Shown here: positions 1-64,000 of the stretch, one piece after another | How the letters are laid out: the number at the start of each line of letters is the position of its first letter | Numbering within the stretch: the first letter of the stretch is position 1 | Assembly: GCA_963662265.2 (NCBI GenBank) | Contig: CAXXHA010000032.1 | Span: 96,001-160,000, forward strand | Direction of reading: 5' to 3' | DNA length: 64,000 bases | DNA from: Spirochaetia bacterium | GTDB lineage: Bacteria; Spirochaetota; Spirochaetia; CADAEX01 | Program-made: the position numbers and the translations under genes | Notes under the pieces: model-generated | Databases searched by the model: none | Told to the model about the DNA's origin: nothing | Seen by the model: the letters and a program-made list of their open reading frames with translations, nothing else

Positions 1-1544
1 TCAGTTTCCGCATCAACAGCGGAAGTCGAGTCATCGAGAATCAGGATCTTAGGGTTTTTGAGTATTGTTCTTGCTATGGCAATTCTCTGCTTCTGCCCAC
101 CCGAAAGAGTCACCCCTTTCTCCCCGACAACAGTTTCATACTTATCCGGAAACCCCATAATACTCTCGTGAACAGAAGCAGCTTTTGCAGCCTTTATTAT
201 CTCATCTTCGCAGACATCCCGCTTTACACCATAGAGAATGTTTTCCCTTACTGTTGTTGAAAAAAGGAAAGGCTCCTGCTCAACAATACCTATATTTTCT
301 CTCAGGAAACGCCTGGAATAATTTTCAACAGATATATCATCTATAAGAAGTGATCCGCTGTCTGCATGGTAGAAGCGGGGAAGAAGATTGACAAGGGTTG
401 TTTTCCCGGAACCTGTTTCCCCAAGCAGGGCAACAGATTCTCCCGGCATGCATCTGAAATTTATATTCTTTAGAACAGGGACTGAACTGTCATAGCTGAA
501 TGAGACATTATCAAATTCTATTTTCCCCTCTACGGTCCTCATGCTGTCACCCTTTTCAAGGTCCTCCTGTTTATTAACAAGAACAGAGGAAACACGGCTG
601 TAAGAAACCCAGGCAGTTGAAAGCTGTGCAATAATACGTCCCATCTGCTGAACAGGCCAGATAATTGTGTTGAGAAATCCGATATATGCAACCATATCGC
701 CGATATCAAGCTTACCGTCCATTACCATGAGTGCTGCAAATGCAATTCCTCCGATCTGCTGTACAGCACAGACAGTATGGGAAACAGGCCAGTAGAGAGC
801 ATGGTTCATTAAAAATATCCGCCCCCTTTTGTATTTTTCCCTGTTAACCCCGTCAAATTTCTCTTTTTCAAATTCCTGCCTGGCAAAAGCCCTTACAATC
901 CTCACACCTGTCAGGTTTTCCTGAATTGCGGATGAAAGCCTGCCGTCCTGTTCCTGATACTGCTCATACGCATCATGAATCTTTCTGAAAAAGACTACAG
1001 ACATGAAAATTATAATCGGGATTGCATGGACAGAAACAAGCGCCAGTTTGATGTCAAGATAAACAATTGAAGAAAAATTGATCAGAAACATGAATACAAT
1101 ACGGTTCAGGCCCGGAATCATATCGCTGAAAAAACGTCTGACAGTATCAACATCTGAAGTTGACCTCTGAATAAGTTCCCCTGTACTTGTTTTATCATGA
1201 TAGGCAAAGGATAGTTTCTGAGTATGGTCGAAAAGAGTATTTCGAAGGTCCCGGGCAATACCTTCTGCTGTTGAACCTGTCAGTCTTGCATTCATAAAGG
1301 AAAATCCCCCCCTTACAAGCGCAAGCAGGATATAAAAAAGAGAAAAGTAAATCAGGGGGAAACGCCAGTCTCCTGATGATGCTATATCATTTATATAAAA
1401 ACGCAGCACGAAATAACCGGCTGTACCTGCCGCAACAGATCCTGCCTGGAAAACCAGAGCTGTAAAATATCTCTTTCTGTATCTGTCAAGAAGAAACCAG
1501 AGACCGGCTAGAGGTTTTGCCGGAAGATAATCATGTAGATGCAT
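1..1544 (-). CDS. ABC exporter, fused permease + ATPase (MdlA/MsbA-like); 3' end runs off the window
   Basis: Not in the ORF track. Manual translation from ATG at 1544 gives MHLHDYLPAKPLAGLWFLL..., a TM region, Walker A GETGSGKT, signature TLSGGQKQR and Walker B ILDDSTSAVD, open to the window edge. Confidence 0.9.
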   Translation of the reverse strand, partial: MHLHDYLPAKPLAGLWFLLDRYRKRYFTALVFQAGSVAAGTAGYFVLRFYINDIASSGDWRFPLIYFSLFYILLALVRGGFSFMNARLTGSTAEGIARDLRNTLFDHTQKLSFAYHDKTSTGELIQRSTSDVDTVRRFFSDMIPGLNRIVFMFLINFSSIVYLDIKLALVSVHAIPIIIFMSVVFFRKIHDAYEQYQEQDGRLSSAIQENLTGVRIVRAFARQEFEKEKFDGVNREKYKRGRIFLMNHALYWPVSHTVCAVQQIGGIAFAALMVMDGKLDIGDMVAYIGFLNTIIWPVQQMGRIIAQLSTAWVSYSRVSSVLVNKQEDLEKGDSMRTVEGKIEFDNVSFSYDSSVPVLKNINFRCMPGESVALLGETGSGKTTLVNLLPRFYHADSGSLLIDDISVENYSRRFLRENIGIVEQEPFLFSTTVRENILYGVKRDVCEDEIIKAAKAASVHESIMGFPDKYETVVGEKGVTLSGGQKQRIAIARTILKNPKILILDDSTSAVDAET

Positions 1545-1689
1545 TTATGTCCCCATTTTTAATTCAAAAAAATTTTAAAACACAGGCGGTTGTGTCATGG
1601 AAATTTCAATCAAACATCAGCCGGATATTCTAAAACCGTTACTTAAATAAATATATAAAAAAAAAGTCTGATCAGGAATAAAAAAATTA

Positions 1690-2721
1690 TCAGGTCTCAA
1701 CAAGTTTCCTGTAATCATTTACAAAACATTTGACAATTTCCTCTTCTGTCGCCCATGAAGTTATAAGTCTTATTGCAGATTTGTTTTCATCAATGCTTTT
1801 CCATATATAGAAACCATATATCTCACTCAGCTTATCTATTACGCTGTTTTCCATTACAGGAAATATCTGATTGGTGGGGGAATCAATTAAAAAACTGCAG
1901 CCGCACTTCTTAAGCTCACTTACCAGATACTGGGCCATTTTATTTGCATGCAGAGCCAGATTAAAGTAAAGATTGTTTTGAAAAAGCGCATTGAACTGTA
2001 CTCCAAGAACTCTTCCCTTTGAAAGGAGAGCCCCCTTCTGCTTTATCAGATAACGTGTATCCTCTTTCATGCTTTCATTACAGATTATCAGCGCTTCACC
2101 CAGTAAAGTCCCGTTTTTCGTCCCCCCGATAAAAAAGGCATCACAGTTGTCATGAATCACCCTAAGAGATAATCCGGCTTCTTCAACCGCAACAGCAGAA
2201 CCCAGCCTTGCTCCGTCAATATAAAGCAGAAGTTCCTTTTCCCTGCAGAAAGCATAGAGTGCTTCAAGTTCCTTTCTGCTGTAAACTGTGCCCAATTCTG
2301 TTGGATTGGAAATATACACAAGCCGGGGTTTTACCATGTGTTCGAAATGATGTTCCTGCAGCACAGGTGTTATCATATCAGGATTCAGTTTTCCATCTTC
2401 TGCTTCAACTGTTACAACCTTATGCCCGGTCGCTTCAATCGCGCCGGCTTCATGTACTGCAACATGTCCTGTACATGGGGAAATGACAGCTTCATGAGGC
2501 CTCAAAAAAGCGCTGACTGCAAGAAGATTGGTTTGAGTGCCTCCTGACAGAAAATGAACTGAACAATCAGGACTGCATGCAAGTTTTTTAATTTTTTCAG
2601 CTGCTGCTGCTGAGAAACTGTCCAGCCCGTATCCTTCCTCCTGGCGGCTGTTATTATCTATAAGCGCTTTAAGGACTTCAGGATGAGCTCCTTCGCTGTA
2701 ATCATTTTTAAAACTGTACAT
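1690..2721 (-). CDS. ltaE: Low-specificity L-threonine aldolase (PLP-dependent)
   Basis: Motifs FKNDYSEGAHP, GGTQTN, HEAGAIE, YIDGARLG and GGTKNG (PLP lysine). Confidence 0.88.
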   Translation of the reverse strand: MYSFKNDYSEGAHPEVLKALIDNNSRQEEGYGLDSFSAAAAEKIKKLACSPDCSVHFLSGGTQTNLLAVSAFLRPHEAVISPCTGHVAVHEAGAIEATGHKVVTVEAEDGKLNPDMITPVLQEHHFEHMVKPRLVYISNPTELGTVYSRKELEALYAFCREKELLLYIDGARLGSAVAVEEAGLSLRVIHDNCDAFFIGGTKNGTLLGEALIICNESMKEDTRYLIKQKGALLSKGRVLGVQFNALFQNNLYFNLALHANKMAQYLVSELKKCGCSFLIDSPTNQIFPVMENSVIDKLSEIYGFYIWKSIDENKSAIRLITSWATEEEIVKCFVNDYRKLVET

Positions 2722-2830
2722 ATAAACCTCCCGATAACCTGACTACATCATTGTAACCTGTTAAATCACAATACAGCAATATGATATATATAACCAAAAG
2801 AGAGTTTAAAAGCACGTCTGCCCTTTACAG

Positions 2831-2843
2831 CTCAGACGTTTGC
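2831..2843. promoter_or_regulatory. Auxiliary LacI-type operator candidate (CTCAGACGTTTGC)
   Basis: 12/13 match to the reverse complement of the site at 2991-3003. Confidence 0.45.
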
Positions 2844-2979
2844 CTTGCAATAAACCTGGTTTTTGAGGTTTTAAACAGATATATCAGCATTTTAACCAAT
2901 GCTTCATATTTCCACCCGATATTCAGCTTTATACTGTATATATTCTTGAGGCCGATCCATACTTGATGCAAATCAGGCC

Positions 2980-3009
2980 TTGACAATTAAGCAAACGTTT
3001 GAGTAGAAT
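2980..3009 (+). promoter_or_regulatory. Sigma70 promoter of the iol genes, with a LacI-type operator (GCAAACGTTTGAG, 2991-3003) in the spacer
   Basis: TTGACA at 2980-2985, 18-bp spacer, TAGAAT at 3004-3009. The palindrome CAAACGTTTG has the central CG typical of LacI-family sites. Confidence 0.7.
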
Positions 3010-3297
3010 ATTTTCAGGTAATTAAAAAATAAGAATGTAAACAGGTTATACCAGCTGTTTATGATATTTAATTAAAAGCTGATTACTTCAACCTGTTCAG
3101 GGAAATCAGCAAAAGCTCTCAACCGGATAAACACAGGCGATGAATATTAAAAAAAGTCTGTACAGACAAATGCGAAACACCCTCCCGGGGTAAAGAGTTT
3201 TTCTGCAATGTTCATAACACTTGTGTGAACACAATGGAAGCTCCTGAATGAATTTTTAAAAAAATAAAAACTGGTTTTCCATGAGACAGGAGGAAAC

Positions 3298-4284
3298 ATG
3301 ACATTATTTCCTGAAAACAGAAAATTTGATTTTCTCGCTCAGGGCCGGGCAGGCCTTGATCTCTATGCAGATGAGGAAAACACAGACTTCAATAATGTTC
3401 TCTCATTCAGAAAATTTGTCGGAGGATCACCGGGAAATATAACAGCAATGCTTGCAACTCTGGGGCGGAAAACCGGTCTTATAACAAAAGTTTCTGACGA
3501 TCTTATCGGGAAATATGTTATCTCATATTTTGATTCCATAAACTCGGATACATCACAGGTAATCAGGGATTCAAGCGGTTCAAGAACAAGTCTTGCAATA
3601 ACAGAGATGAAACCGGAGAACTGCGGTGTAATAATCTACAGGAACAATGCATCTGACCAGCAGCTCTGCCCTGAGGAAATCAGCGAAGATTACATAGGAC
3701 AGGCAGCAGGTATTGTTATTTCAGGCTTTGCTCTCTCAGAAGCTCCTGGAAGGGATGCTGCAATTATTGCTATTGAATATGCGAAAAGGCAGGGAACAAC
3801 AGTAATTCTAGATCTTGACTACAGGCCCTATTCATGGAGATCAGACTATGAAGCATCCATTTATATGGGAATTGCAGCTGAAAAAGCAGATATCCTTATA
3901 GGAAATGATGAGGAATTTTCAGTACTCAACAAGATAATGTATCCGGAAACTGTAAATGACGGTAAGGCAGCAGTAAAACCATGGATTGAAAGAGGCTGTT
4001 CTCTTGCTATCTATAAACAGGGAGGAGGAAAAGGAGCTCTTGCAATAGAGAAAGACGGAACAGAGCATGAAGGAAGACTCTATAAAACAGCTCTTAAAAA
4101 ACCTTTCGGAGCAGGAGATGCATTCCTTGGTACAACACTCCACTACCTGATGAAAGATGGTGATGTTGCAAATGCAATAGATAAAGGTGCGGCAGCAGCA
4201 AGTATAGTAATTTCAAGAAAAAGCTGCTCGGCAGCCTCCCCTACTGAAAAGGAAATAAACGATTTTATTAATTCATATAAGTAA
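3298..4284 (+). CDS. iolC: 5-dehydro-2-deoxygluconokinase (PfkB family)
   Basis: Motifs GRAGLDLY, FVGGSPGN, LDYRPYSW and KPFGAGDAF; adjacent to iolB; RBS AGGAGG. Confidence 0.88.
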   Translation: MTLFPENRKFDFLAQGRAGLDLYADEENTDFNNVLSFRKFVGGSPGNITAMLATLGRKTGLITKVSDDLIGKYVISYFDSINSDTSQVIRDSSGSRTSLAITEMKPENCGVIIYRNNASDQQLCPEEISEDYIGQAAGIVISGFALSEAPGRDAAIIAIEYAKRQGTTVILDLDYRPYSWRSDYEASIYMGIAAEKADILIGNDEEFSVLNKIMYPETVNDGKAAVKPWIERGCSLAIYKQGGGKGALAIEKDGTEHEGRLYKTALKKPFGAGDAFLGTTLHYLMKDGDVANAIDKGAAAASIVISRKSCSAASPTEKEINDFINSYK

Positions 4285-4307
4285 CTGCAATATAAAGGAG
4301 AATAACA

Positions 4308-5153
4308 ATGCCGGCACATATAAAACCATATGACAATTTCAACAGACCCATAGTTGATACAGGTGATAAGCTTGTACCAAGAACATACCTGAACCATGTA
4401 AAACTGAAAAAAGGGGAAAAACACAGCTACAGGCTTGCAGAGTATGAATCTGTTTGTGTCGGATATTCGGGAACTTTTAATATAACTGTAGACGGGGAAG
4501 AGTTTAAGAATATAGGTGTAAGGAAAAAACTCTTCGAAGGCAAACCTGATTCGGTATATGTGCCTCTCGACTCGGAAGCTGTTCTCACTGCTGTAAGCGA
4601 AGAAGCTGTTATTCTTATCGCGGGGGGAAGATATGAGGAAAAGCTGAAACCTTTCAGAGTTACTCAGGACGATGTCGATACAGTTCAGTACGGTTCAGAT
4701 GAAACCAAGACTCACAGGAAAATCTACCATGTACTGGGTCAGAAAAACAGGGAAAAGGTTGGAAGACTCCTTGTAAGTGAACTATTCACAGTAGGCGCCG
4801 GCGGTTGGTCAGGTTTTCCCCCTCACAAACATGATGAGGATATTGAAGGAAAGGAAACTGCTTTCGAAGAAGTCTACTACTTTGCCTTCAACCCGGAACA
4901 CGGCTTCGGAGCACAGTTTGCATATACTCATGAAAATGACCTGGGGCCTGTTTACCATATAAAGACAGGAAGCACTATTCTTCTTGAAAGAGGTTTTCAC
5001 CCTGTATGTGCTGCTCCCGGATATGAAATGTATTACTTCACAATACTTGTGGGAAAGACAAAGAAATACCTTCAGCAGAATTTTGAAAAAGCCCATGAAT
5101 ACCAGGTGCATACAATCCCGGGTATCAAGGATATGGTTTCTAAATTCAAGTAA
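4308..5153 (+). CDS. iolB: 5-deoxy-glucuronate isomerase
   Basis: Motifs GGWSGFPPHKHD, EEVYYF and GFHPVCAAPGYEMYY. Confidence 0.92.
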   Translation: MPAHIKPYDNFNRPIVDTGDKLVPRTYLNHVKLKKGEKHSYRLAEYESVCVGYSGTFNITVDGEEFKNIGVRKKLFEGKPDSVYVPLDSEAVLTAVSEEAVILIAGGRYEEKLKPFRVTQDDVDTVQYGSDETKTHRKIYHVLGQKNREKVGRLLVSELFTVGAGGWSGFPPHKHDEDIEGKETAFEEVYYFAFNPEHGFGAQFAYTHENDLGPVYHIKTGSTILLERGFHPVCAAPGYEMYYFTILVGKTKKYLQQNFEKAHEYQVHTIPGIKDMVSKFK

Positions 5154-5165
5154 ACGGACAGTAAA

Positions 5166-6008
5166 ATGATTGTAAATCTTAAAGAGCTTCTTCCGGAAGC
5201 TGCAGGTTCAAATTACATAGTGCCGGGATTTAATATCTTCGGAATGGATGAGGCCTGTCAGGTAATGAAGGCAGCTGAGGCAGAAAAAAGCCCTGTAATC
5301 CTCATGGTAAACAAGGATATGGTAAAGAAATATCCTGTAGAAATACTGGGAAGAATGATGGAAGCTGTTGCTGTTCAGTCATCATACCCTGTATGTGTTC
5401 ACCTCGATCATACATATCAAGAGGATATTATATTCAGGGCAATGGAATCAGGCTTTTCATCTGTAATGTTTGACGGGTCCCAGCTTCCGCTTGATGAGAA
5501 TATCAGGAGGACCAGAGCTGTTGCTGACAGGGCTCACAGGATGGGGATTTCTGTAGAAGGGGAAATAGGTTCTGTTCCTTACACTGATGAAAGGAGCCCT
5601 ATTAAGGATGAAAAAACAGATCCTTCAGAAGCAGCGGAATATGCGGAAAAATCAGGAGCTGATGCTGTTGCTGTTGCAGTAGGAAATATACATAAGCTTA
5701 AAAAAGCGGAAGCTGTAATTGATACAGTCCTGCTTGAGAAAATAGGGAGCAGGGTTGATACGCCCCTGGTGCTGCACGGAACATCAGGAATCCCGTCCTG
5801 TGATCTTAAAAAGCTCCTTTCAAGCAGAGTATCAAAATGCAATATAGGTACTGTTTTACGGCAGGCATGGGGATATACTATGAGAAGTGATTTTGAATCC
5901 TCTCCCGGGGCTTTCGACAGATTAACACTCACAGAAAAAGCGCTTTCTGCTGTTTATGAAAAAGCAGCTGAAAAAATCAGAGAACTTGGCGCTTCCGGCA
6001 GGGGTTGA
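5166..6008 (+). CDS. Class II fructose-bisphosphate aldolase family protein, probably IolJ-type
   Basis: Motifs VHLDH, VMFDGS, VEGEIG, AVGNIH and LVLHGTSG; lies in an operon with iolC and iolB. Confidence 0.85.
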   Translation: MIVNLKELLPEAAGSNYIVPGFNIFGMDEACQVMKAAEAEKSPVILMVNKDMVKKYPVEILGRMMEAVAVQSSYPVCVHLDHTYQEDIIFRAMESGFSSVMFDGSQLPLDENIRRTRAVADRAHRMGISVEGEIGSVPYTDERSPIKDEKTDPSEAAEYAEKSGADAVAVAVGNIHKLKKAEAVIDTVLLEKIGSRVDTPLVLHGTSGIPSCDLKKLLSSRVSKCNIGTVLRQAWGYTMRSDFESSPGAFDRLTLTEKALSAVYEKAAEKIRELGASGRG

Positions 6009-6045
6009 AAAAATAACAGATCTGCAATTGCAAAACCTGAAGTAT

Positions 6046-7917
6046 CTAAAGTTCCCCTTTCCTGACCCTTTCTGCGAGAAGAATAAGGTTCCTGAGAGAA
6101 TTTTTATCGCCAGTCTTGAGCCATTTGCCTGTAAAATCCGGATTCTGCACTATCTGGGCTATCGCCATTAGTGCCTGCAGATGGAAATTTCTTTCATCCT
6201 TTGAGCCGGCAAGGGCAAATACCATGTGAACAGGAGGAGTATCACTTCCAAATGAAATCCCCTTCACAGACCTTGTAACTATAATATCAAAAAGAGATTT
6301 CCCCTCAATCACAATATGTGGAATTGCAAGCCCCTCATGAATAACGGTTGTGGAATCCTTCTCCCTCTCCTTCAGCAGTTCATACACCTGACTGCTCTCA
6401 ATATTCAACCGTCTTGAAAAATGATCTGAGAGAATTCTGAACAGCCCATACATATCTGCTTCTTCATCTATATCAATAATTTCCGCCTCCCTGATTATCC
6501 TGTCGAAACGGTCTTCAATAATTTCATCCCTCCTGATAAGAATATCCCGGAGCTCATCGGGAAGTGTTTTTGTCTTTAATTCGCGGGAAGTAACCCTTTC
6601 AACTATGTGAACAATTGCTGACTGCTTTTCATTACGGGATTTTGAATAGAGAAAATACCAGAGCAGAGACATGATGAAGAAACCAGCTGTTATCAGAAGA
6701 GGTATTTTCCCCATTCCGATTATAAGAATAATATAAACCACAATACCTGCAATCTGGGGAAAAGGATAAAGGGGTGTTCTGAAAGCAGGTTTATACGAAA
6801 CAATCTTACTCTCCCTCATGATAATAACAGACATATTTACAGACATGAAAAGGAGAAGTTTCATTGTTGATGCAACCTTTACAAGGTTTTCAAGATCAAG
6901 AACTGTTATGCAGACAATCATGAAGAGTGAAGTCAGGATTATTGAAACTACAGGTGTCCTGAATCTCATACTGACATTGGCAAAAAACTGGGGAAGCAAA
7001 TGATCTTTCGCCATTGCAAGGGGTGAACGGGCAGCTGCCATTATACCTGCATTTGCGGTAGTAATAAAAGCAAGAAGAGCTGCAACTGCAAGTACAATAA
7101 ATCCGCTGTTTCCTGAATATTTTGAAGCAGCAAGCGATATAGGGGTAAGTGTCTGCCTGAATTCAGAGCTGTCTAAAAGACCGACAGTGACAAAGATAAC
7201 TAAAACATAAAGTATTGAAACAAAAACATATGCTGCAATCATTCCGGCAGGCAGGGTCTTCTTGGGATTCCTGACCTCCTCCGCAACCGATGCAACCTTG
7301 GTGAGACCACCGTAGGAAATAAAGATAAGACCTGTGACTGTAAAAACCTTTCTCCATCCTGACGGGGCAAAGGGGACATAGCGGTGAATATTAATATGAG
7401 GCATGCCGGAAAATATGTAATATATCAGGAGAATGATAAGTCCGAATACGAGAAAAACCTGGAGCCTTCCGCTCTCACCGACACTTAGAATATTCAGTAA
7501 AGTAAAAAACACAGTAAATGTTACTGCAATTATCTTCACAGTTTCTGCAGAATAATGGGGAAAAAGAGGTTCAAGAAATATACCGATTCCGACAAGCGCA
7601 AAAGCGCTCTTAAGCGACAGGGCAAACCAGGAGGAAAACCCGGCAAAAGTTCCGAAAAGAGCCCCGAAACTCCTGTTAATAAAGAAATAAACACCCCCCG
7701 CCTTGGGCATTGCTGTTGCAAGCTCAGCCTTGGAAAAAAGGGCAGGTATTACAAAAACAGCTGAAAGAAAATATGCAAAAATAATAGAAGGCCCTGCCTT
7801 GAGATATGTTACAGCAGGAAGTACAAAAAGCCCGGAACTGATCATGGCCCCTGCAGATATGGAAAAAACCTCAAGAACTCCGAGAGCTTTTTTCAGTTCG
7901 TTACTGTCCTCTTTCAT
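6046..7917 (-). CDS. APC-family amino acid permease with a C-terminal PTS EIIA (Ntr/Fru-type) domain
   Basis: GAMISSGLF and AELATAMPKAGGVY plus about 12 TM helices, then REKDSTTVIHEGLAIPH (phospho-His motif). Confidence 0.88.
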   Translation of the reverse strand: MKEDSNELKKALGVLEVFSISAGAMISSGLFVLPAVTYLKAGPSIIFAYFLSAVFVIPALFSKAELATAMPKAGGVYFFINRSFGALFGTFAGFSSWFALSLKSAFALVGIGIFLEPLFPHYSAETVKIIAVTFTVFFTLLNILSVGESGRLQVFLVFGLIILLIYYIFSGMPHINIHRYVPFAPSGWRKVFTVTGLIFISYGGLTKVASVAEEVRNPKKTLPAGMIAAYVFVSILYVLVIFVTVGLLDSSEFRQTLTPISLAASKYSGNSGFIVLAVAALLAFITTANAGIMAAARSPLAMAKDHLLPQFFANVSMRFRTPVVSIILTSLFMIVCITVLDLENLVKVASTMKLLLFMSVNMSVIIMRESKIVSYKPAFRTPLYPFPQIAGIVVYIILIIGMGKIPLLITAGFFIMSLLWYFLYSKSRNEKQSAIVHIVERVTSRELKTKTLPDELRDILIRRDEIIEDRFDRIIREAEIIDIDEEADMYGLFRILSDHFSRRLNIESSQVYELLKEREKDSTTVIHEGLAIPHIVIEGKSLFDIIVTRSVKGISFGSDTPPVHMVFALAGSKDERNFHLQALMAIAQIVQNPDFTGKWLKTGDKNSLRNLILLAERVRKGEL

Positions 7918-8257
7918 ATGCCAACTTCCATTATCCAGTTTAACTTATAAAAGATACATGAGCAAATTTTATATTGTTTTTATAAATTTTAAAAAGAAAA
8001 GAAATATTATCCTGTTTTTAACATCAATAATAATATAAGGAAATCACTAAATATTTGTTTTTATTCTAATTCAGAACAGAAATTCCTGTGTGATAATAAT
8101 TTGTTATATACTAAAAAACATAGTTTTTTTCTTACAATTCCCCCATTCGGGGATAAATGCCATATAAAAATATAAAATTAAAAAGTCCCCAGAATAACAA
8201 GGAAAATAAAAAAAGCTACAGCGCCAATAACCGATAATCCTAAGTATAATCTATACA

Positions 8258-8309
8258 TAATAAAACTCCTGTAATATCATCTGAGTTAAAATATACAGGA
8301 GTTTTATTA
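8258..8309. terminator. Inverted repeat downstream of the ABC importer operon (likely terminator)
   Basis: 16-bp arms TAATAAAACTCCTGTA / TACAGGAGTTTTATTA. Confidence 0.55.
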
Positions 8310-8373
8310 AGATAATGTTCCGATAACGTTAAAATATTATTAATAACATATACATCGGCACAAATTTTATTCT

Positions 8374-9330
8374 TTATTCAGTTTCAATAAAACCTTCAGG
8401 GTCAAGTTCCACTGACTGCTCAAGCATTCCGGAGTCTTTCAGGAACTGAATATCCTTTTTCATGAAATCAATATCATTTTCAGAGATTGAGAAGTCAAAT
8501 TCTGTCCAGTTGTAAAGCTTTTCAGCATCTTCAAAACTGATTCCCTGCTCATCAGCACCCATCTGCACTGCTTCTTTGTAGTTTTCCCTTATCCAGCTGT
8601 ATGCTTCCTTATGGACATCAACATAAAGCTTTACAGCAGCTGGATAGTCCTTTTTAAAATCATCTCTTGCAGCAATCACAAGTATGGGTTTCACATAACC
8701 GTCAGCTGTGAAAAGGACATGTCCTCCGGCTTTTACAGAGTTTATAAGAAGTCCTGCCGCGAGAAGCGCACCGTCAATTGATCCAGCCTGAAGAGCTGCA
8801 GCGCCTTTTGGAAGTCCCATCTGTATCAGCTCAACATCATCCATATCCATCCCTTCAGATTCAAGCGCTGATGCAAGCATCTGATGGAGAACGGTGCCTT
8901 TGGGACCTGCAATTTTCTTACCCTTAAGGTCTCTGATTGTCCTGATATCTGAGTTTACAACAAGTGCAAACACTTCAACCGGTCTGCTGTACCCTGATAC
9001 AATCTCAACATTGTTGCCGTTGGCATTTGCCAGAATTACAGATGTAGTATTCACTACTCCACCTATATCAAGAGATCCTGCAGCCATAGCCTCTGACTGT
9101 TTTGCTCCGGAATTAATTTCATAGAAATTAACTTTGACCCCTTTTTCAGCGAAAGCTTTTTCCAGCATGCCTCGTTTTTTAGCCACGATTGAGGGAAGAT
9201 TAAAAGGAGATTTCACATAGGAAACATTTATTTCCTTCAGGTTTTCAAGCCCCTTAGCCTCTTTTTTGCCTCCCGCAGCTGCTGTAAAAACCACAGTTGT
9301 CACAAGCAGAAAAACAACAATTTTTTTCAT
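8374..9330 (-). CDS. ABC substrate-binding protein, SsuA/NrtA/TauA family
   Basis: Signal peptide; motifs VSYVKSPFNLP and DLKGKKIAGPKGTVLH. Confidence 0.85.
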   Translation of the reverse strand: MKKIVVFLLVTTVVFTAAAGGKKEAKGLENLKEINVSYVKSPFNLPSIVAKKRGMLEKAFAEKGVKVNFYEINSGAKQSEAMAAGSLDIGGVVNTTSVILANANGNNVEIVSGYSRPVEVFALVVNSDIRTIRDLKGKKIAGPKGTVLHQMLASALESEGMDMDDVELIQMGLPKGAAALQAGSIDGALLAAGLLINSVKAGGHVLFTADGYVKPILVIAARDDFKKDYPAAVKLYVDVHKEAYSWIRENYKEAVQMGADEQGISFEDAEKLYNWTEFDFSISENDIDFMKKDIQFLKDSGMLEQSVELDPEGFIETE

Positions 9331-9558
9331 CCATATTCTCCTTTTTTTATGTCAGACATGATTACAGATTAGAAAAAGCAGTAACCAAACCTCCTGCACA
9401 AAATAATAATGTTTTTATATACCTGATTATTTCCCAAACCTTCATGTTCAGAAAAACAGGATCAGAAGCTCACAACAAAGCTATCACATACTTTTCATAT
9501 AGATTAAGTCTGATTTGCGTTGTCCGGCAATAGTTTTAACTAGGGTTCCCCCCTTTTA

Positions 9559-10314
9559 TCAGGCAAAATCCCTGTTTTTTTCAGTTCCTGCCGGAATTCT
9601 TATAGAATTATACAGATCTTTTTTAAGTTCTATGAAATCAGATGCTTCAATATCGCCTGATTCATTTTTTATATCTTCAACAGAAATATCATCTGTTATT
9701 TTTCCGTCACCAATTACAATGATTCTGCTGCTGAGGTATATTGCTTCATTCACATCGTGGGTAATAAAAATAATTGTAATCCCGTTTTTTCTGTAGATAT
9801 CAAGAAGCTCGTTCTGAAGAGTCTCCCGGGTAATAGCATCAAGTGCACCGAAGGGTTCATCCATAAGCAGAAGCTCTGGCTCCCGGCAGAGAGCCCTGCC
9901 AAGCGAAACTCTCTGAGCCATTCCTCCTGAAAGCTGAAAAGGATAAGCATGACGGAACTGATACAGGTCAAGCATCTTAAGAACATCATCAACCCTCTTC
10001 TGCCTGACCTCTTCATCCTTTTCATGCTTAAGCGCAAGCATTATATTTTTTTCCACAGTTTTTGTTCTTATGAGACGCGGTTCCTGGAAAACAGTTCCGG
10101 TTCTCTCTGTTTTTTCAAATGTTATTATGCCGCTGTCAGCCTGTTCAAGTGAGTTGATTACTCTCAGCAGGGTTGTTTTCCCGGCCCCGCTCCGGCCGAC
10201 CACAGAGACAAAGGATCCTTTTTCGATTTTAAATGATATATTGTCGAGTGCCCGAATCTCCCTGCCCTCTATGTTGTATATTTTGGATACATTCTCAAGT
10301 TCTACAAGTGCCAT
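9559..10314 (-). CDS. ABC ATPase, SsuB/TauB family
   Basis: Motifs GRSGAGKT, VFQEPRL, LSGGMAQR and LMDEPFGALD. Confidence 0.92.
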   Translation of the reverse strand: MALVELENVSKIYNIEGREIRALDNISFKIEKGSFVSVVGRSGAGKTTLLRVINSLEQADSGIITFEKTERTGTVFQEPRLIRTKTVEKNIMLALKHEKDEEVRQKRVDDVLKMLDLYQFRHAYPFQLSGGMAQRVSLGRALCREPELLLMDEPFGALDAITRETLQNELLDIYRKNGITIIFITHDVNEAIYLSSRIIVIGDGKITDDISVEDIKNESGDIEASDFIELKKDLYNSIRIPAGTEKNRDFA

Positions 10315-11076
10315 CTACCTGACTCCCCTCACACCCTTCATCCATGGAAAAAGTGTTTCAACTGTTTTCAGGGCAGTAAATTCAATTAAAAGCCCCAGCA
10401 CACCGATCATAATTATCCCGAGGTACACAATATCTGTCCTCGCCATCTCTTCGGCATCCAGAATCATGTAACCAAGTCCTGATGATGCTGCAATCATTTC
10501 AGCGCCAATCAGGGCCCTCCAGCAGTATGCGAATCCCAGGCGAAGCCCTGTTATTATTGAAGGAAGCGCTTCAGGGATCAGTATATGAAATATTTTTTCC
10601 CGGTAAGAGAGTTCAAGAGTATCTCCCATTTCAAGTATTCTCCTGTCAACCTGTGAAAGGCCTGAAAAAGTATCAAGAAAAATAGGGAAAAAGCTTGCAA
10701 GGAATATTATAGCCAGTTTTGACCCTTCTCCGATCCCGAACCACAGAATAAGAAGCGGAACAGTTGCAAGAGGCGGAATACTTTTCAAAAGTGAAAAAAA
10801 ACCTTTGAAAAAAGTGTATAAACCGGGTATAAAGTAAAAAGAGAAAGAGAGAGGGACTGCAATCATTACAGTCAGCGAAAAACCGTAAATCACCCGTAAA
10901 AAGGAAATACCTATATGGGTAAAAAGTTTTCCGTTTTCCAGAAGGACAATTCCGCTCCTGAACACTTTAAACGGAGAAGGCACGAGAAAAGAATTGGCTG
11001 TTCCGGTTTCAGAGATTACAAGCCAGAATATGAATAATATGATGATCAGCAGTGTCTGATTCAGTATTTTTTTCAT
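10315..11076 (-). CDS. ABC permease, SsuC/TauC family
   Basis: Motifs IPPLATVPLLILWFGIGE and LIGAEMIAASSGLGYMI. Confidence 0.9.
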   Translation of the reverse strand: MKKILNQTLLIIILFIFWLVISETGTANSFLVPSPFKVFRSGIVLLENGKLFTHIGISFLRVIYGFSLTVMIAVPLSFSFYFIPGLYTFFKGFFSLLKSIPPLATVPLLILWFGIGEGSKLAIIFLASFFPIFLDTFSGLSQVDRRILEMGDTLELSYREKIFHILIPEALPSIITGLRLGFAYCWRALIGAEMIAASSGLGYMILDAEEMARTDIVYLGIIMIGVLGLLIEFTALKTVETLFPWMKGVRGVR

Positions 11077-11168
11077 TGCAGTTAATATTATCTAATTAAC
11101 TTACATATATCAACTCTCATCACGCAGAAATCAATAAAACATTTTTAAAATTACTTATAAAAAAAGGC

Positions 11169-11231
11169 TTGTCACCCGATATATAGTGTGATAATATCTT
11201 TTTATCAGAAAACAACACCCACATATAGCGG
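11169..11231 (+). promoter_or_regulatory. nrdR-nrdD promoter with two NrdR boxes
   Basis: TTGTCA-17bp-TAATAT. Boxes ACCCGATATATAGTGT (11174-11189) and CACCCACATATAGCGG (11216-11231) lie 42 bp apart and resemble the consensus ACACnATATATnGTGT. Confidence 0.8.
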
Positions 11232-11256
11232 GTAATTTATTAAGGGTAATTAAAAA

Positions 11257-11715
11257 ATGAAATGCCCTCATTGCGGCAATCCTGAAGACAGGGTTATAGA
11301 ATCACGACAGAATGCCAGCGCAACAGTAATACGAAGAAGGCGGGAATGTCTGGAATGCAGATACCGCTTCACATCCTATGAGCATATTGAAGAAAAGCAG
11401 CTCATGGTAATAAAGAGGGATGGAAGCAGAGAGAATTTCGACACCCAGAAGATTTTCAGAGGTCTTTCAAAATCGCTTGAAAAAAGACCTGTTACAGGAG
11501 ATCAGATTGAAGCGCTTCTTCACGCAATTGAAGATGAAGCATACAGCGTTGGAAAAAAAGGACACGAAATATCAACTGAAGATTTGGGCGAAATTGTGCT
11601 CAGACAGCTCTTCAAACTGGATAAGGTAGCATATGTCCGCTTTGCATCAGTCTACAAGATGTTCAGCAATGTAAATGAATTTATTAAGGAAATTGAAAAA
11701 ATACCTGAAGAATGA
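11257..11715 (+). CDS. nrdR: Transcriptional repressor NrdR
   Basis: Zn ribbon MKCPHC...RRRRECLEC, ATP cone, and VAYVRFASVY. Confidence 0.97.
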   Translation: MKCPHCGNPEDRVIESRQNASATVIRRRRECLECRYRFTSYEHIEEKQLMVIKRDGSRENFDTQKIFRGLSKSLEKRPVTGDQIEALLHAIEDEAYSVGKKGHEISTEDLGEIVLRQLFKLDKVAYVRFASVYKMFSNVNEFIKEIEKIPEE

Positions 11716-11832
11716 AAAGGCAGGCAGCACTTTCATCTCAGAGTACGGCAGGAAACGAATCTTAACACAGCTTCGTTTATTTTGCATGATCTGAGAAAAA
11801 TTTCAGGGACAATCAGAGGGGGGATTGTGACG

Positions 11833-13932
11833 GTGAATACCAGCAACGACTGGAAAGCCTTTCTGGATCTTGATGAACAGGGAAGCAGCAGAGTTATTCA
11901 GCAGATTGTAAAAAGAGACGGAAAAATTGAGCAGTATGACAGGTGGAAAATTGCCAGTGCAATAAGCAGGGCAATAATTGCAGTAAGAGAGAAAGAAGAC
12001 AAGGAACTTACAGAAAAACTTACTGCTAGAACAGAAGATAAAATCAGGGAATTCAAACTGACAAGGCATCCCAATTCAATACCTGCTATTGAGGAAATTC
12101 AGGATATTGTTGAAACTGTTCTCATAGAAGAAAACATGCCGTCAATTGCAAAAGCTTATATAATTTACAGGGTCAAGCATGAGGCACTCAGAGATGCCAG
12201 GAAACTGATGCTTGATATCAACTCTACAATGGACGGCTATCTTTCGCAGTCAGACTGGAGAGTCAACGAGAATGCAAATGTAAATTTCTCGCTGGGAGGG
12301 CTGATTCTCCATAATTCAGGAACAATAACTGCAAACTACTGGCTTAAAAATATCTATTCAGAAGATATTGCAGATGCTCACAAGAATGCCGACTTTCATA
12401 TTCATGACCTTTCAATGTTTTCAGGATACTGTGCAGGATGGTCACTGAGGCAGCTGATTCAGGAAGGACTCGGAGGTGTGCCGGATAAAATTACATCAAA
12501 GCCGGCAAAACACCTTTCAACCCTTGTTCAGCAGATTGTCAACTTCCTGGGAATAATGCAGAACGAATGGGCGGGTGCTCAGGCACTTTCAAGTTTTGAC
12601 ACATACCTTGCCCCGTTTGTAAAGGCTGACAAGCTTACACACAAGAATACAAAACAGTATCTGCAGAGCTTTGTTTTCGGAGTCAACACACCATCCAGGT
12701 GGGGAAGCCAGGCTCCGTTTACAAACATAACTCTCGACTGGACAGTACCGGAGGATCTTAAGGATAAACCGGCTATTGTAGGCGGTGTTGAAATGGATTT
12801 CACATACGGCGACTGCCAGAGGGAAATGGATATTATCAACAGGGCTTTTATAGAGCTAATGCTTGACGGAGATGCAAACGGACGGGGATTCCAGTACCCT
12901 ATTCCGACTTACAACATAACAAGAAATTTCGACTGGGACAGCGACAATGCAAAACTGCTTTTTGAAATGACTGCAAAATATGGAACACCTAATTTTCAGA
13001 ATTTCATTAACAGCGATCTCAACCCTGAGGATGTGAGGTCTATGTGCTGCCGTCTCCAGCTGGACAAAAGGGAACTCAGAAAACGGGGAGGGGGACTATT
13101 CGGTTCTGATGAATTTACAGGATCAATCGGCGTTGTAACTATCAACCTGCCCCGAATCGGCTATCTGGCCGGTTCAAAGGTTGATTTTTACAACCGTCTC
13201 TCAAACCTCATGGATATAGCATCAAAATCACTTTCAATCAAACGGAAAGTGATAAACAGGCTGATGAATGCGGGTCTTTTTCCATATACAAGGCGATATC
13301 TCAAGCACCTGAACAACCATTTTTCAACAATCGGTATTTCAGGAATGAACGAGTGCCTTTTAAACTTTCTGGGAAAAGATATAACTGAAGAAGAGGGAAA
13401 GGCATTTGCTGAAGAAATCCTTGATTTCATGAGAGAAAGGCTTTCTGAATATCAGGAAAAAACAGGTGATCTCTTCAACCTCGAAGCAACTCCTGCCGAG
13501 AGTACAAGCTATCGCCTTGCAAAGCATGACAGGGAACATTATCCCGATATTATTACATCAGGGGAAAAAGACCCTTATTACACAAACTCTTCCCAGCTGC
13601 CTGTTAACTTCACAACAGATATTTTCGAAGCGCTGGATCACCAGGAATCGCTTCAGACAAAATATACCGGCGGAACAATGTTTCACGGCTTTATCGGGGA
13701 AGCGCTTGATGACTGGGAATCATGCAGCAAACTTGTCAAAGCCATGGCAAACAACTATAAAATTCCGTTTTTTACTATTTCGCCGACCTTTTCCGTATGT
13801 CCGATCCACGGATACCTTTCAGGGGAGCACTTTTACTGCCCCAAATGCAAAGAGGAAGAGGAAAACGAAATAAAAAAACAGATTGCTGAATTAAAAAAAG
13901 AAAAAGAAAAATTAATCGGGGGGGAAAAATGA
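11833..13932 (+). CDS. nrdD: Class III anaerobic ribonucleoside-triphosphate reductase, catalytic part lacking the glycyl-radical loop
   Basis: ATP cone (IVKRDG), HIHDL, GYCAGWS, finger loop SMCCRL, EATPAES and Zn site CPIH/CPKC; ends without RIVGY. Likely GTG start at 11833 after GAGGGGGG; the ORF track opens at 11782. Confidence 0.93.
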   Translation: MNTSNDWKAFLDLDEQGSSRVIQQIVKRDGKIEQYDRWKIASAISRAIIAVREKEDKELTEKLTARTEDKIREFKLTRHPNSIPAIEEIQDIVETVLIEENMPSIAKAYIIYRVKHEALRDARKLMLDINSTMDGYLSQSDWRVNENANVNFSLGGLILHNSGTITANYWLKNIYSEDIADAHKNADFHIHDLSMFSGYCAGWSLRQLIQEGLGGVPDKITSKPAKHLSTLVQQIVNFLGIMQNEWAGAQALSSFDTYLAPFVKADKLTHKNTKQYLQSFVFGVNTPSRWGSQAPFTNITLDWTVPEDLKDKPAIVGGVEMDFTYGDCQREMDIINRAFIELMLDGDANGRGFQYPIPTYNITRNFDWDSDNAKLLFEMTAKYGTPNFQNFINSDLNPEDVRSMCCRLQLDKRELRKRGGGLFGSDEFTGSIGVVTINLPRIGYLAGSKVDFYNRLSNLMDIASKSLSIKRKVINRLMNAGLFPYTRRYLKHLNNHFSTIGISGMNECLLNFLGKDITEEEGKAFAEEILDFMRERLSEYQEKTGDLFNLEATPAESTSYRLAKHDREHYPDIITSGEKDPYYTNSSQLPVNFTTDIFEALDHQESLQTKYTGGTMFHGFIGEALDDWESCSKLVKAMANNYKIPFFTISPTFSVCPIHGYLSGEHFYCPKCKEEEENEIKKQIAELKKEKEKLIGGEK

Positions 13933-14438
13933 CATCAGTAGAAAAAATTGATTCACAGATCATTGAACTGGAAAGGCAGCTTAACGAAGTGAAAGGAACA
14001 GAAGCTGAAGTATATACAAGAATTGTAGGCTACTACAGGGCTGTTAAAAACTGGAACAAGGGAAAAAGAGAGGAATACAACCACAGGATCTGCTTTTCAG
14101 AATACAGCAGCACTGAAAAAAAAACAGAAAATGCTGCACCATGTGAAGAAAAAACAGACAGCCAGATAAGTTTTTCAGATGCGGTGAAATACAAATACTT
14201 TTTCAGAAAAACCTGCCCGAACTGCCCTTCTGTAAAGGGATATGTTGAAAACCTTGAGCTGGACAGCGAGCACATAGATGTGGATACAGAAAACGGGCTT
14301 GAATCAGCATCAGATTCACAGGTTTTCGGTGTGCCTACAGTAGTATTCTACGACAACAGCGACAATGAGATATTCAGGGCCCACAACCTGAAAGATCTTA
14401 AAGAAAATATTGATTCAGAAATAGCAGCAGCTGTTTAA
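13929..14438 (+). CDS. Stand-alone NrdD glycyl-radical domain fused to a glutaredoxin/thioredoxin-like domain
   Basis: EVYTRIVGYYRAVKNWNKGKREE, then FFRKTCPNC...GVPTVVF; ATGA overlap with nrdD. Confidence 0.88.
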   Translation: MTSVEKIDSQIIELERQLNEVKGTEAEVYTRIVGYYRAVKNWNKGKREEYNHRICFSEYSSTEKKTENAAPCEEKTDSQISFSDAVKYKYFFRKTCPNCPSVKGYVENLELDSEHIDVDTENGLESASDSQVFGVPTVVFYDNSDNEIFRAHNLKDLKENIDSEIAAAV

Positions 14439-14442
14439 TCAT

Positions 14443-15138
14443 ATGTCTGTAACAAAAGCAGGACTTCTGAAAACAACCCTGCTTGATTATCCCGGAAAGG
14501 TTGCATCAACTGTATTCCTTCCGGGATGTAATTTCAGATGTCCTTACTGCCACAACAGAGACCTTGTTCTGAATAATGATTATTCGCTGATTCCATCTGA
14601 AGATATTATTGAATATATCAATTCAAAAAAGAACATACTTGAAGGAATATGCATAACAGGCGGCGAGCCGCTCATACACAAAGATCTCAACATGCTTATC
14701 TCAAGAATAAAAGATATGGGGCTTTCCGTAAAACTGGATACAAACGGTTCATTTCCGGAAAAGCTCCCTGATATTAATGTTGATTATATTGCTATGGATA
14801 TAAAAACTGTTCCTGAAAAATACAGCCTTGTTGCAGGAAACATTATAGACAGGAATCTCAGTTCAAAAATAACAGAGTCGATAGACTGGATAAAGAATTC
14901 CGGTATTGATCATGAATTCAGGACAACTCTTGTACCCGGAATAGTTGATTACAGTGATATGGAAAAAATTGCGGAACTTGCAGAAGGATGCATGAGGTAC
15001 ACACTCAACAGGTTTCAGGCTGTCAACACACTTGACAGCGAATGGGAAAAACATATCACATATTCTGACGAAGAATACAAAGAGTTTGTCAGAATACTGG
15101 AAAAAAGAAATATACCTGCTGTATTGAGAGGTGCATAA
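14443..15138 (+). CDS. nrdG: Anaerobic RNR activating enzyme (radical SAM)
   Basis: Motifs LLDYPGK, GCNFRCPYCHN, ITGGEP and KLDTNGS. Confidence 0.93.
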   Translation: MSVTKAGLLKTTLLDYPGKVASTVFLPGCNFRCPYCHNRDLVLNNDYSLIPSEDIIEYINSKKNILEGICITGGEPLIHKDLNMLISRIKDMGLSVKLDTNGSFPEKLPDINVDYIAMDIKTVPEKYSLVAGNIIDRNLSSKITESIDWIKNSGIDHEFRTTLVPGIVDYSDMEKIAELAEGCMRYTLNRFQAVNTLDSEWEKHITYSDEEYKEFVRILEKRNIPAVLRGA

Positions 15139-15326
15139 AACTGTCTTGCCGGCATTCAGTTGCGTTGCTGTTCTTGCCAGCAATGAAACAAGAACATCGT
15201 TCAAGTAAGTCATTACATGTTCGGGAAGACAGCAGCAGGTTTATATCTGTAAAGATACATAACTTTTCAGCTCACATCATAATTCACAGCACAAAAAACC
15301 CGGTACGCGGAATCAGGAGGAAATAA

Positions 15327-17295
15327 TTATCTTTTGATATTTTCAAGAAGCTTTATTATGTAAAGCTCGACATATCTTTTATAGGGTTCCTGTTTCTTTA
15401 TCCCGACATTTGATGTTTTATTCACAAGGTCTTCGGCAAGTGCTGATATCCTCTTTGCATCAGGAGGATATTTCATGAAAAGCTTCTTTTTTGTCCTGAT
15501 AAAATCCCTTATGAGAGAATTGACATCTTCAACAAGATTTGCCCTTGCCTGTTCATCATAAAGAGGATTCCATTTCTCGGAAAGCCTCATCCAGACCCTC
15601 GTTTATATTGCTTTTATCTGAACCGAGAAAACTGTTTCTTCAGGGTTCTTACTGCTGCAGCATAATTTGCGCTGTCTTTTGCCTTATCGACTGAAGAAGG
15701 CTTGTACATTGCAGGGCTGATTCATAGCTTCCGGCGGCCTGAGTTCCTGGTAAGCAGACCCGTTTCCAGCTTCCTGCATATCTGCAGAAGTATCTTTACT
15801 TCTTTTTCTTTCCGGTGAACATCCTGCCCAGCATTACAATCATCTTTCCAAATACAGGAAGGCTGTATACAATAGGAAGGTTAACCCTGGCCTCTTTTAA
15901 AAGGTCTACCCTGTCAACACCAAGAAGGTTGTCGAGTGTCTTGAATTTCCCATTTGAGGCAAAACAGCCTGACACGGAATTTTTAATATTTTCATGCAGG
16001 GAATTTGACTGGTTGGAAAGATATATAAGCCCGGGATTAAGAAGGGCGTTGAGAAGTTTATGATCATTTTTAACACAATCTTCAATTGCTGCTATAAAAA
16101 CATCATCACGCTGCATATCTTTTGTCTTGTTGAAATTTTTCATGTTTTCGGTCCATTTCACCAGGAACTGATCATGAACCTCTTTACCTGAATCTATGAG
16201 TTTTTTAAGAAAAACCTGGGGAACCATATCCCCTCTGGATATAGTATTCCTTTCGCCGCTCAGGAACCACTCTTACAAGATAGGGAAGATCCTCCCCTTC
16301 TTTTACAGCTGTCTCTCTTTTTATAAAATTGTTGACAAAATCCCTGCTATACTTGGAACTGTATGCTTTTCCGCTTTTATCTTTCAGATCATACATTTCA
16401 GTAATTGAAAATATATGTGGCGGTTTTTTTACAGAGTCTGAAAGCTCCTTATAATCTGTTTTCTTCTGGTTTTCCTTCTGCATCAGCCCCCTGAAATAAG
16501 TGATAAAGGGCTCTGAGCATATAAAGGGACTGGCATGTGTATATATCTGATGCTGTTTTAATCATTCTTGTCCAGAACATCTTTTATGACTTTATTACAG
16601 AAAAATGAGAAAAATTTGAATGAAAAATCATTAGGCTTAAGCACCTGGTTCTTGAAATTACCGGGACCTGCAAGTATGGATTCCATAAGCTTTTTAACTG
16701 CAAGGTCCTTTCCGGGAATTGCCTTACGGAGATATCTTCCTATATATGCATAGTTATTCTGATTCCTCACATAAAGATGGAGTTTTTTCAAAACAACATC
16801 AAACAGTATATTTTTAAGAATTTCCGGAGGAAGTACAATATCTCCTATTCCCTCGGGAAACTGGATAAGAACAACCTTTCCCTTCTCATCATCAGACAGT
16901 TTCATCGTATTAAGAAAATCTGTCTTAATATCAAAAACAATTATCCAGCTGTTATCAATCATAAAACTGAATGATTTCAGGTCAGGATAGGGCAATTCAG
17001 GCCTGTCTTCAAGTTCCTTGTATTTAGGCAGAATAAGCTGTCTGTAATATTTATGAACCTGAAATGAGGAAATACGGGAAGCATCATAATTGATTGTACA
17101 GCTCCCGTCATGCTCCATTTTTTTCAGCATCGGTATTGCAGCCAGTTTAAAATCCTCAAGATTCCTTGCTTCAATACTTCCCTTATTGGATTCATAATAG
17201 GAAGTCAGCTGATCCATAAAAAACGTGTAGTTTATTGAGGGATTACGCCTCTTGATAATAAGTGCTTTAATAATCTTTTCAATTACTTCATTCAT
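15327..17295 (-). pseudogene. One hypothetical protein of about 650 aa broken by several +1 frameshifts (pseudogene or assembly errors)
   Basis: Four colinear ORF pieces (16558-17295, 16205-16483, 15796-16227, 15327-15590) join after removing single extra bases, e.g. GAT[T]AAA, GCC[C]TTT and AGG[G]GAT. Confidence 0.7.
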
Positions 17296-17310
17296 AATAT
17301 TTACTATATT

Positions 17311-18138
17311 TTAATATGATTTAAGTTTATCTTCCACTTCTTTTATTATCCAGTCAGGTGTAGATGCACCTGCTGTTATCCCAACTATGCTGAAATCCCC
17401 TATTTCCGGAGGAATTTCATCTGCTTTTTCAATATGCCATGAATTTCGGTTTGCTTTCAGGGCTGTATTGTAAAGACGCCTTGTATTGGCACTGTTTTTA
17501 CCCCCAATAACAATTACAGCTTCAACCTGCTCAAGAAGACTGGAAAGAGCCTTCTGCCTCTTCGCCGTGGCAGGACATATTGACTTGCTTATCTGAATAT
17601 TGCAGACCTTTGATGAAAGTATACGGCAAATTTCATCATATTCCCTTTCACTGAAAGTTGTCTGGCTTATTACCAGTGTGTTTTCCGGTATGGAAAGTTT
17701 TTCCGCATCCGCAGCACTCTGAACAATATCAACTGACGAGGCATACCCGGCAATCCCGATAACCTCCCCATGGTCCCTGTCACCAGCAATTACAACATGA
17801 CATCCTTTTTCCGATGCTTCAAGAACCTTTTTCTGAGAATGAAGAACCCTCGGACATGTTGCATCCACAAGTTTTTCACATTTCTCTTCAAGCATCACTT
17901 TGATTTCAGGCTGTATACCATGCGCCCGTATAACTACTACCCCTTCCGCATCTTCTGGATTCTCAAGCACTCTTACCCCGTTCTTCTCAAGATCCTCAAG
18001 CACAAGCCGGTTGTGAATCAACGGACCGAAAGTATATACAGGGCAGGAAGGGGATGAATCTATAATATCCTGAACTATCTGCATAGCACGTCTTACCCCC
18101 ATACAGAAGCCCATGTTTTCAGCTTTAACAATATGCAT
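17311..18138 (-). CDS. ispH: 4-hydroxy-3-methylbut-2-enyl diphosphate reductase
   Basis: Motifs GFCMGV, LIHN, RAHG, DATCP, ICPAT, SANT and GITAGASTP. Likely start MHIVKA at 18138 (ORF track gives 18177). Confidence 0.95.
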   Translation of the reverse strand: MHIVKAENMGFCMGVRRAMQIVQDIIDSSPSCPVYTFGPLIHNRLVLEDLEKNGVRVLENPEDAEGVVVIRAHGIQPEIKVMLEEKCEKLVDATCPRVLHSQKKVLEASEKGCHVVIAGDRDHGEVIGIAGYASSVDIVQSAADAEKLSIPENTLVISQTTFSEREYDEICRILSSKVCNIQISKSICPATAKRQKALSSLLEQVEAVIVIGGKNSANTRRLYNTALKANRNSWHIEKADEIPPEIGDFSIVGITAGASTPDWIIKEVEDKLKSY

Positions 18139-18181
18139 AACAGTTATTGTACAGACATTTAAATCTTTCGTAAACAATGTT

Positions 18182-18820
18182 TTAGCATAGTTTATTTTTC
18201 TTTATGCTCATGGTAAGACCATGCCCGACAGGGAGCATTGATGAGTAAAGGTCGTCCCTGCTGTATATCATACGGTTGTATTCATCAGTATAACGGCCAA
18301 GATTTTTCCTCACATCGGGATTTGCCCTGAACAGTGTATCATCCGCAACTATCAATCCTCCGTCCCTGGTAAGATCATATATACGGTCAATCATAAGAGG
18401 GTAAAGATATTTTCCGCAATCCTGAAATACAATATCAAATTTCCCTCTGTATACGGAGAGCAGTTTTTCAGCCTCTTTCTCGGCATCTGCAAACCTCATC
18501 TCCACAATATCATCAAGTCCTGCTTTTTTTATATTTGCCTCAGCCTCTGTCCTGGTCCTGGGGTGGTTATCTACAGTGATAAGACGCCCTCCCCTCTCTT
18601 TAAGCGCTTCACCAATCCATATTGAGGAATTCCCGATCCCGGTACCGAATTCAAGAACCAGCTCTGCCCCGGTCAGCTTAACAAGGAAAGAAAGAAACCT
18701 CCCTGTTTCAGGTTCAACAAAAGGCTGTATATCATCCCGCCCTTCACTTTCTTTCTCAATATCAGATACAGTTTTATTATCGTAATGCACAAAACTCCGA
18801 AGATATTCAAGTTCATTCAT
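18182..18820 (-). CDS. SAM-dependent O-methyltransferase (YrrM/TrmR-like family)
   Basis: Motifs VLEFGTGIGNS, FDIVFQDCGK and GGLIVADD. Confidence 0.85.
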   Translation of the reverse strand: MNELEYLRSFVHYDNKTVSDIEKESEGRDDIQPFVEPETGRFLSFLVKLTGAELVLEFGTGIGNSSIWIGEALKERGGRLITVDNHPRTRTEAEANIKKAGLDDIVEMRFADAEKEAEKLLSVYRGKFDIVFQDCGKYLYPLMIDRIYDLTRDGGLIVADDTLFRANPDVRKNLGRYTDEYNRMIYSRDDLYSSMLPVGHGLTMSIKKNKLC

Positions 18821-18972
18821 AAAACCATACTATCATTTAATATACAGAGTGATAATTTATAAAATCATATTATTAATAATATTTGCAATTTTTTTCACAA
18901 TCAATGTTTAAAATAGATAAAATTATTGATCCCATAATTGACTAACAAATAATTTTAAGGGAAATTATTACT

Positions 18973-19698
18973 ATGAGATCAGTACCAGAAAAACTAAAAG
19001 AACGTTATACGTGGTTCAAGAAGCATTCAGCCCTTGAAAAAACACCGGGATTCGCGCTTGAGATTATTTCAGATGACAAGCCGGGGCTGATATCAGACAT
19101 GTCGGCAGTAATTTATGAAAACGGCGGCAACCTGGCATTTTTCCAGTCATGGAATGAATATGACGGAAAACCGCATACACTGCTGCAGATCGACAATGAC
19201 TGCTGTGAAAAGACAATAATCGAAAAACTTTCAAAAATCAGAGAGATAAATTCAATAAAACATATCCCTACAAATATTAACACCTGGGGAAAAAGAATAA
19301 TCATAATCGGCGGAGGTGCACAGGTTGCAAGTGTTGCCTCTGGTGCTATAGCAGAAGCTGACAGGCACAATATACGGGGAGAAACCATATCTGTTGATAC
19401 AACAGCGATTGTCGGTGAAAAAGAGATTGCAAACACAATTCTTGCAGTTGGGAAACTTCACCGTGCGGGAATGCTTGTTCTCGCAGGGGCCCTGATGGGC
19501 GGCAAAATCACCGAAGCTGTAAAAACACTGAGGGAAGAATACGGTATTCCGGTTCTTGCGCTGAGCATGGCAGGCTCTGTTACAGAAGAGGCCGACCTTG
19601 TAGTTACAGACCCTATTGAAGCAGGTGTAATGTCAGTAATGCTGATAAGCAATGTCGGGAAATTCAACCTTCTTAAAGTCGAGGGTAACCGGTATTAG
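18973..19698 (+). CDS. ACT-domain protein of the archaeal COG1707/DUF5612 type
   Basis: N-terminal ACT domain (DKPGLISD), then GKRIIIIGGGAQVA...GAIAEADRHNIRGETISVDT...LVLAGALMGGKI...VTDPIEAG. Confidence 0.8.
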   Translation: MRSVPEKLKERYTWFKKHSALEKTPGFALEIISDDKPGLISDMSAVIYENGGNLAFFQSWNEYDGKPHTLLQIDNDCCEKTIIEKLSKIREINSIKHIPTNINTWGKRIIIIGGGAQVASVASGAIAEADRHNIRGETISVDTTAIVGEKEIANTILAVGKLHRAGMLVLAGALMGGKITEAVKTLREEYGIPVLALSMAGSVTEEADLVVTDPIEAGVMSVMLISNVGKFNLLKVEGNRY

Positions 19699-19707
19699 AA
19701 AGCGGGA

Positions 19708-20008
19708 GCCTTGAAAACCTTCTCAGGTTTTCTCCTTCCGGCATCTGCATTCGGAAATTGCTCTTTGGGAATTTCCTAACAGATGCCTTGAAAACCTTCT
19801 CAGGTTTTCTCCTTCCGGCATCTGCATTCGGAAATTGCTCTTTGGGAATTTCCTAACAGATGCCTTGAAAACCTTCTCAGGTTTTCTCCTTCCGGCATCT
19901 GCATTCGGAAATTGCTCTTTGGGAATTTCCTAACAGATACCTTGAAAACCTTCTCAGGTTTTCTCCTTCCGGCATCTGCATTCGGAAATTGCTCTTTGGG
20001 AATTTCCT
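19708..20008. repeat. Tandem array of about 3.9 near-identical 77-bp palindromic units
   Basis: Units start at 19708, 19785, 19862 and 19939. Unit sequence: GCCTTGAAAACCTTCTCAGGTTTTCTCCTTCCGGCATCTGCATTCGGAAATTGCTCTTTGGGAATTTCCTAACAGAT. Confidence 0.97.
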
Positions 20009-20262
20009 CGTTATTTATTGAAATTTTAGTTAGATGCTCTATACTTATATATATGACATATTGTTATTTAAAAAATACAAAAAGCTTCATGTCATCAATC
20101 AGCAAAATTTTACACATCTTGAGTCTCTGCTGGATACATCTGCAAAAAAAATCTGGAAAACATCACAATTTTCTCAGTTTTACCGGATGTATGAATTTCA
20201 AGAGGAATTTTCCAATCTTTATTCCGGAGATTGAAAGATACCATGTTGAAAAGGAGCTGTAA

Positions 20263-20643
20263 ATGAATATTGATTTTATTTCAATCGGGACAATTTCCAT
20301 GGAAAAATCAATCAAATTTTATCAGGATGTCCTTGGTTTCACACTTTATGATAAATATTCTCCTGCACAGGATGTCGAAATAGCATTTCTGTCTGATAAC
20401 CATGGAACCAAAATTGAACTTATCAGCAAAGTGGAACTGGAAGAAAGTATACACAGCAACATCTCCATTGGATTTGAAGTGGATGACATAAACTCAACAA
20501 AGGAACACCTTGAACACAATGGTGTAAAAATAATTTCAGGCCCTGTAAAACTTCCGCATAATGTGTTTCTGCTACATGCCGAAGATCCAAACGGAATAAA
20601 ACTGGGATTTGTTCAGCATATCAAGGTAAAGGAAACAAGCTGA
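20263..20643 (+). CDS. VOC/glyoxalase family protein
   Basis: Motifs SIKFYQDVLGF, IGFEVDDI and DPNGIKL; RBS AAGGAG. Confidence 0.85.
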   Translation: MNIDFISIGTISMEKSIKFYQDVLGFTLYDKYSPAQDVEIAFLSDNHGTKIELISKVELEESIHSNISIGFEVDDINSTKEHLEHNGVKIISGPVKLPHNVFLLHAEDPNGIKLGFVQHIKVKETS

Positions 20644-20759
20644 ATATTCTGATGCAGGTTGTTATACTGCTGCAAAATAACGGTTTTACCCGGGATATCA
20701 GCTGTATTTTTGATACAGAGAACAATGTTTAAATAATACATCTAAAGAGGTGAATAATA

Positions 20760-21107
20760 ATGCAGTATATTGAGACTTTCAAGGTAAAATCATGCAGCAG
20801 AATAACAATCAACTATTATAAAAATAATACTGATGCAAGAAAAGGGAAAAAGCCGAAAAGCTGTGAAACATATGATAAAGATGTAATTACAGAAATCCTG
20901 TCTTTACTGAATACAATGCCTGACAAGGGGGATATAATGGTCAGCTGGGGAAAAGTCCCTGTGCTGGAAGTCTTATTACATGATAAAAATGCATATTTCA
21001 GCTACTATAACAGAAAAATAAAAACCCCTTCTACATCTTTTTATTCTAATGATCCGGCAGAAGAAAAAAAACTTTATTCCTTATTAATGAACCAGCTTGG
21101 GAAATAA
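20760..21107 (+). CDS. Hypothetical protein
   Basis: 115-aa ORF with RBS GAGGTG; no recognisable motif. Confidence 0.6.
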   Translation: MQYIETFKVKSCSRITINYYKNNTDARKGKKPKSCETYDKDVITEILSLLNTMPDKGDIMVSWGKVPVLEVLLHDKNAYFSYYNRKIKTPSTSFYSNDPAEEKKLYSLLMNQLGK

Positions 21108-21297
21108 TTATTCATAAGTGGATAAAATAATATTGCTGAAGTCCTTTTCCTTCAAAACAGACATATGACTTTTTTATATCAATAAGGCTGCAAAGGCAGT
21201 CTGTGATTTCCTGCACACAGCAGTCTTTTTCCGCTGAAAATTCACTTACCTTTACGGATGTTGTAACAACTTTATCAATAATGTATTATTACATACC

Positions 21298-22122
21298 ATG
21301 AACAGCAAAGATAAACAGATAAAATGTAACTATCACACACATACTTACAGATGCAAGCATGCATCAGGAACTGCAGCAGATTATGCTGACAGCGCAGCTG
21401 AAAAAGGGTTGGATGTACTGGGATTTTCAGACCACAACCCTTTTCCCGATGACAGGTGGAATGATGTCAGGATGGATTTCTGTGAACTGGATGATTACGG
21501 AAAGGAAATTGATTCGCTCAAAAAGCGTAAAGATATTATCATCCTGAAAGGGATGGAATGCGACTGGGTAAGTGAATATAAAAACTACTTTAAAGATGAT
21601 CTTCTTGGAAAGAGAAACTATGATTATCTGGTAGGCGGCATGCACTGGTTCCGGGTTAAGGGAGAATGGGTATTCTGCTATAATGAGAATGCGAAAGGCA
21701 ATCTTAAATATTATGCAGAGCATATGATAGAAATGATGGAATCCGGCATATTTGAATTCATTGCGCACCCGGATCTTTTTTCACGATTTACAGATAAATG
21801 GAGTGATGAAACAGATTTCTATTCACGGGAAATCTGCGCAGCAGCAGAAAGCTGCAATATACCTCTGGAAATAAACGGTTACGGATTCAGAAAACCTAAA
21901 ATGGATTTTGAAGACGGAAGGCGTTTTGCATATCCGCACCCCAGGTTCTGGGAAATTGCATCAGATTATAAAATAAAAGTTCTCTGTAATTCCGATGCTC
22001 ACAGACCGGAAGATGCAGATGCATCCATAGATCTGTGCTGTGAAATTGCGGAAAGGAACTCGCTTGAATATGCAGACCTTTCATACCTGAACAGAGGGAG
22101 AAAAAGAAAAAAATATGCTTGA
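21298..22122 (+). CDS. PHP-family histidinol-phosphatase (HisJ/HisK-like)
   Basis: Motifs NYHTHT, FSDH, AHPDL, LEING and NSDAH. Confidence 0.85.
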   Translation: MNSKDKQIKCNYHTHTYRCKHASGTAADYADSAAEKGLDVLGFSDHNPFPDDRWNDVRMDFCELDDYGKEIDSLKKRKDIIILKGMECDWVSEYKNYFKDDLLGKRNYDYLVGGMHWFRVKGEWVFCYNENAKGNLKYYAEHMIEMMESGIFEFIAHPDLFSRFTDKWSDETDFYSREICAAAESCNIPLEINGYGFRKPKMDFEDGRRFAYPHPRFWEIASDYKIKVLCNSDAHRPEDADASIDLCCEIAERNSLEYADLSYLNRGRKRKKYA

Positions 22123-22630
22123 TATTCTAAGAAAAAGAAAATCTGTCAGAATTTTCGACGGCAGGGCTGTAGAAAACAGTAAAATTGAAAAGCTTTTGGA
22201 AGCTGCCCTGCTCTCCCCTTCATCAAGAAATCATGATCCCTGGGAATTCATTGCTATAACTGACTCCGGCAGGATAAAAAGCCTTTCAGAGTCAAAAAAA
22301 TCAGGATCATCTTTTCTCAAACAAGCGCCGCTTGTTATTGCTGTAATAGCAGATAAAAACAAAAGCGATGTCTGGGTAGAAGACTGTTCCATTGCATCGA
22401 TTATTATCCAGCTTGAAGCGGAAACCCTTGACCTGGGGTCTTGCTGGGTCCAGATAAGAAAAAGGGAAACAGAAGAAGGAGTTCTTTCAGAAGATTTTGT
22501 CAGAAATGTTCTTGCAATTCCGGAAAACTATGCAGTACTTTCTCTCATAGGCCTGGGGTACCCGGAAAAAAGGGAAGAGAGAATACCAAAGTCAACAGAA
22601 GCTGATAAACTGCATTTCAACTCTTTTTAA
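22115..22630 (+). CDS. Nitroreductase family protein
   Basis: Motifs RKSVRIF, SPSSRNHDPWEF and LGSCW. Confidence 0.88.
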   Translation: MLDILRKRKSVRIFDGRAVENSKIEKLLEAALLSPSSRNHDPWEFIAITDSGRIKSLSESKKSGSSFLKQAPLVIAVIADKNKSDVWVEDCSIASIIIQLEAETLDLGSCWVQIRKRETEEGVLSEDFVRNVLAIPENYAVLSLIGLGYPEKREERIPKSTEADKLHFNSF

Positions 22631-22681
22631 TAAACCTTTTTATTTCTGAAGTTTTGGAAAACCAGGGAAAGACTGGAAGAG

Positions 22682-23320
22682 TTATTCAGAGCGGTGCTTC
22701 AGCATTACTGACATTATCGCGTACCCTTCAGAAAGATCTTCTTCAGTAACAATAATATCATCCGGCAGCTGCAGTTTTGCAGGGGAAAAATTCCATATAG
22801 CTTTTATTCCCGAATCAACCATTTTTATCGCGGCTGCCTGTGCATTTGCAGAGGGTACAGATAATATCCCGAGTTCTATATTGTTTTCCCTGATATAGTC
22901 ATAAAGTTCATTCATGTTATGTATTCTTACAGATCGAACTGTTTTCCCGGTTTTTTCGGGATTATTGTCGAATGCCGCAATTATCCTCAGTCCATGCCGT
23001 TTAAATTCATGATATCCAAGCAGCGCCTCTCCAAGGGAACCTGCCCCGACCAGTACAGCCCTGGTATCCCTGTCCCACCCGAGGAATTCTTCGATTGAAG
23101 CGATCAGATCCTTGACCAGGTATCCTCTCTTGGGCCGTCCTACAATATTGGTAAATGTAAGATCTTTTCTTACCTGTATTGAATTTAAATTAAGCCTGAA
23201 ACCTATATCTGTTGCAGATATCCATTCAAAATCCATCTGGTCATACTCATAGAGAAGCCTCAGGTAATATGGGATTCTCCTGATTGTAGGGACCGGGATA
23301 TCAACATTTTTATTAATCAT
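22682..23320 (-). CDS. rex: Redox-sensing transcriptional repressor Rex
   Basis: Motifs PTIRRIPYY, QVRKDL, GRPKRGY, LVGAGSLG and IWNFSP. Confidence 0.93.
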   Translation of the reverse strand: MINKNVDIPVPTIRRIPYYLRLLYEYDQMDFEWISATDIGFRLNLNSIQVRKDLTFTNIVGRPKRGYLVKDLIASIEEFLGWDRDTRAVLVGAGSLGEALLGYHEFKRHGLRIIAAFDNNPEKTGKTVRSVRIHNMNELYDYIRENNIELGILSVPSANAQAAAIKMVDSGIKAIWNFSPAKLQLPDDIIVTEEDLSEGYAIMSVMLKHRSE

Positions 23321-23350
23321 AATCCACCATTATTTGAAATAGTAATATAA

Positions 23351-23381
23351 AACAGCACTTCCGTGACAGGAAATGCTGTTT
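23351..23381 (-). terminator. Hairpin after the OCD-family gene
   Basis: AAACAGCACTTCC-GTGACA-GGAAATGCTGTTT imperfect inverted repeat. Confidence 0.55.
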
Positions 23382-23412
23382 ATCACGATAAATCAACCAT
23401 ATTTACCGCTGA

Positions 23413-24384
23413 CTAGAAATCAATTTCAAATCCTATCTTTTTTTCCCTGCATTTTTCATAAACAGCTTTTGCAGCGTAGAGGTCAAACAATGCCATACCC
23501 ACTGTCTTGAAAAATGTTGTACCGTATTCGCCTCTTTCAGGTTCTCTTCCTGAATTTATGAAATTTCCAAGAGTTTCAATCTGATCCTCTTTTATTGTTC
23601 CCTCTTCAAGGGGAATGAGAATTTCACCTGATTCCTCTTTTGCAAAATCAATATCCACCCAGACCTTATCTGTCAGGCTGAATATTGCATCGGTGAATTC
23701 CCTTACTTCAGGCTGAAAAGATCCCACAGCAACGAAATGCTTATTCTTCAAAAGTTCAGGATCATCAGGAATTACAGGATCCTTTGCAGTTGTTGTAGTA
23801 ATAACTATATCAGATTTTTCAATCAGTTCATTTACTGTTTCTGAATGAAAGACATTAAGCTCGGGAAGAGCCTCTTTGAGCCTGTCTGTAAAAGCCGGGA
23901 GACCTTCAGGAAACATATCATACAAGTACACATTTTTAATATTTCTTGCACTGCATGCAGCAATAACCTGATAAAACCCCTGTACACCACAGCCGATTAT
24001 ACCGAGTGATTCAGAATCCTTTCTTGAATGATGTCTTACACTCACACCCCCGCAGGCACCTGTTCGAAGTGCAGTAATAATTTTCCCATCCATTATTGCG
24101 AGGATTTCTCCCGTATCCGGATCATTAAGCATTATTCCGCCGTTGATTGTAGGCTTGCTGTATTTTTTATTCCCCGGAAACAGGGTAAGTATTTTTGTAG
24201 CTATATCGCCCTTTGCCACACATGGCATCAGTAGCAGTGAATTGCTATCCTTGCAGTCAATTGTGACACGTTCAGGCATTATATAATCTTTTGATTCATA
24301 TATTCTGAGAGCCTCTTCCACACTGTCCATGATTTCATTCATTGTTACAGCTTCCAAAATATTTTTCTGGTTCAGTATTATCAT
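23413..24384 (-). CDS. Ornithine cyclodeaminase/mu-crystallin family; probable delta1-pyrroline-2-carboxylate reductase
   Basis: Motifs ITALRTGA, IIGCGVQG, AVGSF and FKTVGMALFDL. The specific function is inferred from the nearby Cys/Thr racemase-family dehydratase. Confidence 0.8.
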   Translation of the reverse strand: MIILNQKNILEAVTMNEIMDSVEEALRIYESKDYIMPERVTIDCKDSNSLLLMPCVAKGDIATKILTLFPGNKKYSKPTINGGIMLNDPDTGEILAIMDGKIITALRTGACGGVSVRHHSRKDSESLGIIGCGVQGFYQVIAACSARNIKNVYLYDMFPEGLPAFTDRLKEALPELNVFHSETVNELIEKSDIVITTTTAKDPVIPDDPELLKNKHFVAVGSFQPEVREFTDAIFSLTDKVWVDIDFAKEESGEILIPLEEGTIKEDQIETLGNFINSGREPERGEYGTTFFKTVGMALFDLYAAKAVYEKCREKKIGFEIDF

Positions 24385-24404
24385 TATCCTTTCCTTAATT
24401 ATCC

Positions 24405-25967
24405 TTATTTATCCTTTAATTCCGCCTCTATTTTTTTCGAGGTCTTTGTAATTGACAATCCGCCTAGTGCTGTGCAGCGCAGTTCGCATGGAATACTCTT
24501 TCCCACTTTATCCATGGTATCAATCACCTCATCAACACTGACTACATGATCAAATCCTGCAATTGCCATATTTACAGAAGATAAAGCATTTGAAGCAGCC
24601 ATTACATTCTTACCCAGGCATGGAACTTCAACCCTGTTGGCAACAGGATCACAGATCATTCCGAGAATATTCTGAAGCGCCATTGAAACAGCTGCCAATG
24701 ACTCATTCAGTGGCAGATCGGCAATTGCAGAAAGAGCAGCAGCAGCCATCCCGGATCCTGCTCCGCATTCAGCCTGGCACCCCCCCACTTCTGCTGAAAA
24801 AGTTGCATGCTGTGCTATGAAAACGCCTATCATTCCGGCAGCAAGCAGGGCTTTAGCCATTACATCTTCCGAAAGGTTCATTTCATCAGCCGCACCTATT
24901 ACAGCTCCGGGGAGGCCTCCGCAGGATCCGGCTGTGGGAGCAGCCACAATTACACCCATGGAACTTTTAATCTCCATCAGTGCTGTTGTATAAAGTATTA
25001 TCCTGTTTAAAAGCCCGCAGTTAAGAAGTTCATCACTGTCCATTTTCGCCTTGAAACTGCCTGACTGATAACCGAGTATTCTGTCGCGGTATTCTGTTCC
25101 GGCAATCCCCGCTCTAATGGATTTCCTTAAAACAGCAACAATATCTTTCATCTTCACGAATACTTCATCTTTTGAAATATTTCCCCTTGCAGATTCATAT
25201 TCGAGTGCAAGTTCCCAGAGTTTAATATTTCTGCTGCTGTTGTATTTCTTCATTTCATCAGCAGTAATAAACGGAACAGATATATTTTTTCTTGAAAGAA
25301 CAGGCAGGACAGGTTTCAGCTCCCGGATTTGTCTGATTTCATATTTTTCAGCAATTTCCTGTTTTATACTGTCCGGCAGAAAAGATGATGATTTAATTTC
25401 AAAAAGACAGCCATTCCTGCTTTCAGTCTTAACAATAAATTCATGATCTGTTTGTCTTTCAAGATAATCATCTATTTCACTGTCATATTTATCTGTAAAA
25501 ACAAGTGTCTCAAAATAGTCTCCGCAGACAGATATTTCAAAACCGTCTATATCAACTATCTCAATCATACCGCCGCCTGTTGAGACAGCAGTTATTCTAT
25601 GTGATTCAGTCTTGTTGCTGAGTATTATCAGGTATGTATTCGGATGATCATAATTGAGTTTTTCAATTTGGATATCAATATCAAGCCCGGCTTCTTCAGC
25701 TCCCTTTAAATAGTCTACAAGTCTTTCATCAGAAGGCTCCCATCCCAGGAACCCTCCGAAAAGCCCCATATCAGAGCCCTGTGTATCATGAGTTGTGGCA
25801 AGAGAACCATCAGGATCGAATTTTATAGTTATATCTGATATTTCACCACCCATAAGGTCTCTTGCCAGAAGGCCGATTCTTACAGAAGCGGCACAGTGGG
25901 AACTCGAAGGCCCCCTCATAACAGGTCCGATCACATCGTTGAATATACTTGGATACATTTTTACCAC
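24405..25967 (-). CDS. Fe-S L-serine dehydratase-like enzyme, beta-alpha fusion
   Basis: N-terminal GPVMRGPSSSH and STGGG; C-terminal APTAGSCG, AEVGGCQAE and CDPVANRVEVPC (three Fe-S cysteines). Confidence 0.85.
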   Translation of the reverse strand: MVKMYPSIFNDVIGPVMRGPSSSHCAASVRIGLLARDLMGGEISDITIKFDPDGSLATTHDTQGSDMGLFGGFLGWEPSDERLVDYLKGAEEAGLDIDIQIEKLNYDHPNTYLIILSNKTESHRITAVSTGGGMIEIVDIDGFEISVCGDYFETLVFTDKYDSEIDDYLERQTDHEFIVKTESRNGCLFEIKSSSFLPDSIKQEIAEKYEIRQIRELKPVLPVLSRKNISVPFITADEMKKYNSSRNIKLWELALEYESARGNISKDEVFVKMKDIVAVLRKSIRAGIAGTEYRDRILGYQSGSFKAKMDSDELLNCGLLNRIILYTTALMEIKSSMGVIVAAPTAGSCGGLPGAVIGAADEMNLSEDVMAKALLAAGMIGVFIAQHATFSAEVGGCQAECGAGSGMAAAALSAIADLPLNESLAAVSMALQNILGMICDPVANRVEVPCLGKNVMAASNALSSVNMAIAGFDHVVSVDEVIDTMDKVGKSIPCELRCTALGGLSITKTSKKIEAELKDK

Positions 25968-25973
25968 CTGTTA

Positions 25974-26780
25974 TCAGCCGAGTTTTGAGGCTTTTTCTCT
26001 GCAGGCCCTTACAGCATCTATGACAGAATATCTGAAACTGTTTTTTTCAAGAACCTGAACTGCCTCTATAGTTGTACCGCCCGGTGAACAGACCATGTCT
26101 TTAAGTTCGCCCGGATGCTTTCCTGTTTCCCTTACAACTCTGGCTGAACCGAGTACAGCCTGAGATGCAAGCTTATATGCAGTTGCCCTTGGAAGTCCCT
26201 CAAGGACTGCCCCGTCTGCGAGAGCTTCTATAAACATATAGACATATGCCGGAGATGAGCCTGAAACAGCAGTACAGACATCAATATACTTCTCATCAAT
26301 TACTTCTGTTAAACCGAAGCTCTGGAATATTTTTTCGACATATCCCAGTTCTTCATCTGTTACATTCCTGCCCCTGCAGAGAACGCTCATCCCTTCTCCG
26401 ACAAGAGCGGGAGTGTTAGGCATTGTCCTGATGACTTTAACAGGGAATGAGAAGTATTTCTCAACCGATTCAACAGTTATACCTGCTGCAATTGTAACAA
26501 TGACTGTTTTCTCAGACACCTTTTTATTGATTTCATCAAGAACATACTTGTATATATCCGGCTTTACAGCAAGAATTATTATTTCTGAATTCTCAGAAAG
26601 CCTGCAGTTATCAGCAGTCACATCAATTCCCGGAAAATCCTTTTCCATTAAAGAAAGAGATTCCGGGTTTTTATCAGAAACAATTATTTCGCCGGCACAG
26701 GCAAAACCGGAGGATATAATTCCCCCGATAATTGCCCGGCCCATGTTTCCGGTACCAATTATTCCTATTTTATATTTCAT
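25974..26780 (-). CDS. proC: Pyrroline-5-carboxylate reductase
   Basis: Motifs IGTGNMG, LAVKP, RTMPNTP, SGSSPAY and VCSPGGTT. Confidence 0.95.
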   Translation of the reverse strand: MKYKIGIIGTGNMGRAIIGGIISSGFACAGEIIVSDKNPESLSLMEKDFPGIDVTADNCRLSENSEIIILAVKPDIYKYVLDEINKKVSEKTVIVTIAAGITVESVEKYFSFPVKVIRTMPNTPALVGEGMSVLCRGRNVTDEELGYVEKIFQSFGLTEVIDEKYIDVCTAVSGSSPAYVYMFIEALADGAVLEGLPRATAYKLASQAVLGSARVVRETGKHPGELKDMVCSPGGTTIEAVQVLEKNSFRYSVIDAVRACREKASKLG

Positions 26781-26802
26781 TTAAACACCTTTATCTTAAG
26801 TT

Positions 26803-29166
26803 TCAGCAGCCGAAATTCTGTTCAGTACGGTTGATAATCTCATCCTGAAGAGGTTTTTCAAGATTATTGAAATAATCGCTGTATCCTGCAACTCGGACAA
26901 TAAGATCTGAATACTGTTCAGGATTCTCCTGTGCCTTGAGCAGAATTTTCTTGTCAACAACATTGAACTGAATATGATGACCATCAAGTTTGAAATAAGA
27001 TCTTATCAGGGCAACTAGTTTGTCAATATTACTGTCCCCCTCAAGAACAGACGGAGAGAATTTCTGGTTGAGCAGGGTTCCTCCTGTTCTCAAATGGTCC
27101 ATTTTGGCAGCAGATTTCACTACAGCTGTAGGCCCGTTTCTGTCAGCATCTGTAGCAGGAGAAATACCTTCAGAAAGAGGCATACCGCTCTTCCTTCCGT
27201 CAGGTGTTGCACCGATTACTGAACCGAAATAAACATGGCATGTTGTAGGAAGCATGTTGATTCTGTACTGTCCACCATTCATTGTAGGTCTTCCGTCAAC
27301 AGAATCAAAATATGAATCAAAAATCATCTTCATCAGGTCATCAGCATAATCATCATCATTTCCATATTTGGGAGTCTTGTTCTTGAAGAGATTATGGATG
27401 GAAGGATCCTGAAAATCGTTATCAAGCGCTTCAAGAAGCTCTTTCATGGAAAGATTTTTTTCATCAAAGACATGTTTTTTTATGGAAGAAAAACTGTCAG
27501 TAATAGATCCTATACCTACTCCCTGAATATATCTCGTGTTATACCTGGCCCCGCCTGAATTATAATCTTTTCCCTCTTTAATACAGTCATCTATAATTAC
27601 AGAGAGAAAAGGTACCGGCATATAGTTGGAATAGATTTTCTCAATTGTATTATTGCCGTGAATCTTGATATTTATGAAATAATCCAGCTGCTTCTTGAAA
27701 GCATTGAAGAAATCATCAAATGACTGAAAATCTTCTGCTTTTCCTGTTTCAAGACCGAGTTTTTTACCAGTCATTTTATCAAGACCGTTGTAAAGAGTAA
27801 TTTCCATTATCTTGGTCAGGTTCATGTAGCCTGTAAGGATATATGATTCTTTACCGAATGCGCCTGTTTCAACACATCCGCTTGTTCCGCCGTCACGGGC
27901 ATCTTCAATTTTCTTTCCGGCTCTAACCATTTCAGAGACAACAGCATCAGCATTAAAAACTGAAGGCTGACCCCATCCCTCACGGATAACTTCGCATGCC
28001 CTTTTTACAAACTTGTTTGGATTCTTCTTGCTTACCTGTACATTTGAACTGGGCTGAAGAAGATGCATATCGCTTATAACATCAAGAACAAGGTAGGTAA
28101 CATCATTTACACCATCTTCCCCTTCTGCAGTAAGCCCGCCTGAATTGATATTGGCAAAATCTGTATATGTACCACTTTCCTTCAGAGTCACACCTACTTT
28201 TGGAGGTGCAGGCTGATTATTGAACTTGACCCAGAGGCATTCAAGGATTTCCCTTGCCTGATCCCTGTCGAGAGTTCCCTCTTCTGTTTCCTTTCTGTAA
28301 AAAGGATAGAGGTGCTGATCAAGCCTTCCGGGATTAAAGGAGTCCCAGTTATTCATTTCAGAAACAACAGCTATATGAACAAACCAGTACATCTGGACAG
28401 CCTGCTCAAATGTTTCAGGCGGATAAGCTGGTACTCTTCGGCAGTTGAGAGCTATTTTTTCAAGCTCACTCTTTCTGACCGGATCTTTTTCAGAAGCTGC
28501 CTTTTCCGCAGCATAATCAGCATAACGCCCGGCATACTTCATGATTGCATCACAGGTAACAGCCATTGCATCAAGCTGTTCCTTTTTTTCAAATGCTTTG
28601 GGATCATTCAGAAAATCAAGTTCTCCCGCAGCTTTTTCTATATCTTTTTTGAAATCAAGAAAACCTCTTTTATATATCTTACCATCAGCAACAGTATGGC
28701 CGGGGCCCCTCTGCTCCATGAATTCTGTGAAAATTCCTGCTGAATAACATTCTTTCCATTCATCAGTCATGGAAGAGAGTATTTTACCTCTCAAAGCCCT
28801 GTTTTCCCAGAAAGGAATTATTTCATTTTTCTGATACTCAAAAATTTCATCAGATACTTTATAGGAAATTTTCTTCCTTTTATTCATTATCTCGAAATCA
28901 TCCAGAGTATGACAGCATAATTCAGGATATGTGGAAGTGGCAGCAGGCCTCTCACCTCTTTCGCCGACTATAATTTCTCCATCATTAATACAGAGCTCCT
29001 TGTTTTCCATAATATTTTTAAAAACAAGAGCCCGCAGCATTGGGATTGATACTGTTCCTTCATATTTTTTATAAACTTCAGTAACAAGTTTAGCTCTCTC
29101 TATAGAAATACTCGGGACAGCGTTTAGACTCTGTTCTCTGAGCTTTATTACCCTTTCATTCATCAT
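26803..29166 (-). CDS. hypD: Glycyl radical enzyme trans-4-hydroxy-L-proline dehydratase
   Basis: HypD-type motifs QRGPGHTV, WDSFNPGRLD, ESGTYTDFAN, GGTSGCVETG, MLPTTCH and VRVAGYS; proC lies immediately downstream. Confidence 0.92.
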   Translation of the reverse strand: MMNERVIKLREQSLNAVPSISIERAKLVTEVYKKYEGTVSIPMLRALVFKNIMENKELCINDGEIIVGERGERPAATSTYPELCCHTLDDFEIMNKRKKISYKVSDEIFEYQKNEIIPFWENRALRGKILSSMTDEWKECYSAGIFTEFMEQRGPGHTVADGKIYKRGFLDFKKDIEKAAGELDFLNDPKAFEKKEQLDAMAVTCDAIMKYAGRYADYAAEKAASEKDPVRKSELEKIALNCRRVPAYPPETFEQAVQMYWFVHIAVVSEMNNWDSFNPGRLDQHLYPFYRKETEEGTLDRDQAREILECLWVKFNNQPAPPKVGVTLKESGTYTDFANINSGGLTAEGEDGVNDVTYLVLDVISDMHLLQPSSNVQVSKKNPNKFVKRACEVIREGWGQPSVFNADAVVSEMVRAGKKIEDARDGGTSGCVETGAFGKESYILTGYMNLTKIMEITLYNGLDKMTGKKLGLETGKAEDFQSFDDFFNAFKKQLDYFINIKIHGNNTIEKIYSNYMPVPFLSVIIDDCIKEGKDYNSGGARYNTRYIQGVGIGSITDSFSSIKKHVFDEKNLSMKELLEALDNDFQDPSIHNLFKNKTPKYGNDDDYADDLMKMIFDSYFDSVDGRPTMNGGQYRINMLPTTCHVYFGSVIGATPDGRKSGMPLSEGISPATDADRNGPTAVVKSAAKMDHLRTGGTLLNQKFSPSVLEGDSNIDKLVALIRSYFKLDGHHIQFNVVDKKILLKAQENPEQYSDLIVRVAGYSDYFNNLEKPLQDEIINRTEQNFGC

Positions 29167-30068
29167 CAGCCTCCAATTTCAGCTTTTATACCTGCAGTAT
29201 CAAAAATATTTTTTATACGTTCCATACGTTTATCTGATGGCACGGTATTTTCAGACATCTGATACTTTTTTTCAATTCGGTTGTATTTTGACTCGGCAAA
29301 ATTATTATAAGGCAGCAGACTCACTTTAATGACTTTTACAGTTTTCAGGATTTCCACTGTTCTGTTCCAGTTTTCATCATATTCATTGAAACCGGGAATA
29401 ACAGGTATTCTTATAAAAATATCCTTCCCCATTTCGGAAAGCATTTTAAGATTCCTTATTATTACTTCATTTGAAACACCTGTAAAATCTCTGTGTATTT
29501 CATTATCAACTGCTTTAAGATCATATAAAAACAGATCAATATATTCTGCCAGATCTTTTATTATATTTTCAGAAACATAACCTGAAGTATCAACAGCTGT
29601 ATGTATTCCCTTTTCCCTGCATTTCACAAGTAATTCTTTTAGAAAATCATGCTGCATAAAGCATTCCCCGCCGGAAAAGGTTACCCCGCCGTTTGATTCT
29701 TCATAGAAAATACTGTCCTTGAGAATCTCTTTCATGACATCAGTCACAGACATTTCTTCCCCGCAGATTTCTCTGGCGCCATGAGGACAGAATAAAGCAC
29801 ATTTTCCGCATTTCAGACACTTGTTTCTGTCTGTTACAGGATATCCGTTTTCTATTGTGATTGCATTATTTACGCATTTTGACATGCAGACTCCGCATCC
29901 TGTACATCTGTTTTTCAGAAAAATCAAATCAGGCATAAGACTCTGGCTTTCTGGATTATGGCACCATAGACAGGACAAAGGACAGCCGTTAAAAAAAACT
30001 GTTGTTCTTATGCCAGGTCCATCATGAACTGAATATTTCTGAATATTCATAACAATACCTTTCTGCAT
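29166..30068 (-). CDS. Glycyl-radical enzyme activase with ferredoxin insert (HypD activase)
   Basis: HDGPGIRT, GCPLSCLWCHNPES, two CxxCxxCxxxC clusters, GGVTFSGGE. Confidence 0.93.
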   Translation of the reverse strand: MQKGIVMNIQKYSVHDGPGIRTTVFFNGCPLSCLWCHNPESQSLMPDLIFLKNRCTGCGVCMSKCVNNAITIENGYPVTDRNKCLKCGKCALFCPHGAREICGEEMSVTDVMKEILKDSIFYEESNGGVTFSGGECFMQHDFLKELLVKCREKGIHTAVDTSGYVSENIIKDLAEYIDLFLYDLKAVDNEIHRDFTGVSNEVIIRNLKMLSEMGKDIFIRIPVIPGFNEYDENWNRTVEILKTVKVIKVSLLPYNNFAESKYNRIEKKYQMSENTVPSDKRMERIKNIFDTAGIKAEIGG

Positions 30069-30101
30069 AATCTCAACTCCTTCAGTTATTATAAACTATA
30101 T

Positions 30102-30126
30102 ATTACTGCTGCACAGCAGCAGTAAT
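30102..30126. other. Perfect intergenic hairpin inside the hyp operon
   Basis: ATTACTGCTGC-ACA-GCAGCAGTAAT. Confidence 0.6.
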
Positions 30127-30136
30127 TTGATTTTAT

Positions 30137-31327
30137 CTAGAATATCATCATGAGAATATTTGCAATAATACCGGCAGTTACACCTGCAAGCAGCTGGATG
30201 TTTATTGCAAGACCGACAAATTTTTCACTTTTGAAGCTTTCCATCATTGCAACATGTGTGCAGAGGAATCCTGCAAAAGTAATACCAATCGCTGTGTATA
30301 CTGCAACATCTCTTGAAACAATAATTCCACTCTTTATAAACTCGGGGATAAGACCGAGAGAAGCACCTACACTTCCGAGAGCTGTTACAGGAAAAGCAAT
30401 AGCTTCAGGATTTGAAAAACCGAAAAGCGGTTTTAAAACAGGAGCTGCAAGCTTGCCGAGCCATGGAATAAGACCGATTCCCTCGTAGGGAAGACCCTGA
30501 TATCCAAGTGAAGGATCTGCAACACCTTTAGTGAGAAGCATTATGAATGTACAGATTACAAGAACAGCAGCAATCAGTGATATACCGAGTTCAACACCAT
30601 ACTGTCCACCTTTAACCCCTGCATCAAGAAATCTCATTGCAAAACTCTTTTTCTGCTCATTGGCAGCCTGATTTTCCTCAGCTTTTTTTTCATTTTCAAT
30701 ATCAGCTTCATCCATGAAATCTTCAGGATTTACAAAATCAGTTCCAAGAGCCTTCTTTGTTTTAATCATCATTACACGGATACCTACAGCGCATCCAAGG
30801 AATGCAGCAATATTACCTACAACAGCCTCTTTAACAAATCCCTGGCCGATAACAAATGTTGTAACAATAAGTCCCATACCAGCGGTTGTTCCGAGAATTG
30901 TAAGACACGGTACCTGATGTTTTCTGAAATAAGATGAGAATTTTCTGTCTTTCATAAGAGGACAGATAGCAGGATTATCAGAAATATAGCTTACAGTAGC
31001 ACCGAGAAAAGACGCCCCGGGTAAACCGTAAAGCGGTTTCATCATGGGTGAAAAAATCTTATCAAGTATTTTAAGAAATTCGAACTCACTGGCAACTCTT
31101 CCCATAGCCCCTGCAATTACAGCAACAGCAAGAATATAAAAAGATGTGCTCATAAGAAGATCATATGCTGTTTTCATCATGGTTGAAAACAAGTTTGCCA
31201 CACCCATTTTTGTTACAAGAGCAGCAAAAAAAGCAGCAACAATGACTGTAAAAATCACAAGACTTTTCATGTCATTAATTTTATTCCGGGAATCATTTTT
31301 AATCCCTGCAACATTTCCAGTTGTCAT
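30137..31327 (-). CDS. Polytopic membrane protein with two Gate (nucleoside-recognition/SpmAB-like) repeats; candidate transporter
   Basis: Repeated motifs FSPMMKPLYGLPG and AAPVLKPLFGFSNP, about 9-10 TM helices. Start at ATG 31327 after AAGGAG. Confidence 0.7.
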   Translation of the reverse strand: MTTGNVAGIKNDSRNKINDMKSLVIFTVIVAAFFAALVTKMGVANLFSTMMKTAYDLLMSTSFYILAVAVIAGAMGRVASEFEFLKILDKIFSPMMKPLYGLPGASFLGATVSYISDNPAICPLMKDRKFSSYFRKHQVPCLTILGTTAGMGLIVTTFVIGQGFVKEAVVGNIAAFLGCAVGIRVMMIKTKKALGTDFVNPEDFMDEADIENEKKAEENQAANEQKKSFAMRFLDAGVKGGQYGVELGISLIAAVLVICTFIMLLTKGVADPSLGYQGLPYEGIGLIPWLGKLAAPVLKPLFGFSNPEAIAFPVTALGSVGASLGLIPEFIKSGIIVSRDVAVYTAIGITFAGFLCTHVAMMESFKSEKFVGLAINIQLLAGVTAGIIANILMMIF

Positions 31328-31366
31328 AAAAAACTCCTTCAATTTAGATCCAGGTATACCTTTAGA

Positions 31367-31450
31367 TATTTTTTTATTTATTTAAAGCACTTTTTTTATA
31401 TATTTAGATCAATTTTTTGTCAATATATTTAAATCAAAATTTTGTTCTAT
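31367..31450 (-). promoter_or_regulatory. Promoter/operator of the hypD operon
   Basis: Minus-strand TTGACA (31423-31418), 17 bp, TATAAA (31400-31395). Near-duplicate of 33462-33520. Confidence 0.75.
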
Positions 31451-31472
31451 TTCGTTATTTTTTTACGCAAAA

Positions 31473-31502
31473 AAAAGGAAAGCCTGATAATGCTTTCCTT
31501 TT
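31473..31502 (-). terminator. Rho-independent terminator of the regulator gene
   Basis: AAAAGGAAAGC-loop-GCTTTCCTTTT with flanking A/T tracts. Confidence 0.6.
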
Positions 31503-31533
31503 CATTTTCACGATTCAATGACTGAATAAGGTA

Positions 31534-32211
31534 TTATTCTTTTGTATATCTTGATTTAACTTCACGAAGATAGGAATATATTGTGTATTTGGTATTTCCC
31601 AGGATATCTGCAAGATATTCTACAGATCCCTTGAGCTGGAAATAACCTTTTTTATCAAGACTGCTGATTATATACATTTTTTCATTTTTCTTTGTTTTAT
31701 CCAGAGGCTTACCGATTTTCTTCTTTACCTCTTCCAGATATTTATTGATCAGATCATCTGCAAAACCTTCGGTTTCTGTAGCAGAGGCATTGTTTTTTGA
31801 ATAAAAATCATATGAACGGGTCTGAATCATGTCTTTAATAAAGCTTTCTGCAATTTCAGCTCGTGTCATATCATAGTTAATACATAAAAAACCTACAATT
31901 TTTCCTTTATCATCTTTTATACATACAGCACTTGCATTGAGTCTTTTACCGTTTTTAGCAATTTCAAAATAATTCGGAACATAGTCAGCATCCTGCAGCG
32001 TTGCTGTTTCAAGAATATAATTACCAAGATCATTCATCGGTTCACCGACTTTTCTTCCTGTTACATGTGGGTTTGCAATTTCCACAAGTGAACACTGGGG
32101 ATTTGATACATCATGAAGCGCTACCTCATAATCAGGCCCGAGTACAACACCAAGTCCTTTGACAATAGGAACAAAAGGTTTCAGAAAAGGATTTATTATT
32201 TTGTCATCCAT
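31534..32211 (-). CDS. PAS_6 + HTH transcriptional regulator (YheO/DauR family)
   Basis: Motifs YEVALHD, HVTGRKVG, GFLCINYD, LDKKGYFQLKGSV and KYTIYSYL. Likely start MDDKII at 32211. Confidence 0.88.
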   Translation of the reverse strand: MDDKIINPFLKPFVPIVKGLGVVLGPDYEVALHDVSNPQCSLVEIANPHVTGRKVGEPMNDLGNYILETATLQDADYVPNYFEIAKNGKRLNASAVCIKDDKGKIVGFLCINYDMTRAEIAESFIKDMIQTRSYDFYSKNNASATETEGFADDLINKYLEEVKKKIGKPLDKTKKNEKMYIISSLDKKGYFQLKGSVEYLADILGNTKYTIYSYLREVKSRYTKE

Positions 32212-32294
32212 AATTACTATTCCCCTGAATAAATATCTTAACTGGGGTAATTGTCCCCTTTCTTGCAAAAACAGTCAATATTTTGATGAAAAAA

Positions 32295-32323
32295 ACTGCA
32301 GAAACACCACGTGTTTCTGCAGT
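32295..32323 (-). terminator. Terminator hairpin after the proline-racemase-family gene
   Basis: ACTGCAGAAACAC-CAC-GTGTTTCTGCAGT, with a minus-strand T tract. Confidence 0.7.
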
Positions 32324-32373
32324 AAACGGATTGAGTAGAAGTATTATATTATTTATTAAAACAATTTTTATAA

Positions 32374-33438
32374 TTATCTTAAAATAAATCCATCTTTGAG
32401 ATTATCTTCAGGATCAAAGAAAAATTCACATTTTCCCGACAAATTCGCAGTTCCTGAAACCTGCGGAACAACAGCCTTATGCGGACCATATTCAGTAACT
32501 TCAGCTACTTTTACCGACATTGTTGTACCGATAATTGATTCAATGACAATTTCTTCATCAAACTCAAGTTCTCCCTTTGCATAATGGAGAGCTGCTCTTG
32601 CACTTACACCGGAACCGGTAGATGATCTGTCAACCTCTCCTTCTGCAAAAACACATACGTTTCTGCTGTGATGACTGCTGTCATGCGGTTTCCCTGTGAT
32701 AATTGTTCCGTACAGAAAGGACAGATCATCAAAGAAAGGATGCTTGATTTCATAATTATCCATTACAGCGTATTTAATCCTTCTTCCATAATCAATAAGC
32801 TTGTCATGATCCTTTTTATCAAGTGAAAGACCCAGATCTTCAGCTTCGACAAAAGCATAAAAAGCTCCGCCGAATGAAATATCAAATTTCACTTCACCAA
32901 TTCCCGGTACATTGACAGTTTTATCTCTCATGTACAGGAAAGAAGGAACATTTAAAAAAGATACTTTTTCAACAATCCCTTTGTCATTTCTGAATGCTTT
33001 TGATCTGATAAGTCCGGGAGGAGCATCAATCACAAGATCCGGATTCTGCTCATCCTTCTTAATCATTCCTGTATCAAGCACAAGCTTTGTAAGTGCAATT
33101 ATCGCATGTCCGCACATGGTGGAATATCCTTCATTATGAAGAAAAAATGTTCCGAAATCAGCGTTTTCACTTATAGGTTCTGTGATAACAGCGCCATACA
33201 TATCTGCATGACCTCTCGGCTCCCACATTGTTCTGGTTCTTATATAATCAAGGTTATCACGGAAATACCTTCTTTTTTCAAGGATATCCTTACCTTTGAT
33301 CTCCGGGAGTCCTCCTGTATATACCCTGAGCGGTTCGCCCCCTGTATGAGCATCCAGTACAGTAATTTTTTCCCATGAATCCGGTGCTTCCCATGAAGCA
33401 AGCGTATCAAGTTTTGCAGAAAAATCTTCACCCATCAT
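32374..33438 (-). CDS. Proline racemase superfamily, Cys/Thr type: probable trans-3-hydroxy-L-proline dehydratase
   Basis: Motifs DAHTGGEP, EPRGHADMYG and MCGH. The second catalytic motif is DRSSTGSG, with Thr in place of the racemase Cys. Confidence 0.85.
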   Translation of the reverse strand: MMGEDFSAKLDTLASWEAPDSWEKITVLDAHTGGEPLRVYTGGLPEIKGKDILEKRRYFRDNLDYIRTRTMWEPRGHADMYGAVITEPISENADFGTFFLHNEGYSTMCGHAIIALTKLVLDTGMIKKDEQNPDLVIDAPPGLIRSKAFRNDKGIVEKVSFLNVPSFLYMRDKTVNVPGIGEVKFDISFGGAFYAFVEAEDLGLSLDKKDHDKLIDYGRRIKYAVMDNYEIKHPFFDDLSFLYGTIITGKPHDSSHHSRNVCVFAEGEVDRSSTGSGVSARAALHYAKGELEFDEEIVIESIIGTTMSVKVAEVTEYGPHKAVVPQVSGTANLSGKCEFFFDPEDNLKDGFILR

Positions 33439-33461
33439 AAGTCTCCTTTCGTATATATAAT

Positions 33462-33520
33462 TATTTTTTTATTTATTTAAGACAATTTTTTTATATATTA
33501 CGAACAATTTATTGTCAATA
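33462..33520 (-). promoter_or_regulatory. Promoter/operator of the 3-hydroxyproline dehydratase gene
   Basis: Minus-strand TTGACA (33518-33513), 17 bp, TATAAA (33495-33490). 52/59 identical to 31367-31425 by manual count. Confidence 0.75.
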
Positions 33521-33663
33521 CAAAAACAGAAAGTACTTTAATTACTAGTCAATATTTTGTTTATTTTTCGCAATTTTTATCAAATTTTTGATATTACAGG
33601 GTTTAATCGTTATTTATTTACTGATATAATCGCGGTGTTCAACTTTCAAAGGAGTAAATAGAT

Positions 33664-35103
33664 ATGGACACTACAGCTACTATAATTACTTTTTTTCTAT
33701 ATTTTGTATTCATGCTTTTCATCGGAATCTATTTCTATAAGAGAAACAGGAATATTGAAGACTATCTTCTGGGAGGGAGATCTCTAGGTAAATGGGTAAC
33801 TGCAATTTCTGCGCAGGCAAGCGATATGAGCGGGTGGCTCCTGATGGGACTTCCGGGCGCAGTTTACCTTTTCGGTTTAAACCAGTGCTGGATTGCTGTG
33901 GGACTTACTATAGGAACATTCCTGAACTGGCATCTTATATCTGAAAAACTAAGAGTTGCAACAGAAAAAACAGAATCAATGACTCTTTCAGGTTTTTTTG
34001 CAAAAAAATACAATGACAAATCAGGTCTTCTCCAGTCAGTTTCTGCTGTAATAATTTTAATCTTCTTTACAATTTATACTTCATCCGGCCTTGTAGGAGC
34101 GGGAAAACTTTTTGAATCAATGTTTGGAATTGATTACAGAAATGCTGTACTTATCGGGTCAGCCGCAATTGTACTCTACACTCTTCTCGGAGGATTCATG
34201 GCAGTCTGCTGGACAGACCTTTTCCAGGGGATGCTTATGTTTGCCGCAATAATCCTGGTTCCGCTCTTTGCAGTGATTAAAGCACCTGAAATGAATGTGC
34301 AGATGACTATCAACAGCAATTATCTTGATATTTTAAATACAGGAGGCGGATCTTTCTCACTGCTTGCACTGTTATCATCAATGGCCTGGGGACTCGGGTA
34401 TTTCGGCCAGCCCCATATATTAACAAGATTTATGAGCGTAAAATCTGTTTCCGAACTTAAGCAATCTAAGATTATTGCAATGGTATGGGTAATAATCTCT
34501 CTTGCAGGGGCAGTTATTATCGGACTCGTTGCAAAACCTTATTTTTCTGCACTTCCTGAAGGAAATCATGAAAAAGTCTTTATTTTCCTTATACAGAAGC
34601 TTTTCAATCCATGGATAAGCGGAATACTGCTTGCAGCAATCCTTGCCGCGATAATGTCGACAATAGATTCACAGCTTCTGGTTTCATCATCAACACTGAC
34701 AGAAGATTTCTACAAATTCTTCATCAGAAAAAATTCTTCCGAAAAAGAACTGATGTGGGTGGGAAGAGGATGTGTCCTTTTAATTGCAGTTATTGCAGTA
34801 TTAATGGCAATGGTTCCGGGAAACACAGTCCTTTCGCTTGTATCATACGCATGGGGGGGACTAGGCGCTTCTTTCGGACCGCTTGTAATTACAGCTCTCT
34901 ATTCCAGAAACATAAGCTGGAAATCAGCGTTTGCAGGTATGACAACAGGAGCTCTTACAGTCATAATATGGAAAAATTTCCCTCTCCTGCCTGTTTATGA
35001 AATAATCCCCGGTTTTATATTTAACTTTGCTGCAATTTATATAGTACAGAAACTTCTTGCTGTCAGGGAAATTGAGGCCAGGGAGTCTGTAACAATAAAA
35101 TAA
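33664..35103 (+). CDS. putP: Sodium/proline symporter
   Basis: Motifs SAQASDMSGWLLMGLPG, WGLGYFGQPHIL and AAIMSTIDSQLL. Confidence 0.93.
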   Translation: MDTTATIITFFLYFVFMLFIGIYFYKRNRNIEDYLLGGRSLGKWVTAISAQASDMSGWLLMGLPGAVYLFGLNQCWIAVGLTIGTFLNWHLISEKLRVATEKTESMTLSGFFAKKYNDKSGLLQSVSAVIILIFFTIYTSSGLVGAGKLFESMFGIDYRNAVLIGSAAIVLYTLLGGFMAVCWTDLFQGMLMFAAIILVPLFAVIKAPEMNVQMTINSNYLDILNTGGGSFSLLALLSSMAWGLGYFGQPHILTRFMSVKSVSELKQSKIIAMVWVIISLAGAVIIGLVAKPYFSALPEGNHEKVFIFLIQKLFNPWISGILLAAILAAIMSTIDSQLLVSSSTLTEDFYKFFIRKNSSEKELMWVGRGCVLLIAVIAVLMAMVPGNTVLSLVSYAWGGLGASFGPLVITALYSRNISWKSAFAGMTTGALTVIIWKNFPLLPVYEIIPGFIFNFAAIYIVQKLLAVREIEARESVTIK

Positions 35104-35127
35104 TTCCTGCTGTTACACTGATTATAA

Positions 35128-35166
35128 CAAGGGAATCTCTAAAACAATATTTCACGAGGTTCCCAT
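35128..35166. repeat. Short palindromic element related to the AAGGGAATCT...AGATTCCCTT family
   Basis: AAGGGAATCTCTAAAA...GAGGTTCCC; similar ends occur near 45015, near 50860 and at 52698-52740. Confidence 0.45.
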
Positions 35167-35169
35167 AAC

Positions 35170-35206
35170 AAAATGCAAAATCCGCTTATGCGGGTTTTTG
35201 CATTTT
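35170..35206 (+). terminator. Terminator of putP
   Basis: AAAATGCAAAATCCGC-TTAT-GCGGGTTTTTGCATTTT. Confidence 0.75.
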
Positions 35207-35494
35207 ATTTCTGACAGCAAGCGTTATCCCCGGATAGGGAACAATGCAGAAAAAAATGTTTTTTTTACTTTTCCCATATTTCTGCCTGAAACAGATGCGT
35301 TACAGCAGTCAGTGAAACCTGACCCTGGAAAAATTATTTCAGACAGGAATATTTTCAACGAAGAATAAATCTTTTTCAGCGGCAGCTTAAGCATTATTTT
35401 TCATATATCATGAGCAGGTAAAACACAAAAATATTTTATCAGCTCATAACGAAGTCTTTACATAAATTATCACTTTCATTACTATGGTTTTAAT

Positions 35495-35929
35495 ATGATT
35501 AATTACGAAATCCGCAACTGCACAACTGAAGATCTACATTCTGTGCATGAAATGATCAGTGCACTTGAAGGGGAAAATCCCGGAATAGAAGAATTCACAG
35601 AAGTTTTCTCCACAAATCTAAATGATAAAAATATTTTTTATATAGTCGCTGAATCAAATGACAAGGTAATTGCCTTTGCAAGCATCCATATACAGATGAT
35701 ACTTCATCATACAGGAAAAGTAGCAGAACTGATGGAAATGTTTGTGGATCCTGATTTCAGGAATAACGGAATCGGTGAGGCACTGTTCTGGAACCTGAAA
35801 GATACTGCCGAAGCATGCGGATGCCGGTATTTTGAAATTTCATCAAACATAGTAAGGGATAAGACAAAGACTTTTTTTGAAAATCTTGGTGTTCAGCTTA
35901 CACATTACAAATTCACAGAACGCCTGTAA
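35495..35929 (+). CDS. GNAT N-acetyltransferase (PhnO-like)
   Basis: Motifs LHHTGKVAELMEMFVDPDFRNNGIG and THYKF. Confidence 0.85.
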   Translation: MINYEIRNCTTEDLHSVHEMISALEGENPGIEEFTEVFSTNLNDKNIFYIVAESNDKVIAFASIHIQMILHHTGKVAELMEMFVDPDFRNNGIGEALFWNLKDTAEACGCRYFEISSNIVRDKTKTFFENLGVQLTHYKFTERL

Positions 35930-36206
35930 TCCGGCATAAGAGAACAGGTTTTTTCTAAATATTATATCTCTTTATGATTATTGACTGATCCATTTCAGAA
36001 ACTTCAGTTACAGTAAATTCACCCCCTCAAACTATCCTTCCCCGGCTACCAGGCACAATAATCCGGATATTTATACATCAGTCAAAGCTTTTATCCGTAT
36101 TATTTTTGTATTTTTTCCTGTTTCTCCTTATTTTATTCACCTTTTACAGGAAATCATATAAATAAAATTATTTACTTATGAACATGCAGGATTTATAATA
36201 TTAATT

Positions 36207-38471
36207 ATGATACAGCACAGACACAAAGATTGGGAAGAAAAGACTGACAAGATCCTTGATACAGCATGGAATGAAGGAAGAGATCAGCTTTTCGAGCACG
36301 AGGTATATGAAATCCTCAACCTGCTGGGAATCAAAACTCCGCATTATAAATTTATCACAGATTCAGAACAGATTACCGGGCAGCTGCTGAACAGCTTCGG
36401 CAGTGAAAGAGTTGTCCTTAAAATAGTATCAGAAAGTGTTATTCATAAGAAGAAACTCGGCGGTGTCCGGATAGTATACAAAGATACAGGACTTGTTAAG
36501 TATTCTCTTGATAAAATGATCAGGGACTTCAGGGACAACAACTTCCCGGTCACAGGGATACTTATTGTTGATTTCATAAATTACTCGGAAGAAATCGGCA
36601 ATGAAATACTCCTGGGGTTAAGAGAGACTCCCTCATTCGGCCCTGTCCTGTCATTCAGCAAGGGGGGCGCAGATGCGGAACACTTTGCATCAAGATATTC
36701 TCCGCCCAACCTTGTTCTCCCCCCTGTTACAATGAAATGGGCAAAAACACTTCTGTCATCAACTGAGATTTACAAAAAATACACAAAAGACAGGCGGGAC
36801 AGCCATATTGAATATATAAACAAGGCGCAGGTAAAATTCAGTGATCTTGCTATTGCTTTTTCAAATTTCTTCCCCTCCAAAAGCAAATATTATCTTAAGG
36901 AATTTGAAATCAATCCCTTTATTTTTGACAGGGAAGATAAATTCCGCGCTATTGACGGATATGCCTCGTTCGGCCTGAAGGGGGAAGACAGAGAAAAACA
37001 TGATGAAGAAAGCTGGAAAACACTTAATCCCTTCTTCTACCCGGAATCAATAGCAGTACTTGGTGTAAGCACATCGGATAATAATAAATCGGGGAATATT
37101 ATAGTAAAAAACCTGATTCGGGCAGGAAGAGAGAAAATATTCTGTGTTAATCCGAGAGGCGGTGAAATAGAAATAAACGGGTTAAACCTGAAAGTATACA
37201 AATCCCTTACTGAAATACCTGAAGATGTGGATTTTGCAATTATTACAGTTCCTGCAAAGGCAGTCCCTGCTTCAATAACAGAATGTGCTGAAAAAAAGGT
37301 AAAGGCAGTGCTTCTTATTCCCGGAGGATTCAGTGAAACAACAGACAGCAGGGATGTGGAAGATGAAATTCTCAAAACTGCACGGGATAACAGCTTCAGG
37401 ATAATGGGCCCCAACTGCCTCGGTATTTACCATTCAGAAGGAAATATCAACACATTTTTCATCCCGGAAAATAAATTCAGCATTAACAAGGATCTGAAAC
37501 AGAATGTCGCAATACTGAGCCAGAGCGGAGCTCTCGGTATTGTGGAAATTCACAACCTGAGAAATTCCGTGAGCCCGAGATCCATAGTAAGTTATGGAAA
37601 CGCACTGGATACAGGCCCCTGCGACCTTGTTTCGTTTTTTGCGGCAGACAGTAAAATAAAGGTAATTGCACTCTATATAGAAGGATTCAAGCAGGGAGAG
37701 GGACGGAGGTTTTTTGATATTGTTTCAAAGATTAAAAAACCTGTTGTTGTCTACAAGGCAGGAAGAACAGAAGCTGGTATGCATGCGACACAGTCCCACA
37801 CCGCAAGCATGTCAGGTGAATATGCAGTTGCAAAAGCTGCAATGAAGCAGGCCGGAATAATTGTTGCAGATTCAATGGCTGACCATACAGGATACATAAA
37901 AACTTTCTCACTGTTCAGCAGTATGTCTGTAAACGGGAAAAGAACAGCGGTAGTTGCCAATGCAGGATATGAAAAAGCCAATGCTGCCGACAATATCGGC
38001 GACCTTGAGGTAGCGGAACTGGATCAGAAAACAGAAAAAAAACTGACAGATATAATACCGGGTTTTGTCAATGCAGAGCCGTTCCTTGACCTCACTCCAA
38101 TGGCAGGAGACAAGGAATACATAGATTCGGTTGAAGTCTTTCTGGAATCCGATAAGGTGGATGCTGTAATGGTTTCCATTATACCCTGCGCAGGACCTCT
38201 TCATACTACAAATGATGAAATTGCATCATATGAAAAAAATATTGCTTCTGAACTGGTCAGAATTGTTAAAAAACATAAAAAACCTGTTGTTGTCTCAATA
38301 GGAGTTGAACCGGGAGATGATCTTTACAGCTCCCTTTCAAAAATCCTTGACTCTGGCGGAGTTCCGACATTCAGCAGCGCCGAGAAGGCAATGAAATACC
38401 TGAATGCTTTTGTCAGATACAAACTGATCAAGGAAAAACATATAATGAGCGAGTGGATCAAAGACGAATAG
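36207..38471 (+). CDS. ADP-forming acetate/acyl-CoA ligase family, beta(ATP-grasp)-alpha fusion
   Basis: N-terminal VLKIVS..IHK..GGV and EFEINP; then PESIAVLGVS, MGPNCLG, SQSGA and QSHTAS (phospho-His). Confidence 0.85.
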   Translation: MIQHRHKDWEEKTDKILDTAWNEGRDQLFEHEVYEILNLLGIKTPHYKFITDSEQITGQLLNSFGSERVVLKIVSESVIHKKKLGGVRIVYKDTGLVKYSLDKMIRDFRDNNFPVTGILIVDFINYSEEIGNEILLGLRETPSFGPVLSFSKGGADAEHFASRYSPPNLVLPPVTMKWAKTLLSSTEIYKKYTKDRRDSHIEYINKAQVKFSDLAIAFSNFFPSKSKYYLKEFEINPFIFDREDKFRAIDGYASFGLKGEDREKHDEESWKTLNPFFYPESIAVLGVSTSDNNKSGNIIVKNLIRAGREKIFCVNPRGGEIEINGLNLKVYKSLTEIPEDVDFAIITVPAKAVPASITECAEKKVKAVLLIPGGFSETTDSRDVEDEILKTARDNSFRIMGPNCLGIYHSEGNINTFFIPENKFSINKDLKQNVAILSQSGALGIVEIHNLRNSVSPRSIVSYGNALDTGPCDLVSFFAADSKIKVIALYIEGFKQGEGRRFFDIVSKIKKPVVVYKAGRTEAGMHATQSHTASMSGEYAVAKAAMKQAGIIVADSMADHTGYIKTFSLFSSMSVNGKRTAVVANAGYEKANAADNIGDLEVAELDQKTEKKLTDIIPGFVNAEPFLDLTPMAGDKEYIDSVEVFLESDKVDAVMVSIIPCAGPLHTTNDEIASYEKNIASELVRIVKKHKKPVVVSIGVEPGDDLYSSLSKILDSGGVPTFSSAEKAMKYLNAFVRYKLIKEKHIMSEWIKDE

Positions 38472-38967
38472 TCTTTGGATGAGTGATCATCTTTGGATAA
38501 ATAATCTTTGGATGAGTAATCATATAAGGGCGAAAATCTTCTGAATGAAAAATCATCCCCGGCTAACAGTCCATGATTGAATAATTACCCCGGCAAGCAA
38601 TTGTCTAAGCTGCAATTAAGCCGGGGATTTTTTATACAATTCAGCATCAGGGTGTTCAGATCTGGCATGAAGTTGAAAACCTGAAATAAACAACCACTTT
38701 GTCACCAGTTCCGGTGGGTACTGATTTGTTGCAAGCTGCGGGTTATTACCCCGCTTATAAGCAGGGGTATTGTCAAATGGGAGTGAGGAGTGGCCGCGTT
38801 GTACAAAAATATTCCCAGGAGAGTAAAGACAAGAAGGCTTAGACCTGAACTGCGAATAAAAAACGCTGGTACAATTATTACAAACAGTTACCCTTTATAC
38901 CATGTCAATTACATTCAGTATTGATTGACGCCGGTTTTAGCTGTATATTATTTTCAGAACAGCATTT

Positions 38968-39087
38968 CAACTGTGAATATCCAAAGAGATATTTCCGAAT
39001 GCATGTTGCCGATAAAAAAACTGATATTTATCAGTTTACAGGCAACTGCGAGGAAGTCTCCAAAAGTAATTTCCGGATGCATATGCT
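38968..39087 (+). repeat. Diverged, inverted copy (about 1.5 units, 78-bp period) of the 77-bp repeat
   Basis: CCAAAGAG..ATTTCCGAATGCA.GTTGCCG...hairpin...AGGCAACTGCGAGGAAG..CCAAA.AG.AATTTCCGGATGCA aligns to the reverse complement of the 19708-20008 unit. Confidence 0.8.
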
Positions 39088-39119
39088 AAAAAAAAACAAT
39101 AATAAGGATTTTTTCAATT

Positions 39120-39815
39120 ATGGACAATATTCAGGATTTATTCAAAGCAGCTGAAACCGGCGACCTCGACACAATAGAAAGAATCTTAACAGAAGATATT
39201 AAACTGCTGGAATCAGTGAACAGCGACAACCTGACCCCGCTTGCAGCAGCACTTTACAGCGGACAGCCTGATGCCCTGCAGTTTCTGATAAACAACGGCG
39301 CCAGGCTGAATGTTCCGGGCAGAGACGGGAAGACAACACTCCAGTGGGCAAGAGAACAGGATGAGAACTGTGAAACTGCCGCAGTTATTCTTCTTACCGA
39401 TTACATGGACAGAATATATAATACAGCTGTCTGGTGGAATAAAAGAGAGGAAAGAGTAGCTGAAGGCAAGGAAAAAGTGGGAAACATTGATCTTGATGCA
39501 AACTGCGATTCCTGCGGCTGTATCCTGGATTATTCAGGCAGCACATTGCTGACGCTCGATGAAGCGCTTTCCACGGATAAATACACTGAAAGAATTACAG
39601 ATCAGGCCCTTAAAATGCTGCCCCCCGAGAAAAAAATAGGGACAAGGGAAGAAATTACAGAAATGATAACAAAGCAGATCAGGGAAAAAAACATGTCTTC
39701 GACATACATGGTATGCGATTCATGCCGTGATAATTTATTTTCTGAAACAATTTTCGGGAAAAACAGAAAATTTATTCTCGAATCTATTGATAAACTGTTC
39801 AAAGACCAGCTATAG
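39120..39815 (+). CDS. Ankyrin-repeat protein with C-terminal CxxC...CxxC
   Basis: Ankyrin motifs LFKAAETGD, TPLAAALYSG and GKTTLQWA; two CDSC motifs. Confidence 0.75.
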   Translation: MDNIQDLFKAAETGDLDTIERILTEDIKLLESVNSDNLTPLAAALYSGQPDALQFLINNGARLNVPGRDGKTTLQWAREQDENCETAAVILLTDYMDRIYNTAVWWNKREERVAEGKEKVGNIDLDANCDSCGCILDYSGSTLLTLDEALSTDKYTERITDQALKMLPPEKKIGTREEITEMITKQIREKNMSSTYMVCDSCRDNLFSETIFGKNRKFILESIDKLFKDQL

Positions 39816-39830
39816 TAACCTCCAAAATTT

Positions 39831-40445
39831 ATGATGAATGAAAACCTTTATATACCGGTCGGGAACAGCAGGTCTGAAATTGTCGTAAAAAAATCCAGAT
39901 TTATCAGCCAGTGTTTTTATATCGAGTCTGATAAAGAGGCAAAGGCAATTGTAAGCAGCTTATGGAAGGAGCATAAGGATGCAAGGCATGTTGTTTACGG
40001 GTTTATTTACGGGGCAAAAAACAGCCAGACCATGGGAATGACTGATGACGGAGAACCAAAGGGGACAGCAGGACGCCCTGTTCTTCAGGTATTAAAGGGG
40101 AGCAGTATTACAAACATACTGTGTACTGTAGTCAGGTATTTCGGCGGAATAAAGCTGGGTACTGGCGGACTTGTAAAGGCATACACAGAAGCAGCTCAGC
40201 AGGCCTTGAAAGAACTTAAAGTAAAAGAACTGATTGATGAAACAGCATTTTCAGTCACTGCAGGATATGAATTTTACGATCAGATTAAAAGGGCTGCCGA
40301 AAGCTATTCGGCAGAAGTCATAACTGAAGAGTTTACTGATCATGTGTATATCGAATTCCGCGTACCGGAGAAATATTTTAAAGATATAGAGGCAGCATTA
40401 TCTGATATTTCAAACGGCAGAGCTGATATAAAGCCGCTTACCTGA
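39831..40445 (+). CDS. yigZ: YigZ/IMPACT family protein
   Basis: Motifs KKSRFI, DDGEPKGTAG and VVRYFGGIKLGTGGLVKAY. Confidence 0.93.
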   Translation: MMNENLYIPVGNSRSEIVVKKSRFISQCFYIESDKEAKAIVSSLWKEHKDARHVVYGFIYGAKNSQTMGMTDDGEPKGTAGRPVLQVLKGSSITNILCTVVRYFGGIKLGTGGLVKAYTEAAQQALKELKVKELIDETAFSVTAGYEFYDQIKRAAESYSAEVITEEFTDHVYIEFRVPEKYFKDIEAALSDISNGRADIKPLT

Positions 40446-40734
40446 ACAAATCACCTCATCATAAACAGAGACCTCTTTGGACTGATTATTTCCTGACCAG
40501 GCAGTCAGCAGAAACATCAGAACAGGGAAGATTTGCCTGGCAGAGTCACCTGGCAGCAGGTCAGTTTTTATTGTAGGGAACTCAGAATCTTTACTTAACC
40601 ATATCTCACGGCAAAAGGTATGCAGACTGACTATTAGTGACTCCGGATTTCAGGCGCTTGAAAAGCAATCTTTCACTGACAGGAAGGTACTCTGAAACGG
40701 CAGACTATTAGTATAAATCAGGAGGAGAGAAAGT

Positions 40735-42165
40735 ATGCCATTACATTTTAACAAGACAAAAATCATATGCACGATCGGGCCGGCTACATGCGAAGTTGAG
40801 ACAATCATCAAGCTTGTGGAAAACGGAATGAACGTGGCCAGAATGAACATGTCTCACGAATCACATGAAGTAAAGCTCAATCATCTTAAAAACATCAGAA
40901 AAGCGGAAAAAATAATCGGATACCCGATACCGATAATGGTTGACCTTTGCGGTCCCAAGCTGAGACTCGGCGAGATAGAGGAGCCTTTTGAAATAAATGC
41001 TGGGGAGGAAATAATCCTTACTTCGGAAGATATAAAAGGAACAAAGGAAAAAGTTTCAACAACCTATACAAACCTTCCGCAGGATGTAAACCCGGGCGAT
41101 CCAATCCTTATAAATGACGGACTTCTCAAGTTTGAAGTAATTGAATCTGACGGAAAAGATGTAAGATGCAGGGTTATTGACGGAGGGCTCATGCAGTCAA
41201 AAAAAGGGATAAACCTTCCTGGTACAAAAATGACAATACCGCTTATAACAGAGAAAGACAAAGCTGATATTGAATTCGGAATAAAATACGGGGCTGATTT
41301 CTTTGCAATGTCATTTGTAAGAAACAGCGATGATATAAGGGAACTGAAATCAATAATCCTGAGAAAAACAGCAGATATTCCTGTCATAGCAAAGGTTGAA
41401 AGGCCTGATGCTGTTGCAGATATTGATGCTATCTGTGATGAAAGCGATGCTGTTATGATTGCAAGAGGAGATCTCGGGGTTGAAGTACTTCCGGAAGAAG
41501 TTCCGCTGCTTCAGAAAAAGATTATTTCAAGATGTATTGAAAAGAATACACCTGTAATCACAGCGACACAGATGCTTGAATCAATGATAACTTCTCCCCG
41601 CCCTACCCGGGCCGAGGCAAGCGATGTTGCAAACGCTGTTCTCGACGGAACAGATGCTGTAATGCTGAGCGCCGAAACATCTGTCGGTAAATATCCTCTT
41701 GAAACAGTATCAATCATGAAAAGAATATGCCTGAAAGCTGAAGAAAGAGGAATTTATTCAAACAGGATAAGACTCAAAAGAAAAGATGAAGACAGCTCAA
41801 GGGATTTTCTTGTAAAAAACATGACAAGGGCAGTCTGCTCATTCGCAGCCGATATTGATGCGGCAGCAATTATTGTAATAACAAGAACAGGAAAAACTGC
41901 AAGGAGACTATCGAGATTTAGAATCAACACACCAATACTGGCATTTGTCGAGGATGAAAAAGTAATAAAACAGATAACTCCTGTGTGGGGTGTAAAAAGC
42001 GAGCTTATAGACAACATGTCAGATACAGACTCAACACTTAAACGAGCAAAGGAGCTGGCTGTAAGTCTCGGGTATATAAAACCGGGAGAGTGCGTAATAT
42101 TTGTGGCAGGCATTCCGCTTCTGGAATCACAGAAAGTGAACATGATGAAGGTTGATATAGTTTAA
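40735..42165 (+). CDS. pyk: Pyruvate kinase, copy 1
   Basis: Motifs KTKIICTIGP, RMNMSH, DLCGPKLR, MIARGDLGVE, ATQMLESM and PTRAEASDV. Confidence 0.96.
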   Translation: MPLHFNKTKIICTIGPATCEVETIIKLVENGMNVARMNMSHESHEVKLNHLKNIRKAEKIIGYPIPIMVDLCGPKLRLGEIEEPFEINAGEEIILTSEDIKGTKEKVSTTYTNLPQDVNPGDPILINDGLLKFEVIESDGKDVRCRVIDGGLMQSKKGINLPGTKMTIPLITEKDKADIEFGIKYGADFFAMSFVRNSDDIRELKSIILRKTADIPVIAKVERPDAVADIDAICDESDAVMIARGDLGVEVLPEEVPLLQKKIISRCIEKNTPVITATQMLESMITSPRPTRAEASDVANAVLDGTDAVMLSAETSVGKYPLETVSIMKRICLKAEERGIYSNRIRLKRKDEDSSRDFLVKNMTRAVCSFAADIDAAAIIVITRTGKTARRLSRFRINTPILAFVEDEKVIKQITPVWGVKSELIDNMSDTDSTLKRAKELAVSLGYIKPGECVIFVAGIPLLESQKVNMMKVDIV

Positions 42166-42191
42166 TCCATTAACACAAACAGATGTTAAGA

Positions 42192-42219
42192 CCTGCCATG
42201 CAGTTATCTGCATGGCAGG
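42192..42219 (+). terminator. Hairpin after pyk copy 1
   Basis: CCTGCCATGCAG-TTAT-CTGCATGGCAGG. Confidence 0.7.
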
Positions 42220-42487
42220 ATCTTTAAATAAGACATTTAAAAATTCAATTTCAGGCTTTAGTTCACCTGGACATCTATAGTTATCGAAGCATAATTAGGA
42301 ATATTTCAAGTTGTCTTTCACATCGAGAAAACAAGTATATGTATTGTAATTCGTTAAGATATTAATTCTCATAAAATATTTTCAAGCATATTTACGTTAG
42401 TGGCCATATATTCATTGACATAAATTATAACAAATATATAATTAAAAAGTCGGTAATTAAAAAAATAATTTTAAGGATGTTTATTTA

Positions 42488-43150
42488 ATGAAAAAAATAC
42501 TATTTATAACTATAGTAATGATGATATCAGCAGGAAATATTTTTGCTGATGTAACTCTTGGTGCATATGCAGGAATTAATACCGGTTGGTATAACGGTAG
42601 CGATTGGGATGATTACATTGATTACCTTGAAAATAAATACGGAGAAGCATCTAACAAAGCCAGACTAGGATTTTCTGTTGCTGGATTTGCTGATTTCGAA
42701 ATCACAGATAATTTCTCTATACAGCCAGAAATTAAAATCACAACTTATAAAGGTGGATTTGAAATTGAAGACAATGTAGGAGATACTGTTGAATTAACAG
42801 AAACAAATACAGCTTTAGTAATCCCAGTACTTGCAAAAGTTAAGTTTAATGCTGGCAGGGGTAAATTTTGTTTATTTGGTGGACCAGATCTTATAATGAT
42901 TCTTGGGGATGTAAAACAAAAAACAAAAATTGAAATAAGCGGTAGTTCATCTACTGATAAAGATACTTATGAACCTGATACTTCAGTCGGTCTAGGATTA
43001 GAAATAGGTGCTGGATATGAATCTCCTATGGGTAATGGAAAATTCATAACAGATCTACGATATTCAAAATTACTCTTTGATACTGTTGATAATTTCAAAG
43101 CAAAAATGGATACAATTGGTATTAATTTAGGTTACGGATTCAATTTATAA
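42488..43150 (+). CDS. Outer-membrane beta-barrel (porin/PorT-like) protein
   Basis: Signal peptide, FSIQPEI, IPVLAK, DLRY and C-terminal strand INLGYGFNL. The DNA is visibly more AT-rich than its flanks. Confidence 0.8.
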   Translation: MKKILFITIVMMISAGNIFADVTLGAYAGINTGWYNGSDWDDYIDYLENKYGEASNKARLGFSVAGFADFEITDNFSIQPEIKITTYKGGFEIEDNVGDTVELTETNTALVIPVLAKVKFNAGRGKFCLFGGPDLIMILGDVKQKTKIEISGSSSTDKDTYEPDTSVGLGLEIGAGYESPMGNGKFITDLRYSKLLFDTVDNFKAKMDTIGINLGYGFNL

Positions 43151-43493
43151 GTAAAAATATAATTACCGACAATTTTATTTTTACTTATTTTCTTATCAAT
43201 TTCATATTAATTAGGTTGTCATATCATAGAATGTTACATTACGTTTTAAGGAATGCAATGCCCTTTGGGTGTAAGTAATCTTCACTAATTCGCCCAAGCA
43301 TATTAGTAAATTATTCTCCAGCGCAATTGCATAATATTTTGTCTTCAACAACTTCACAATAAATATTTCAAAAAATCCAGTAATAATACTGTTTCATAAC
43401 TTTTTCAAAATGTTTTATTTTAAAATTTGATTCAGAACACAGGTCAGGTTAAAATAAAAACATCTTCAATAAAAGTTAAGTCAGGAGTTTTTT

Positions 43494-44924
43494 ATGTCAA
43501 TCAATTTCAATAAGACAAAAATATTATGTACTATCGGCCCTGCAACAGACAGTGTTGATAAAATAGTAGAACTTGCAAAAAACGGCATGAATATTGCCAG
43601 AATCAACATGTCTCATGGATCAGATGAAACCAAACTGAATTCCATAAAAAACATAAGGGAAGCGGAAAAAATCATCGGATACCCTATTCCTGTTGTTGCA
43701 GACCTGTGCGGTCCAAAACTGCGGCTTGGCGATATTGAAGAACCTTTTGAAGTAAAGGAAGGTGATGAAGTTATCCTGACTTCTGATGATGTAAAAGGGA
43801 CAAGAGAAAAAGTATCGACAAGCTATAAAAATCTCCCCCATGATATAATACCCGGAAATCCGGTACTCATAAATGACGGTCTTATAAAACTCGAAGTTAC
43901 AGGAATAAGCGGTAATGATGTCAGGTGCAGAGTTGTAAACGGCGGACTCATGCAGTCGAGGAAGGGAATAAATCTTCCCGGAACAAATCTGTCAATTCCG
44001 CTGATTACGGAAAAAGACAGAAAAGATATTGAGTTCGGAATAAACAACGGGGCAGACTTCTTTGCAATGTCTTTCGTAAGCTCAAGTGAAGATATAAAAG
44101 AACTTAAAGCAATTATCCTCAGGAAATCCGCATCTGTCCCTGTTATTGCAAAAATAGAAAGACCTGAAGCTGTTGATGATATTGAGGCAATATGCGATGC
44201 AAGCGATGCTGTCATGATTGCAAGAGGAGATCTTGGTGTGGAAGTTGATCCTGAAGAAGTCCCCCTGATACAGAAGGCAATTATCTCCACCTGCATCAGG
44301 AAAAACACCCCGGTAATAACTGCTACCCAGATGCTTGAATCAATGATAACTTCTCCCCGCCCCACCCGTGCCGAAGCAAGCGATGTTGCAAATGCTGTCC
44401 TTGACGGAACAGATGCTGTAATGCTGAGTGCGGAAACCTCTGTAGGAAAGTACCCGGTAGAAGCTGTATCGATTATGAAGAGGATATGCATGAAGGCCGA
44501 GGCCCGTGAAAGCGATCTTCACAGGATAAGACTGAGAAAAGGGATGAATGAACAGACCGAGGACATGTTTGTAAATACAATGACAAGAGCAGTCTGTACT
44601 GTTGCTGTAGATATAAATGCATCTGCTATAATTGTTATCACGAAGACAGGTAAAACAGCACGGAGTCTTTCAAAATACAGGATACAGACGCCGATCCTTG
44701 CATTTGTAGATCATGAGGAGACAATCAAGCTTATAACACCTGTCTGGGGTGTAAAAGGGGAACTGATAGACAACATGTCTGATACCGATTCAACTCTTGA
44801 AAGGGCAAAAGAACTGGCTCTTCAGCTGAATTACATTAAAAAAGGGGACAATATAGTATTTGTTACAGGAATACCTCTTCTTGAATCAAAACGGGTCAAT
44901 ATGATGAAGGTTGACACAGTGTAG
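43494..44924 (+). CDS. pyk: Pyruvate kinase, copy 2
   Basis: Same motifs and same length (476 aa) as copy 1, and colinear with it. Confidence 0.96.
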   Translation: MSINFNKTKILCTIGPATDSVDKIVELAKNGMNIARINMSHGSDETKLNSIKNIREAEKIIGYPIPVVADLCGPKLRLGDIEEPFEVKEGDEVILTSDDVKGTREKVSTSYKNLPHDIIPGNPVLINDGLIKLEVTGISGNDVRCRVVNGGLMQSRKGINLPGTNLSIPLITEKDRKDIEFGINNGADFFAMSFVSSSEDIKELKAIILRKSASVPVIAKIERPEAVDDIEAICDASDAVMIARGDLGVEVDPEEVPLIQKAIISTCIRKNTPVITATQMLESMITSPRPTRAEASDVANAVLDGTDAVMLSAETSVGKYPVEAVSIMKRICMKAEARESDLHRIRLRKGMNEQTEDMFVNTMTRAVCTVAVDINASAIIVITKTGKTARSLSKYRIQTPILAFVDHEETIKLITPVWGVKGELIDNMSDTDSTLERAKELALQLNYIKKGDNIVFVTGIPLLESKRVNMMKVDTV

Positions 44925-45146
44925 TAGGCACCACCCTCTTATGGAGATATTTTATACTCTGATTTAATATTTTACCCATTATCCCTCTGATAAGTTTCTC
45001 ATTATCTCCACCACAAGGGAATCCCGGAAACCATGTTTTATATTTTGCATAATTTTATTCTGATTCAGACTAGACACTTTTATGATAATAATTTCCCGCA
45101 TAATAAAAACAGAGTTTTTATTATTGACTCCCCACCTTCGGGGACA

Positions 45147-45230
45147 GGTGCCTTGTGAGCGAAAGTCTGAGGCAATTTTCATAGCTTACCGGGGAAAAAC
45201 CTGGAAAAAGTGAGTTTTTGAGGTGTCATT
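45147..45230 (-). mobile_element. Dispersed MITE/IS-end-like repeat, copy A
   Basis: Reverse complement CACCTCAAAAACTCACTTTTT...CCCGGTAAGC...TGCCTCAGACTTTCGCTCACAAGG aligns with 52622-52702. Confidence 0.6.
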
Positions 45231-45306
45231 AATAACTCAGCGCAAAAATTTTCTGTTTTACAAGCTATAACAACACATTTTTTCACTTTTTTTGATTTTT
45301 CAGATG

Positions 45307-45359
45307 TTGACAAATAATCTGAAATGAATAGACTATTAATTGTTCAAACGTTCGTTTGA
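45307..45359 (+). promoter_or_regulatory. Promoter with a downstream TetR-type operator
   Basis: TTGACA at 45307, 16 bp, TAGACT at 45329; palindrome TCAAACG-TT-CGTTTGA at 45344-45359. Confidence 0.7.
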
Positions 45360-45393
45360 TTATTATATCCTTATGCACCGGGAGGATGCTACA

Positions 45394-46746
45394 GTGAATA
45401 AGAAGTATTTATTCCTGCCTGTTATATTCCTGCTTATACTGACAGGCGAAGCTTTAGGCGAAGGTCTTTTTGATTCAGCAGTTTCTGATAATAAATCATC
45501 GGGTGAATATACAGAAGCAAACAGCAGTGCAGCATTAGATAAACAGCAAAAAGAAATGAATGAAAATCCTGCCTCTGGATCATCTGCCAGCTTTTCAGGG
45601 TCTGTAAAAGCTCTCCTGAACTCCGGGATCAACAGGAACGAGGATAATTCCAGCACAGAAAACTCTTTTACAGAATTCAGAGGCAAAGTTACAGCCTCCC
45701 CTTCCGGGAATATAAAGGCGTTTTCCGAGATTGTTGCCAAAGGAAACCCATACTCAGAGACAGGAGAAACTGAAATTGAACTTAGAGAAGCATATATTGA
45801 TATCTACAGCAGCCTGATCGATATATCGGTGGGGGAAAAAATAATTGCCTGGGGCAGGGCTGATGCAGTAAACCCTACCAATAAAATTACCCCTTTACGG
45901 AACAGTTCAGTATCATCGGTTGAAGATGACAGAAGAATGGGGAATCTGCTCGCAGAAGCGAGACTTAACCTTTATCCATTCACATTTACAGCAATATGGC
46001 TCCCCCTTTACAAAGAGTCGGGACTCCCCTCTTTTATAGAATCAAGCCTCAGCAAACCTGACCCTGTCATTGAAAATTCATCGTTTGCTGTTAAAACAGA
46101 TTTTGAAAGCAGTGATTTCGAATTCTCACTTTCCTATTTCAACGGCTACAACCCGTCACCCGGTATATCAGGAATAACATCCAGTACAATGGCTCTGAAG
46201 CCATACAGGATCCATAATATCGGGTTTGATTTTTCGACTGCGGTATCTGATTACGGGATCAGGGGGGAAACAGCAGTTCTTATTCCTTTTAAAGATCATG
46301 AAGAAATATATGTTCCATCGCCTGAAATTTCATATATTGCGGGAATAGACAGGTCTATAGGAGACTTTACGCTGATTCTCCAGTATTCGGGAAAGTTCAT
46401 TACCGACTTTATTGAAAAAAAGAGCCTTACAGGTCTCACTGTGCCTGAATCGGAAATAGAAAACATGAACAGGATAATCAGCTCCCAGACAGAAGAGATA
46501 ATTCACTCGGCTGTATTCAGAATATCTCTTGATCTCTTTTATGAAACACTTTCACTGGAAACAGCCGGAAGCTGGAATTTCACTACAGAGGAACTTTTTC
46601 TGAAACCTCTTGTCGTATGGGATGCGGCAGATTCCCTTACAGTATCAGGTGGCGCTTTTTTCTATGCAGGAAAGGATAACACACTCTTCGGCATGATGGA
46701 GGAAAAAAGCAGCTCAGTATTCGCGGAGGTCAAACTATGTTTCTGA
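45394..46746 (+). CDS. Putative outer-membrane beta-barrel protein (DUF1302-like)
   Basis: Signal peptide, ELREAYID, IAWGRADAVNP and C-terminal VFAEVKLCF. Likely GTG start at 45394 after GGAGG. Confidence 0.75.
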   Translation: MNKKYLFLPVIFLLILTGEALGEGLFDSAVSDNKSSGEYTEANSSAALDKQQKEMNENPASGSSASFSGSVKALLNSGINRNEDNSSTENSFTEFRGKVTASPSGNIKAFSEIVAKGNPYSETGETEIELREAYIDIYSSLIDISVGEKIIAWGRADAVNPTNKITPLRNSSVSSVEDDRRMGNLLAEARLNLYPFTFTAIWLPLYKESGLPSFIESSLSKPDPVIENSSFAVKTDFESSDFEFSLSYFNGYNPSPGISGITSSTMALKPYRIHNIGFDFSTAVSDYGIRGETAVLIPFKDHEEIYVPSPEISYIAGIDRSIGDFTLILQYSGKFITDFIEKKSLTGLTVPESEIENMNRIISSQTEEIIHSAVFRISLDLFYETLSLETAGSWNFTTEELFLKPLVVWDAADSLTVSGGAFFYAGKDNTLFGMMEEKSSSVFAEVKLCF

Positions 46747-46879
46747 TAATAATGCTTGATAAGATCCTCTCAGCTTCGGAAAAAGCTGAAAACAGAATTA
46801 CTACAGAAGATAAATCAACAAATACACCAGAAAAAAAGCTGAGCTGCAGTATTCAGAACACAGCTTTTGGAGAAAGGTC

Positions 46880-47521
46880 ATGACGGAAAATACTTCGAAA
46901 AATATTAAAGAGGGAAAAAAAGAGGCAATTCTTGAAGCGGGAAAAAAGCTTTTTTCAGAAAAAGGATTTTCCGCTGTAGGAGTAAGGGATATTGCAAAGG
47001 AGGCTGAGGTAAACATCTCCATGATATCCTATTACTTTGGCGGAAAAAGCGGAGTCCTTAAGGAAATACTTTCATCATTCTTTGATGATTATTCAAGCGT
47101 CATACAGGGCACTGTGGAAATAACAACAGATCCGCCTCTGTTTGTATCAAACCTTATAGACCGGATTATTCCCTTTTTCAGGGACCATAGCAGGGAAGTG
47201 CTTATTTTTGCTGCTGAAATGCCTGTTGATTCATCAGATATAACTGACTTTAAAGCGGAAAAAGTAAGAAACCTCTTAAGCATATTCAGGGCTGTTTTCA
47301 GGAGGGCGGGACTCCCGGCAGAACTGGAGGAGAAATTTCTGAGTATAATCGGTCCTGCCTTCTTCAGCATGGTATTCTCCCACTTCCTTTTCAGGCCTGT
47401 TGCATCAAAAAGTTTCAATATTATATTTGACGATGATTTTTACACTCTTTACAACAGGATCATAAAAATGATTATGACAGGGGCTGTAAAAGAACTTCAG
47501 GAAAACTTCAAAGAGGAGTAA
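46880..47521 (+). CDS. TetR/AcrR family regulator
   Basis: HTH ILEAGKKLFSEKGF...IAKEAEVNISMISYYFGGK. Confidence 0.92.
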   Translation: MTENTSKNIKEGKKEAILEAGKKLFSEKGFSAVGVRDIAKEAEVNISMISYYFGGKSGVLKEILSSFFDDYSSVIQGTVEITTDPPLFVSNLIDRIIPFFRDHSREVLIFAAEMPVDSSDITDFKAEKVRNLLSIFRAVFRRAGLPAELEEKFLSIIGPAFFSMVFSHFLFRPVASKSFNIIFDDDFYTLYNRIIKMIMTGAVKELQENFKEE

Positions 47522-47526
47522 TTGTT

Positions 47527-49833
47527 ATGAAAATTATAAAAGACAGGAGATTAAGCATGAAAAAAATATCAGATGCAATAATCAGATACAGATACCTTAT
47601 AATTGCTCTATACGCCGCAGTCACAGTACTGTCACTCATGCAGCTGAAGAATATTGAAGTGGATCCGGAAGTGAAAAACATGCTTCCCAAACATATTCAG
47701 AGCAGAGTAGACACAGACAGAATTGAAGATATTTTCGGGGGAACAGACCTCCTGATGGCTGTCTTTGAATCAGATAATATTCTTGAAGCAGAAACCCTGA
47801 AAAGGATAAAAAACATATCCCGCGAAATTAGCCGTCTTAACGAAGTTGATAAAGTGATGTCGCTTTTCGAACTCAAGGATATATCTGGAGAAGAGGGATA
47901 TATGCTTGTTGAACCTGCAGTTGACAGAATACCTTCCTCTCCCGAAAAAGAAGCCCGGCTTAAGGAAAGGCTTAAGAATAATGATCTCGTATATAAAATA
48001 GTTATATCTGAAGATTTCAGAGTTACAGCAGTTATCGCAACAATAACAGAAAATGTTTCTGACATTGAAATTGTCAGTAAATTAAAAGGAATTGTTGACA
48101 AGTTTCCGGGAAATGAAAAAGTTTATTACGGCGGCATGCCTGTTACAAGAATCGATGTAAGCAGGGATATAAAAACAGATATACGAAACTTCCTCCCCGG
48201 GGGAATCCTGATTATGCTTGTATTTCTCTATTTCTCCTTCAGGCAGCTCAGGGGCGTAATTCTTCCATTTCTGGTAGTTGTTATGTCTATTATTCTTTCC
48301 ATGGGGCTTATACCGGTATTCGGATGGAAAATGTCAATGCCTATAATACTGCTTCCTGTAATAATGATTGCAATTGCAAATGATTACGGTATTCATATGA
48401 TTGCAAAATACCAGGAGGACAACACAGAGGAAAACAGCCTTACAAACAGGCAACTTGCTTCAAAAATGTTTCAGAGTCTCGGCAAACCTGTTATTGCAAC
48501 AGGTCTCACAACAATTGCAGGGATGCTCTGTATGCTTTCCCATATCATAATGCCGGCAAAGCAGCTTGCTGTTTTAGCAGCAATAGGTATTGCATATGCA
48601 CTGTCTGCAAGCCTTCTTTTTATTCCGGCAGTAACATCTATTATGAGAAACGCACAACCTGTAAAAAGCGGGAAAAAGGTTCATATACTGGAAAGGCTGT
48701 TAAACCTGTTTGCAGATTCAGTTATAAGACATCCAGGCAAAATAATAATAGTTTTTATTTCTGTAACTGTAATCCTGGCAGGAGGCATTTTCCTTGTAAA
48801 AATTGATGCAAACCCCGAGAAGTATTATCCGGAGAACCACCCGGTTGTTGTCAGCTCAAATATAATAAATAACAATCTCGGAGGAAGCCAGAATATATCT
48901 GTTATGTTCTCAGGAGATATAAAAGACCCTGATATGATGAAAAAAATTGACAGCTATGAGAATAAATTTGAAGAACTTGATTATGTGGGAAACACCTCAT
49001 CCATTGCAACAGCAGTTCATGAAATGTCGAAAGCAATCAATATGCCGGGAGAGCAGTACTATGATGTAATTCCTGATTCCAGAAATGCAATTGCCCAGTA
49101 TTTTGAACTTTACAACATGAGCGGAGATCCCGAGGATTTTGACAAGCTTGTTGATTTCCCTTATGAAAACTCACACCTGATGGTAAGAATAAACAATGCT
49201 GATACCCCGGCAATAAAAGGAGTTGCAGATAAAATAAGGCAAATGACAGAGAATGATCCTGAGGTTACAGCAATAGGCGGATGGGGTATGATTTTCACAG
49301 ACCTGGCAGATCATATTGTAAAAGGACAGTTTATGTCACTGTTCTTCTCAACAGTGGTTGTAGCTGTAATGCTTATGATTCTGTTCAAATCTTCCAGGGG
49401 AGGCCTTTTTTCAATAATCCCTCTTGTAATGTCTATTATAATACTTTTCAGCCTCATGGGGCTTCTTAAAATCGAGCTGAATATTGCCACAGCGCTTCTC
49501 TCGTCAATTATGATCGGTGTGGGGATAGATTACACCATTCATTTCATATGGCGCTACAAAGAAGAGCTTGAAGCAGGGAAAAGCAGGGAGGAAGGAATCA
49601 GGACAACACTTACAACAACTGGAAGAGGAATCATATTCAATGCTTTATCAGTTATTGTAGGATTTATCGTGCTTATATTTTCATCATTCATGCCGGTAAG
49701 ATTTTTCGGATTCCTCGTTGTTATCTCAATTTTCTCATGCCTTGCAGGGGCTCTTCTTTTCATTCCTGCTTTATGCCTCAAATACAAACCTTCATTTCTG
49801 GAAAAATATACAAAGGGAGAAAAATATGTTTAA
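47527..49833 (+). CDS. MMPL/RND-superfamily transporter
   Basis: Two repeats with TM4/TM10 motifs AIANDYGIH and GVGIDYTIH, and GLTTIAG. Alternative start at 47557. Confidence 0.9.
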   Translation: MKIIKDRRLSMKKISDAIIRYRYLIIALYAAVTVLSLMQLKNIEVDPEVKNMLPKHIQSRVDTDRIEDIFGGTDLLMAVFESDNILEAETLKRIKNISREISRLNEVDKVMSLFELKDISGEEGYMLVEPAVDRIPSSPEKEARLKERLKNNDLVYKIVISEDFRVTAVIATITENVSDIEIVSKLKGIVDKFPGNEKVYYGGMPVTRIDVSRDIKTDIRNFLPGGILIMLVFLYFSFRQLRGVILPFLVVVMSIILSMGLIPVFGWKMSMPIILLPVIMIAIANDYGIHMIAKYQEDNTEENSLTNRQLASKMFQSLGKPVIATGLTTIAGMLCMLSHIIMPAKQLAVLAAIGIAYALSASLLFIPAVTSIMRNAQPVKSGKKVHILERLLNLFADSVIRHPGKIIIVFISVTVILAGGIFLVKIDANPEKYYPENHPVVVSSNIINNNLGGSQNISVMFSGDIKDPDMMKKIDSYENKFEELDYVGNTSSIATAVHEMSKAINMPGEQYYDVIPDSRNAIAQYFELYNMSGDPEDFDKLVDFPYENSHLMVRINNADTPAIKGVADKIRQMTENDPEVTAIGGWGMIFTDLADHIVKGQFMSLFFSTVVVAVMLMILFKSSRGGLFSIIPLVMSIIILFSLMGLLKIELNIATALLSSIMIGVGIDYTIHFIWRYKEELEAGKSREEGIRTTLTTTGRGIIFNALSVIVGFIVLIFSSFMPVRFFGFLVVISIFSCLAGALLFIPALCLKYKPSFLEKYTKGEKYV

Positions 49834-50635
49834 AATCAGTTTCAGTAATTTCCTCATGGCAGTTCTCATGATAACTGCATTTTTAAATCCTCTTTATGCG
49901 GATGATAATTTAACAGCAAAGGAAATTTATGAGAAAGCTGTTACAGGAAACCGACTGGACGGAAGCGAGGCTGTCTCAAGAATGGTTATAATCGATAAAA
50001 AGGGGAGAGAGCGGGTGCGAGATACAGCACAGATCTCAAAGCTTTATGATAACGGGGAAACAGAAAAAAAACTTATAAGGTTTCTTGCTCCGGCAGATGT
50101 AAAAGGGACAGGATTTCTCACTTTCGATTATGAAAAGGAAGACGATGATATGTGGCTCTACATGCCTGCCCTGAGAAAGGTGAGGAGAATAGTATCATCT
50201 GAAAAATCAAAAAGCTTCATGGGATCAGAATTCTCCTATGCAGATATGTCCCCGGTCCCCTCCTCCGACTTCAGCTTCAAACTTCTCGGATCCGAGAATG
50301 TCAAAGGCACAGAATGCCATGTCATAGAACTGATACCGGTGGATTATGAGACTGCTGATGAAAACGGGTTTTCAAAAAAAATCGGATGGATCGGGAAAGA
50401 GGATTTTGTAATCAGGAAAGCTGAATTCTATGATTTTACAGACACACACTTCAAGACAATGTATACAGAAAACATCAGCCTCATTGATCCTGAAAAGAAG
50501 AAATACAGGCCTCTTCTGATGACAATGGAAAATCATGACAACGGAAGGAAATCAATACTGGAAATAAAGAAAATTGTACTCAACAGAAATGTGGGGGATG
50601 AATATTTCACCCAGAGATATCTTTCAAGGGAATAG
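49826..50635 (+). CDS. LolA-like outer membrane lipoprotein-sorting family protein
   Basis: Motifs FLAPADVKGTGFL, MWLYMPALRKVRRI and FMGSEFSYADM. True start ATG at 49826 with a signal peptide; the ORF-track start at 49718 overlaps the MMPL gene. Confidence 0.85.
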   Translation: MFKISFSNFLMAVLMITAFLNPLYADDNLTAKEIYEKAVTGNRLDGSEAVSRMVIIDKKGRERVRDTAQISKLYDNGETEKKLIRFLAPADVKGTGFLTFDYEKEDDDMWLYMPALRKVRRIVSSEKSKSFMGSEFSYADMSPVPSSDFSFKLLGSENVKGTECHVIELIPVDYETADENGFSKKIGWIGKEDFVIRKAEFYDFTDTHFKTMYTENISLIDPEKKKYRPLLMTMENHDNGRKSILEIKKIVLNRNVGDEYFTQRYLSRE

Positions 50636-50679
50636 ATAAACAGCCGGATCAGTAAGTCTGTATCCGGATAAACGTTACA

Positions 50680-50738
50680 GGCACTTTTAAAAACCCAGGT
50701 TTTTGTGATTTCCCCCCGGCAAACCTGGGAAAGTGCCT
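50680..50738 (+). mobile_element. Degenerate copy of the dispersed MITE-like repeat
   Basis: GGCACTTTTAAAAAC...CCCGGCAAACCTGGGAAAGTGCCT resembles 52626-52682. Confidence 0.4.
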
Positions 50739-50995
50739 TTAATACCTGACAGCAGGTGATTCTACTAGAAAAGAACTGTGTTTTTATTTACAAGAAATTA
50801 TTATCACACAAGGGTATATAGTTTAATTCATAATAAAACAAAGGAAAAACATCATTTTAGGAGATTCCCTCATAAGCGGAATATCAGGTCCTGAATAATA
50901 TTCAGGACTTTTTATAACATTGAATCAGTAATTATATTTTCAGCATCTTATCATCATATTCATCTGATTCAGAAAATAATATCCAGCCAGAAATG

Positions 50996-51793
50996 CTAAT
51001 CATCAACCCCATCGAGATATTCATCATACTTTGCATTCATGACTTCAGAAAGTTCATCCCGTATCTCTTTCCTCTCTTTGCAATCTGTCGACACCGGAGG
51101 CAGAACCTCCATCTGCAGCGAAAGTGATCTGAACATGAGCACTTTCAACAGCTGTGGAACAAATTTCATTCCGCCGAAATAACCGAACCTTACATAATCA
51201 GATCTCTTTATATCCTTTCCGTCTATCTTCCGGTATGTAAGAACCACAGGCAATGCTTCGATGCCTGTTCCCAGAACAGCCTCTATAAGCCCGCCCCGGA
51301 AAGGGAGAAGCCCCTGCCCGTTTGAACATGTGGCTTCCGGGAAAAGACATATACTCAAGCCGCTTTTAAGGACCTCCCCTATCCTGGGTATTTCTTCCTT
51401 TAAAGTTGTGATCTTTCTTCTTTCAACAAAAAGACATCCTGCAAAAAAAGCAACCTGCCCCATCACCGGCCGTTTTTTCAGCTCTTTGGAAGTAATAAAA
51501 AGTGTCCTGAAAACACTTACAATCGCAAAGATATCAATAAAAGTCAGATGGTTGCCCATGATGAAATAAGACTTTGACTTATCATAATTTTCAAGACCTT
51601 TGTATTCTATATCAACAGAGAGAGCCCTGAGAGCAAACCTGTCATAAAATCCGGTCACCGCCATAAGCCTCTTTCTCTTTGTTACTGTCGATGCCGGGAC
51701 AAGAAAAACCAGAGATGTTGTCATTATGAATAAAACCAGTATAACGAAACTGAAAAGCAGTTTGTAAAATATTCTTAAAAGCTTTATCACCAT
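50996..51793 (-). CDS. plsC: 1-acyl-sn-glycerol-3-phosphate acyltransferase family protein
   Basis: Motifs NHLTFID, FVERR and LFPEAT. Confidence 0.85.
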   Translation of the reverse strand: MVIKLLRIFYKLLFSFVILVLFIMTTSLVFLVPASTVTKRKRLMAVTGFYDRFALRALSVDIEYKGLENYDKSKSYFIMGNHLTFIDIFAIVSVFRTLFITSKELKKRPVMGQVAFFAGCLFVERRKITTLKEEIPRIGEVLKSGLSICLFPEATCSNGQGLLPFRGGLIEAVLGTGIEALPVVLTYRKIDGKDIKRSDYVRFGYFGGMKFVPQLLKVLMFRSLSLQMEVLPPVSTDCKERKEIRDELSEVMNAKYDEYLDGVDD

Positions 51794-51975
51794 ATCTTTC
51801 TATCACTCCTGATGCAATTCATAAAAAAGTAAGCAGTTATCCCAATCATAAATCTTTGCCCACCGCTGTTTTGCACATATTTTCATAATAATTATAATAT
51901 CAGCCTGCAAGCAGGTGCCTGAAATTATAATTCCTGTTATAATAATTCGCAGCAATGTAAAAAATCAACTGGAAA

Positions 51976-52413
51976 ATGAGGCTTGTTATGACAAAAACTG
52001 AATTAATTGTGCGATATGCTGAGACTGACCAGATGGGAATAGTACATCATTCTGTATATCCTGTCTGGTGTGAAGCAGGCAGGACTGATTACATGGAGAA
52101 AGAGGGGTATCCCTACTCAAGAATGGAACAAGAGGGGCTTATGCTTCCCCTGTCAAAAATGGACTTTAAATTTCTTGAAGGGGCAAAATACGGTGATACT
52201 GCAGTAGTGGAAACAAAAATTGACAAGGTTTCACCGTTCCGGCTTGAAATAATTTACAGCATATTCAGGAAATCAGATTATAAACTTCTTGCTGAAGGCA
52301 GAACAGTACATGCATGGACAAACACATCACTTCAGATTGTGAATCTCAAAAATGAATTTCCCGGTCTTTTCAGTCTTCTGAATGATCAGAAAATAAAAGA
52401 TCACAGGGAATAA
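51976..52413 (+). CDS. Acyl-CoA thioesterase (YbgC/4HBT hot-dog fold)
   Basis: Motif VRYAETDQMGIVHHSVY..WCEAGR. Confidence 0.9.
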   Translation: MRLVMTKTELIVRYAETDQMGIVHHSVYPVWCEAGRTDYMEKEGYPYSRMEQEGLMLPLSKMDFKFLEGAKYGDTAVVETKIDKVSPFRLEIIYSIFRKSDYKLLAEGRTVHAWTNTSLQIVNLKNEFPGLFSLLNDQKIKDHRE

Positions 52414-52575
52414 AATATTGTAGAAATACAATATCCCTGACAATTTCAATAGCTGATTCAATATTTACGGGAACTTTTAAAAATCCGCAGTAGTGAGTTT
52501 TTTCTCTTTCAAGCAGGAAAAACACCTGAAATATCTGCAACAGCCAGAAAGACTCCCCGAAGAGGGAATTCTGAT

Positions 52576-52617
52576 AAAAAAAGGTTCACCCGGCAATTAC
52601 CAGGTGAACCTTTTTTA
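52576..52617. terminator. Bidirectional terminator between convergent genes
   Basis: AAAAAAAGGTTCACC-loop-GGTGAACCTTTTTT. Confidence 0.75.
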
Positions 52618-52621
52618 TTTT

Positions 52622-52740
52622 ATGAGCTCCTCTAAAACTCGCTTTTTAGAGTTTTTTACCCGGCAAGCCGGGTAAAGTGCCTCAGATTTTCGCCCACAAG
52701 GGAATCTAGACGAAAAAACTATGTTTTTTGAGATTCCCTT
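52622..52740 (+). mobile_element. Dispersed MITE/IS-end-like repeat, copy B, ending in an AAGGGAATCT...AGATTCCCTT palindrome
   Basis: Homologous to 45147-45230; internal hairpins CTCTAAAA/TTTTAGAG and TTTACCCGGC/GCCGGGTAAA. Confidence 0.6.
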
Positions 52741-52756
52741 ATAATCTGCCGGATAT

Positions 52757-55216
52757 CTATTTCATATCAATTCCAAATTCAACTCGCCTGTTTTTCCACC
52801 AGATTGACTTGTCTTTTGTTGAAGTCACAGGTTTTTTCCCGCCGAAGAATTCAATTCTGATTCTGTCTTCAGGAATTCCCTCATCCATGAGTGCCTTCTT
52901 GACTGATAAGGCTCTTCTTTCTGTTAAAGGAATAAGTACTGTCTCCTCCCTTGCCTCTTTATTGCTTTTTGAACTGTGAAAAACATTAAGAGCATGACCT
53001 TCAAGCACTATAGTATAATCGGGATATTTTTTTGAAAGGGATGCAACCTTCCTTATCGACTTCATATTCTCATCTCCGGCTGATTTTCCCCTTGAATAGA
53101 GACTATGTTTGTACGCCGAGAAAATTATATTGGGAACTTTTATGTAATACCTTCCGTTTACAAGTTCTGCAATTATATCGATTGTAAAATCACCTTCGCA
53201 TACAGCTCTGTTTCCGTTCATATCAACAAGCTCAAGTGAAGCGTCAAATCTGCTGCCTGACTCAACTTCATCAGCTATATAGTCCTCTCCGTAAAGCACA
53301 ATACCTTCATCAGAAAGTCCGCTGCCGTCAGCCTCATCCTCTTCCCCGCTTTCATCCTTAAGCTTCAGTATCCACTTATAAATACCGCTATCATCCTTAA
53401 CATTTGGATCTATATAAACCTGGCCGTCAAGAACTTCTCCGTTAACTGCAAAAGGTGTTGCAGTTATTACAAGATCTGTTTCAGGAGGAGTAAGGTCGTA
53501 GAAGTATTTAAAGAAATGCTGTGATTTGCTTCCGTTTTCATAAGCTGCGGTAAATGATACGTTATAATCACCCTCTTCAGCCTCATCCCTGCTTCCGGGA
53601 ATTATAATCATTTCAGGAAAAACACCTTCACCGGATTCTTCATAAATAACATTACCGTCTGTATCACTTACCTTGAAAGACCACATTTCAATTCCGCCTG
53701 TTGAATCAGATTCGACTTTGAATGCAGCAATACCATCAATCTGTTTTTCAATCATTTCCGCGCCTGGAATATTAACAAGCTGGGCTTTCTTGTCAGCCCG
53801 GTCAATGGTCAGTTTCTTTTTTTCAGGCACATAGGGATTACCTGCAAGATCTTCAAAATATGTTTCAAGGTAGTAGTCGCCGTCAGCAAGCTCTTTTCCA
53901 TCTTCATCAGTACCGTCCCAGACAATAAGAGAAGTTGTTTCCTCGCTTGTCATTTCACCTATTGAATTGCCATCGCTGTCAGTTATCTGCCCTTTCCATT
54001 TGACAATCTTGTTTGATTTCATAGAAATTTCAGTAGTATCCCTGTTTCCGCTTCCGTTAGGAGAAAATACAGGATTGCTTACCTTGAAATCAACAACAGG
54101 AGCAGTGGTATCCAGATACACAGTCTCTGTTTTCACAATCCTGGCACCGTTTTCATATTCGCTTGAAAAGCCCAGGGTATATGAACCCTGCGGAAGTTTT
54201 TCCCCCTGCTCTCCACGGCCGTCAATTACAGCCTCATAAATTCCAGGCTCTGCACCCTTGTCCGATAGGATCACATTGCCTTTTGAATCTGCCATTGAAA
54301 CAGACCAGCCGACAAATCCTTCTTCGGTTTTCTGTCCGAATGTTGCTATTATAGTATCTTTATTCCCATCATTGTTCGGTGAAAAATATGTATCTGTAAG
54401 TTCAAAAACCACATCTGCAAGAGTTGTATCAAGGATAAATCCGGATAATGATTTTTCCTCCATTTTATTACCGGCAAGGTCTGTTGAATTAATTCTGTAA
54501 CTGTATAATCCGTCAGCTGCAGGATTTCCGTTATTATCAAGCCCGTCCCATTCCACATTGGGAAGAGAAGTGTTTTCCCACCTGAAAGTCTTTACAACAT
54601 TACTGTCCTCATCAAGCATCTCCCCTGTCCATAGGGATTCATCTGTGGATTTTTCCTGCTTTATAACAAGAACATCAAGATTTCCATCGTTATTCGGTGA
54701 AAAAATCACCTTGTCAGGTTTTACAAGTTCAACTGACGGGGGAGCAACATCAACAACAAAGTCATCAAGTGCAACATCGTCAATATTTCCTGATGAATCC
54801 TTGACCCAGAGTTCCACATTATAAATACCGTCAGGAACCTTGTTGCCTTCTGTATCAAACCCGTCCCATTTCACTGACTTTTCAAGTGTAAATTCTGAAT
54901 ATTTTGTAAATATCCTTATAAACCAGTTAATATCAGATTTTTCAGTTTCAATAACTTCCGTTATCACATCGCCTGATGAGTTTTTGATTCGGAGCCCGTA
55001 TTCAGGTACATACCCCTTCTTGCTCTTAACATAAATCTTTACTTTGAAATCAAGTTCAGATGAATCCTGAACACCATTACCGTCAGGAGAAATATACTGT
55101 GTTCCCGAAGTAGCAACTTCAAGATCAGGAACTTCCTTGTTTCCTCCCGCGGAAATACTGAATGTCATAAAAATAAATAGACATAAAGCAATCACTATTA
55201 TTCTGAAACTTTTCAA
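52757..55216 (-). CDS. OmpA-family protein with repeated FlgD Ig-like domains (spirochaete type)
   Basis: Repeated FSPNxDGxxD and WDGxDxxG..DGxY motifs; C-terminal LEGHA...LTERRA...NRRVEF. Confidence 0.88.
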   Translation of the reverse strand: MKSFRIIVIALCLFIFMTFSISAGGNKEVPDLEVATSGTQYISPDGNGVQDSSELDFKVKIYVKSKKGYVPEYGLRIKNSSGDVITEVIETEKSDINWFIRIFTKYSEFTLEKSVKWDGFDTEGNKVPDGIYNVELWVKDSSGNIDDVALDDFVVDVAPPSVELVKPDKVIFSPNNDGNLDVLVIKQEKSTDESLWTGEMLDEDSNVVKTFRWENTSLPNVEWDGLDNNGNPAADGLYSYRINSTDLAGNKMEEKSLSGFILDTTLADVVFELTDTYFSPNNDGNKDTIIATFGQKTEEGFVGWSVSMADSKGNVILSDKGAEPGIYEAVIDGRGEQGEKLPQGSYTLGFSSEYENGARIVKTETVYLDTTAPVVDFKVSNPVFSPNGSGNRDTTEISMKSNKIVKWKGQITDSDGNSIGEMTSEETTSLIVWDGTDEDGKELADGDYYLETYFEDLAGNPYVPEKKKLTIDRADKKAQLVNIPGAEMIEKQIDGIAAFKVESDSTGGIEMWSFKVSDTDGNVIYEESGEGVFPEMIIIPGSRDEAEEGDYNVSFTAAYENGSKSQHFFKYFYDLTPPETDLVITATPFAVNGEVLDGQVYIDPNVKDDSGIYKWILKLKDESGEEDEADGSGLSDEGIVLYGEDYIADEVESGSRFDASLELVDMNGNRAVCEGDFTIDIIAELVNGRYYIKVPNIIFSAYKHSLYSRGKSAGDENMKSIRKVASLSKKYPDYTIVLEGHALNVFHSSKSNKEAREETVLIPLTERRALSVKKALMDEGIPEDRIRIEFFGGKKPVTSTKDKSIWWKNRRVEFGIDMK

Positions 55217-55475
55217 TATTTTAACCTCCCCCCTGTTTCAGGGTTTTGCTGTTAATGCCATTATAGCATGGTTTCCCTGTACAAAGGGCAAACCATAGAA
55301 AAACAACCGGAAAATAAAAAAGTTACTCACTTTTTTATTCAGTCATTAAAAAAATCACATATCTTCATTCATTTTACAAAAGTATAATAAATATACAGAT
55401 ATAATTCTATTCATTATTGTAATAAGTGAGGGCTCCAGGTTTTCAGAGGTTAGATAGATATAAAATTGCAGCTAA

Positions 55476-56438
55476 TCAATATTTAAATTCATATATATTA
55501 CGATCAACAATGTTTATCAACTGTTTTCCTTCAATATATGCTTTAATGTTTTGTTCAATAATAGAAAGAGTTTTATTTAATGTGTGAGGAAGAAAATCAT
55601 GCCCTGCAATATGAGGAGTTATTATTATGTTTTTAGTATTCCATATTTTATGGTTACGAGGAAGAGGTTCATTTTCAAAAACATCTAATGCTGCTCCTGA
55701 TATTTTATTGTTTTCAATCGCTTCACATAAAGCATTAATATCGAGAGTATTACCGCGGCCTACATTTATCAATACAGCATCCTGTTTAATTCTGGAAATC
55801 ATTTCTTTATCCATAATATTTATTGTCTCTGGAGAAGACGGTAAAGACATGGAAACAATATCAGCACGATGTATAATTTTTGCCAAATCATTGAAAGAAT
55901 ACATCTCATCCGCATATTTATTGTTTTTATTAATAGACCTTCTAACACCAATAATGTGTACACCAAAAGCTTTAAGCATTTTTGCATACTGAGTTCCAAT
56001 ATCTCCCATGCCAAGTATCAAAACAGTAGCATCCTGAAGCATTTTTTCGTTGCCTTCATCATTCCATAAACAATTATTCTGGTTGTCCCTGTAAATATTC
56101 AGTTTTTTATACAGAGATAAAGTTAAAGCTAACATAAACTCTGACTGGGCTTCCCCATAAGCACCGCTTGCATTAGTAACAATAACACTATCTTTCAGAA
56201 TATTATCCTTAAGATATGCATCAGCGCCTGCAGTAATCAGTTGGATCCATTTCAGCTTTTCTGCGTGCTCCAATAATTCTAAAGGTGGATTCCCAATTAT
56301 TATTTTCGAATTTGATATTTGATCGTGGTTTATATTGCAATCTGATGCAAACTCAAAATCTATATATTTTTCAAACTGAGAAAGCTTATTTTTCTGGGAA
56401 AGATCAAGAGGAATAATAACAAGAACTTTGGTTTTCAT
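55476..56438 (-). CDS. D-2-hydroxyacid dehydrogenase family protein
   Basis: Motifs ILGMGDIG, INVGRG, LDVFENEPLP and ITPHIAG. Likely start MKTKV at 56438. Confidence 0.9.
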   Translation of the reverse strand: MKTKVLVIIPLDLSQKNKLSQFEKYIDFEFASDCNINHDQISNSKIIIGNPPLELLEHAEKLKWIQLITAGADAYLKDNILKDSVIVTNASGAYGEAQSEFMLALTLSLYKKLNIYRDNQNNCLWNDEGNEKMLQDATVLILGMGDIGTQYAKMLKAFGVHIIGVRRSINKNNKYADEMYSFNDLAKIIHRADIVSMSLPSSPETINIMDKEMISRIKQDAVLINVGRGNTLDINALCEAIENNKISGAALDVFENEPLPRNHKIWNTKNIIITPHIAGHDFLPHTLNKTLSIIEQNIKAYIEGKQLINIVDRNIYEFKY

Positions 56439-56486
56439 AACAATCCTATGCAATATTTAATATTATTTCACATTAAAAATACTTAT

Positions 56487-57335
56487 CTACAATCCCAGAT
56501 AATAACCTTTGTTAAGAAAATCTTCCATTTCCTTAAGTGTATCAATTGCTCTGGAATGATCAAGCTGTGCTATTGCTGCAGAAATATAATTTATCAGACA
56601 CATGGGAGCAACATAGGAATTTTTGAATGAAATGCCGCCGACACTGCATGGTAAAATGATATCACCGTAATTTTCTATATCTGAAATATTCTGACTTGTA
56701 AACAGAATAACCTTAACATTTCTTTTTCTTAGCCATAATATTAAATTTGCGGTTGTTTTCGAGTATCTTGGAAATAAAAAAGCTACACAAATATCCTGTT
56801 CATTACAGCCGATCAATTCTTCAGGAAAGATCATTCCGACAGACTGTACTAACCTTACATTGGGTCTTATCTGACCAAGACGGGAGGTCATATAATGAGC
56901 TAAGGCAAAAGAACTTCTCATACCAAGAACATAAACATTTCTTGCATTACTTACTTCATCAATAGTAACAGATAAATCTTTTTGAGATATTTTTGTCATT
57001 GTAGTTGTAATATCGGCTATATCATTCTGCATAGTATCCATAAGTAACTGGTCAGGTGTCCCTGTTTCGATTTTGTTAATCAATCTCTCTGGCAGACTTG
57101 CTTTTGTAACCAGTCCTTTCTGGACCTCCTTCTGCATATCGGAATAGCCATTATATCCCATCATTCTTGCAAAACGGATAATCGTAGTCGTACTTACACC
57201 GATTTTCATTGCAACATCATCTAGAGTGGAAAAGGCAAATTTATCTGGATTATCAATAAAATAATTAGCTACTGTTTTTTGTGAATACGTAAGATCATTA
57301 AACCGCTCTGCAACTTTATTTGAAAAATCAGACAT
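56487..57335 (-). CDS. RpiR/MurR family regulator (HTH + SIS)
   Basis: Motifs VSTTTIIRFARMMGYNGY, LGMRSSF and FPRYSK. Confidence 0.92.
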   Translation of the reverse strand: MSDFSNKVAERFNDLTYSQKTVANYFIDNPDKFAFSTLDDVAMKIGVSTTTIIRFARMMGYNGYSDMQKEVQKGLVTKASLPERLINKIETGTPDQLLMDTMQNDIADITTTMTKISQKDLSVTIDEVSNARNVYVLGMRSSFALAHYMTSRLGQIRPNVRLVQSVGMIFPEELIGCNEQDICVAFLFPRYSKTTANLILWLRKRNVKVILFTSQNISDIENYGDIILPCSVGGISFKNSYVAPMCLINYISAAIAQLDHSRAIDTLKEMEDFLNKGYYLGL

Positions 57336-57363
57336 TTTCTTCCCCTGCTTTAAACCATTTTTA

Positions 57364-57401
57364 AAAGTATGTATAAATAAGTTATTATTTATACATACTT
57401 T
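57364..57401. terminator. Long AT-rich inverted repeat after the enolase-like gene
   Basis: AAAGTATGTATAAATAA-GTTA-TTATTTATACATACTTT. Confidence 0.55.
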
Positions 57402-57435
57402 ATCAATATTTTCTTCAGTTAGCTACTAAATTATT

Positions 57436-58707
57436 TTAAAATCTTACAATACTGCTAATATCTGTCATCTGACAACCGGGGGTTTCATCACATGCTCTCA
57501 TCAGAAAATTAAGTTTATCTATCCTCTCTCCCGACCGAGGTGCTCCATTCTTCTGAAAAGCAACTTCAAGACCGACAGAAATATCCATTACAATATCACC
57601 GACAACTCCTCCTGACCTTCCTGAAGGAACTGTAAACATATTGTGTTCATTTGCAATTTTATGTGTTTCAAGAGCCTCTGTTATAGTACCGACCTGATTT
57701 GGTTTCAGGACAAATCCTTCAGCTGCATTAGTTTCTATTGCCCTATAAAGCCTTTCTTTGTTGGATGCTATAAGATCATCACCAATAATAATTGTTCTTT
57801 CAAGTTCTCTAACAGCCTTAGTATAATTTCCCCAATCATTTTCATCCAGAAGATCTTCTATAAAAACTATAGGGAACTGTTCTGTCAGTTTTTTTGTATA
57901 GTCAATTATTGTCTGGGCTCCAACCCTTTCATCCTTAAGCAGATATGTGTTTGTTTTTGCATCATACATTTCACTTGAAGCACAATCAAGAGCAAATGCC
58001 ACTTTATCATGATACCCGCATTCATCAACTGCATCCTGCATTAATTGCAATGCAATTACAGGATCATTTGTTGGAGTTGCCCAGCCATAAGATCGGGCAA
58101 CCTGAGGTGTTTTCCCCATATATTTTTCAATTATTACCCCAAGTTTACTAAAAACCTTTACAGCTATTTCAACAGCTTCATATATAGTATCAGCTTTATA
58201 GGGGACAATAAGGAATTCGTTAAAAGCAAGGGTAACATCCCCATATTTACCGCCATTTATAACATTAAAAGATGGAACTGGAACTGTCCTGATATCTCTT
58301 CCGCAGAGATATCTATAAGGAGTCATTTTTGAAATCTGAGAAGCTGCTCTAAGTGCAGCTATAGAAGTACTGCAGATAGCATTTCCCCCAAGCACGCTTT
58401 TATCAGAGGTACCATCCAGTTCAATCATTTTTCTGTCAAGAGCTTCCTGGTCCTGAATATCCATACCTATCAATGCAGGAGCAATAATTTTCTTCACATT
58501 TTCAACTGCTTTATGAACACTTAAACCATCATACTCAGAAGGATTATTATCTCTCAGGACAAATGATTCATATTTCCCGACAGAACTCCCTGTCGGAGAA
58601 CTTCCATAACCCTTAAATCCATTTTCTGTAGTAATATCAACTTCAACCATAGGACGGCATTTACAATCTATTATCTGCCTCGCTGTTACATTTTTAATCT
58701 TTTCCAA
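57436..58707 (-). CDS. Enolase-fold protein with a non-canonical active site
   Basis: Full-length enolase-like layout (LDCASSE, IED, GDD, KPNQVG) but GDEGG is ARSYG, NGGxH is NGGKY and SHRS is SGRS. Confidence 0.88.
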   Translation of the reverse strand: MEKIKNVTARQIIDCKCRPMVEVDITTENGFKGYGSSPTGSSVGKYESFVLRDNNPSEYDGLSVHKAVENVKKIIAPALIGMDIQDQEALDRKMIELDGTSDKSVLGGNAICSTSIAALRAASQISKMTPYRYLCGRDIRTVPVPSFNVINGGKYGDVTLAFNEFLIVPYKADTIYEAVEIAVKVFSKLGVIIEKYMGKTPQVARSYGWATPTNDPVIALQLMQDAVDECGYHDKVAFALDCASSEMYDAKTNTYLLKDERVGAQTIIDYTKKLTEQFPIVFIEDLLDENDWGNYTKAVRELERTIIIGDDLIASNKERLYRAIETNAAEGFVLKPNQVGTITEALETHKIANEHNMFTVPSGRSGGVVGDIVMDISVGLEVAFQKNGAPRSGERIDKLNFLMRACDETPGCQMTDISSIVRF

Positions 58708-58728
58708 TCTATCACTCTCCTACTTAAT

Positions 58729-60130
58729 TTATTTTTCAGGTACATACATTATGTTAAAATCACAGAGGTTTGTTCCTGTATTCCCTGTGAAAACAGTATC
58801 TTCAAGTTCTACCAATGCTTCATAACAGGAATGCCCCCTGAGTGATGCATGTATATCAACATTTTTTTCCAAAGCTGTTTTATAAGTTGTTGAATCAGTT
58901 ATTCCTCCAGCTATATCAGCTGTTCCATCAGTACCTTCAGAATCTATAGATAAAAGGCATGCACCTTCTGTTTTTGCAGCTAAAAGGGCAAAACTCAAAG
59001 TTTCTTCCTGTCCCCGGCCCGCCATGGCCTTTAATGGTATTGTTATCCAGAATCTTTGTAGTTGCCTCACCTGATGAAAGAATTACACAGGGAGCCTTAA
59101 CAGGATTTCCATATTCCTGTATTTCCCTTGCAATAGATGCAAATATTGTACCTACATCCCTGGCTTCTCCCTCCAGAAATGAGGTAAGAATTACAGCATT
59201 AATACCCATATCCTCTGCAATATGTTTTGCATATATACATGAATCAGGAAGTGTATTCAGAAGGTAATATGTGTTATCAGGGAATGCTTTTGGAGTTTCC
59301 CCTTCAGGACCAGCATTCATAAGGTAATCAACAACATTTTTAGGAAGCCTGTCAGCCACATCATAATCACGGATAACAGCTCTTGCATCATCAAGAGTAG
59401 TCATATCAGGCCCCATAGGTGTACTTTTATATGCTGCATATGGAATTCCAATATCGCCTGTTGCTGCAGATCCTACAGCATCACTTATCCCGAACCCTAT
59501 CAGTTCAGCACCTCGTTTCTGTATCCTTTTAGCAAGCATTCCCCCGTTAAACTGGGATATATGTCTTCTTATGGAATTTATTTCATAAATATTGGCACCT
59601 GACTTAAGCATTACATCAGTCACTGCAATTTCATCATCCAGAGATATTCCATCTATAGGACAGCTCATCAGGGCAGAACTGCCTCCGCTTATAACAACAA
59701 TAAAAAGGTCATCAGGTCCTGAATTATCCACTATTTCAAGTATTTTTTTGCAGGCATTATAGCCAGCTTCATTGGGAAGGGGATGCCCCCCCACATAAAC
59801 TTCTGTTTTATTAAAAACATCTGTTTCTTCTGCGATTTTTACAATAGCAATACCACGGGTAAGCTTATCCCCAAGAATCTCATCTACTGCCATTGCCATA
59901 TGGTTACAGGCTTTCCCCGCACCCAGAAGATATATATTTTTCTTTTTTGAAAGGTCCCAGCTTTTTGTACCTATATGGAGAATATCTCCATCCAGATGCA
60001 TGATGCTTTTAATCCTTTCTTTAGAATCAAGTTTCTGAAGCGTTTTTTCAGTAATGTCCAGTACTATCTCCCTGGATTTTTTATCTCCATGTGATAATAT
60101 CTGTTCTCTGTTGCGTATTTTGACCGACAT
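58729..60130 (-). pseudogene. Glycerate 2-kinase-like (MOFRL/TtuD family) kinase with one +1 frameshift
   Basis: GAGKA, GHPLP, ISGGSSAL and ISDAVG lie in one ORF; SEGTDG and TGNTGTNLCD in the next frame. Removing one C from the run at 59012-59015 gives GHGGPGQEET. Confidence 0.85.
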
Positions 60131-60244
60131 TTCAAACTCCTTCGGTTTATTTATCATGTTTTGTATATATTACTATATGTTGCAGTATTAACTACTTTGA
60201 TATAAAACATATTAACTATACTTCTATATCATACTATGGTTATT

Positions 60245-61540
60245 TTACGTTTCTGACAGTTCAGGCAAGCTCTTCTGAGACTGCGGATAAAATAGAATCT
60301 TCGGATTGTCCTTAGCAGACAAATCTACCGCTTTATTAATCATATCATTAACATTTTCAGCCGGAATCATGTGCAGTTTTTCTATTTCAGATTTTGAAAT
60401 ATTGGGAGAATATACAACTATATTAACATTTTTCTTAAGTATCTTTGAAAGCAATAATGAATGGTCCATTTGGATCCTGTAATTATCTTTCAGATAATCA
60501 ATAACCCCCTCAAGAGAAGGAGACTGTTCAAATGGCTTCATCATATCTGGTGAATTTATCCCCTCCCGACATTCACAGTAAAGAGCAACTGTAATTGAAT
60601 CATCGAGTATATCTGTAAGTGCTATAAGAGCCTTTACTGACTGATAAAAATCAATATTAAGAGGACTACCAGGTGTTGTTACAATGATATCAGGTTTCTT
60701 GAAACTGTTCTTGCAATACTTTCTAAGATAATTCACCGCTGTCTTATGTGATAAAAGCATTGGCCCTGAAAAAACTGCGGCTGTCTGGTTAACAGAATTC
60801 TGAACAAAATTAACACAAAAGTCGAGACGGAAAAACTCTGCTGTTTCTATCATGTCATTACTTACAGGATTTCCCTCCAGACAACCAGGTACGGCCTTTT
60901 CCGAAGAAATCATTTTAACTGAATGATTTGTAAGAATAGTTTTTTCAGAAGAAATTCCAGGCAATACAGATTTTCTACCTCCTGAAAAACCTGCGAATTC
61001 ATGCGGTTCCACTTTTCCAATTGAAACATGGATATCACATTCATAAGCCCTTTTGTTAACCTCAACAGGAGTACCAAATGAGGTTATACCCAGGTTTATC
61101 AGATTACTGCTATCAAAAGGGGTATGGTTTTCTATTCTCATCTTGGAATAAAGTTCCGGCCCGATTATTTTCAGCATTTCCTCTTCTGTTGCCTCCCTGT
61201 GGACACCAAGAGCAACAATAAAAAGTATATCTGACAATGTTATTCCACCGTCTGTCAACTCCTTTACTATTATTTCAGCAGCGCTTTGTGTCGGTACATT
61301 TCTGGTTGCATCTGAGACAATTATACATGCACTTTTTGCATTACGTTCAAGTACAATATCCTTAAGCCGCTTCCCCCCCAGAGGGTTATAAATACTGTTT
61401 AAAAATTCCTTTTCATTTATTGCAGTAATATCGCTATTTCCTGTTACCCCTGCAAAACATACTTCAGGAATTTCTATTGAGATTTTTTCCACTTCATCCT
61501 TATAATGAACTTTGTTATCAGCAATAGAAATAGAATACAT
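60245..61540 (-). CDS. larA: LarA-family (nickel-pincer) alpha-hydroxy acid racemase/epimerase
   Basis: Motifs DATR, ALGVHR, ENH, EPHEFAGFSGGRKS, NH and YQSVK. The substrate is not necessarily lactate. Confidence 0.88.
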   Translation of the reverse strand: MYSISIADNKVHYKDEVEKISIEIPEVCFAGVTGNSDITAINEKEFLNSIYNPLGGKRLKDIVLERNAKSACIIVSDATRNVPTQSAAEIIVKELTDGGITLSDILFIVALGVHREATEEEMLKIIGPELYSKMRIENHTPFDSSNLINLGITSFGTPVEVNKRAYECDIHVSIGKVEPHEFAGFSGGRKSVLPGISSEKTILTNHSVKMISSEKAVPGCLEGNPVSNDMIETAEFFRLDFCVNFVQNSVNQTAAVFSGPMLLSHKTAVNYLRKYCKNSFKKPDIIVTTPGSPLNIDFYQSVKALIALTDILDDSITVALYCECREGINSPDMMKPFEQSPSLEGVIDYLKDNYRIQMDHSLLLSKILKKNVNIVVYSPNISKSEIEKLHMIPAENVNDMINKAVDLSAKDNPKILFYPQSQKSLPELSET

Positions 61541-61567
61541 TCTCTAAATACCTCAATATCCTGTTCT

Positions 61568-61601
61568 AAAAATGTGCTCTGATAAATCAGAGCACATTTT
61601 T
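61568..61601 (-). terminator. Hairpin/terminator between dctQ and larA
   Basis: AAAAATGTGCTCTGAT-AA-ATCAGAGCACATTTTT. Confidence 0.65.
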
Positions 61602-61617
61602 TTAATTATAGTATCTG

Positions 61618-62166
61618 CTAAACATCCTCAGTAATAAGACCGGTATCTTCAATTTCATGATCAGATATACCAACAACGGCGGCTTCTTCGCCAGGTCTGA
61701 ATAAATCAAAGAGAATATTTCTCAATTCATACAAAGACATCACAGCAAAAGAAACAGAAACTGCAGCATATTTTACAGCATAAGGAAATCCCAGAGCGGG
61801 AGTTACCCTGCTACCTGATCTGATTATCATAAGTATACCGATGTAAAAAACAACAACAGATGCCAGAAACATGATAATCTGAACACTGATGTTCATTATA
61901 TGTTCCACTTTTTTGGGGAACATCTGCTTGAATACAACTATGCTTACATGTTCTCTACGAACAGCAATATAGGAGGCGCTCAAGAGACAAAACCATACCA
62001 GCAGTATTTTTAACAATTCTTCTGACCAGGTCAGCGAACTGTTTAATACATAACGGCTGAATATATGGAGCAGAGCAATTGCCAGCATACATATTCCTAT
62101 AGCTATTATCATAATCATAACTATTCTGCCTGTCTTTCTAACAACATTATTAAGAGTGTCTAACAT
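61618..62166 (-). CDS. TRAP transporter small permease (DctQ)
   Basis: Four TM helices; motifs SRYVLNSSLTWSEEL and HVSI. Confidence 0.9.
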   Translation of the reverse strand: MLDTLNNVVRKTGRIVMIMIIAIGICMLAIALLHIFSRYVLNSSLTWSEELLKILLVWFCLLSASYIAVRREHVSIVVFKQMFPKKVEHIMNISVQIIMFLASVVVFYIGILMIIRSGSRVTPALGFPYAVKYAAVSVSFAVMSLYELRNILFDLFRPGEEAAVVGISDHEIEDTGLITEDV

Positions 62167-62189
62167 AATACTCCTTCCCGATTATTTAA

Positions 62190-63266
62190 TTATTTTACAC
62201 TTTTAGCTGTGTCTGCTTTTACAGCTTCAATCCCTGCGATGAATTCATCTACAAATTCACTTCCAATTTCTTCTTTAACCTTATCAGAAACAACTGGCTG
62301 AGAAACTTTTTTTATAGCTTCAAGATTTGCCAGTGTCAAAGAATTGACCTTCATACCTTTATTGGTGAGCTGTTCTACAATAAGTGCTTCCCTGTTCGCA
62401 TTGATAAAACGGCTGTAATTCTGTCCGAGAATTGCACCTTTTTCAATGATTTTCTGATATTCTCCTGGAAGAGAGTTAAACCATTTAAGATTTGTCACAA
62501 GTGGCATAGCATCATAAATATGGTTGGTAAGAGATACATAATCCTGAACTTCATACATGTTTACTTCCCATATATTTGCAAGAGGATTTTCCTGTCCATC
62601 TACAATTTTCTGTGACATTGACAAATAAAGTTCAGACCAGGGAACAGGTGTCGGATTTGCTCCGAGTGCAGAAAAATTTGCCATGTGCATTGGAGCTTCC
62701 ATTGTTCTTATTTTAAGTCCTTTAAAATCATCTATTGACTTGATAGGTCTTACATTATTTGTCGCATGCCGAAAACCATTTTCCATATAAGCAAGACCTT
62801 TTAAACCTGATTCTTCGAGTGTATCCATCAGATCTGAACCTACTTTACTGTCAAAAGTAGCCCACGCCTGCTGGTAGTTATCAAAAAGAAAGGGAATATC
62901 AAGTACTGCAAATTTTTTATCAAAAGTTGTAATAGGTCCGATTGATGCAGTAGCCATTTCAAGAGTACCATTCTGAACCTGTTCAACTGATTCGATTTCA
63001 GCTCCCAGCTGGCTGTTGGGATAAATTTTGACCTCAACCTTTCCATCTGTTTTGTCTTCAATATATTCTTTCATAACACCCAGTCCTAGAGTCTGCGGGT
63101 GATCAAGAGAATTGCAAGCAGAAATTCTGATTTCAAAGGATCCAAGATCTTCAGCAGATCCTGCTTCTGCTTTTTTAGAATTTCCACCGCATGCTATTAT
63201 TGAACACATAACAAGCAGCACCATTATCACCTTAAGTGATTTCATAATAAAGTTTTGTTTTTTCAT
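62190..63266 (-). CDS. TRAP substrate-binding lipoprotein (DctP)
   Basis: Lipobox IIAC; motifs YPNSQLG, ENGFR, GLKIRTM and DGQENP. Confidence 0.92.
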   Translation of the reverse strand: MKKQNFIMKSLKVIMVLLVMCSIIACGGNSKKAEAGSAEDLGSFEIRISACNSLDHPQTLGLGVMKEYIEDKTDGKVEVKIYPNSQLGAEIESVEQVQNGTLEMATASIGPITTFDKKFAVLDIPFLFDNYQQAWATFDSKVGSDLMDTLEESGLKGLAYMENGFRHATNNVRPIKSIDDFKGLKIRTMEAPMHMANFSALGANPTPVPWSELYLSMSQKIVDGQENPLANIWEVNMYEVQDYVSLTNHIYDAMPLVTNLKWFNSLPGEYQKIIEKGAILGQNYSRFINANREALIVEQLTNKGMKVNSLTLANLEAIKKVSQPVVSDKVKEEIGSEFVDEFIAGIEAVKADTAKSVK

Positions 63267-63289
63267 TAGGTAATTCTCCTTTTTTTTTA

Positions 63290-64000
63290 TTAATAACCCA
63301 TCATTTTTGGCAGAAACAGACTTATTTCTGGAACAAAAGTAACGAGTAACAAAACACTAAAAGTTGTCAAGATAAACGGGATTGCCTCTTTGACAGTATC
63401 TTCGACCCTGACATTAGCAATAGGACTTGTAACGAACAATGTAATTCCGAATGGAGGAGTTGCAAGTCCAACTACAAGATTGACACATATAACTACTGCA
63501 ATGTGCAGCGGATGAATACCAAGCTTCCAGGCAATAGGAGCAATTATGGGAGCAAGTATTACAATAGATGCATAATCATCCATAAAACATCCTGTTATCA
63601 GGAGAAGAATATTTACCATTAAAAGGAACATCCATGGGGGTATTGAAGACAATGGCTCAATTACATAAGAGAGAACCTGCTCATTTGCAATTGCCCAGGC
63701 CATAACACTTCCGGCACCAGCTAGAAGGAGCACAAGACCCGATGTTAAGGCGGCTTCCTTGAATATTTCAGGAATATCTTTAAGCTTAACAGACTTATTT
63801 ACAAAGAAACCAAGAAATGCACTATATAAAACAGCCACTGCAGAGGCCTCTGTAATACTGAAGACTCCACCGAATATCCCACCAAGAATTATTACAGGAA
63901 GCATCAGTGCAGGAAGAGCTTTTTTTGCAGCAACAATTTTTTCTTTTAATGAAGTTTTAGGGAAAGAGGGATAATCTCTTTTTTTGGATACAAAGTGTGC
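63290..64000 (-). CDS. TRAP transporter large permease (DctM); 5' end outside the window
   Basis: Motifs PVIILGGIFGGVFSITEA and GLATPPFGITLF; the frame stays open to the window edge. Confidence 0.92.
   Translation of the reverse strand, partial: AHFVSKKRDYPSFPKTSLKEKIVAAKKALPALMLPVIILGGIFGGVFSITEASAVAVLYSAFLGFFVNKSVKLKDIPEIFKEAALTSGLVLLLAGAGSVMAWAIANEQVLSYVIEPLSSIPPWMFLLMVNILLLITGCFMDDYASIVILAPIIAPIAWKLGIHPLHIAVVICVNLVVGLATPPFGITLFVTSPIANVRVEDTVKEAIPFILTTFSVLLLVTFVPEISLFLPKMMGY

Follow-up and report, generated by a model that had tools for sequence, protein, structure and literature searches.

The stretch of DNA analyzed here (the window; 64,000 nucleotides from a Spirochaetia bacterium) carries one array of genes on its minus strand, in the order DctM-DctP-DctQ, LarA, kinase, enolase-like protein, RpiR regulator, and D-2-hydroxyacid dehydrogenase. 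The features, including the next gene past the window end, are as follows:

G000:C32:160642-161775 (next gene past the window end), minus strand: ornithine-cyclodeaminase-family gene, above the NCBIfam NF004848 cut-off
63290..64000 (runs off the window end), minus strand: TRAP large membrane subunit DctM (Pfam)
62190..63266, minus strand: TRAP solute-binding protein DctP (Pfam)
61618..62166, minus strand: TRAP small membrane subunit DctQ (Pfam)
60245..61540, minus strand: homologue of the LarA-family nickel-pincer 2-hydroxyacid racemases/epimerases, 431 aa (Lar_N, LarA_C)
58729..60157, minus strand: kinase of the glycerate-2-kinase family, DUF4147 + MOFRL (Pfam/NCBIfam)
57436..58707, minus strand: paralogue of the enolase subgroup, 423 aa (Pfam, NCBIfam, alignments, AF2 model)
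56487..57335, minus strand: RpiR-family regulator, HTH_6 + SIS (Pfam), directly downstream of the enolase-like gene
55476..56453, minus strand: D-isomer-specific 2-hydroxyacid dehydrogenase (Pfam/NCBIfam), the last gene on the strand

According to the ORF listing of the window, the reading frame 57436-58707 (minus strand) is intact, begins with TTG, and encodes 423 aa. Its product matched Enolase_N (142 bits) and Enolase_C (216 bits) of Pfam, and both parts of the enolase architecture, the N-terminal capping domain and the C-terminal modified TIM barrel, are present; in the barrel, the metal carboxylates terminate strands 3, 4, and 5, and the Lys base is on strand 6. An AF2 model built on 15 family members (pLDDT 88, pTM 0.87) was superimposed by Foldseek on more than 30 solved enolases with TM values of 0.90-0.93, at 36-38% identity to enolases (e.g., MJ0232). 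A protein atlas search returned enolase clusters only, and public records name the relatives of the enolase-like protein enolase or phosphopyruvate hydratase. The match to MR_MLE_C (PF13378) reached 28.5 bits, under the gathering score of 29.4; it falls beneath the Enolase_C match. By fold and by its metal and base residues, the ORF encodes a member of the enolase subgroup.

Residues were called from HMMER alignments to the solved enolases 2pa6 (M. jannaschii) and 1iyx (E. hirae) and from a second alignment, made with MAFFT, to the canonical enolase of the same genome; for the active site positions (Glu211, His373, His159, Gln167, Lys345, etc.) what we take to be the yeast numbering is used. 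The metal ligands Asp241, Glu284, and Asp310 align with the canonical residues and are kept, as are the base Lys335 (Lys345), Glu164 (Glu168), Arg364/Ser365 (Arg374/Ser375), Lys386 (Lys396), and the loop residue Ser42. The motif VGDEGG reads VARSYG, placing Ser206 at the position of the general acid Glu211 and Tyr207 at that of Gly212, and SHRSGET reads SGRSGGV, with Gly363 at the position of His373. Further changes are GGxHA to GGKYG (Tyr155 for His159), QEF to NEF (Asn163 for Gln167), DSRGNP to DCKCRP, and LDPATSE to LDCASSE, which puts a cysteine (Cys242) directly after the first metal ligand. All of the losses and retentions that the sequence-only reading had listed, from the missing general acid to the DCKCRP motif, were recovered in these alignments. 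The two-metal and phosphate/carboxylate-binding apparatus is complete, including the base Lys335, and Glu211 and His373, two defining features of enolase proper, are absent.

The altered residues are not a peculiarity of one sequence. A search of a collection of 5.8 billion proteins yielded thousands of relatives, the best 120 of which (62-100% identity) were used for residue counts. Among them, Gly363 and Asn163 were found in all 120, Ser206 in 119 (Ala in the remaining one), Tyr207 and Tyr155 in 117 each, and Cys15, Cys17, and Cys242 in 114, 116, and 119, respectively. Asp241, Glu284, Asp310, Lys335, Glu164, Arg364, and Lys386 were each present in 120/120. Ser42 (canonical Ser39), the loop ligand of the second metal, was present in 117/120, and position 365 was occupied by Ser (93) or Ala (27). 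In a change missing from the sequence-only reading, Tyr46 takes the place of the histidine of the catalytic loop (GxHEA), a position held by Tyr in 84, His in 23, and Phe in 13 of the best 120 relatives. The Asp210 position is variable in the family. That the substitutions might fail to be conserved in homologues had been named beforehand as a possible refutation; they are fixed in the best 120 relatives. Decay to a pseudogene, which the sequence-only reading had argued against, was rejected because the reading frame is unbroken, the substitutions fall on catalytic or substrate-contact residues, are conserved across many phyla, and are fixed in 117-120 of 120 relatives, and a separate canonical enolase is present. 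Since decay is excluded, an altered reaction or substrate is what naturally follows.

The canonical enolase, encoded on another contig of the same genome, scored 723 bits against TIGR01060, and the enolase-like protein 367 bits, at a curated equivalog cut-off of 300. Given that the paralogue passes at about half the score of the genome's own enolase, the cut-off does not separate the kinase-linked clade lacking Glu211 from enolase proper. When 48 carrier genomes were searched with TIGR01060, a canonical enolase (586-720 bits, two of them split) was found beside the paralogue in 40; the other eight, six Oscillibacter/Dysosmobacter-like genomes and two Treponema metagenome-assembled genomes (MAGs), had the paralogue only. 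The genus of one carrier (G010) comprises 41 genomes, 32 of which gave no enolase match at all, the others having a full canonical enolase (5), a partial one (1), or the paralogue only (3). Since 32/41 genomes are enolase-free, absence of enolase is a trait of this lineage rather than a sign of replacement. Replacement of the housekeeping enolase was thus mostly rejected as an explanation for the paralogue, both forms occurring together in 40/48 carriers and enolase-free carriers falling in a genus with 32/41 enolase-less members. The question is ambiguous for the Treponema carrier G019: of the five genomes in its genus, two have the canonical form only, two the paralogue only, and one neither.

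The kinase gene directly upstream had not figured in the sequence-only reading. The window sequence splits it into two overlapping ORFs (58937-60157 and 58729-59070) through one extra base in a run of G near 59012; tblastn placed the junction at GHGGPG|QE. The extra base was absent from 4/4 independent contigs assembled from public runs (two samples, two studies). A broken kinase was therefore rejected in favor of an assembly error, and the kinase is intact in the organism. Against the curated NCBIfam models for glycerate 2-kinase, it reached 143-173 bits at cut-offs of 550-670. Almost the entire kinase could be aligned both with PH0495 (PDB 1x3l; 257 bits) and with TM1585 (PDB 2b8n, deposited as "glycerate kinase, putative"; 219 bits), the latter being taken here to be an assayed glycerate 2-kinase.

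When one genome per species was scanned, 286 pattern matches were obtained, 275 of which encode relatives. Locus statistics were compiled for the best 80 of these 275 and, since contig ends cut many loci, the counts are lower bounds. At least eight phyla are represented among these 80 loci, which span Bacillota, Planctomycetota, Desulfovibrionaceae, Thermoleophilia, Acidobacteriota, Synergistaceae, Treponema, Collinsella, and Bifidobacterium. The C-terminal part of the kinase lies directly upstream of the enolase-like gene, on the same strand, in 80/80, and its N-terminal part was seen in 78/80, the other two being cut by contig ends. In 27/80, both form one open frame, and Pfam resolved the fused proteins (895-983 aa) in the order DUF4147-MOFRL-Enolase_N-Enolase_C. 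The same fused architecture occurs in P0122. The enolase-like protein represents a real and conserved subfamily, which is mis- or under-annotated.

The remaining neighbors vary. An ornithine-cyclodeaminase-family gene is the most frequent (55/80 of the best loci, median identity 65%), followed by an RpiR homologue within 10 kb (45/80), DctP (35/80), a GntR/FCD regulator (33/80), DctM (31/80), LarA (26/80, two of them at just 28-32% identity), DctQ (25/80), a glutamate-dehydrogenase-like gene (18/80), and an AraC regulator (17/80). Two types of M20 hydrolase were found in 10 and 8 of the 80, D-2-hydroxyacid dehydrogenases in 7 (making them occasional members of the cluster), a Na:alanine symporter in 5, a CN-hydrolase in 4, DUF3100 in 3, a 3-hydroxyisobutyrate/tartronate-semialdehyde-reductase-like gene in 3, and pyruvate kinase in one. 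The LarA homologue of the window best matched the LarAH6 malate racemase model of NCBIfam (312 bits, cut-off 500) and lies below every curated LarAH cut-off; LarC, which is required for the LarA cofactor, is encoded in the genome. The closest solved relative of DctP (4P47) is ligand-free and gave no substrate lead, and Rfam returned nothing except one tRNA in the window end and seven loci.

The retention of the two-metal site, the phosphate-binding residues, and the Lys base indicates, from the alignments, that binding of a 2-phospho carboxylate and formation of an enediolate are preserved, and the obligatory kinase, together with the kinase-first order of the fusions, indicates that the substrate is the product of that kinase. 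The likeliest reading, at about even odds, is that this product is not D-2-phosphoglycerate, because a normal enolase is present in most carriers and a kinase making D-2-phosphoglycerate would need no co-inherited one. Moreover, the pocket around C3 has been remodeled: the smaller residues Ser and Gly replace Glu211 and His373, Tyr replaces Gly212 next to the former Glu, and Asp210 is variable, so the substrate should differ there. The preferred explanation, believed here about as readily as it is doubted, is that the enolase-like protein is a neofunctionalized member of its subgroup, forming the lyase half of a module that phosphorylates a 2-hydroxyl group and then eliminates, and that its substrate is a 2-phospho acid unlike D-2-phosphoglycerate at C3. 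A small 2-hydroxy acid would enter by TRAP import or be made from an amino acid by the ornithine-cyclodeaminase-family enzyme, its configuration being set by the LarA-type racemase where present, and its 2-hydroxyl group would be phosphorylated by the partner kinase. The enolase-like protein would hold the resulting 2-phospho acid on two Mg2+ and by Arg364/Ser365 and Lys386, and Lys335 would take the C2 proton, giving a metal-stabilized enediolate. Departure of the group at C3 would then yield an enol phosphate, either PEP or a C3-substituted PEP usable by pyruvate kinase; a proton, if needed, could come from the retained Glu164 and/or Tyr207. The difference at C3 might be a bulkier substituent (e.g., 2-phospho-2,3-dihydroxybutanoate, 2-phosphotetronates, or 2-phosphotartrate) or a leaving group for which the Glu acid is dispensable (amino, sulfo, or thiol). 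Because they are consistent with the transporters and the amino acid-type neighbors, C4 2,3-dihydroxy acids, tartrate-type acids, and 3-hetero-substituted lactates (isoserine, sulfolactate, mercaptolactate) could be the starting acids, none of them being favored. No sulfite exporter or sulfite reductase was present in the annotated loci, which leaves the phosphosulfolactate idea without contextual support.

The main rival explanation, albeit rather unlikely, is that the protein is a genuine enolase converting D-2-phosphoglycerate to PEP, with Glu164 or Tyr207 as proton donor, and that the module channels imported or serine-derived glycerate to PEP. The TIGR01060 score (367 vs 300 bits) and the retained metal, phosphate, and base residues are in keeping with this, and the identity of the partner as a member of the glycerate-2-kinase family, although it backs a 2-phospho acid as substrate, also strengthens the ordinary route from glycerate via 2-phosphoglycerate to PEP. 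Its homology to PH0495 and TM1585 (257 and 219 bits) accordingly counts against an altered substrate, as do the neighbors that would suit glycerate: D-2-hydroxyacid dehydrogenases, the tartronate-semialdehyde-reductase-like gene (three loci), pyruvate kinase (one locus), and, as a further fitting neighbor, LarA, some homologues of which are known to racemize glycerate (PMC11770544). The kinase, however, falls far short of the curated models for glycerate 2-kinase (143-173 bits at cut-offs of 550-670). Neither Glu211 nor His373 is kept, their replacements are fixed, and in yeast enolase the exchange Glu211Gln reportedly costs about five orders of magnitude of activity. The eight of 48 carriers without a canonical enolase, in which the paralogue could be the enolase, count against an altered substrate, and the Treponema genus of G019 (two of five genomes canonical only, two paralogue only, one neither) speaks for a true enolase; against it, the window genome and 40/48 carriers already have a canonical enolase, and lack of enolase is a lineage trait in the genus of G010 (32/41). 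Also counting against an altered substrate is the finding that no dedicated enzyme for a product other than PEP recurs in the related loci.

From the lost general acid, the sequence-only reading had concluded that the function was probably altered, and had proposed either a racemase/epimerase or elimination from another 2-phospho acid. An altered reaction or substrate stands as the natural conclusion, and the notion of a 2-phospho acid has gained backing from the partner kinase; the racemase did less well, gene context counting mildly against it. In such an enzyme, Lys335 and a second base, e.g., Tyr207, would exchange the C2 proton (for instance, L-2-phosphoglycerate to D-2-phosphoglycerate), which would agree with an apparatus that keeps the base and the enediolate-stabilizing residues and has lost the acid for the leaving group, and in most carriers the canonical enolase could take over the product. 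It could not do so in the 8/48 carriers without one, however, and in the 26/80 loci with a LarA-type racemase for the unphosphorylated acid a second inversion would be redundant; furthermore, the protein is fused behind the kinase as a consecutive step with no further dedicated enzyme. A 2-phospho-acid racemase is thus considered improbable. That the protein is catalytically dead and either just binds a phospho acid or supports the kinase in a structural or regulatory role would account for the absent general acid and the fusions (27/80) but is very improbable, because a non-catalytic protein is not expected to keep its metal ligands, base Lys, Glu164, Arg364, and Lys386 invariant in 120/120 relatives.

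Compared with enolase (EC 4.2.1.11; MJ0232, PDB 2pa6), the lyase proposed as the preferred explanation would, judging by its residues, be alike up to the enediolate step. The two-domain fold, the Mg ligands, the loop Ser, the base Lys, Glu168, Arg374/Ser375, and Lys396 are shared, whereas Ser206, Gly363, Tyr155, Asn163, the loop Tyr46, DCKCRP, and the near-invariant Cys after the first metal ligand set the family apart; it is also always coupled or fused to a kinase, which the housekeeping enolase is not. The kinase has the same family affiliation and domain pair as those of the class II glycerate 2-kinase route (GK-II, MOFRL; TM1585, PH0495), and the module follows the same logic as the catabolism of glycerate, serine, and tartrate, i.e., 2-O-phosphorylation and then an enolase-type step. 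In the known glycerate routes, 2-phosphoglycerate passes to the housekeeping enolase (in part after PMC2063504). Here, in contrast, a dedicated and altered enolase-like gene travels with, or is fused to, the kinase. The partnership of the two genes is informative and previously unreported: no description of the module or of its clade was found in the open full-text literature. A mechanistic analogy, and no more than that since the protein families are unrelated, is provided by ComA, the phosphosulfolactate synthase of the coenzyme M pathway. ComA forms a Mg-stabilized enolate of a 2-phospho acid and interconverts PEP plus a C3 substituent with a 3-substituted 2-phospholactate, and its anionic leaving group needs no Glu-type acid.

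To our knowledge, the enolase subgroup is treated as isofunctional in work on the enolase superfamily. Whether the family is its first functionally distinct one, a lyase that acts on some 2-phospho acid instead of 2-phosphoglycerate and, with a new 2-hydroxyacid 2-kinase to which it is often fused in one polypeptide, defines an unrecognized catabolic route, is a proposition for which belief and doubt are evenly poised. If true, the route would be present in at least 275 genomes of many phyla, would include the ornithine-cyclodeaminase-family enzyme, LarA, and TRAP or amino acid transporters, and might turn a lactate-type acid substituted at C3 (amino, sulfo, thio, or C4 dihydroxy) into PEP. 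Activity on another 2-phospho acid would break the assumed one-function status of the enolase subgroup, provide a natural experiment in retuning the enolase active site without its general acid, and bring to light a kinase-lyase module that is common among anaerobes of gut and sediment and has spread horizontally. Given the public names and the passing of the HMM cut-off, hundreds of genomes may bear a wrong or untested enolase annotation, and metabolic reconstructions may credit an enolase to organisms that have none, e.g., in the genus of G010.

The family is not the only lineage of this constitution. In a tree of 143 cluster representatives, it forms a clade (support 96) nested in a well-supported clade in which none of the 11-14 cluster representatives has Glu211, and among the 150 representatives listed there are many other enolase-like lineages without Glu211 or His373 that keep the metal ligands and the Lys base. 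Nearest in the tree are other Glu211-less clades (41-46% identity), which include proteins with a His_Phos_1 (phosphoglycerate-mutase-like) domain at the N terminus (P0125, P0129, and P0130); no description of these Glu211-less His_Phos_1 fusions was found in the literature. They likewise lack Glu211 and His373 and keep the metal ligands and the base Lys, whereas their fusion partner is a mutase- or phosphatase-like domain instead of a kinase, and the CKCR and SYG signatures are missing from them except in part (P0125: SSYGY). The His_Phos_1 fusions thus tie the lineage once more to phospho-acid chemistry.

The kinase gene directly upstream of the enolase-like gene (DUF4147 and MOFRL domains, glycerate-2-kinase family) is broken, as assembled, into two overlapping reading frames by a single surplus base in a run of G residues.

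58729-60157, minus strand: kinase gene, two overlapping ORFs as assembled; extra base within 59005-59020

The base at 59012 was absent from all four contigs from public sequencing runs that cover this stretch. Therefore, the split is an assembly error in the window's genome, and the possibility that the kinase is a pseudogene was ruled out.

Loss of Glu211 (yeast numbering) is not confined to the query. Among the 143 full-length enolase-family representatives closest to it (drawn from P0121-P0270), ∼30 lack this residue but retain the metal ligands and the lysine base; what stands in its place varies (Ser, Gly, Ala, Cys, Tyr, Lys, and others). A sister lineage of enolase-like proteins without Glu211 (P0125, P0129, P0130, and P0150) carries an N-terminal domain resembling histidine phosphatases/phosphoglycerate mutases, the fusions being 612-625 aa long; the RHG motif is missing from the histidine-phosphatase-like domain of P0150 and P0151. 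The lineages that fall under the enolase family model include many that are probably non-canonical. When the Oscillospiraceae genus of G010, a carrier of the kinase-enolase pair without canonical enolase, was searched with the curated enolase model TIGR01060, 32 of the 41 genomes gave no match, and most of this genus seems to lack enolase in lower glycolysis.

Two kinds of gene found near the pair hint at an amino acid, or an N-acyl or carbamoyl amino acid, as a source for the pathway. Of the 80 loci compared, 18 (L018, L042, and 16 others) have a gene of the glutamate dehydrogenase family no more than 10 kb from the pair; in L018, it is immediately downstream of the enolase-like gene. M20 hydrolases of two types also occur nearby, one of them close to the "selenium metabolism-linked" YgeY family (304 bits versus a cut-off of 321).

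In the window's genome, the operon that holds the pair is headed by a gene just past the window end.

G000:C32:160642-161775 (= L086:642-1775): ornithine-cyclodeaminase/mu-crystallin-family gene, first of the operon

Its homologues accompany the pair in 55 of the 80 loci. The gene exceeds the cut-off of NCBIfam NF004848, which bears the odd name "tyramine oxidase subunit B"; its likeness to the 2,3-diaminopropionate enzyme SbnB (184 bits) is under the cut-off.

Adjoining the cluster is a gene for what is probably an unrelated surface protein.

52757-55216, minus strand: protein of 819 aa; several FlgD-Ig/Big-like repeat domains, OmpA domain at the C terminus
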